IMG/VR virus record: IMGVR_UViG_3300027741_000160 | Location: 1 to 34,430 of that record | Origin: a virus | Taxonomy: Duplodnaviria > Caudoviricetes | Strand: one strand, 5' to 3' | Length of the DNA: 34,430 bases | In this document: positions 1 to 34,430 of the stretch, one piece after another | Layout of the letters: each line of letters starts with the position of its first letter | How positions within the stretch are numbered: position 1 is the first letter of the stretch | Made by a program: the position numbers and the translations under genes | Notes under the pieces: model-generated | Told to the model about the DNA's origin: nothing | Database searches by the model: none | Seen by the model: only the letters and a program-made list of their open reading frames with translations

Positions 1-5
1 CGTTT

Positions 6-131
6 ATGACTGGAGAATGGTATCAAAATACTAAAGGAGGTACAACAACTGCGGGATTTACTGGTGGTAATTTTATTTCTGCTATTATTCACGTTGCGGA
101 AGATTTAGCACGGACAACCGTTGAAGGCCGA
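6..131. repeat. Terminal direct repeat, left copy (assembly overlap of a circular/permuted genome)
   Basis: 6..131 is identical to 34305..34430 (126 bp). The preceding bases are CGTTT at the left end and CGTTTA at the right end, a 1-nt indel. Confidence 0.95.
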
Positions 132-1946
132 ATAAATTATTATTTTAGGCCCGATTATTTTATCCCCTTATATTCGGGAGAATATCCATCTTTTTTCAAA
201 AGATTTCCAAACGTTTTACCAATCAATGATAAAAATGGAAATCAAAAGGATTGGATGTCTTTGGCCACACCTTTATTTGATATGATTGAAAAAGGAAGCG
301 GAGTTTGGAATACAAGCAAAAGAACTTATCGTAATTCTACAAGAAATTCTAAAGGCTATACCTACAAAAGACAAGGAAGATTCGCAGATACTTTGTACGG
401 CGATCCTCCAAATGCTAATTATTATATGAAACGAGAGTCAGGTGGTGGTGCCTCTCAATCTATTTTTGAATACCAAACCTATGCGACTAACCATTTAATC
501 AATTATGACACTTGGTTAAAGACACCATCAGAATATACCTATAATTTACATACCGGAAGTAATTTTAGCAATCCGCCAACTTCTCAACAACAAAGCTGGG
601 TAGTCGGATTATTCGAATCTTTATTAATTACAAATCCTACGGAACGATTATCGTGGACTTTTAACAATGGAGTAATTAACAAAACTTATTTAGAATTAAA
701 TCCGAGATCTTGGGAAACCGGTTTAAATTCGGGAACTGGCAATTATGATGTATCGCCAGCAAATAGTTTGCTTGGTTTTTTTAGTCCATTTGGAGATGCA
801 ACAACTCCGCAAAATAGCAATCACGGTAAACATATTCAATTCGATTTTGAAATAACCGGAAGTTATGGCCGTGATCGACAATTATTCGGCCAATCATTTA
901 CTGATTTATGGAATAGCTGCAAGACTTATTCTATTTCTAATTCTTGGGCCTCAAGTGGTGGAGTAATTCCAAATTTTAGTAATTACGAAGGTGGAATTTA
1001 TACGAGAACTTACGAAGGATCAGGTACCGGTGGGTGGAGATATGTTTCGCCTGGTGTTTCAGTAGCAACTGCAAAGACTACTGATCTTTATAAAGATTAC
1101 AAAGAATATTTTTTTGATGGATCAAAAAATAAAAACGCATCAGATTTTTATTGGCATAAATTTTATTTAGGCGCCATTGATTGTTATTCACATTTCTTTG
1201 TTACGGCTTATATGCATAATATTTGCGAAAAATGGTATTTGTACAATTTAGTACATTCGGGGGATATTAGTCGTAAATTAATTAATGAAATTTTAGGAGT
1301 TGAGCAAGGCAAAACAAAAAAAGTTTGTGCATATTCTTGGCGATATATGGAACCAATTGATATTTCTGATTTTGGTTTTGAAAGAAAAGGTTATTTATCC
1401 GGAGTAGGATTTAAGAATTATCGACCCAATAATCCACCAAGTCATAACCAATCTTTAGCGGTATGGTCATTTGCTTATTTAGATGGTTTGTACCTTTGGG
1501 ATGATAATGTGATAGGTGGCGAATATAATAAATGGAGGGAAGAATTTACCATTGAATGGCAAGCATATGGCGATATTTATGAGATTGATAATGGTGCATA
1601 TGATTGGTTTCATATTGGATATTGGCAAGTTTTACAAAATCGTGACATCGTTGGGGCAAATACTGAATGGGTAAAACCGGAATATAAAAATGGAGCAGTT
1701 TGGACATCAAACACGGATGCTAATACGACTAACTTTCCTATTATGTTATACAATGCCCAGTTGCCTATTTCAGCCTATAAATTATCAGCTGATGGAACGG
1801 AGGCACTTTTGATAATTACAAATCCATTCAATAATGGATACACGATGTCAACGCATACGGTAAGATTGCCAACAAAAGGAAATCAAGAATTTACTGTAAA
1901 GACCTGGGGAAATTATACAAGTGTTATACGATTAAAAAATTTATAA
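6..1946 (+). CDS. C-terminal 646 aa of an ~814-aa putative virion/receptor-binding protein spanning the contig junction (true start 33801)
   Basis: The ORF from ATG 33801 is open to 34430. Its codon at 34305 (504 nt downstream, in frame) is the ATG at position 6. Rich in Y/W/N/G and located after the tail-fibre genes. Confidence 0.8.
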   Translation: MTGEWYQNTKGGTTTAGFTGGNFISAIIHVAEDLARTTVEGRINYYFRPDYFIPLYSGEYPSFFKRFPNVLPINDKNGNQKDWMSLATPLFDMIEKGSGVWNTSKRTYRNSTRNSKGYTYKRQGRFADTLYGDPPNANYYMKRESGGGASQSIFEYQTYATNHLINYDTWLKTPSEYTYNLHTGSNFSNPPTSQQQSWVVGLFESLLITNPTERLSWTFNNGVINKTYLELNPRSWETGLNSGTGNYDVSPANSLLGFFSPFGDATTPQNSNHGKHIQFDFEITGSYGRDRQLFGQSFTDLWNSCKTYSISNSWASSGGVIPNFSNYEGGIYTRTYEGSGTGGWRYVSPGVSVATAKTTDLYKDYKEYFFDGSKNKNASDFYWHKFYLGAIDCYSHFFVTAYMHNICEKWYLYNLVHSGDISRKLINEILGVEQGKTKKVCAYSWRYMEPIDISDFGFERKGYLSGVGFKNYRPNNPPSHNQSLAVWSFAYLDGLYLWDDNVIGGEYNKWREEFTIEWQAYGDIYEIDNGAYDWFHIGYWQVLQNRDIVGANTEWVKPEYKNGAVWTSNTDANTTNFPIMLYNAQLPISAYKLSADGTEALLIITNPFNNGYTMSTHTVRLPTKGNQEFTVKTWGNYTSVIRLKNL

Positions 1947-1957
1947 ATTAAATTAAT

Positions 1958-2254
1958 ATGGCTATTCAATTTGAAATTAAAGAATTAGTTTGTTCTGAAT
2001 CCATTGACGGATTTGAAAACATCATTGTAACGGTAAACTATAACGCAGTAAAAGATGGAGTTTCGATCCCAGGTAGTTTAGGTTTGACATCTCCGAATGA
2101 ATCAGCATTTAAACCATTCGAAGAAATTACCGAAGAACTTGTGATTGGATGGTTAGAATCATCGTTGAATTTAGAGGAAATTGAATTTGCTTTGGATTGT
2201 GAGATTGCCTATAAAATGGATGTAATTGTAAGCAAGCCATTACCTTGGTTGTAA
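1958..2254 (+). CDS. Small tail-fibre-associated protein
   Basis: F.PF..IT..LV.GW...PLPW pattern typical of small proteins next to tail fibres in aquatic phages. Confidence 0.55.
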   Translation: MAIQFEIKELVCSESIDGFENIIVTVNYNAVKDGVSIPGSLGLTSPNESAFKPFEEITEELVIGWLESSLNLEEIEFALDCEIAYKMDVIVSKPLPWL

Positions 2255-2276
2255 ATATTTTTGATTTTGCTATTTA
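2252..2276 (+). promoter_or_regulatory. Candidate phage late promoter TAA-N16-TATTTA upstream of the lysis region
   Basis: Intergenic. ATTTTGCTATTTA at 2264-2276 is identical to 26556-26568, with the same TAA spacing as 24277 and 26544. Confidence 0.5.
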
Positions 2277-2308
2277 TGGATATTGTTTAACATTTTAAAA
2301 ATCAACCA

Positions 2309-2578
2309 ATGAAATTAGATTTCAATTTCGACTTGTTAGGATTGGATAGTGAACCAATCGAAGGTGCAAATGCTGGAAAATTATTAGCCACTTCATTAGT
2401 GGGGGCCAATAAAGGAAACGCATTAAAAATGTGGGAATGGGCCTTAGCATTAAATAAAGGCGAAATCATTGACTTGGATTCAGTTGATCAAGGAACTTTG
2501 AAAAGTTTTGTTGAGGAATCCGAATCATTTACCATCCTTGCAAAGGCTCAATTATTAAACGTGTTAAAAAAGGATTAA
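2309..2578 (+). CDS. Hypothetical phage protein
   Basis: 89-aa ORF with A-rich start context; TAATG coupling to the next gene. Confidence 0.75.
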   Translation: MKLDFNFDLLGLDSEPIEGANAGKLLATSLVGANKGNALKMWEWALALNKGEIIDLDSVDQGTLKSFVEESESFTILAKAQLLNVLKKD

Positions 2579-2895
2579 TGATTTACGATGATATTTTCGT
2601 GCCGTCAATTACTGGTGCAATAACTGCTTTTTTAGGTTGGATAGTTGGTAAAAGAAAAGAGAATTTAGATGTTAATGCGTCTGAAATCGCCAATACAAAA
2701 GAAATCATTGCAATGTGGAAAGTGACGGCCGAAGATATGTCGGCAAAGGTCAAAGAGTTAAGTGATAAGGTGGATGCACTAACTACGGAGGTGCAAAATT
2801 TAAGAGGAGAGAACGCAGAATTAAAACTCAAATTAGGATTAGATGAAAATCAACCAAATAAGTCCAGGAGGTCTAAGATTGATAAAACTATTTGA
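2578..2895 (+). CDS. Putative holin-like protein (N-terminal TM plus coiled coil)
   Basis: Hydrophobic IFVPSITGAITAFLGWIVG followed by KRK and a heptad coiled coil; directly upstream of the endolysin. Confidence 0.5.
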   Translation: MIYDDIFVPSITGAITAFLGWIVGKRKENLDVNASEIANTKEIIAMWKVTAEDMSAKVKELSDKVDALTTEVQNLRGENAELKLKLGLDENQPNKSRRSKIDKTI

Positions 2896-3304
2896 AGGCA
2901 TCACATTAAAACCATATTTATGCCCGGCTGGCATTCCGACAATATCAATCGGATGTACTTATTATCCGGATGGCACAAAGGTTAAAATGACTGATTCGCC
3001 AATTAGTGAAGTAAGGGCAACCGAAATATTTTTAAATGTTATAAAACATTATGAGCATAGTGTGGATTCGTTTTGCCGTGATGACATTAACCAAAATCAG
3101 TTTGACGCCTTGGTTTCGTTTTGTTACAATTTGGGTGCTGGGTCTTTAAAGTCAAGCACATTACTCAAAAAAGTAAATGCAGATCCAAATGATCCATTGA
3201 TTAAAGATGAATTTCTTAAATGGAATAAATGTCAAGGCAAAGTATTAAAAGGATTAACTGAACGAAGAAAGGCGGAGGCCGATTTATATTTTGGAAGAGT
3301 ATAG
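2843..3304 (+). CDS. Endolysin, GH24 phage lysozyme
   Basis: LIKLFEG...PYLCPAGIPTI, NQNQFDALVSFCYNLGAG and GLTERRKAE motifs. Confidence 0.93.
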   Translation: MKINQISPGGLRLIKLFEGITLKPYLCPAGIPTISIGCTYYPDGTKVKMTDSPISEVRATEIFLNVIKHYEHSVDSFCRDDINQNQFDALVSFCYNLGAGSLKSSTLLKKVNADPNDPLIKDEFLKWNKCQGKVLKGLTERRKAEADLYFGRV

Positions 3305-3521
3305 CAATTTTTTGAAAGCGGTAACGATGTTACTGCTTTTGTTTTTTATGGCTTGGTTTTATAAAAATTGGACTAAAAAAGACCAGGTTAATCATTCTTT
3401 AATAATCAATCAAAATGATCGCAAAATACTTCAAATCGATTCTGCTATTAACCGCATTCCTTATGCCTACGATGATAGTGCAAGGGCAGAATTTCTTAAA
3501 AACTATTCCAAATTCAGGTAA
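3291..3521 (+). CDS. Membrane-anchored lysis accessory protein (i-spanin-like)
   Basis: Single N-terminal TM (MLLLLFFMAWFY); directly after the endolysin; overlaps the next ORF. Confidence 0.45.
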   Translation: MEEYSNFLKAVTMLLLLFFMAWFYKNWTKKDQVNHSLIINQNDRKILQIDSAINRIPYAYDDSARAEFLKNYSKFR

Positions 3522-3777
3522 ACAAATTTGTTTATCTTCTGATTTAGTCGATGTAATTATCCACGACTTAAAAGAACGCAAGTTATTAATCGCCAAAGAT
3601 TCAATTTATAGGGGGCAAATATCGATTCTAAAGGATTCTTTATATGTTAGTAATAACAATACCTTAGCAGTTCAAAAATCGTTTCTTACAAGCGAAGAAA
3701 AAAGAAAGCGTAATGGTTGGCAAAGGAATAGTTTATTATTTATGATTTTGATCTTTGGAGCATTATGTACGAAATAA
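3415..3777 (+). CDS. Exported protein with C-terminal TM (spanin-like partner)
   Basis: Signal peptide ending VQG|Q, helical middle region, C-terminal hydrophobic LLFMILIFGAL. Confidence 0.45.
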   Translation: MIAKYFKSILLLTAFLMPTMIVQGQNFLKTIPNSGKQICLSSDLVDVIIHDLKERKLLIAKDSIYRGQISILKDSLYVSNNNTLAVQKSFLTSEEKRKRNGWQRNSLLFMILIFGALCTK

Positions 3778-3965
3778 AAGTTGAAACTGTGGAAAAACCA
3801 ATGAGTAAATCCGAAAAAACAACCGAATTGCTAAATACAATGATGGATGTGATGACAAATATTGAATATGTAGATGATGCTGGTTTTGTTCTTCGTATGA
3901 AAGTTATGAATAACATCGAATTTTTAGTGGATGAATTGATGGAAGAATACCAAATGACTCGATAA
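3765..3965 (+). CDS. Hypothetical protein
   Basis: 66-aa ORF coupled to both neighbours. Confidence 0.65.
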   Translation: MYEIKVETVEKPMSKSEKTTELLNTMMDVMTNIEYVDDAGFVLRMKVMNNIEFLVDELMEEYQMTR

Positions 3966-4960
3966 TGAATCAACTCCATAAGATTGAAACGGTTAAAAAC
4001 CATTTCTATGCTTCCAAATTAGGTAAAAAAGAATTTTGTGAGAAGTTCCATAATCAATATGGGTATGCTAATTGGGAGCAATTGAAAAAATTTATGAACG
4101 TTAATCATATTCTGCAAAGTGAGAGATCACAAGAATATTTAGAAGGATCAGTAAAAATACAAGATGCCATAAATTATGATCTTGATTTAATTGACAATTT
4201 TGGAATTGCAGAATCATTGTCAAAGGAATATGAATCAGCAAAGTTACCCGGTAACTTGAAGAAAATTGGAATCTTATCAGATATTCATTTTCCCTATCAT
4301 TCCTTAGAGGCTTTGACCATTGCTATCAGACATTTAAAAAATTCACAAATTGATTGCTTGTATTTGAATGGCGACATTATGGATTTTTATTCAATTAGCC
4401 GGCACGAAAAGGATAAAGACCTTCGTGACTTTAAACGAGAGGTTGATATGTCAAGGGATTTTCTTAAAAAGTTGCGAGATTTATTCCCGACAATTCCAAT
4501 TTATTATAAGTTAGGAAATCACGAACAACGTTGGGCCAAATCTTTGCAAGTGCAAGCAGATGAGTTTGCACAATTGCACGAATTACAATTTAACATCTTT
4601 TTTAACCTTGATAAATTACAATTCAATATTGTTGAGGATTGGCAAGGGATGGAAATGGGGGATTTGTTGGTGGTTCACGGACACGAGTTATATGGTGCCG
4701 GAGGGATTAATCCCTCGCAGAATTTAATGAATAAGACCTTATGTAATACATTGATGGGCCACGTTCATAGAACATCAACAACGCAAAAGAAAACGGCATT
4801 TAAGGAGTTTATAAATACTTACACTACTGGATGCCTTACCGTATTATCTCCAAAGTATATGCCATTCTCCCAGCATAACAATGGTTTTGCAATTGTAGAA
4901 ATTAATGAGGGAAAATCAAAAGTTTTTAATTTGCAGATAAAAGACGGAAAAATTTATTAG
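3965..4960 (+). CDS. Calcineurin-like metallophosphoesterase
   Basis: SDIH, NGDIMD, GNHE, HGHE and GHVH motifs. Confidence 0.9.
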   Translation: MNQLHKIETVKNHFYASKLGKKEFCEKFHNQYGYANWEQLKKFMNVNHILQSERSQEYLEGSVKIQDAINYDLDLIDNFGIAESLSKEYESAKLPGNLKKIGILSDIHFPYHSLEALTIAIRHLKNSQIDCLYLNGDIMDFYSISRHEKDKDLRDFKREVDMSRDFLKKLRDLFPTIPIYYKLGNHEQRWAKSLQVQADEFAQLHELQFNIFFNLDKLQFNIVEDWQGMEMGDLLVVHGHELYGAGGINPSQNLMNKTLCNTLMGHVHRTSTTQKKTAFKEFINTYTTGCLTVLSPKYMPFSQHNNGFAIVEINEGKSKVFNLQIKDGKIY

Positions 4961-5014
4961 ATTTGTTCATAAGTTGTTTTTCATAGTTTGTTTAGATAGG
5001 TTTAAAGTGAAGCG

Positions 5015-5050
5015 AATCCCTTCCCGTATTACTGGAGGGGATTTTTGTTT
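5015..5050 (+). terminator. Intrinsic terminator closing the late/lysis transcript
   Basis: Stem AATCCCTTCC/GGAGGGGATT followed by TTTGTTT. Confidence 0.8.
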
Positions 5051-5099
5051 TGATTGAATAAAAAAAGATAGAAAACTTTTTTTATTCGAAAAGTTTTTG

Positions 5100-5107
5100 T
5101 ACTTTTG
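5100..5107 (+). promoter_or_regulatory. Bacteroidota housekeeping promoter -7 element for the early genes
   Basis: TACTTTTG matches TAnnTTTG; intergenic, between the terminator and the first early ORF. Confidence 0.65.
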
Positions 5108-5149
5108 ATTCATCGAAAGCAACAACGCATTCGAATGAACCTTATCAAA

Positions 5150-5284
5150 ATGAAAAAAACAATTCAGTACATCATCGAACGGCACAAGGAAGATCCGGAA
5201 TGCTTGTTTATGGCGCTTGGCTTCATTACTTTCTGCACGGTGGCCTTTTTCCTTCTTCCCTATTTTATCGTTTATTTAGGATGA
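5150..5284 (+). CDS. 44-aa single-TM early protein (not in ORF track)
   Basis: MKKTIQYIIERHKEDPECLFMALGFITFCTVAFFLLPYFIVYLG; AAA-ATG context; ATGA overlap with the next gene. Confidence 0.7.
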   Translation: MKKTIQYIIERHKEDPECLFMALGFITFCTVAFFLLPYFIVYLG

Positions 5285-5448
5285 TTTGGCGGATGAGATT
5301 TAGGTATCACGAAACGGGGAGTTATTTCGTGACAAAAACATTTGCTAACATATTTGAAGCAAATCGTTTTATTAAACAAGAGGAGGCAAGAGAGCAATCC
5401 GAATTTTTAGACTTTAAAATCTTGGAACGTTATGGCCTACAAAACTGA
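5281..5448 (+). CDS. Small early hypothetical protein
   Basis: Start reassigned to ATG 5281 because of the ATGA overlap. Confidence 0.65.
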   Translation: MIWRMRFRYHETGSYFVTKTFANIFEANRFIKQEEAREQSEFLDFKILERYGLQN

Positions 5449-5623
5449 GTTTCCTTGCTTACTATGTTGCCGATTGCACGATGGTCGTGGCAACTGGTGG
5501 AATACTACTCAAATGTTTAAAACCGAGCAACAATTTGATCAATTCTTAAAAGATGGAATGCGTGATGGGTACGATGTTGATGATTGGTTCTACATTGAAG
5601 GTTATTTTGATCGTAAAAATTAA
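5432..5623 (+). CDS. Small early hypothetical protein
   Basis: 63-aa ORF overlapping the upstream gene. Confidence 0.65.
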   Translation: MAYKTEFPCLLCCRLHDGRGNWWNTTQMFKTEQQFDQFLKDGMRDGYDVDDWFYIEGYFDRKN

Positions 5624-5642
5624 TTAATTTAAACAAACACAA

Positions 5643-6191
5643 ATGAAAAACCTGATTAAAAGTTTATCCGCATTTCAAAACGAATGCCCGATAATACACA
5701 AAGACACGAAGGGCCATAATTATACTTATGCCGACCTTCCGCAGATTTTTAATACCATTAATCCGTTAATGAAAAAGCACGGATTATGTTTCAGTCAATT
5801 GCTGGAGAACGATGGAATTAGAACAATTCTTTTTCACGTTGAAAGTGGCGAGCAGTTAGAAAGCTTCACAGTAATTCCTAAAGTAAAACTTGGAAATATG
5901 AACGATTTTCAGGCAATGGGTTCGGGTTATACGTATTTTCGGAGATACTGCATTAGTTCGATTTTGGGGTTAGTGACCGATAAAGATACGGACGCAGCAG
6001 GTACCCAGGTGGCAAGCCCGAATAATTTAAGCCTAACAACAAAAGACTTGAAAGAATTGGAATCAGTTTTAAATGATTGTCAATCTGTGGAGGCAGTTAA
6101 GGAAGTTTGGGCAGATGTCGAAGATAATTATAAATTGGATAAAAGAGTAGTTAATTTATTTTCAACGCGTAAACAACAACTTACAAAATAA
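5643..6191 (+). CDS. erf: Erf-family single-strand annealing protein
   Basis: FQ.ECP.I.KD..GHNY.YADL, HVESGE, Q.MGS..TY.RRY, D.DTDAA. Confidence 0.88.
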   Translation: MKNLIKSLSAFQNECPIIHKDTKGHNYTYADLPQIFNTINPLMKKHGLCFSQLLENDGIRTILFHVESGEQLESFTVIPKVKLGNMNDFQAMGSGYTYFRRYCISSILGLVTDKDTDAAGTQVASPNNLSLTTKDLKELESVLNDCQSVEAVKEVWADVEDNYKLDKRVVNLFSTRKQQLTK

Positions 6192-6526
6192 TGGAAAAGG
6201 AGTTTGTAACATACGAGCAAGCATTAGCTCTACATGAACTAGGGTTTGATTGGGACACTTATGAACATTATGATTCGCATACAAAAGAGATTTGCGATAT
6301 AATGAAAGACATTCCTGCACCACTTAAACAACAAGTATTTAGATGGTTTAGGGAGAAGTATGAACTTGAATCTTGTATAATATATAGACGCAGTATGGAA
6401 AATAATAAAGAGTATTACGATTGGTTAATAAAAGGGCAAGAAGTAGTTTATAGACACTTCACTACCTACGAAGAAGCAGAAAATGCTTGTATAAATGAAT
6501 TAATTAAATTGATTAAAAACAAATAA
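6191..6526 (+). CDS. Hypothetical phage protein
   Basis: FV.YE.A.AL.ELGFD...APL.QQVFRWFREK...TYEEAE.AC pattern; TAATG coupling. Confidence 0.75.
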   Translation: MEKEFVTYEQALALHELGFDWDTYEHYDSHTKEICDIMKDIPAPLKQQVFRWFREKYELESCIIYRRSMENNKEYYDWLIKGQEVVYRHFTTYEEAENACINELIKLIKNK

Positions 6527-6530
6527 AATA

Positions 6531-6824
6531 ATGGAAAAGAAAGACAAAGTATTTGCAAATGGTTTCATTTTCAAGAAAAATGACAACGCACCGGAATGGG
6601 TAGTCGGTCGGCTATCCCTAAAGAAAGATGAAGCAATCGCCTTCATCCAAAGTCAAGGTAATGAGTGGATAAACCTAAACATTGCAAGGGGCCAACAAGG
6701 TAATTTCTATGTTGAGTTAGATACCTGGAAGCCTACCAACCAATCAAATCCAAGTTCTAATCAGTCCAGTAATATTCCACAATTTAAACCTCAACCAAAT
6801 GCAAGCGATGATCTCCCCTTCTAA
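6531..6824 (+). CDS. Putative single-stranded DNA-binding protein
   Basis: Flexible S/N/Q/P tail ending DDLPF; close to erf. Confidence 0.6.
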   Translation: MEKKDKVFANGFIFKKNDNAPEWVVGRLSLKKDEAIAFIQSQGNEWINLNIARGQQGNFYVELDTWKPTNQSNPSSNQSSNIPQFKPQPNASDDLPF

Positions 6825-7014
6825 AGTAGTTTTAACTCAAAAGAAGAACGAAGAATGTTTTGCTTATTCTTGCTTCCAGCACATTATGAAAAGCAATATG
6901 GCTTTGAATGTTGACACCCGTCGGATTATAATGGATATGGCTGCGAACGAAGTAATCAAAGGCAAGATGTCTGAAGAATTTTTTAACTCTTTATTTCCGA
7001 ACGATGCTAATTAA
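6799..7014 (+). CDS. Hypothetical protein
   Basis: ORF overlapping both neighbours; start uncertain (6799 or 6808). Confidence 0.6.
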   Translation: MQAMISPSKVVLTQKKNEECFAYSCFQHIMKSNMALNVDTRRIIMDMAANEVIKGKMSEEFFNSLFPNDAN

Positions 7015-7237
7015 AGAAATTGATAAGTATCAACAAACTGCGGACATTTTAAACGAGAGGGGTATTAAACCCTTCTCGGCCCGCACCTGGTATTGGGAAA
7101 ACGTACGTTCAATTGCGTATTATAATAGAAAAAACGCAAAAGCAGGGTTTATAAAAAGGCCCGATGTTATGGCAGTAATTAGAGAAGTAACTATAAAAAT
7201 GCTCGAAGATGCAAGGGAAAGACAAACAGTTGATTGA
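7004..7237 (+). CDS. Small helix-turn-helix DNA-binding protein (recombinase-domain-like HTH)
   Basis: YQQTADILNERGIKP..A..W...NVRSI pattern. Confidence 0.5.
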   Translation: MLIKEIDKYQQTADILNERGIKPFSARTWYWENVRSIAYYNRKNAKAGFIKRPDVMAVIREVTIKMLEDARERQTVD

Positions 7238-7319
7238 AAATGCAAATTTTTTGACAATGATCGGCCTAATTGGATTAATTGCTTGCTGGGTGTGGTTCTT
7301 AATTTTTTCAAATTTTTAA
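7209..7319 (+). CDS. 36-aa membrane peptide (not in ORF track)
   Basis: MQGKDKQLIENANFLTMIGLIGLIACWVWFLIFSNF fills the gap between genes. Confidence 0.55.
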   Translation: MQGKDKQLIENANFLTMIGLIGLIACWVWFLIFSNF

Positions 7320-7331
7320 ACTTAAAATAAA

Positions 7332-7733
7332 ATGAAAAATAAATCAGTTTTTAAAGTAGGAGATAAAGTGTTTGACCTACGTAATGGATGGGGAGTGATT
7401 AACAAAATTTATGAAGATTTTGTATTTCCTATTAAAGTTAATTTTGATGATACTTTTGATTGCTATACTTATGATGGGAAATTTGATAATAGTAATTTGC
7501 AATTTCTTTCATTTACTGAATACAATCTAGAAGGATTCAGCCAAGAAAGACCAGAGGAATTGCCAAAGAAAGGGCAGATAGTTTGGGTAAGAGATAGTGA
7601 ATTTCAAAGCTGGATGATAGCCCATTTTATGGATCGTATAAATGATTTTTATCAAGTTACTTCAAATTGGAATAAAAAAGAATCTTCATATTGGAAATTT
7701 ATCACAACCGAAAACCCATATAAAGATGTATAA
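7332..7733 (+). CDS. Hypothetical phage protein
   Basis: FKVGDKV.D...GWG...YTYDG...LSFTEY.LEGFSQERP pattern. Confidence 0.75.
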   Translation: MKNKSVFKVGDKVFDLRNGWGVINKIYEDFVFPIKVNFDDTFDCYTYDGKFDNSNLQFLSFTEYNLEGFSQERPEELPKKGQIVWVRDSEFQSWMIAHFMDRINDFYQVTSNWNKKESSYWKFITTENPYKDV

Positions 7734-7911
7734 AATAATAATTTTAATGATGATACTATTATCATCTTGCGTTCGGTTTCCCAATGGTATAGATAAAATT
7801 AAAGGCCGGGTAAAGCACACTAAAAGTTTGCGAGAAACCAGGCGAAACCTTCGATTGAATTACCATTACCATCAAACCAAGCTTGGTAGATTTTTTAATT
7901 TTGAGGTATGA
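7726..7911 (+). CDS. Small basic putative lipoprotein
   Basis: MYKIIILMMILLSSC lipobox; start reassigned to ATG 7726. Confidence 0.55.
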   Translation: MYKIIILMMILLSSCVRFPNGIDKIKGRVKHTKSLRETRRNLRLNYHYHQTKLGRFFNFEV

Positions 7912-8075
7912 AAGAACTAACCTTCAACGAGTGGCAAGACCACATCGCACGGCAATTAGAAGTCGATCAAAATAAAATTAATAACGAACCTAAATTACAA
8001 CTAAATGCAAAAGTCATTCAAAAGTTATCACGAATCAAATCCGAAAATTTACGATCAATTCAAGGAAATCGCTAA
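7908..8075 (+). CDS. 55-aa hypothetical protein (not in ORF track)
   Basis: MKELTFNEWQDHIARQLE...; ATGA overlap with the preceding gene. Confidence 0.55.
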   Translation: MKELTFNEWQDHIARQLEVDQNKINNEPKLQLNAKVIQKLSRIKSENLRSIQGNR

Positions 8076-8280
8076 CCTTTATATTAACAAAGGCGAAAGG
8101 CGAATCAAGGCCGAAACCATCTGCGAGATCATTCGATTTCAGTTGATGAAAGAGTTCAATGATGGTCATAAGTTCATTAGATTTTTTGCCCAGGATTATG
8201 CAAAAAAGTTCGAAAATGATTTCCCGCAACACGTTGGAATTTTTACAAAAAGATTGGTAAATTTTGAACTTGAAGATTAA
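8005..8280 (+). CDS. Hypothetical phage protein
   Basis: HE.NP.IY..F...A...G...I.E.IR...YA..F...P...G.F..R pattern. Confidence 0.7.
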   Translation: MQKSFKSYHESNPKIYDQFKEIANLYINKGERRIKAETICEIIRFQLMKEFNDGHKFIRFFAQDYAKKFENDFPQHVGIFTKRLVNFELED

Positions 8281-8285
8281 TTTAC

Positions 8286-8293
8286 TATATTGC
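8286..8293 (+). promoter_or_regulatory. Probable Bacteroidota-type promoter -7 element (variant)
   Basis: TATATTGC, one T short of TATATTTGC, with TTG motifs upstream; lies immediately before the structured RNA. Confidence 0.45.
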
Positions 8294-8298
8294 AATAC

Positions 8299-8396
8299 AA
8301 TAAGTCAAGATGGTGAGAGGTCTTGATTTATTCTAAAGGTTTATCATACCTAACTAGGCCAGTCTACTCTCTCACGTAGCTGGCCTTTTTATTTTT
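8299..8396 (+). ncRNA. Two-hairpin kissing-loop RNA / attenuator leader ending in an intrinsic terminator
   Basis: 13-bp stem 8299-8311/8320-8332 with loop GGTGAGAG; stem 8356-8367/8376-8386 with loop TCTCTCAC followed by a T-tract; the loops are reverse complements over 7 nt. Confidence 0.7.
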
Positions 8397-8399
8397 AAT

Positions 8400-8648
8400 A
8401 TGGAAAATTTAAGAGTTAATGCAATTTTATTTTTAGAAGTAAAAATGAAGGAAAAAATGCAATTATTAAATGATGAATTTTATATTGAATATGGAGATAT
8501 ATTTAAATCTGCATATAATAAACAAGAATTTCAAATAGAAGATGCTTGGGGTCAAGGATATTGGCAAGGAACTTGTGATACACGAAATGAAAAAACAAAT
8601 TATATTGATTTTGATCATTATATTCAAAAAAATTATGGCAGCATTTAG
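8400..8648 (+). CDS. Hypothetical protein
   Basis: 82-aa AT-rich ORF between the RNA element and the initiator. Confidence 0.65.
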   Translation: MENLRVNAILFLEVKMKEKMQLLNDEFYIEYGDIFKSAYNKQEFQIEDAWGQGYWQGTCDTRNEKTNYIDFDHYIQKNYGSI

Positions 8649-9414
8649 AAAAATTTCCGTTTCCTTTTGGTCGGATTCGTTTGTGGGGGATTTGACACCA
8701 GAACAAAAATATTTTTATTTGTATCTGATGACTAATGATAAGACAACTCAATGTGGCATTTACGAAACATCGATTCGGAAAATGTCTTTTGATACTGGTT
8801 ACAATCAAGAAACGGTATTAAAATTAATTTCATTCTTTGAGGAACAAAACAAAATCAGATTTTCAAAAGAAACCAATGAAATTGCTTTATTAAACTGGGT
8901 CAAGTACAATGATTCAACATCGCCAAAAGTTACGGCTTGCGTTGATAAAGAACTTTTAAAGGTTAAAAATAGAGTATTGATACAGTATCTATACAGTATG
9001 GATACACATCCACAAGAAGAAGAAGAAAAAGAAGAAGAAAAAGAAAAAGAATACCAAGAAGAAAAAGAAGAAGAAAAAGATCCTTTTTACATTCCTACGG
9101 AACGTGACCTTCTTTTTAATAAGTGGTTTGATTATAAAAAACAAAAACGATCTAAGTACACAAAAATTGGTATGGATCAATTGTTTAAAGAATGGGAATT
9201 AGTTGGTAATTTTGAATTAGAAAAAGCGATTAATCATTCGATAGCTAATAATTATCAAGGGTTATTTGCACCTAAAGAAAATAAACCTTCAACCAATTCA
9301 GAACCGGCACCTGGTAAGATGACTAAAGGTCTAATACAACAACAAGAAATTTATAACGAACTTTTAGAACAAATAGAAAATGGAACTTACATTAATCCCT
9401 TTGCAAGAAAATAG
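8635..9414 (+). CDS. Phage replication initiator (replisome-organizer/DnaD-like)
   Basis: MAAFRKI..SFW.D.FV.DLTPE.KYFYLYLMTN N-terminal domain, E/K linker, and W..YK...AI..SIANNYQGLF C-terminal domain; start reassigned to 8635. Confidence 0.8.
   Translation: MAAFRKISVSFWSDSFVGDLTPEQKYFYLYLMTNDKTTQCGIYETSIRKMSFDTGYNQETVLKLISFFEEQNKIRFSKETNEIALLNWVKYNDSTSPKVTACVDKELLKVKNRVLIQYLYSMDTHPQEEEEKEEEKEKEYQEEKEEEKDPFYIPTERDLLFNKWFDYKKQKRSKYTKIGMDQLFKEWELVGNFELEKAINHSIANNYQGLFAPKENKPSTNSEPAPGKMTKGLIQQQEIYNELLEQIENGTYINPFARK
8969..9080. repeat. Putative replication origin: four 11-bp iterons plus a purine tract inside the initiator gene
   Basis: ATAGAGTATTG/ATACAGTATCT/ATACAGTATGG/ATACACATCCA, followed by about 65 nt of GAA/AAA repeats. 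Confidence 0.6.
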
Positions 9415-10195
9415 AATTGAAAAATATTCTGAACCAATTTTAGCAGATAGCAAGCTAACAAAAACCGAAACAGTAATTTATCAAGCAAGCACAAAGCAGA
9501 AAATTATGTATTTGTCTGAAAAAGAAAAATTACGGATTGCAAATACAATTCTTTCGATGGTTAAAGTTAGACTTGGATTAAAAGAAAGAGCCAAGCACGA
9601 GGATTCCGTAGAAACTCAAATGATTTTTTCAGATTTAAACAAATTTGATCATTTAACGGAAGCTGAAGTATTATTGGCCCTTGAAAATGGACTTGATGGT
9701 AACTACCTAAAAGAACACGAATCAAATGTGTTTTGGAATCCTTCCAATTTTGTTCTTTGGATTAAGAGATATTTGCTCGAAAAGAACGATGTAATGCGGA
9801 AGGTTACAAATGCCAAGCCAGCAGATTACATTAGGCATACTCCAAAAGATAAAGAAATTAAGCAACAAGGAATTTTATGTGCCAATGATTATGCTGATCT
9901 TTATGCACGAACTAAAGATGCAGATCGCACGTTCAAATATCCAGCCGGTTTAAATTTTCTTTATGATCTTGGTGTCCAATACGGATGGCTTCATTTAGAT
10001 GAGGAAATAATAGATCAAATTAAAATGGAAGTTGCACCAAAGTTTTTACATTTGGTTAAAAATCCGGCTGATGTTTTTGAGAATACGGAATTTATTTGGG
10101 CCTATAAAGCTGAATGTTACAAAAGGTTTATAAAAGACCTGGTAACGTTTGAGGTTCGAATTGATACAAACGGAAAAATCAAACCCATAGGCTGA
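9380..10195 (+). CDS. Putative helicase loader / replication partner
   Basis: Directly downstream of and overlapping the initiator; function inferred from position. Confidence 0.45.
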   Translation: MELTLIPLQENRIEKYSEPILADSKLTKTETVIYQASTKQKIMYLSEKEKLRIANTILSMVKVRLGLKERAKHEDSVETQMIFSDLNKFDHLTEAEVLLALENGLDGNYLKEHESNVFWNPSNFVLWIKRYLLEKNDVMRKVTNAKPADYIRHTPKDKEIKQQGILCANDYADLYARTKDADRTFKYPAGLNFLYDLGVQYGWLHLDEEIIDQIKMEVAPKFLHLVKNPADVFENTEFIWAYKAECYKRFIKDLVTFEVRIDTNGKIKPIG

Positions 10196-10273
10196 CAAAT
10201 CATTTAATTAATTAAGATTGAAGACAACATTATCATACACTAAAAAAATTATTCAACTTTTAAAAAATCAAAA

Positions 10274-10657
10274 ATGAAAATTAATTTACATTACTCGAAA
10301 ATTAATACGACTGGAGACATTCCCGTACTTGAATTTGATGAAATATCACATATTTGTTATTTTATTGAAGAACTTGAAATTCATGATGAATCATCTGAAT
10401 TACTTTTTGAGGGATTTAAAAAAGTATTTTTATTAACTGATGGTTTAGAAATTTTTGTAACACAAGAATATTATATTTTATTTGATGTATTTCGCTATAA
10501 ATTATTTGCTTTATTTGAAGAAGATGATTTAAATCACGTTCATTTATTTGAATGTGGATCATATGAGGAAGCCTATGATTTAGCATTAATGATCAAGGAA
10601 AATGAAAATTTAAGTGAAAGTTTACAAATTGGAGTTGTTGGTCAAAAAATTGGATAA
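10274..10657 (+). CDS. Acidic hypothetical protein (moron-like)
   Basis: 127-aa very AT-rich ORF with its own upstream spacer. Confidence 0.7.
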   Translation: MKINLHYSKINTTGDIPVLEFDEISHICYFIEELEIHDESSELLFEGFKKVFLLTDGLEIFVTQEYYILFDVFRYKLFALFEEDDLNHVHLFECGSYEEAYDLALMIKENENLSESLQIGVVGQKIG

Positions 10658-11010
10658 TGAAAAAAATAATTATAATAACGATTTGCTTTGCATTGCTCAC
10701 GCAGATCACTCACGCATCCGATGTATTCTTTAATATTTCAAGGCAGACAACACTCGACTATTTAATTAGTTGGGTGTTTGCCTTTTCTTTGGAATCATCT
10801 ATCTTGATTTTTACATTACTTGGTAAGAGAAACACGGCTATCTTTTTTGGGCTTATTTCGTGGTTGATAAATCTTCTTTATTACTGGGTAGAAGTCGGAA
10901 TGACTCAAAAGTTTGTTGCGATGAATATTATTTCATTGATCATACCGGTAACCATCTTTTTTTATTCGGAACTAATTAAAACTGACAAACGTAAAAACTT
11001 ATTAAAATAA
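10657..11010 (+). CDS. Multi-pass membrane protein
   Basis: About 4 hydrophobic segments; TAATG coupling at both ends. Confidence 0.75.
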   Translation: MKKIIIITICFALLTQITHASDVFFNISRQTTLDYLISWVFAFSLESSILIFTLLGKRNTAIFFGLISWLINLLYYWVEVGMTQKFVAMNIISLIIPVTIFFYSELIKTDKRKNLLK

Positions 11011-11357
11011 TGGAAAAAATTAAGATTGGAAATTATTGGATTCTTGGTAAGGAAACCAACGGAATTACTTTGTTTCCTTTTATTTTCTTACGAAAATCTT
11101 ATGTCGATAGATTGGCTGATTGGAATCGTAAAAATTTAATCAATCATGAATCAATCCACTTAAAGCAACAAGCAGAACTTGGTGTGGTATTCTTTTATGT
11201 GTGGTATTTTTTAGAATTTTGTATCAGAACTGTACTAATTGGGAATACCGATGCAGCTTATAAAAGGATTTGTTTTGAGAGAGAAGCATACGAGAATGAA
11301 GGCAATCTTGAATATTTCAAAACAAGAAAATTTTGGGCATTCCTTAAATATTTATGA
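11010..11357 (+). CDS. HExxH zincin-like small protein
   Basis: GITLFPFIF...NHESIHLKQQ.EL...FEREAY. Confidence 0.7.
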   Translation: MEKIKIGNYWILGKETNGITLFPFIFLRKSYVDRLADWNRKNLINHESIHLKQQAELGVVFFYVWYFLEFCIRTVLIGNTDAAYKRICFEREAYENEGNLEYFKTRKFWAFLKYL

Positions 11358-11701
11358 AACAAGAAGAACATCTCCTCCAGGTTTCAATTTGTAAATGGTT
11401 GGATCTAACACAAGACTTTCCATATTTTGCAATTCCGAACGGTGGTCTAAGACATAAGTTAGTTGCCATTAAATTAAAAAGAGAAGGGGCCAAATCAGGA
11501 GTTGCAGATATGTTTTGGATGGTTTCAAATAATAATTGGAAAGGTTTGTTTGTAGAGGTTAAAATTGAAAAGGGTAAACAATCATTAAGCCAAAAGGAAT
11601 TTGGGGCCATAGCGATAAAGCACGGGTACTATTACGCAATTGTGAGAAGTATTGATGATTGTATTTATTTAATTAACCGATTCAAAAAAAATGAGATCTA
11701 A
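11354..11701 (+). CDS. VRR-NUC (PD-(D/E)xK) nuclease / resolvase
   Basis: EH.LQ, AIPNGG.R, GVAD, VEVK...GKQS..QK.F. Confidence 0.88.
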   Translation: MKQEEHLLQVSICKWLDLTQDFPYFAIPNGGLRHKLVAIKLKREGAKSGVADMFWMVSNNNWKGLFVEVKIEKGKQSLSQKEFGAIAIKHGYYYAIVRSIDDCIYLINRFKKNEI

Positions 11702-11903
11702 TTATCTTGATGCCATTGCCTGGATAGATCAGCAGTTGACCAATCCGACACGACAAATAAAAGTAGGATGCGAAACTATTCTTGATTTGAATTATTCTTT
11801 GATCCTTAATCGAAAGCAGATTTTAGAAAATTCGGGGCAGTTGTCTTATTCAGCATTCGGAAGAACTAAAAAAATCAAGGATTTCTTGCAATTATTAAAA
11901 TAA
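11691..11903 (+). CDS. Hypothetical protein
   Basis: 70-aa ORF overlapping the upstream gene. Confidence 0.6.
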   Translation: MRSNYLDAIAWIDQQLTNPTRQIKVGCETILDLNYSLILNRKQILENSGQLSYSAFGRTKKIKDFLQLLK

Positions 11904-11931
11904 AAATGTAAACTTTGTAAAATAAATTAGT

Positions 11932-12213
11932 ATGACACTCCGTTCAATTCCTATTCCTAATTCTAATTTTTGTAATAAATTAGATCAAGAATTATCGAAA
12001 CAAGAATTTATCGATTTAGTTAATGAGCCTCCGCACTACAAAAGTAAAGGCGGTATTGAATCTATTGAGGTAATTGAATCCTTTGAATTAAATTTTAATT
12101 TAGGGAACGTGATTAAGTATATTTTAAGATCCGACAAAAAGGGTAACAAAAAACAAGATTTGGAAAAGGCACAATGGTACCTAAAAAGGGAAATTGAAAA
12201 GTTTAAAGGTTGA
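11932..12213 (+). CDS. DUF3310 / SaV-like protein
   Basis: VN.P.HY...GIE.IEVI...FNLGNVIKY..R..KK....QDL.KA.WYL. Confidence 0.85.
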   Translation: MTLRSIPIPNSNFCNKLDQELSKQEFIDLVNEPPHYKSKGGIESIEVIESFELNFNLGNVIKYILRSDKKGNKKQDLEKAQWYLKREIEKFKG

Positions 12214-12731
12214 TGTCAAGGAATGAAATCATTTCAACGCTATACGAATCAAAGGAGATTGCCCAGGCACTCCGAAAGATGCAACCGGCTTCACTCCGAG
12301 AAGAATTAAGACAAGAAATGTTTATGGCGCTATGTAATATTTCAGATGAGAAATTTTGGGGAATTTATAATAATAATGGTATTCCAGGTTTAAAGTTTTG
12401 GTTGGTTCGTACGATGCTTAATATGATTTATTCAACCGGCATTAATACTCCATTCTTTCGCCATTTCAGACAAAAAAATGAGGAGTTTAATGTAAACCAC
12501 GAAGTAGTTAATTTCGATTCTTTAAACGAAGAAATCCAAGAACGAAAGGAAATGTTATTTTCAAAGATAGAGGAAGGAAGAAAGCAATTAAGTTGGTACG
12601 AAAATACATTGCTTGAAACTTATATGGATTTAGGATTTAATCAAAAGGAATTAAGTCGCAAAACAAAAATTCCATATCAATCCGTTATTAAAACCATTAT
12701 GATAATCAAAAAGAAACTTCGAGAGGAATGA
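12210..12731 (+). CDS. Sigma70/ECF-like transcription regulator
   Basis: REELRQEMF region-2-like segment and a C-terminal region-4 HTH (QKELSRKTKIPYQSV); sits at the early/late boundary. Confidence 0.65.
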   Translation: MMSRNEIISTLYESKEIAQALRKMQPASLREELRQEMFMALCNISDEKFWGIYNNNGIPGLKFWLVRTMLNMIYSTGINTPFFRHFRQKNEEFNVNHEVVNFDSLNEEIQERKEMLFSKIEEGRKQLSWYENTLLETYMDLGFNQKELSRKTKIPYQSVIKTIMIIKKKLREE

Positions 12732-12955
12732 TCAGCACTTTAATTGCATCCGTATTTTTTTCAGTATACTTCAATATGACTAATTTACATCAGTCATTCA
12801 AATTAGATTTCAAGCCGTTTAATTGTACACCTTGTTTATCCGTTTGGTCTGCGGTTGTATTTTATTTATTGCCGATTCAGATCACGGAACTTATTGCCTT
12901 ATTTTTTAGTGCTGGAGTAATCGGGCCTTACCTTTTTAGATTCATTCATAAATGA
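12728..12955 (+). CDS. Small membrane protein with CxxC
   Basis: KPFNCTPCLSVW plus hydrophobic segments. Confidence 0.7.
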   Translation: MISTLIASVFFSVYFNMTNLHQSFKLDFKPFNCTPCLSVWSAVVFYLLPIQITELIALFFSAGVIGPYLFRFIHK

Positions 12956-13215
12956 CACAAAGGGAACAGAATTTTTTGAAAGAACACGAGGCTAATTTTG
13001 TGGCCGTTGAATTAGGGTACACACGAAATATAGACTTTCACGTGATAGATCAATACGTTTTAATTTATAGAAATTACATTGATCAAAATTTTATTCTTAA
13101 TGCCTGGTGTAAGCATTGTGTCTTTGATATGCTAAAAAGAATAAAGAACTATTACGACAATAATCAACCAATCGAAATCAATGTCCAACCTAAGAATAAT
13201 AGGAGTAGGAAATAG
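12952..13215 (+). CDS. Hypothetical CxxC protein
   Basis: WCKHCV; closely coupled to neighbours. Confidence 0.7.
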   Translation: MTQREQNFLKEHEANFVAVELGYTRNIDFHVIDQYVLIYRNYIDQNFILNAWCKHCVFDMLKRIKNYYDNNQPIEINVQPKNNRSRK

Positions 13216-14200
13216 CACTTCCGGAGTGACCTATCATCGTATTGCATTACCATTGTCCACGATGAAAAAAGAATATTGTCTTTTGACCGATGCACTTTCG
13301 GAGGAGATGATAATCGAAAAAGAAATTAATATCTTAGTTCTAAATCGATTCTTAGAGGAGATACCATTTTCAGTTTTGATTGAGTGGAAAAGGAAACACG
13401 GTTTTAAAATTGTTGTTGATATCGATGATTATTGGGAGTTATTCAGTAGTCACTTATCAAACAAAACTTATCAGTTACTAAATATTCCAACGATCATTCA
13501 GAATTATATCCGGATGGCTGATTTAGTGACTTGCACGAATGATAGATTATATTCTAAAATCATTGAGCATAATAAGAAATGCGAAATTATTCCAAACTCA
13601 TTACCTTTTGACAAGGATCAGTTCACGGCATTCAAGACTGAACACGACAAAGTAAACATTGCACATACCGGATCCATCACTCACTTTCCGGACATCAAGC
13701 AATTAAAGAATCCATTATTAAACTTATCAAAGTCCAAATCATTTGTTGATGCTACCAGGATGCTTCTTTGTGGATGGAATGATTATAATAAATGGCATTG
13801 GACACAAATTGGTAATATTTACACGGCCAATGAAAAGCTAAATTATAAGATTATCGAATCGGCTCACTTTTCGTTCTATATGAATTTTTATAACGAGGCT
13901 GATATGTTGTTGGTGCCATTGCTTGATAATAAATTCAACCGGATGAAGTCAAACCTTAAGGCATTGGAAGCCGGGGCCAAAAGGATTCCAATATTGACTT
14001 TTGATCGTGATCCGTATGCAGATATTCCGACCATCTTTAAGGTAGATAATTGGGAACAAGATATTAAACGAATGGTGTTTAGCAAGCATATGCGAGAGGA
14101 TTATGGCGAATCCAATGCGGAGTATGTTCGTGAGCATTACGACCTATTTAAAATAAATGAGAAGCGTTTTGATATTTATACTAAACTGATCGATTGTTAA
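13181..14200 (+). CDS. Glycosyltransferase, GT-B fold (GT4-like)
   Basis: GV.YHRI..P, DIDDYW, IPNSL, GSITH..D, LVPL..NKFN..KSNLKALEAG. Confidence 0.85.
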   Translation: MSNLRIIGVGNSTSGVTYHRIALPLSTMKKEYCLLTDALSEEMIIEKEINILVLNRFLEEIPFSVLIEWKRKHGFKIVVDIDDYWELFSSHLSNKTYQLLNIPTIIQNYIRMADLVTCTNDRLYSKIIEHNKKCEIIPNSLPFDKDQFTAFKTEHDKVNIAHTGSITHFPDIKQLKNPLLNLSKSKSFVDATRMLLCGWNDYNKWHWTQIGNIYTANEKLNYKIIESAHFSFYMNFYNEADMLLVPLLDNKFNRMKSNLKALEAGAKRIPILTFDRDPYADIPTIFKVDNWEQDIKRMVFSKHMREDYGESNAEYVREHYDLFKINEKRFDIYTKLIDC

Positions 14201-14207
14201 TTGTAAT

Positions 14208-14858
14208 ATGAAAGAACCGAATCGAGAACGAAAACAAGAGATTAAGTATAGTGTTGTTTTAAATGAGGAGCAAAAAGAAGCAAGGAATTTAATTAAAGAG
14301 AACCAAATAGTTATAGTAACGGGTAGGGCTGGATCGGGTAAAAGTTTAGTATGTGCATTGGCTTCCTTGGATTTTTTGAACAAAAAACAATGCAATCATA
14401 TTTACATTACCAGGGCAACGATTGAGGTTGGTAATTCTTTGGGATACCTTCCAGGTTCATTGGATGATAAATTCAATCCTTATTTAGAAGCATTCCAAGA
14501 AAACCTGGTTAAGTGTGCCGATAAAATAAAGATTCATACAATGGTAAAGGATGAGAAGATTGTTGCTTATCCGGTGCAGTTTATCAGAGGTAAAACGATT
14601 GATGATATTTTAGTAGTTGAGGAGGCCCAAAATTTAACAAAGGCTGAAATGTTAGCCATATTAACAAGGCTGGGTAAAACCGGTAAGATCATTGTGAATG
14701 GGGATAATGAGCAGAAGGATATAAAAGAAGGGTATAATGGTTTAAGTTTTGCCATTGACTTATCTAAAAAGATTGAAGGAATTAAGTGGATAAAATTAAA
14801 AGAGAATCATCGATCTGATTTAGTAGGTCAGATTCTTGATTTTGAATATAATAATTAA
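14208..14858 (+). CDS. phoH: PhoH-like ATPase
   Basis: Walker A GRAGSGKS, LGYLPG, FIRGKTI, EEAQN, LTRLGK, GD..Q.D, HRSDLV. Confidence 0.92.
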   Translation: MKEPNRERKQEIKYSVVLNEEQKEARNLIKENQIVIVTGRAGSGKSLVCALASLDFLNKKQCNHIYITRATIEVGNSLGYLPGSLDDKFNPYLEAFQENLVKCADKIKIHTMVKDEKIVAYPVQFIRGKTIDDILVVEEAQNLTKAEMLAILTRLGKTGKIIVNGDNEQKDIKEGYNGLSFAIDLSKKIEGIKWIKLKENHRSDLVGQILDFEYNN

Positions 14859-14862
14859 TAAA

Positions 14863-15618
14863 ATGCCGGTAATTAAATGTTCTAACGGAAAATGGAGGAT
14901 TGGCTCCGGCGCTTGTATTTATGATACGGAAAAGAAAGCCATTGAAGTTTGGCAAGCAATCCTCGCAAGTGGAGAATACCGGGCAGATAGTAATAAAGTT
15001 TCTTTTGATTTCGATGACACCTTATCGACACAAAGAGGTAAGGAATTGGCGAAACGAAAAATTCAAGAAGGGAAAATAGTATACATAATTACGAGGAGAC
15101 AACAATCGGCCTCCGCAGAAGTTTATAAAATTGCCGATGAAATAGGAATCCCACATTCAAGAGTACATTTCACGAATGGGAAAATGAAATGGGAAGAAGT
15201 TAAGAGGTTAGAAATTGGCACGCATTATGATAACAATCAAAAAGAGGTTGATTTGATTAATGAGAATACGGATACAAAAGGTTTTAAATTTCAGTTTGTG
15301 GAAACTTATAATGATTATCCGGAAGCAGCAGTAAACAATGCTAAACGAGTTTTAAAATGGGTTTCAGAAAATGGATGGAGAACTTGTGGAACACCCGTAG
15401 GCAAGATCAGAGCAAACCAATTAGCAAATAGAGAAGGCATTTCGAGAGACACAATTGCCAGGATGTCAGCATTTAAAAGGCATCAACAAAATAAAGATGT
15501 CCCCTATGGCGAAGGATGTGGAGGATTGATGTGGGATGCCTGGGGAGGTACAGAAGGAATAGAGTGGGCAAGTAGAAAATTAGAGCAAATAGATAAAAAT
15601 AATGGCAAGACCAAATAA
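14863..15618 (+). CDS. Multi-domain protein: HAD-like domain plus C-terminal Cys/Trp domain
   Basis: SFDFDDTL, IITRR and HYDNN HAD motifs; C-terminal DYP...CGT.VG..RANQLA...CG.LMWDAWGG; start reassigned to 14863. Confidence 0.65.
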   Translation: MPVIKCSNGKWRIGSGACIYDTEKKAIEVWQAILASGEYRADSNKVSFDFDDTLSTQRGKELAKRKIQEGKIVYIITRRQQSASAEVYKIADEIGIPHSRVHFTNGKMKWEEVKRLEIGTHYDNNQKEVDLINENTDTKGFKFQFVETYNDYPEAAVNNAKRVLKWVSENGWRTCGTPVGKIRANQLANREGISRDTIARMSAFKRHQQNKDVPYGEGCGGLMWDAWGGTEGIEWASRKLEQIDKNNGKTK

Positions 15619-16027
15619 AGATATTGACACGCAAAGACTTTTGGAATGGGCCGAAAAATATATCGACCATTGCCTTGAATCTACCAAAGAGATTGCCACT
15701 TCATCGGGAGTTAAAACTATTCGTGAACGGCATTTACCAACTATTAGTTTTTTCTTATTAGTATGGTTGCCACGGCAAAACTTTGAATTTTATAATAGAT
15801 CAACTTATTATCAAGTTTTGTCTAATGTGAATCATCCTTGTCACGATGCAACAAAGCAGATAGATGAGATATTTAGATCATTGGCGGCGGATGTAGTGGC
15901 CAATGAAGGTAAAGGTATATTCTATGCTAAGAATCTTTTAGGATGGTCAGACAAGGCAAAGAACGAAGAAAAACAAGAGATAATCATAAGTTTTGCAGAC
16001 GAAAATAGTCCTTCCGAAACCGCATAA
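15602..16027 (+). CDS. terS: Terminase small subunit (putative)
   Basis: PTI..F...IFYAKN.LGW.DK pattern; directly upstream of terL. Confidence 0.7.
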   Translation: MARPNKDIDTQRLLEWAEKYIDHCLESTKEIATSSGVKTIRERHLPTISFFLLVWLPRQNFEFYNRSTYYQVLSNVNHPCHDATKQIDEIFRSLAADVVANEGKGIFYAKNLLGWSDKAKNEEKQEIIISFADENSPSETA

Positions 16028-17165
16028 AAATCAAGCCAAGGTTTTAAACTCCAAAGCAAGATTCAAGGTTCTAATGTCGGGCAGACGGTGGGGCAAGTCA
16101 TTGATATGCCAAGTCATCACATTTTTAGAAGCGGTCAAAGGTAAAAAGGTTGCATACATTACACCTACTTATCAACTTGCAAAGGTTTTCTTTGATGAAC
16201 TTTGCATCTTAATCCCCGATACCATTGCCACGGCAAATCGTAGTGATTTAACATTTAAATTAACAAGTGGTGGATCAATTCGATTCTTTACTGGTGAAAG
16301 ACTTGATAATCTTCGGGGCCTTAAATTTCATTACGTTATTATTGATGAAGCATCATTCATAACTGATTTAGAAAGCGGTTGGAATAATTCAATACGGCCA
16401 ACGTTAACCGATTACCAGGGCCGTGCTATATTCCTTTCAACTCCACGAGGAAAGAATTATTTTTATTCTTTATTTCTTAAAGGTTTAGAACCGAATGCAG
16501 AATGGGAATCCTTTAAATATTCGACCTATGATAATCCATATATCCGTAAAGAAGAAATTGATTCTGCAAGAATGAGTTTACCGGAGGTTGTATTTGAACA
16601 AGAGTATATGGCGAACCCAGCAGAAAACTCCGCCAATCCGTTTGGAAGCCAGGCGATTGGGAAGTGTGTTTCTGAAATGTCAATTAATCCGGTTAAATGT
16701 TACGGAATAGATTTAGCAAAATATTCCGACTGGACTGTAATTATCGGATTAGATAATAGTGGAAATGTGGCTTATTTTGAACGATTTCAAAATGATTGGG
16801 CCTCCACGCAAAACAAAATACGGAATTTATCAAAGGTTCCGATGTTAATTGATAGTACCGGTGTAGGCGATCCGGTAGTTGAGCAATTACAACGAGAGGG
16901 ATTAAATGTGGAGGCATTTAAATTCACAAGCCAAAGCAAACAAGATTTAATGCTGGGCCTTCAAGTGGCTATCCATCAAGAACGGATTCATTATCCCGAA
17001 GGAATTATTAAAGAGGAACTTGAAATCTTTGAATATCAATATAGTTCACACGGTGTAAAATATTCTGCACCTTCCGGTTTTCACGATGATTGCGTGATGG
17101 CTTTGGCTCTTGCCTGGCGAAAGTTTGATTTTAAATCAGGCACCGGTAGATATAGTTTTGCGTAA
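15993..17165 (+). CDS. terL: Terminase large subunit
   Basis: GRRWGKS, VIIDEA, STPRG, GIDLA, HDDCVMALALA; TTG start. Confidence 0.95.
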   Translation: MQTKIVLPKPHKNQAKVLNSKARFKVLMSGRRWGKSLICQVITFLEAVKGKKVAYITPTYQLAKVFFDELCILIPDTIATANRSDLTFKLTSGGSIRFFTGERLDNLRGLKFHYVIIDEASFITDLESGWNNSIRPTLTDYQGRAIFLSTPRGKNYFYSLFLKGLEPNAEWESFKYSTYDNPYIRKEEIDSARMSLPEVVFEQEYMANPAENSANPFGSQAIGKCVSEMSINPVKCYGIDLAKYSDWTVIIGLDNSGNVAYFERFQNDWASTQNKIRNLSKVPMLIDSTGVGDPVVEQLQREGLNVEAFKFTSQSKQDLMLGLQVAIHQERIHYPEGIIKEELEIFEYQYSSHGVKYSAPSGFHDDCVMALALAWRKFDFKSGTGRYSFA

Positions 17166-17181
17166 TTACTTATTTATGTTT

Positions 17182-17871
17182 ATGAATTGGACAAATGTTT
17201 CGGTATGGCAGATGCAACAAATCTCCAACCTATTATCTAAAAACGAAGGAGATACCAGTCTCGATATCGCCGTTAAGACTTTGGCTATTTTAACGAATAG
17301 AACAGAGGCCCAAATAGATTCGTTAAGTCTTGATGAGTTAAGCCATCAGATCAAAGATATTGCATTCCTAAACGAATCACAACCGAATGCCAAGCCACAA
17401 GATTACATCAAAGTAAACGGTAAGAAATACAAGTGTATTTATGACATTCGAAATATGCCATATGCCAGGTATATGGAAACCAAGTTTTTCGGAAATGATG
17501 TGATGAACAACTTACATAAGATTGGGGCCTCAATGGTAATGCCAATGAAAAAGACTTGGTTTGGTTGGAAGGTTGACCAGTACGATGCAAGCAAGCACGA
17601 AGAATATGCCAATGATTTATTAGAGGCAAGTTATGAATCAGTTTACGGATCAGTGGTTTTTTTTTGTCAAATATACGTTCAATCGATAAACAATTTAGCG
17701 GACTATTTGAAGCAGAGATTGACAAGTCAGGGGATACCGAAGAACGAGGCAGAGGAAACGATAACGGTTTTATGCAACGTTTTGGATGGACTTACCAAGC
17801 TACCATCATCGCAGAACACGAACGAATTAAACTCGAAGAAGTATACGGACTTTCAACAATTCAATGTTTAA
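17182..17871 (+). CDS. Tail assembly chaperone-like protein (zero-frame product)
   Basis: Start probably ATG 17176 or 17182; contains the slippery run GTT TTT TTT TGT at 17656-17667. Confidence 0.6.
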   Translation: MNWTNVSVWQMQQISNLLSKNEGDTSLDIAVKTLAILTNRTEAQIDSLSLDELSHQIKDIAFLNESQPNAKPQDYIKVNGKKYKCIYDIRNMPYARYMETKFFGNDVMNNLHKIGASMVMPMKKTWFGWKVDQYDASKHEEYANDLLEASYESVYGSVVFFCQIYVQSINNLADYLKQRLTSQGIPKNEAEETITVLCNVLDGLTKLPSSQNTNELNSKKYTDFQQFNV

Positions 17872-17945
17872 ACGCATTAAGTTATTTAAAAGCAAAGAAT
17901 GCATTTGATAAAGACCAAATTAATAAAATAAATGCCAAGTATTAG
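17658..17945 (+). CDS. -1 frameshift extension of the chaperone (gpGT-like)
   Basis: The -1 frame runs on from the T9 tract (17657-17665), has only a TTG start there, and its stop overlaps the next gene. Confidence 0.65.
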   Translation, partial: FFLSNIRSIDKQFSGLFEAEIDKSGDTEERGRGNDNGFMQRFGWTYQATIIAEHERIKLEEVYGLSTIQCLNALSYLKAKNAFDKDQINKINAKY

Positions 17946-18621
17946 CCAATCGCAAAAATCTAATATGGACGTCCTTAATAATTTAGGGGCCGAAAAAACT
18001 ATTTCTAATCTGAAATTAACCGAAGTAGAGGCAGTAATGTTTGAAGCTGCGAATCGGTTTATGATGATGGCTAAAAAAACAATTGAAAGAAAAGGCAAAG
18101 TCGATACCGGTAAGATGTCAGATCTTAAAATTAGTCAAGTAATTCAAACCAAATACGGAAGTTATTCGATTATGATTGGATATGATAAATCAAATCCGGC
18201 AAGTGAATACTATGATTATCAAAATAAAGGAGTAAAAGGAATAAAATCAAATAAACCAAATTCAAAATATTACTATAAAGAATCTTGGGTAAGTAAAAAA
18301 ATGATTGAGGCTTTAATGCAATGGTATTTACGGCACAAAAGTTATATAAGAAGCGAGGATCAAAGAAAGAATTTAACGGCCAATCAAAGGAAATCTTTAA
18401 CTGTTGGAAAATTTGCCGATCCTAAAAAACGATTGTATTACGTTGCCAAAAAAACTGCTGAAAGAATAAAAGCAAGAGGTATGCCTCGGGTTGGATTCTT
18501 TGATGATAATCTTGATAAGGTATTTAACGAAGCATTTAGGCAAAAATTAGCCATAGCAATTGGCGAAGATATAGTAATTAACATTAGACAAAATTTCAAT
18601 GGCAATAACAATACAAAGTAG
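17932..18621 (+). CDS. Basic neck / tail-completion protein (HK97 gp10-like)
   Basis: VDTGK.S...Y..Y...GV.G...I..RG..R..FF pattern. Confidence 0.55.
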   Translation: MPSISQSQKSNMDVLNNLGAEKTISNLKLTEVEAVMFEAANRFMMMAKKTIERKGKVDTGKMSDLKISQVIQTKYGSYSIMIGYDKSNPASEYYDYQNKGVKGIKSNKPNSKYYYKESWVSKKMIEALMQWYLRHKSYIRSEDQRKNLTANQRKSLTVGKFADPKKRLYYVAKKTAERIKARGMPRVGFFDDNLDKVFNEAFRQKLAIAIGEDIVINIRQNFNGNNNTK

Positions 18622-19738
18622 TCCAACGGCATTCAGTTCGGCTCACGATGCTTTATATCACGTTGTGACTTCCAGCAATGTCGCAAATTCAAACTTTAAA
18701 TATGTATTTGACTTATCTATTGGTGGAAACCTTGTCTCCACAATTAAAGCCTTTCCAGATTCCGGAGGTTATGGGATATTCGATGCAAGTCCCATTGTCC
18801 GAAACTACTTTGATAGCGGATTTAACCCAAACACAAGCACGGTTTTACAAAATGCAAGCACCGGTTTATTCTGCAACTACACGATTGCCTATGGCGAAGA
18901 ATACGGAGGAGTAACATATCCAAACCTTACAACCATTTCAACCTATTACGGATGGAATTATTCGGCTGATCCATTCGGAAATACCTTGGGAGATTATGCA
19001 AATAAGTTTGTAACAAGCAGAGATAAAACGAATTTAGAGGTAATAAGTGGCGAGAAACTATTTATGACTTATATGAATACGGCTGGCACCGGTGTAATGG
19101 CTTCGATTCAAAAGATTACAAGCAATGGAACAAATGATGGAAGTGCTTCCGTAGGTGCGACCTTATCCACATCAAATACCTTGCTTTTAGATTTATCCCC
19201 TACGGCAATCAATACCTATTTAGGTAGTTCATTCATTACATCTACGACATATGGCTACCAGGTAACTGTTGGAAGTGATACGATAACCATTACGCAAGTT
19301 GTAGCACCAAAATGGACACCTATGTTGATAACGTTTCTTAATCAGTACGGAGGATACGAGACATTCGGATTTCGTTTATTATCGAGACAACAAAAGAAAT
19401 TTAACCGAAGCACCTACAAAGTCAATGAATTTGTAAGAAGTGGAAGCAATATGATTAATAAGAGTGGGGCCAATGTCTTTTATGGTGGTGTTCAATCATT
19501 TGCCGGGGTGGTAGATTATTCCTATTTGGTTGTTAGTGATTATTTAAATGTAAAGGATTACAATGTAGGGAGTCAATTGCTTGCTTCTCCCGAAGCCTAT
19601 TTGCATTTGAATGGTTCTTATTACCCGATTGTAATGCGTGTGACTGATTGGGCAGAAAAGAACCTTACAAGTGATAAGAATTTTAACTATGAATTAACTT
19701 TTGATTTATCTATTAAACAAGCCATTCAATACCGATGA
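18599..19738 (+). CDS. Tail structural protein (distal tail-like)
   Basis: S/T/N/G-rich; FKYVFD and FLN.YGG.ETF.F motifs; tail module context. Confidence 0.6.
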   Translation: MAITIQSSPTAFSSAHDALYHVVTSSNVANSNFKYVFDLSIGGNLVSTIKAFPDSGGYGIFDASPIVRNYFDSGFNPNTSTVLQNASTGLFCNYTIAYGEEYGGVTYPNLTTISTYYGWNYSADPFGNTLGDYANKFVTSRDKTNLEVISGEKLFMTYMNTAGTGVMASIQKITSNGTNDGSASVGATLSTSNTLLLDLSPTAINTYLGSSFITSTTYGYQVTVGSDTITITQVVAPKWTPMLITFLNQYGGYETFGFRLLSRQQKKFNRSTYKVNEFVRSGSNMINKSGANVFYGGVQSFAGVVDYSYLVVSDYLNVKDYNVGSQLLASPEAYLHLNGSYYPIVMRVTDWAEKNLTSDKNFNYELTFDLSIKQAIQYR

Positions 19739-21897
19739 TCACCGAAATATTTATAGAAAATGTGCGTTTGGATTTGTATCAAGATATCGGTGCGGAGTTG
19801 AATTTTAATATCGATGACATCAAAGATTTTTCAAGTCGAAATACAAACTATTCCAAAACAATAACCATTCCAGGCAATGCGAACAATAACAAAGTTTTTG
19901 GCCACATATATAATCTTGGGAGTGCTAATAATTATTTCATTTCAAATCCTTTGCTTCCAAATGTTGGTTTTAATTTTGATCCATCAAAGCAAGCAAGTGC
20001 AAAAATTTTTGTTAACAAGATTCAAGTCTTTAAAGGAGTTATTCGATTGCTTGAAATCAAAATAAACAATGGGGCCATTGATTACGAGTGTGCAGTATTT
20101 GGCGAGTTGGGAGGATTAGCAAATGCAATCGGGAATAAAACTTTAGAGGATTCAGAATTTGCAAACTCATTTAATACTTACAATGTTGCTTGGACTGAAG
20201 GTAATATTACTAATTCTTGGAATGCCAGTGGAGGTACTGGAGTGGTGTTTCCTTTTATTGATTACGGAAATATTCGGAATGGAACGCACAATATTCATAT
20301 GGATGCATTTAGGCCCGCATTCTTTGTTCACGAAATATTAGACAAGATAATTACATATGCCGGGTATACATATTATTCGGCTTTTATGGATTCGCCATTC
20401 TTTAAAAACTTAATCATTCCGAACAATACTTCGGAGATGGAACAAGTAAGGGCCAATCTATTAAATGCTCAAATTTTTAATATAATTACAACGGCTACCG
20501 ATTATGCCTTTGTATTTGGAAGCATTAACCAATACTTATTTACTAATTCCGTAGGTATTACGTTCACATTTACCGGAACGACTGGAACGGTTGGAAACTT
20601 TACGATTAACGGAAGTGGATTAATTCGTACAAATCAGAATGCGACCATTACTTTATACAAAAATGGGGCTGCGATTCAGACTTTTTTGCTTGCCGATAAC
20701 AACAATAACGAATCAGTATTTACAATTAATTCGACAATAAGCCAAACTTTGACAAATGGCGATTACTTTTCGATGGATATTTCATCCAGTTCGGCAAGTA
20801 ATGGATCATTTAGGTTCACTATTGACAACATAACTTTAGATTTCAATTCGACTAATCCCCAGGTATTGACTGCAACGTATGGGGCCACATTAATTATGTC
20901 TAATTTATTCCCTAAAGGAATTTATCAAAAGGATATTTTAGCAAGCATTTGCCGAATGTTCAATTTATACGTTTATGAATCGCCTAATCAATACAATCAT
21001 CTATTAATTGAACCATATGTAAACTTTTACGCAGTTGGTGGATTTGTGAGCATTGATGATACGACTGATTTACTTTTGCACGGAGAAGCTGGAGATAGCA
21101 CCGGTTTGATTTCTATTTCTAATACTGATATTGCGGATCCTTTAGATTGGACTTTAAAACTTGATTATTCAAAAGAAATTTCAATCAAGCCAATGTCTGA
21201 ATTGAATGCCAGGTATTATGATTTTAAATACAAAGAGGATGATGACTATTTAAACGATGCTTATCATACAAAATATAATCAATCCTATGGCGATCGAATT
21301 GAGGATGTAAATTTTGGATTTACTTCGGATCATCAAACCATTGATTTGATTTTTTCTTCTTCCGTTTTAACTGCGAGTACCGGAGATGAAAAATTAGCAG
21401 TTGGAATATTTAAATTAAACGATGCAGTCCAAGAGAGAAAAGATTCAAATATTAGGATTTTACAATTCAAAAAGAAAACGGTAAGTCAGTCTTGGAATTT
21501 AAAAGAACCATCGGCGGAAGGTGAAGGGAATAAACAAACCGGAATTACATCTTACGGATATGCTGGACATTTTGATGATCCTACAAATCCGACAAGTGAT
21601 ATAAATTTTGGAGTGCCAAATGAAATTCTATTTACGTTAACGGTTCCTTATCCAAGTGCTAATTTGTACACGGCTTATTGGGGATCATATTTGGCCGAGA
21701 TCACAAGCAAGGATAGTAAATTATTGAGTTGCTATTTATATCTAACGGCCCAGGACATCAATTCTCTTGATTTTTCTAAACTGATTTATCTTGAAGGATG
21801 CCTTTGGCGATTAAATAAAGTAATCGATTTCAATCCGTCAATCAACCAAACGACTAAGTGCGAATTATTAAAGGTAATTGAATTAACATACTCATAA
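19735..21897 (+). CDS. Tail tip / baseplate hub protein
   Basis: I.DI.DF..R...YSKTI.IPG...NN..F N-terminus and WRLNK..DF.P......ELLK C-terminus. Confidence 0.6.
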   Translation: MITEIFIENVRLDLYQDIGAELNFNIDDIKDFSSRNTNYSKTITIPGNANNNKVFGHIYNLGSANNYFISNPLLPNVGFNFDPSKQASAKIFVNKIQVFKGVIRLLEIKINNGAIDYECAVFGELGGLANAIGNKTLEDSEFANSFNTYNVAWTEGNITNSWNASGGTGVVFPFIDYGNIRNGTHNIHMDAFRPAFFVHEILDKIITYAGYTYYSAFMDSPFFKNLIIPNNTSEMEQVRANLLNAQIFNIITTATDYAFVFGSINQYLFTNSVGITFTFTGTTGTVGNFTINGSGLIRTNQNATITLYKNGAAIQTFLLADNNNNESVFTINSTISQTLTNGDYFSMDISSSSASNGSFRFTIDNITLDFNSTNPQVLTATYGATLIMSNLFPKGIYQKDILASICRMFNLYVYESPNQYNHLLIEPYVNFYAVGGFVSIDDTTDLLLHGEAGDSTGLISISNTDIADPLDWTLKLDYSKEISIKPMSELNARYYDFKYKEDDDYLNDAYHTKYNQSYGDRIEDVNFGFTSDHQTIDLIFSSSVLTASTGDEKLAVGIFKLNDAVQERKDSNIRILQFKKKTVSQSWNLKEPSAEGEGNKQTGITSYGYAGHFDDPTNPTSDINFGVPNEILFTLTVPYPSANLYTAYWGSYLAEITSKDSKLLSCYLYLTAQDINSLDFSKLIYLEGCLWRLNKVIDFNPSINQTTKCELLKVIELTYS

Positions 21898-21898
21898 G

Positions 21899-23665
21899 AT
21901 GGCCCAGGAAATAGTCGGTATTAAATTAGAAACGGATACCCGAAGTCTAAGATCGCAATTTAAAGAGGCGATGGCTGAACTTGCAAAATTGCAAAATCAA
22001 GCCGGTGCAACAAGTAAGGAGATCGCCAATGCAGCCAAAAAGGCGGCAGAGATAAAGGATAGGATTGCAGATGCAAAAGGAACAATTGACGCATTTAATC
22101 CCGATGCTAAATTTAAATCATTTGGTCAGGCTATTTCGGGAGTTGCTGGTGCTTTTGCTGCGGCTCAGGGTGCATTTGCTTTATTCGGAATTGAATCAGA
22201 GAACGTACAAAAGCAATTATTAAAAGTTCAAGGTGCTTTAGCATTATCACAAGGTTTAAACACGGTTTTAGAATCAGTCGAAGGTTTTAAAAACTTAGGT
22301 AGAGTAATTCGTGATACTGTTGTAACATCATTTACAACGCTTAAAGGAGCAATTACTGCAACTGGAATAGGTGCTTTGACTATTGCTTTAGGGTATTTAA
22401 TAGGAAATTGGTCAACATTAACGGCTAAATTAACTACTGCATATCCAATTTTAGTTAAAATAGGCGAAACAATTGGGGCAATAACCGATAAATTAACTGA
22501 TTTTATAGGCATTACTTCACAAGCAGATCGCGATTATGAGAAGGCAAATGAAATATTTCTTAAAAGAAAGACCATTATTGAAGGTCAAATCGAGTTATTA
22601 TCTGCACAAGGTAATAAAGAGGAAGAAATTTATAATTTAAAAAAGGATTTAGTAAATCAAGAAATTGCCAATTTAGAAAATAAAAATAAAACAGTTGCTG
22701 GATTAAATAAGGATGAAAAGACTGAATTAATAAAAAAGCAAAATGAATTATTGGTTTTGGATGCTGGATTTAAAAAATACCAATTAGATCAACAAAAGCA
22801 AGCAAATGAAAAACGAAGGAAGGAACAAGAAGATGCAGATAATAAATTCAATGATAATTTGCAAAAAGAAGGAGAAACTCAATTTGCAAATAATAAAAAA
22901 ATAATAGATCAAATTAATCAGTTAAGATTTGATCAATTACAAACTGAAATAGATACATTAGATAGATCTAATTTAATAAAAGAAAACGATTTTGAACAAG
23001 ATAATATTCGCTTACAATTAACAAAGGAAAGATATTTAGAGCAAAGAGATTTAGAATTAAATGCAGTAGAAAATACCGAAGATGCAGAAATTAAAAAACT
23101 GCAAATTAAAAAGAAATATGCTGACTTAATATTTAATATCGATAAACAAGAGGAGGCAAATACAAAAGCGAGTGAAATATCAAAATACAATTTAAAATTA
23201 AAATATGCAGATTTAGCAATTCAATTAGGGCAAGTTTTACAACAAGCAGCCGGTCAAAATAAAGATTTAGCCATTGCTGGAATTATTGTTGAGCAAGCCG
23301 GTGCGATTGCTAAAATTACAATGAGCAGTCTTACAAATGCAAGTACAGCCGGTTTCCTAACTCCAAAAGGAATTGCAGAATTAGCCGCTGGTGCTTTAGG
23401 TGTTGCAAGTGCAGTTATTGCCGCAAAAAATGGAATTGACACAATTAATAGTACAAATATTCCTGGAAGTAGTTCGGGTTCTGCACCTTCAGTAAATACA
23501 TCCGCACCAATTATGCCTACTTATACGGCACCTCAAGCTACAAGATTAGATCAACAATCTTTAAATACTATTTCAAACGTAGTTTCCAGAGCCTATGTAG
23601 TTGAATCAGATATTAGTGGAGTTACAAAACGAGTGCAAAGAATAGAAAACGCAGCAAGAATTTAA
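21899..23665 (+). CDS. Tape measure protein
   Basis: A/G-rich amphipathic stretches, ATGIGAL.IALG, long charged coiled coil, C-terminal RAYVVESDI. Confidence 0.7.
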   Translation: MAQEIVGIKLETDTRSLRSQFKEAMAELAKLQNQAGATSKEIANAAKKAAEIKDRIADAKGTIDAFNPDAKFKSFGQAISGVAGAFAAAQGAFALFGIESENVQKQLLKVQGALALSQGLNTVLESVEGFKNLGRVIRDTVVTSFTTLKGAITATGIGALTIALGYLIGNWSTLTAKLTTAYPILVKIGETIGAITDKLTDFIGITSQADRDYEKANEIFLKRKTIIEGQIELLSAQGNKEEEIYNLKKDLVNQEIANLENKNKTVAGLNKDEKTELIKKQNELLVLDAGFKKYQLDQQKQANEKRRKEQEDADNKFNDNLQKEGETQFANNKKIIDQINQLRFDQLQTEIDTLDRSNLIKENDFEQDNIRLQLTKERYLEQRDLELNAVENTEDAEIKKLQIKKKYADLIFNIDKQEEANTKASEISKYNLKLKYADLAIQLGQVLQQAAGQNKDLAIAGIIVEQAGAIAKITMSSLTNASTAGFLTPKGIAELAAGALGVASAVIAAKNGIDTINSTNIPGSSSGSAPSVNTSAPIMPTYTAPQATRLDQQSLNTISNVVSRAYVVESDISGVTKRVQRIENAARI

Positions 23666-23675
23666 AAAAATAGAT

Positions 23676-24272
23676 ATGGATTTACCAATTTATCAATTAG
23701 AAATCAGCGATGATGTCAATGATTTGAGTGAGGTTGACTTTGTGGCATTGGTTGACAAGCCAGCAATTGAACGCAATTTCCTAAGATTTAAGGAAAGCCG
23801 TGCAAATTTTGTGATTCAATCAGAAGAAAGGCGAATAGTTTCGGGGCCATTGATGTTAGCCGATACACCGATCTATCGGAATGATGAGAATGGCGAGTAT
23901 TATGTAATGTTTACAAAGCCAACAATTGAGAAGATAGCACAAAAGTTTTTTAAGAAAGGTTATCAGTCAAACGTTAACTTGATGCACGACAACAATCAGG
24001 CAGTTGATGGAGTAACGATGTTTGAAAGTTGGATAGTTGACCAAAGTAGAGGCATTGCATCAATGAAAGGTTTTGAGGATGCACCGGATGGCTCTTGGCT
24101 TGGTTCATTCTTAGTAGAAAACGATTCAGTATGGTCAAGAATTAAGTCAGGAGACTTTAAAGGATTTTCGGTTGAAGGATTATTCAACTATAAAAAAGAA
24201 AAGGCTAAGATGTCAAAGGATGAAGAAATTTGGAATAGAATCGTAGAGGTATTGAACGAAGTAGAAATTTAA
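23676..24272 (+). CDS. Prohead serine protease (XkdF-like)
   Basis: ALVD.PAIE..F, N.MH, ESWI, W..IK.G..KGFSVEG. Confidence 0.85.
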   Translation: MDLPIYQLEISDDVNDLSEVDFVALVDKPAIERNFLRFKESRANFVIQSEERRIVSGPLMLADTPIYRNDENGEYYVMFTKPTIEKIAQKFFKKGYQSNVNLMHDNNQAVDGVTMFESWIVDQSRGIASMKGFEDAPDGSWLGSFLVENDSVWSRIKSGDFKGFSVEGLFNYKKEKAKMSKDEEIWNRIVEVLNEVEI

Positions 24273-24276
24273 ACGA

Positions 24277-24301
24277 TAAAGTTTAGGCTAAAAATTATTT
24301 A
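24277..24301 (+). promoter_or_regulatory. Candidate late promoter TAA-N16-TATTTA upstream of scaffold/capsid
   Basis: Intergenic; same spacing as the sites at 2252 and 26544. Confidence 0.5.
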
Positions 24302-24323
24302 AAGACAAACAATAAATTATTTT

Positions 24324-24914
24324 ATGAATTTTTCAGAAGCAATTGAAAAGATTAAGGTAATGTTGGCGGAGGAATCCCCAGCAGTTGCACAAGAAAATGC
24401 ACCTGAAGCAGTTACGGAATTGAATTTTGATACGTACGATTTAAAAGATGGTACGAAAATCGAATTATCAAGTTTAGTAATTGGTGCAGATGCTATGCTA
24501 ATGGATGATAATGGCAACACGGCAATGGCTCCGGATGGAGATTATGAATTAGCCGATGGAACTATGATCACGGTCGGAGTTGGTAAGGTTGAAGGAATTT
24601 ATACTCCGCAAGCCCAAGCATCTACGGCAGAAGAAGCCCCAATGCCGGGAGGAATGGAATCAGATAAATTTGAATCAGTTCAAATAGAAATCGATTATTT
24701 GAAAACTGAGAATCAAGAATTGAAAGCCCAATTGGAAGCAATCAATACTAAATTTTCGCAAGGTTTTTCAGATGTGATTATAGCACTTGAATCAATTTCA
24801 AAGATGCCATCAAGCGATCCAATTCAAGCACCAAAGAATAAATTTGCTTTGGTAGAAAAGAAGGAAGATAAGATCGCAAGATTTTTAGAAAGAGTAAAAA
24901 CGTTAAACCAATAA
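24324..24914 (+). CDS. Capsid scaffolding protein (putative)
   Basis: Acidic; APDGDYELADG motif plus coiled coil; between protease and capsid. Confidence 0.65.
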   Translation: MNFSEAIEKIKVMLAEESPAVAQENAPEAVTELNFDTYDLKDGTKIELSSLVIGADAMLMDDNGNTAMAPDGDYELADGTMITVGVGKVEGIYTPQAQASTAEEAPMPGGMESDKFESVQIEIDYLKTENQELKAQLEAINTKFSQGFSDVIIALESISKMPSSDPIQAPKNKFALVEKKEDKIARFLERVKTLNQ

Positions 24915-24926
24915 AAAGAAAATAAT

Positions 24927-25889
24927 ATGTCATTCGTAGTAAGTTCATTGTCGGATTACACCATTCAGAACGCACAAGAATTGGTGGTTTCCTCAGTTTT
25001 GGGTTCCAAGACTGCAACCTTGATTAAGGCCCAAGGTAACGTGATGGTAGGTGTTAAATCTGCTGAAACAATCAACATTATGGATACTGATTCAGTATTC
25101 CAGGACGGTGCTTCTTGTGGTTTTACTGCATCAGGTACTACAACGTTCACACAACGTACGATTACAGTTGGTAAAATTAAGGTTAACGAGGCTTTATGTC
25201 TTAAAGATTTACAAGCAAAGTATTTGCAACAAGCATTGCCAGCTGGATCACGTTATGATTCAACTATCTTCGCTGCTGAATTTGCACAACGCAAAGCGGA
25301 CAAGATTGCTGCGGCTTTAGAGGTTGCAACTTGGCAAGGAGATACCGGTTCCGGTACTGCTAACTTGAACAAGTTTGATGGTTTCATCAAGTTAATTGCT
25401 GCGGCTTCTGCATCAGTAATTCACGCAAACGCATCAGGATTTTACGGAACTCCATTGGCAGCTTCTGCTGGTATCACTACTTCAAACGTAATTGCGGTAA
25501 TCGATTCAATCTACCGTGCTATTCCTGCTGAGGTAGTTGCAAAAGATGATACGGCTATCTTTGTTGGAATGGACACTTTCCGTCTTTACACAATCGCATT
25601 AAAGAACGCAAACTTGTTTGCTTACAATATCGATACTAAGGCGGATGCTGAATTTATTCTTCCAGGTACAACCATCAAAGTTATTGCTTTGCAAGGTTTG
25701 AACGGAACTAATAAATTATATTCTTCTCGTATTTCTAACTTGTTCTTAGGTGTTGACCTTTTAAACGAGGAGGAGAAATTCGAATTATTCTACGCAAAAG
25801 AAGCTGATCAAGTACGTTTTGTTTCTGAATTTAAGTACGGTGTGAACTTTGCTTTCCCAGCGGAAATCGTTGATTTTATCTTAGCTTAA
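24927..25889 (+). CDS. Major capsid protein
   Basis: 320 aa; follows protease and scaffold; high-expression codon usage; WQGD...FDGF motif; followed by a hairpin. Confidence 0.8.
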   Translation: MSFVVSSLSDYTIQNAQELVVSSVLGSKTATLIKAQGNVMVGVKSAETINIMDTDSVFQDGASCGFTASGTTTFTQRTITVGKIKVNEALCLKDLQAKYLQQALPAGSRYDSTIFAAEFAQRKADKIAAALEVATWQGDTGSGTANLNKFDGFIKLIAAASASVIHANASGFYGTPLAASAGITTSNVIAVIDSIYRAIPAEVVAKDDTAIFVGMDTFRLYTIALKNANLFAYNIDTKADAEFILPGTTIKVIALQGLNGTNKLYSSRISNLFLGVDLLNEEEKFELFYAKEADQVRFVSEFKYGVNFAFPAEIVDFILA

Positions 25890-25901
25890 TAATCCTAATT
25901 C

Positions 25902-25935
25902 GGGGAGATTCATTGGATTGGACTCCCCTTATTTT
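25902..25935 (+). terminator. Hairpin/terminator after the capsid gene
   Basis: GGGGAG...CTCCCC followed by TTATTTT. Confidence 0.7.
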
Positions 25936-25955
25936 AATATTTAAATAATAAAATT

Positions 25956-26483
25956 ATGGCTTTAGCATCGTGTGCATTAACCCAATCATATGCGTTGGAT
26001 TGTCGTGATAGCTTGGGTGGAGTTACCGAAGTATATTTCATTGAGGCCCAAAACGTAACAAGTGTTACGGAGGCTTCCGGTGGAGGTACATTAACTGCGA
26101 TTACAAAAGTAACATCGAAGGTTTTCAGAAAATATGAATTGGTGCCTGGCACTTCTTCTTTGACTGAAACAATCAACGCAAATCAGCAGAACGGAACGGT
26201 ATTTTACGCACAAGAATTATCAATCATTTTAAATAAGTTACAAGCAAATACACGGAATGAAATCCTTTTGTTAGCACAAAACAACCTTAAAGCAGTTGTA
26301 GGCGATGCAAATGGAAAATATTGGTATTTAGGTCGTGTTAATTCAATTATGGTGTCAGGTGGTAATGGTGCAACCGGTACGTCCCAGGGAGATCGTAGTG
26401 GTTATACATTGACTTTCTCAGGTGCGGAAAAGCAAATGGCACCGGAGGTACAAAGTTCCGTAATTTCTACGTTAACAACTTAA
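25956..26483 (+). CDS. Major tail (tube) protein (putative)
   Basis: C.LT.....DC.DS.GG...NGTVFY.Q.L...TG...GD.SGYTLTF...E pattern. Confidence 0.65.
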   Translation: MALASCALTQSYALDCRDSLGGVTEVYFIEAQNVTSVTEASGGGTLTAITKVTSKVFRKYELVPGTSSLTETINANQQNGTVFYAQELSIILNKLQANTRNEILLLAQNNLKAVVGDANGKYWYLGRVNSIMVSGGNGATGTSQGDRSGYTLTFSGAEKQMAPEVQSSVISTLTT

Positions 26484-26511
26484 TAAAGAGAAGTAGTTTG
26501 GTTGATTACTT

Positions 26512-26542
26512 GGGGGAGGCATTGGTCTCCCCTTCTTTATTT
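26512..26542 (+). terminator. Intrinsic terminator after the tail tube gene
   Basis: GGGGAGGC-ATTG-GTCTCCCC followed by TTCTTTATTT. Confidence 0.8.
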
Positions 26543-26543
26543 A

Positions 26544-26568
26544 TAACTAATTTTCATTTTGCTATTTA
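26544..26568 (+). promoter_or_regulatory. Candidate late promoter TAA-N16-TATTTA restarting transcription before the portal operon
   Basis: Immediately after a terminator; 13-mer identical to 2264-2276. Confidence 0.55.
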
Positions 26569-26576
26569 GTTGTAAG

Positions 26577-26963
26577 ATGATTTATTTAGAAAAAGGGAAA
26601 TCAAGTACGATCGTATTAACATTAAGCGAAAAGGCCCAATTATATTCGCCTAATTACCTATTCGTGTTTAAATCAAGAAGCACAAATGAGGTCATCAAAT
26701 TTATCAAATTAGTTGGAAGTGATGAAAGCCCAAATGAGGATAGATTCAATACGTTTACAATTGCAACAAATACTTATTTTGCCAATTCATTGAAAGGAGA
26801 GTGGTCATATTCAGTTTATGAGCAAGCCAGTACATCTAATTTAGATACAAATAAAACGACAAGTTTAATCGAAGAAGGTCAAATGATTTTATCGGATAGT
26901 AACGTATTTAGTTTTTCATCTTATAATAATCAAGCAAATACATTTATTGTACGAAATATATGA
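26577..26963 (+). CDS. Hypothetical virion-associated protein
   Basis: Start reassigned to ATG 26577; ATGA overlap with the portal gene. Confidence 0.7.
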   Translation: MIYLEKGKSSTIVLTLSEKAQLYSPNYLFVFKSRSTNEVIKFIKLVGSDESPNEDRFNTFTIATNTYFANSLKGEWSYSVYEQASTSNLDTNKTTSLIEEGQMILSDSNVFSFSSYNNQANTFIVRNI

Positions 26964-28780
26964 ATGATTTATTTTTTCTTTCCTTTGCGGAGGCGAGACA
27001 ACCCGAATATAGAGAGAAGAAAGGCGAAGGCGGTGGATACATTGAGTTTGGTGCAAAAAACGATTATCCGAATTATTTGGTAGAGTTATTAAACAAATCT
27101 GCCAAGCATAATTCAATTATCAAAAGCAAAGTAAACTATATTACTGGTAATGGTTTTAAGACTAAAGGCGCTGATCCAGTTGGCGAACAATTCATTGAAC
27201 AAGCTAATCCATATGAATCATTAAATGAGATTTCAAGAAAGGTTTCCATAGACATAGAAACTTTTGGAGGTGCTTATTTAAATATTATTTGGTCAGAAGG
27301 TGGCGAAATTGTGTCGAGCATTTACCATTTAGATTATACAAAGGTTCGTACAAATGCAGATAATACGCAGTTTTGGTATAGCGAGGATTGGAATGATCGT
27401 AAGTACAAAAAAGACGTTTATAATGCTTTCAACACACAGTTAAGACAAGGAAGCCAAGTTTTATATTTAAAGGAATATCGACCTAACTTAAATGCGTATG
27501 CGTTGCCAGGTTATTATGGAGCCTTAAATTATATCGAATCAGATATTGAGATTTCGAAGCACGTTTTGGGTAATGCTCAAACCGGATTTAGTGCATCCAA
27601 ATTAATTACCTTACCGAATGGCGATCCTTCGGATGATGAAAAAAGAGTAATTGAACGCAAGTTTACAAATCGTTTTTCGGGTGCAGATGGTAAAAAATTC
27701 ATTCTTTCCTTTACGACTGATCCAAGCAGAAAGCCAATCATTGATGATTTAGGTGCAAGTGATATAACGAAGGAGGATTTCGGGAATGTAGATAAAATGA
27801 TTCAGCAAAATATTTATGCTGGACATCAAATTACTTCGCCTGATTTATTTGGTATTTCGACACCTGGGCAGTTGGGAAGCCGCCAACAAATGCGAGATAG
27901 TTATGAAATTTTTAAAAATACATATGTCAACGATAAGCAAATATTTATTGAACAAATATTCAGTGAACTTGCCAAATTACACGGTGCATCTGAGTCTCTT
28001 GAAATAATCCCAGTCGAACCAATCGGATTCGAGTTTAGTGAGCAAGCAATATTAGCCGTTGCACCTAAAGAATGGATTTTGGAAAAGTTGGGAATTGATA
28101 TGAGTAAATATCAACCTCAAACGGTTGCAGAAACACCACAACCTACGGCCCAAATGAAAAGCAAATTTTCAGAAGATGAAGTAATTAAAATATTCTCTGA
28201 ATTTGGAGAGGATAAAGACAATTATTCAATCTATAAAACAAGAAATGTATTTGAAGAATCGGCAAATATTGAGTTTGCAATAAATGATATAAACCAATTA
28301 GAGGCTAATGTTTTAGATCAGATTCAAAAGCAAAAGCAAATATCAATTGAGGTTATTGCATCGACTTTAAAAGTTGATCCGTCAATGATTGAAACGGTGG
28401 TTAAAAACTTAGAAAAAAGGGGGATTTTAACATCAAAGGAAGTTAAAGGTACAATCGAGAGAACATTGGTAAAACCTTTAAGCAAATTAAATGCACCAAA
28501 GCCAACGACAACAACCTTCCAGGTACGTTATTCCTATGAGTGGAGACAAGATGTACCGGTAAGTGAAAGGAATACATCGGCACACCCATCACGGCCGTTC
28601 TGTGCAAGATTAATGCAGTTGAATAGACTATATTCAAGATCAGAGATTCAAACGATTTCGGCAAGGTTAGGGTATTCGGTATTTGATAGGCGAGGTGGAT
28701 GGTGGACAATGCCGGATGGAGAGCATTCGCCAAGTTGTAGGCATATTTGGTATGCACAAACAGTTATAAAAAGAGATTAA
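26960..28780 (+). CDS. Portal protein with C-terminal wHTH and MuF-like extension
   Basis: FG..NDYP.YL......SAKH..II..KV.YI.G.G, Y.LP.Y, H..TSP.LFGI portal-like core; C-terminal SR.FC...GG...CRH.W. Confidence 0.75.
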   Translation: MNDLFFLSFAEARQPEYREKKGEGGGYIEFGAKNDYPNYLVELLNKSAKHNSIIKSKVNYITGNGFKTKGADPVGEQFIEQANPYESLNEISRKVSIDIETFGGAYLNIIWSEGGEIVSSIYHLDYTKVRTNADNTQFWYSEDWNDRKYKKDVYNAFNTQLRQGSQVLYLKEYRPNLNAYALPGYYGALNYIESDIEISKHVLGNAQTGFSASKLITLPNGDPSDDEKRVIERKFTNRFSGADGKKFILSFTTDPSRKPIIDDLGASDITKEDFGNVDKMIQQNIYAGHQITSPDLFGISTPGQLGSRQQMRDSYEIFKNTYVNDKQIFIEQIFSELAKLHGASESLEIIPVEPIGFEFSEQAILAVAPKEWILEKLGIDMSKYQPQTVAETPQPTAQMKSKFSEDEVIKIFSEFGEDKDNYSIYKTRNVFEESANIEFAINDINQLEANVLDQIQKQKQISIEVIASTLKVDPSMIETVVKNLEKRGILTSKEVKGTIERTLVKPLSKLNAPKPTTTTFQVRYSYEWRQDVPVSERNTSAHPSRPFCARLMQLNRLYSRSEIQTISARLGYSVFDRRGGWWTMPDGEHSPSCRHIWYAQTVIKRD

Positions 28781-28782
28781 AA

Positions 28783-29355
28783 ATGAGGAATGTATTATTT
28801 ATAGGGGCCAATACAATCAAGGAAAGAACCACGGTTCATTCGAATGTTGATGATAAAAATATCTTGTCTATTATCAAGACTACGCAAGATATGATGATAC
28901 TGCCAGCGTTGGGAACCGGTTTATATGAACGTTTGCAGACCGGTATCACTAACAATGACTTATCAGCTTTAGAATTGACATTACTGAACGATTTTATTAC
29001 GGATTGTTTGACATATTTTGTCCTCTCTGAATTGCCTTTTGAATTGTCTTATCAGTTTTACAACAAAGGTTTAGTTCGTAAAAGTTCGGAAAATACGGAT
29101 ACTCCATCAATGCAAGATTTGATAGATATATCAAGTAGGTATCGTGCCACGGCAGAATTTTATACTGAACGAATGATCAAGTATTTAAAACAAAATTACA
29201 ATTCTTATCCATTGTATTTAAATCCAGGTACTGGTGTGGATGTAATGCACCCCGATCACGATGGTTATAAAACTTCGATATTTTTGGGCGATGATTATGA
29301 CAATCGGAATTTAAGTTTTGAAGAAAGATACCAAGGCGATCACGGAATATGTTAA
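28783..29355 (+). CDS. Head-tail adaptor protein (putative)
   Basis: NVD......I...QD..I.P.LGT.LY..L pattern; follows the portal; start reassigned to 28783. Confidence 0.6.
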   Translation: MRNVLFIGANTIKERTTVHSNVDDKNILSIIKTTQDMMILPALGTGLYERLQTGITNNDLSALELTLLNDFITDCLTYFVLSELPFELSYQFYNKGLVRKSSENTDTPSMQDLIDISSRYRATAEFYTERMIKYLKQNYNSYPLYLNPGTGVDVMHPDHDGYKTSIFLGDDYDNRNLSFEERYQGDHGIC

Positions 29356-29362
29356 ATAAATT

Positions 29363-29497
29363 ATGCCCAAAGCATTTTCAATAAAAAACATTAATAAACT
29401 CAAAGTTTATTTAGAATCAACAAATGGTACGACAATTAACGCTGAATCAAACGGTACAATTAATCAAGGAACTGGGCCAAAGCCACGAGCAAATTGA
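29363..29497 (+). CDS. 44-aa small protein (not in ORF track)
   Basis: MPKAFSIKNINKLKVYLEST...; good start context; fills the gap. Confidence 0.45.
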   Translation: MPKAFSIKNINKLKVYLESTNGTTINAESNGTINQGTGPKPRAN

Positions 29498-29888
29498 TTC
29501 GGTTTACTTTGGAGATCTATGGGAATTTTTAAATACTGATAATGTTTACCCGGCTTTATTCTATTCATTAACCGGAACGCAGATACAAGGCAAGATTTTA
29601 ACGCATTCATTTTCTTTATTCTTTTTTGATCGAGAGATTCAAGATGAAAAGAATGAAACTGATGTTTTATCGGATAGGTTAATAGTGGCCCAGGATATTT
29701 TGTCAATGATGAAAAATCCAACTTTTGATTGGGAGATCGAGGATAATGTAAGCATAGAATATTATACCGAAACCGAAGTTGATTTTTTAAGTGGTGTTAA
29801 AATGGATGTAAGTATATCATTTCCGTATTTATCAGATAGATGTACTTTACCGGAAGATTTTAATTATTTAGAGTGGTTAGCAGAATAA
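29424..29888 (+). CDS. Tail terminator / neck protein (putative)
   Basis: Acidic 154 aa; H.QI.....GD...YP...DVLSD....QD pattern. Confidence 0.55.
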   Translation: MVRQLTLNQTVQLIKELGQSHEQIDSVYFGDLWEFLNTDNVYPALFYSLTGTQIQGKILTHSFSLFFFDREIQDEKNETDVLSDRLIVAQDILSMMKNPTFDWEIEDNVSIEYYTETEVDFLSGVKMDVSISFPYLSDRCTLPEDFNYLEWLAE

Positions 29889-29901
29889 AAAAATAACAAA
29901 T

Positions 29902-32802
29902 ATGGGTTCTTACAAAGTCTTATACGACTATCCTAATTATGCATCATTGCCAGCGGTGGGCGATGTTAGTCGGCTTTATATTACGAACGATACGAATACT
30001 TTATATCGTTGGGTAGATGGGGCATATCACTTCTTTACGACTACTTCGGTGCCTTGGGGTAATATCGATGGAGTGTTAACAAATCAAACGGATTTGATGG
30101 CAGTATTAAACGGAAAACAACCATTAATTACTGCTGGAACTTCGGCTCAATATTATAGAGGAGATAAGACCTTTCAAACTTTAAATACTACGGCAGTTCC
30201 GGAAGGAACAAACCTATATTGGACTGATGCACGGTTTAATACCGGGTTTAGTGGTAAAAGTACGAGCAATTTAACTGAAGGTTCCAATCTTTATTATACG
30301 GATGCTCGTTTTGATTCACGTTTATCAACTAAATCAACGAGTAATTTAACGGAAGGAAGCAATTTATACTGGACTAATGAAAGATTTGACACACGTTTAG
30401 GACTAAAAACTACATCTGATTTATCGGAAGGTTCGAATTTATACTACACGGATGCACGTTTTGACACAAGATTTAATACAAAAACAACTGATAATTTAAC
30501 GGAAGGAAGTACAAAATTGTATTATTCATCTTCGAGGTTTAATGCGGACTTTAATAATAAGAATACCGATAATTTGCCCGAAGGGAGTACGAATTTATTT
30601 TGGACACCAGCACGATCACGGAACGCAATGACTTTGCTCACGGTTGGAACAAGTGGATTAGCCACTTACAATTCAACTACTGGCCAATTAAACATTCCTC
30701 AATATCAAGATTTGCTTGTTAATCCTTTGGTGGGTGCCGGTGCTCAATATTATGTACCAAGATATTCGGGAACAACTTCATTAACTCCAGGTCTAATTTA
30801 TGACAATGGGGTGTATGTGGGTATAAATCGAACAAATCCATTTTATACATTAGATGTAAACGGAACGTTAAACGTTCAAGGAGTTTCTATTTATCGAAAC
30901 TTGGCTGGAACTGGCGAAAGATTAGTTTATGTAGATTCAACTGGAACTTTAACTCCTGCAATTATTGGAAGTGGTTTATCTTTAACATCAGGAACATTAA
31001 CAGCAACGGGTACGGCTTCGGGATCAATTGGAGGAAGTGGAACAATTGGATATATTCCTAAATTTTCGGGAACGGCTGCGATTACTAATAGTAACATTCA
31101 AGATTCGGGTTCACTTATTACATTAGGCTCTAACACGACTATAAACGGTAGTATTACAAATTCAGGTACACAGCCAAGCATTGGTACTTCATCACTTCCA
31201 TATGGAACAATGTTTATTATTAATTTAAGGGCTGATACAAATTTATCTTTAGGAGCTGGATATGGAACAAGTGGAGAAAATGGACTTAGAATGTTTTCAT
31301 CTACAAGAAATATTGTTATTCAAAATGGAGGAACATTTACCGATTTAGGGCAAAGGTTACAAGTTACTGGAACAAGTTATTTTACTGATAGTTTAGGAGT
31401 TGGAACAACATCATTAACGGGTTACGTTGTAAACATTGCTAAAAACATAACGGGTGCAACAACGGCATATGGAGTAAGAAGTCAAGGAACGGTTCAATCA
31501 GATGTAACTACATTAGTAAGTAATTACGGTTCATTAATGAACACGGCTGCGGCTTCATTTACTTTGACTGACTTTGTGCATCATCGTTCAATGCAAGGCA
31601 CAATAGGTTCGGGAAGTGCAGTGACTAACCAATATGGTTATTTTGCTGATTCTTCGATGACTGGTGCAACCAATAATTACGGATTTTACGGTAATATAGC
31701 ATTAGGTACTAATAGGTATAACTTGTATATGAATGGTACTGCTAATAATTATTTAGCAGGTTCATTAGCTATTGGTGGATCGCCTGTAAATGGACAATCT
31801 TTAAATATTGTTAAAAATATTACAGGAAATGCTTACGGATTTGGAATTGTTCAATCTGGACAAATCCAGTCAGATGTTACAATACAAGGATATGGCTATA
31901 TTAATCAATTAAGCACACAAGCCTCATCATTTACATTACCTGATTATTTTCATTATTTTGCACAACAACAAACTATTGGTGCTGGTTCAACAGTAACAAA
32001 TCAATATGGTTTTAATGTTTCTTCGAGTTTAATTGGTGCAACTAATAATTACGGATTCTACGGAAGTATTCCAAGTGGTAGTAATAGGTGGAATATCTAT
32101 ATGAACGGAACGGCTAAGAACTATTTAGCTGGTTCTTTGCTCATTGGTTCAACAACTGATGCTGGATATAAGTTAGATGTTACAGGAACTACAAGATTAC
32201 AAGGTGATACAAGTATTTCTTCAGGAGGTTTAGGGATTGGTACAACAATTTTAAATTCTCATTCTTTAAGAATCAGTAAATCTATTACTGGTTCAGTAGG
32301 TTGTTATGGAATTTCTCAAACTGGTATAGTTCAAAGTGATGTAACATCTAATACATATGGATATTTTAACCAAAGTAATACACAAGCAACTGCATTTACT
32401 TTAGGAGAATATAATCATTATTTTGCTTCACAAGGAACAATTGGTAGTGGTTCTGCAATAACAACACAACAAGGTTTTGTAGTAAATTCTAATTTAACTG
32501 GTGCAACAAATAACTACGGATTTAGAGGTGTTATTGGAGCAGGAACAAATCGGTATAACATCTATATGGATGGAACTGCACAAAACTATTTGGCTGGTGC
32601 ATTATCTATAGGAGTTTCTACGGCAAATGCTTCTGCATTGCTTCAAGTAGATTCAACAACACAAGGAGTATTATTCCCAAGGATGACAACTACTCAAAAG
32701 AATGCAATTTCTTCCCCGGCAACGGGCTTAGTAATATTTGATACCACACTTGGTAAGTTATGCGTATATTCTACAACTTGGCAGACAATTACATCAGTTT
32801 AA
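29902..32802 (+). CDS. Long tail fibre / receptor-binding protein with internal repeats
   Basis: 966 aa, G/S/T-rich, two repeat families, VDSTTQGVLFPRMTT.QKNAI.SPA.GL C-terminus. Confidence 0.8.
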   Translation: MGSYKVLYDYPNYASLPAVGDVSRLYITNDTNTLYRWVDGAYHFFTTTSVPWGNIDGVLTNQTDLMAVLNGKQPLITAGTSAQYYRGDKTFQTLNTTAVPEGTNLYWTDARFNTGFSGKSTSNLTEGSNLYYTDARFDSRLSTKSTSNLTEGSNLYWTNERFDTRLGLKTTSDLSEGSNLYYTDARFDTRFNTKTTDNLTEGSTKLYYSSSRFNADFNNKNTDNLPEGSTNLFWTPARSRNAMTLLTVGTSGLATYNSTTGQLNIPQYQDLLVNPLVGAGAQYYVPRYSGTTSLTPGLIYDNGVYVGINRTNPFYTLDVNGTLNVQGVSIYRNLAGTGERLVYVDSTGTLTPAIIGSGLSLTSGTLTATGTASGSIGGSGTIGYIPKFSGTAAITNSNIQDSGSLITLGSNTTINGSITNSGTQPSIGTSSLPYGTMFIINLRADTNLSLGAGYGTSGENGLRMFSSTRNIVIQNGGTFTDLGQRLQVTGTSYFTDSLGVGTTSLTGYVVNIAKNITGATTAYGVRSQGTVQSDVTTLVSNYGSLMNTAAASFTLTDFVHHRSMQGTIGSGSAVTNQYGYFADSSMTGATNNYGFYGNIALGTNRYNLYMNGTANNYLAGSLAIGGSPVNGQSLNIVKNITGNAYGFGIVQSGQIQSDVTIQGYGYINQLSTQASSFTLPDYFHYFAQQQTIGAGSTVTNQYGFNVSSSLIGATNNYGFYGSIPSGSNRWNIYMNGTAKNYLAGSLLIGSTTDAGYKLDVTGTTRLQGDTSISSGGLGIGTTILNSHSLRISKSITGSVGCYGISQTGIVQSDVTSNTYGYFNQSNTQATAFTLGEYNHYFASQGTIGSGSAITTQQGFVVNSNLTGATNNYGFRGVIGAGTNRYNIYMDGTAQNYLAGALSIGVSTANASALLQVDSTTQGVLFPRMTTTQKNAISSPATGLVIFDTTLGKLCVYSTTWQTITSV
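30187..30620 (+). repeat. Six tandem ~75-nt (25-26 aa) EGxNLY[YW]TxxRF repeats
   Basis: EGTNLYW, EGSNLYY, EGSNLYW, EGSNLYY, EGSTKLYY, EGSTNLFW. Confidence 0.9.
31393..32605 (+). repeat. Three ~125-aa tandem domains in the tail fibre
   Basis: Each has K.ITG...QSDVT...FTL...TIG.GS...GATNNYGF...NR[YW]N.YM.GTA.NYLAG.L. Confidence 0.9.
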
Positions 32803-32803
32803 T

Positions 32804-33613
32804 ATGGCAAATAAAAAGATTAATCAATTAGTTACTAAATCAGCCATTGGCACTTCCGATTTATTTATGATTGGAGATGCCTCCACGGGGCAGTTATATA
32901 AAAAAACCATTGCTGATCTACAAGCCACAATAACCGGTTCGATTTCGGGAAGTGGATCAGGTGGATATATTACCAAATTTACCGGATCTACTGCCATAGG
33001 TAATTCGGTAATGTATGAAAGTTCTTCACGCATAGGAATTGGAACAACTACACCTAATTATATTCTTCAAGTAAGACCATATTCAAATTTAAACTTTGCG
33101 ATTGGCTATGGCGATTGGGTGACTACTGGAGATTCAATTATCTTTAAATCGATTAACGATGCAAACAACGCTGTAACTCCAATAATTTTTAACGGTTCTA
33201 AAATTGGTTTCTTTAACGGAGCAACTGAAAAGGTTTCAATTCAGAATTCGGGCCATTTATTAGTAGGTCAAACTACTGATGATGCTTATGCTTTAGATGT
33301 TGCCGGAACCATTCGAGCCACGGTGGATATTGTGATAACTTCCGATAAAAGACTAAAAGAAAACATTGTTACAATTGATAACGCACTTGATAAAGTTTGT
33401 TCGTTAAATGGGGTTTATTACAACCGTATTGATATTAAAGACGGTTCACGAAAAATTGGATTTATTGCCCAAGAAGTAGCAAAAGTGGTGCCTGAGTTAG
33501 CAACATTAGATTTTAAAGGAACATACGGAGTAAATTATAGTATTGCCACGGCTTTACTTGTGGAGGCTATTAAAGAATTAAAGGCAGAAATTGAAATATT
33601 AAAGTCTAAATAA
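32804..33613 (+). CDS. Short tail fibre/spike with C-terminal intramolecular chaperone (peptidase S74)
   Basis: SDKRLKENI, IGFIAQEV..V.PE, LVEAIKEL; start reassigned to ATG 32804. Confidence 0.85.
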   Translation: MANKKINQLVTKSAIGTSDLFMIGDASTGQLYKKTIADLQATITGSISGSGSGGYITKFTGSTAIGNSVMYESSSRIGIGTTTPNYILQVRPYSNLNFAIGYGDWVTTGDSIIFKSINDANNAVTPIIFNGSKIGFFNGATEKVSIQNSGHLLVGQTTDDAYALDVAGTIRATVDIVITSDKRLKENIVTIDNALDKVCSLNGVYYNRIDIKDGSRKIGFIAQEVAKVVPELATLDFKGTYGVNYSIATALLVEAIKELKAEIEILKSK

Positions 33614-33801
33614 TGGCATTACCATCATCGGGTACAATTTCATTAACTGATATAAAGGCAGCGATTCCTTCATCATCCAATTCCTTAAAACAATTGTCAA
33701 TAGATGCCGGATTTACAACTACGTTTAATATGTCTCAATTCTATGGATATAGCGGAGGCCCAGTCGTATCATATCCACAAACCTATTACGTTTTAAAATA
33801 A
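33613..33801 (+). CDS. Small tail-tip associated protein
   Basis: MALPSSGTISL.DI...MS.FYG motif typical of genes following S74-bearing fibres; TAATG coupling at both ends. Confidence 0.65.
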   Translation: MALPSSGTISLTDIKAAIPSSSNSLKQLSIDAGFTTTFNMSQFYGYSGGPVVSYPQTYYVLK

Positions 33802-34430
33802 TGGCATATTCAAGCATAAGTGATGCGAGGACAAAATTAATCAATCCCGAAACTCAACAAGATTCGGCGATTTTATATGCAAATAATAATTTGCTTGATA
33901 ATACAACCATTTTTTACATTAATCCTGGATTAACAACTTTAGCACCTTCCGGAAATTATGTTATTCCTTCGCCACAATTTAGATCGTATTATGTGACACT
34001 TGGAAGTGATGGCAAAATTAGCGGATCAAAAACTGAATTGATTTTATCCGGTGTGGATACAAGTTGGGTGGATGATTACATTGCTGATTATAGTACCGGT
34101 TCCTTTATTCCTAATGATAATTTTGATTCAGGTAATGTTGGTACAAATTTATCAATCAATGGTAGTCTATTAGTTACGGATGCTTATTGGTCATCAAGAT
34201 CATATGCACATTCTAAGAAATGGGTAATTGATCAAGGCGATTTAGTTTCAACGGCATTGACTAACATTGATGTATCGGCGATGAAAGGATATGATCTTCG
34301 TTTAATGACTGGAGAATGGTATCAAAATACTAAAGGAGGTACAACAACTGCGGGATTTACTGGTGGTAATTTTATTTCTGCTATTATTCACGTTGCGGAA
34401 GATTTAGCACGGACAACCGTTGAAGGCCGA
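33801..34430 (+). CDS. N-terminal part of the junction-spanning ~814-aa protein (continues into 6..1946)
   Basis: MAYSSISDARTKLINPETQQ...GYDLRL-MTGEWYQ; no stop codon to the end of the window. Confidence 0.85.
   Translation, partial: MAYSSISDARTKLINPETQQDSAILYANNNLLDNTTIFYINPGLTTLAPSGNYVIPSPQFRSYYVTLGSDGKISGSKTELILSGVDTSWVDDYIADYSTGSFIPNDNFDSGNVGTNLSINGSLLVTDAYWSSRSYAHSKKWVIDQGDLVSTALTNIDVSAMKGYDLRLMTGEWYQNTKGGTTTAGFTGGNFISAIIHVAEDLARTTVEGR
34305..34430. repeat. Terminal direct repeat, right copy
   Basis: Identical to 6..131. Confidence 0.95.

Follow-up and report, generated by a model that had tools for sequence, protein, structure and literature searches.

A conserved three-hairpin leader with exchangeable loop codes at the replication genes of phages, likely an RNA switch

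The letters of an RNA loop set incompatibility among IncI plasmids, in which translation is controlled by a counter-transcribed antisense RNA, and the C4 RNA of P1 and P7 can, we assume, be grouped with P4 CI as a comparable leader immunity RNA. In the rep pseudoknot of IncI/IncB/IncK, which is treated with its antisense RNA in PMC10724649, one loop is contested by a partner in cis (on) and by an RNA in trans (off). P4 CI, which acts with seqA/seqC, is an RNA from the leader itself that causes premature termination ahead of replication genes; it is excised from a longer transcript, with target sites both upstream and downstream of it, as outlined in the section of PMC4825925 that deals with it. 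According to the same section, the target in trans of the short, terminated form of Gifsy-1 IsrK is its own read-through transcript, where it activates translation of an antiterminator cascade; that section mentions no terminator with a kissing loop. In pT181 and pIP501 a kissing-initiated RNA control acts on a terminator ahead of the rep gene by means of an opposite-strand RNA and alternative stem pairing (PMC5703833 and PMC4878617, in the passages on these plasmids). In the guanidine-IV riboswitch, as presented in the corresponding passages of PMC11611296, the P1 loop is complementary to the loop of a terminator stem, and zipping of this stem makes the linker shorter and so works against the kiss between the loops. 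The kiss is stabilised by guanidine, and the gene downstream is mepA.

Against this background we analysed one virus record of 34,430 bases, the whole of which is called the window below, and in it a leader with three hairpins, P1, P2 and P3, in which the loop of P1 and that of the terminator-type hairpin P3 are complementary. This topology is shared with guanidine-IV, from which the leader differs in the replication genes that follow it, in its allelic loop centres and in the extra P2 in its linker; it does not lie upstream of a mepA-type exporter, the genes downstream being initiators, nucleases and short ORFs. Compared with P4 CI, it has two complementary sites only, one of them in the terminator loop, and its carriers yielded no integrase; compared with IncI, it likely acts through termination, and a search turned up no conserved antisense promoter; and, in contrast to pT181 and pIP501, its partners lie on the same strand and pair loop to loop. 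What it would share with IsrK is a short form acting in trans, with P4 CI an own-leader RNA that terminates transcription, with IncI a loop contested in cis and in trans, and with pT181 and pIP501 a terminator controlled by kissing. An earlier note on this DNA had likened the element to P4 CI, P1 C4 and plasmid antisense systems, and this likeness holds as a concept but does not reach to a third target site or a conserved antisense promoter, neither of which was found; for that reason the leader is, on sequence grounds, not a member of P4 CI, C4 or pT181. It appears to resemble guanidine-IV in topology and P4 CI, IncI and pT181 in purpose, and to fail a defining feature of each.

The earlier note could not assign the element to an RNA family, and Rfam 15 gave no match at gathering score in the window or in 13 loci of diverse members, the best weak match scoring 22.6 bits against a cut-off of 100. 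A literature search, which covered few subscription papers, found no paper describing the leader. In the portion of PMC10690425 concerned, two unnamed candidates are placed upstream of similar genes, DNAVirus_4859 (106 nt, 40 sequences) before HTH_36, Phage_rep_O and DUF4373 genes and DNAVirus_187 (49 nt, 122 sequences) before DUF1376 and DUF4373 genes; both have the terminator marked 'no', with 1 and 3 covarying pairs respectively. Compared by gene context and description only, the leader may be one of these candidates, whole or in part.

The window is 99% complete, has a 129-nt end repeat and carries all 28 of its ORFs of at least 130 aa on the plus strand. Its PHROG matches include an Erf-like annealing protein, a replisome-organizer initiator, terminase, portal and tail fibres, and the host is inferred from the promoter boxes to belong to the Bacteroidota. 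The element itself lies on the plus strand and opens with a promoter-like box of the Bacteroidota type TAnnTTGY (TATATTGC, 8286-8293), from which a start near 8298 is predicted by the box-to-start spacing in PMC9723704, the pertinent part of which places TAnnTTTG and TAnnTTGY at -12 to -5. Hairpin P1 follows (8299-8311/8320-8332; 13 bp including 2 G-U), and its 8-nt loop (8312-8319) holds a kissing heptamer of the pattern GU-N-R-N-AG (8313-8319), recognised from the sequence and the family alignment. Behind it come the terminator-type hairpin P3 (8356-8386), with a bulged U8363 and a loop at 8368-8375, and a U-tract (8386-8396). The heptamer of loop 3 (8369-8375) is the exact reverse complement of that of loop 1. 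Thus every feature that the earlier note had read from the letters, namely the promoter-like box, P1, the terminator-type hairpin, the U-tract and the exact complementarity of the two loops, is present in the sequence and the fold. The linker that it called short is there, but holds a small conserved hairpin of 4-7 bp, P2 (8337-8351), supported by the fold and by family conservation, which shortens the distance between P1 and P3. An extension of the loop helix by one G-U pair could not be upheld: it would take up G8320, the closing base of P1, and relatives differ in the letters that flank the heptamers. The conserved kissing unit is therefore 7 bp.

The minimum free energy of the element region was -33.6 kcal/mol (z -4.1; equally stable shuffles 0/200), and the spaced 7+7 complementary pattern occurred once in the window and in none of 100 shuffles. 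The minus strand folds less well (-28.4), which, together with the G-U pairs in the stems, favours a plus-strand RNA. Of the terminators predicted between genes of the window, P3 is the strongest in the stretch that runs from the early promoter box at 5100 to the late region. It would therefore halt transcription arriving from upstream as well and control access to the genes behind it, which include a weakly sigma-like ORF (12210-12731, E 0.035). The prediction that ranks P3 strongest placed no minus-strand terminator at P1. A separate consensus terminator scanner did not call P3, probably because of the bulge. The replication initiator behind the leader, of the replisome organizer type, occupies 8632-9414, with 8632 as its homologous start (phrog_6251, E 3e-45; phrog_1701, E 6e-28). 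The element does lie ahead of this initiator, but in the window genome an 82-aa ORF without a family match (8400-8648) intervenes; it is missing from the close relatives L005 and L011, in which the initiator stands directly behind the terminator. The overlapping gene at 9380-10195, a helicase loader by position only, cannot be named as the loader it had been taken for, since it has no family match and its 21 relatives are unnamed or hypothetical.

Relatives were gathered by an initiator protein search and by DNA patterns, which gave at least 134 elements among the matches listed. Loop letters were imposed by two of the DNA patterns, three others imposed the loop-1 flanks only, and the protein search and one DNA pattern imposed none. 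In an alignment of 46 members, 98.5% of 1,334 cells pair; in the loop-loop helix all 322 of 322 cells are Watson-Crick, with two-sided changes at three pairs (in 16, 15 and 1 sequences), and its covariation score was reached by 0 of 500 shuffles, slid controls pairing in at most 50%. Across the same 46 sequences 10 of the 12 counted pairs of P1 change on both sides, and covariation supports 3/3 pairs of the upper stem of P3. Compensatory changes between the loops, for which the earlier note had asked relatives to be searched, were thus found, and loop complementarity is conserved here as in the profile matches. The profile, with both loops hidden, was built from 134 elements chosen for complementarity and returned at least 131 distinct complete matches, every one of which (131/131) has at least 7 Watson-Crick pairs between the loops of P1 and P3. 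Among elements from the loop-blind protein search, 30/30 distinct ones were loop-matched, the profile having found 39 of 64 loci; the loop-blind DNA pattern gave 61/61 (85 of 120 loci found, among the matches listed), and the remaining sources 59/59, 42/42 and 4/4, again among the matches listed. The profile matched none of 121 bacterial terminator loci, and shuffling the loop partners left a mean of 34 and a maximum of 51 matches of 134. A structure-only screen yielded 157 candidates. Of these, 130 had at least 7 loop pairs and a single one had 6; there was no candidate with 5, and the 26 with at most 4 were mostly unrelated terminators plus two misfolded members. While the stems of the family hold many G-U pairs (141 in P1, 113 in P3), its kissing helices showed neither G-U pairs nor mismatches as intermediates. 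On this comparison of sequences the element is a real conserved three-hairpin leader with exchangeable loop codes, since relatives keep the loop match while changing its letters.

A TAnnTT-type box precedes 134 of the 134 collected elements (TAnnTTTG in 101), and 7-9 T occur in the 9 nt after the stem in all 134, both features being partly imposed by the search patterns. P2 has 3-8 bp in 133/134, with a median of -3.0 kcal/mol and letters conserved across two subfamilies, and the family median for P3 is -15.2 kcal/mol. Among the initiator loci that the profile missed, L034 and L071-L077 have diverged leaders in which P1 is short, P3 is long and the loops match each other in letters of their own, and a relaxed screen of 386 candidates added L507, L629, L686 and a second copy in L014. 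The kiss is thus retained by leaders of diverged sequence in the same slot (L034, L071, L077, L507 and L629). In L034 and L507 the polarity is swapped, with a pyrimidine-rich heptamer in loop 1 and a purine-rich one in the terminator loop. Across 26 whole records, 24 of 672 terminator-like hairpins were loop-matched, 21 of them these leaders and 3 weak and chance-like, in a screen that overlooked several known leader copies. L089 (2826-3006), before a distant initiator, shows another design, with a 12-nt upstream stretch complementary to a segment inside a long terminator-like hairpin.

A strict screen found one leader copy in each of 21 genomes. Two records carry a pair of leaders: G409 has tandem leaders of different loop versions (L014, 2484-2594 and 3460-3590), one before a short gene and an initiator and the other before the gene of a NUMOD4-HNH nuclease, with a long replication gene further downstream, and G423, a 59-kb record, has two leaders of the same version (L865, L866) before two different initiators, possibly as two related genomes joined in assembly. 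In a collection of isolated phages, no similar DNA was found beyond one 26-nt chance match, and initiator matches covered the N-terminal half only and came from Bacillota-type phages. Model R1 gave weak matches in 6 of 151 genomes sampled from the phylum of G001, each of which proved on inspection to be a plain terminator (0 of 5 handles), and one initiator type matched 3 of 401 genomes, with the leader design in none (200 nt upstream, inspected by eye); neither the R1 scan nor the initiator scan found a prophage copy or a host.

The family holds at least 14 matched versions of the heptamer, and a few further diverged ones were also seen. Variation is concentrated in the three central kissing pairs, the outer ones being nearly fixed. 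At position 4 the loop has a purine in 133 of the 134 collected elements and in 13 of 14 versions. U-turns play a role in fast loop recognition, and this UNR-like purine fits a fast-recognition loop. The energies of matched duplexes lie between -7.1 and -10.7 kcal/mol, and mismatched duplexes mostly lose more than 3 in comparison, with some non-matching versions cross-pairing well, down to -8.5. A mimic of a tRNA anticodon loop was considered and rejected, as the loop-3 centres include ACC (17/134) and AUC, anticodons that, to our knowledge, bacteria generally lack.

Identical versions recur in unrelated scaffolds, which a small allowed set could explain, and versions are independent of the initiator family. 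In pairwise comparisons among 20 genomes chosen to span the versions, G407 and G432 are 92% identical over 86% and differ in version, as do G437 and G441 at 85% identity. Pairs with 90% identity over the upstream 200 nt differ in version in 26 of 46 cases and those with 90% downstream identity in 51 of 94, the pairs in neither set being independent. Since 40 of 45 upstream-identical (90%) pairs differ in their downstream gene, exchange of this gene is no less frequent than that of the version, and version turnover may be ordinary mosaicism. Parsimony gave 7 version changes among 86 members of subfamily A and 10 among 38 of subfamily B, which per pair is not above P1; in subfamily A the central kissing pairs have 7, 3 and 1 changes against 2-11 in the stem pairs of P1. 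These comparisons indicate that versions are exchanged freely between leaders, and the parsimony and pair counts give no sign of selection for new specificity beyond ordinary exchange.

As in plasmid antisense systems, the element typically occupies the leader of a replication initiator: in 76 of the 134 collected elements the gene directly downstream belongs to an initiator class (phrog_6251, Lin1244_N or HTH_36, confirmed on representatives). The link to replication initiators drawn from the window thus holds across several initiator families. Another 26 precede two more classes that are initiator-sized, a description by size only, and 32 precede other, mostly short or nuclease genes; an ATG lies 8-17 nt after the element in 128/134. 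The slot at 8397-8632 and its equivalents in relatives form an insertion hot spot for unrelated short ORFs or homing nucleases. Upstream, the gene is not constant among carriers. In the window it encodes a basic, helical protein of 91 aa (8005-8280; phrog_13625, 88-91 aa), conserved and ending at the promoter box in many carriers. It has a confident predicted fold (pLDDT 84), with no clear match in a PDB sequence search or Foldseek, a weak best structural match (Z 6.5, rmsd 4.3 over 71 residues) and, in the Atlas, relatives that are hypothetical only.

No recurring third version-matched site was found in 94 loci or 21 genomes, in a search confined to longer, perfect targets. A minus-strand TAnnTTTG box lies within 120 nt downstream in 24/134 elements, in variable coding sequence, and a search for this box across the 134 elements found no conserved antisense promoter. 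Integrase, resolvase and ParA (PF00589, PF00239 and PF13614) were found in none of 46 carriers, 39 of which are at least 90% complete; that no clear integrase was seen in the window thus holds for its relatives too, and these genomes give no obvious reason for copy control or immunity, although other routes of maintenance may exist. A small HTH_3 gene occurs in 15/46 carriers and not in the window.

We propose, at about even confidence, that the leader is an attenuator in which a kiss in cis antiterminates and the terminated RNA probably acts in trans; it is in any event likely to be an RNA switch that sets the level of replication proteins. RNA polymerase would start at the base of P1, near 8298, and loop 1 would capture the emerging loop-3 heptamer while the 3' arm of P3 is still unavailable. 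With the linker made shorter by P2, this kiss in cis would hinder full zipping of P3 and favour read-through. Transcripts stopped at the U-tract would form an RNA of ~95 nt displaying both loops, which on accumulating would kiss growing leaders in trans, block their cis kiss and restore termination. The outcome would be negative feedback on initiator synthesis between genomes of the same version, weak between those of different versions. The direction of the cis kiss is suggested by the guanidine-IV precedent (PMC11611296, in the passages cited), and the trans step by the display of the loops, the orthogonal versions and the analogy with IsrK, P4 CI and IncI. In a rough distance model with P2 folded, the linker reaches in 27, 73 and 109 of 134 elements for bends of 0, 60 and 90 degrees, and with P2 open, which costs ~3 kcal/mol, in 134/134. 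The model is compatible with cis antitermination; as the geometry is not decisive, a complete terminator might form alongside the kiss, which might even promote termination. The finished RNA might also be self-kissed and inert in trans. As a further step, which we offer tentatively and at well under even confidence, a self-antisense attenuator of this kind would sort non-integrating phages into interference groups by a three-letter loop code; in a co-infected cell, phages with the same code would then hold back one another's replication and would need neither a repressor protein nor an antisense gene to do so.

The trans step would be dispensable if the leader were a purely cis device, in which the kiss sets a fixed terminator leak, in either direction, or a timing delay, and the versions are neutral variants shuffled by recombination. 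Such a device would suit kissing pairs that turn over no faster than stem pairs, flanks that are recombination hot spots on both sides and a recurrence of versions that the position-4 purine and narrow energy range explain without any role in trans. We nevertheless find it doubtful, for the kissing helix shows none of the G-U or mismatched intermediates present in the stems, and the upper stem of P3 is held by covariation, which displays loop 3 ready to kiss in the finished RNA. Alternatively, the terminated 95-nt RNA could itself be the product, compact and self-kissing or oligomeric, as a protein decoy or scaffold, read-through being an unregulated leak. Its own promoter box and terminator, the P2 letters conserved in two subfamilies and the compatibility of the kiss with both stems when P2 is open can be read in this way; an RNA product is unlikely, however, given a scaffold whose sequence diverges freely and a leader that stays directly ahead of initiators of unrelated families or of genes inserted before them.

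Conserved loop flanks and P2 letters, the topology of P1 loop and terminator loop shared with guanidine-IV (PMC11611296, as above) and the basic protein of 88-91 aa often encoded just upstream would all be accommodated if a ligand or protein, as in a guanidine-IV-like riboswitch or with a phage antiterminator, switched the kiss in place of an RNA in trans. We hold this to be quite improbable, because the central loop letters are free, the flanks change and the polarity is swapped in L034 and L507, so that few unpaired bases are invariant, and because the upstream gene varies. A structure at the level of DNA, such as origin or priming hairpins, would fit the replication region and a pure Watson-Crick kissing helix that holds on either strand; it is very improbable in view of the promoter box and U-tract that bound the element, the abundant plus-strand G-U pairs in the stems and the poorer fold of the minus strand.

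The leader is thus a well-supported RNA family without an Rfam match at the gate of phage replication, whose carriers have no detected integrase or partition gene. If the trans step of the proposed attenuator is true, it would give phages a minimal, RNA-only means to count their own genomes or exclude kin, and nature supplies at least 14 matched loop versions with which this can be tested directly. In hosts with Bacteroidota-type promoters, the same versions would serve as orthogonal terminator switches; such switches were difficult to obtain by mutating pT181, according to the part of PMC4878617 on this subject.

Several minor observations concern the rest of the window. A PhoH-family gene lies at 14208-14858 (Pfam, E 1e-48), and the terminase type at 15993-17165 occurs in just 9 of 46 carriers, the packaging modules being mosaic. 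A stable hairpin followed by a U-run (10745-10790) within the ORF at 10657-11010 is kept in G407 and G432. The 77-aa ORF at 7004-7237, which has no Pfam or PHROG match, is conserved upstream in relatives, and its pattern is, we presume, reminiscent of the DNA-binding recombinase domain of serine integrases.
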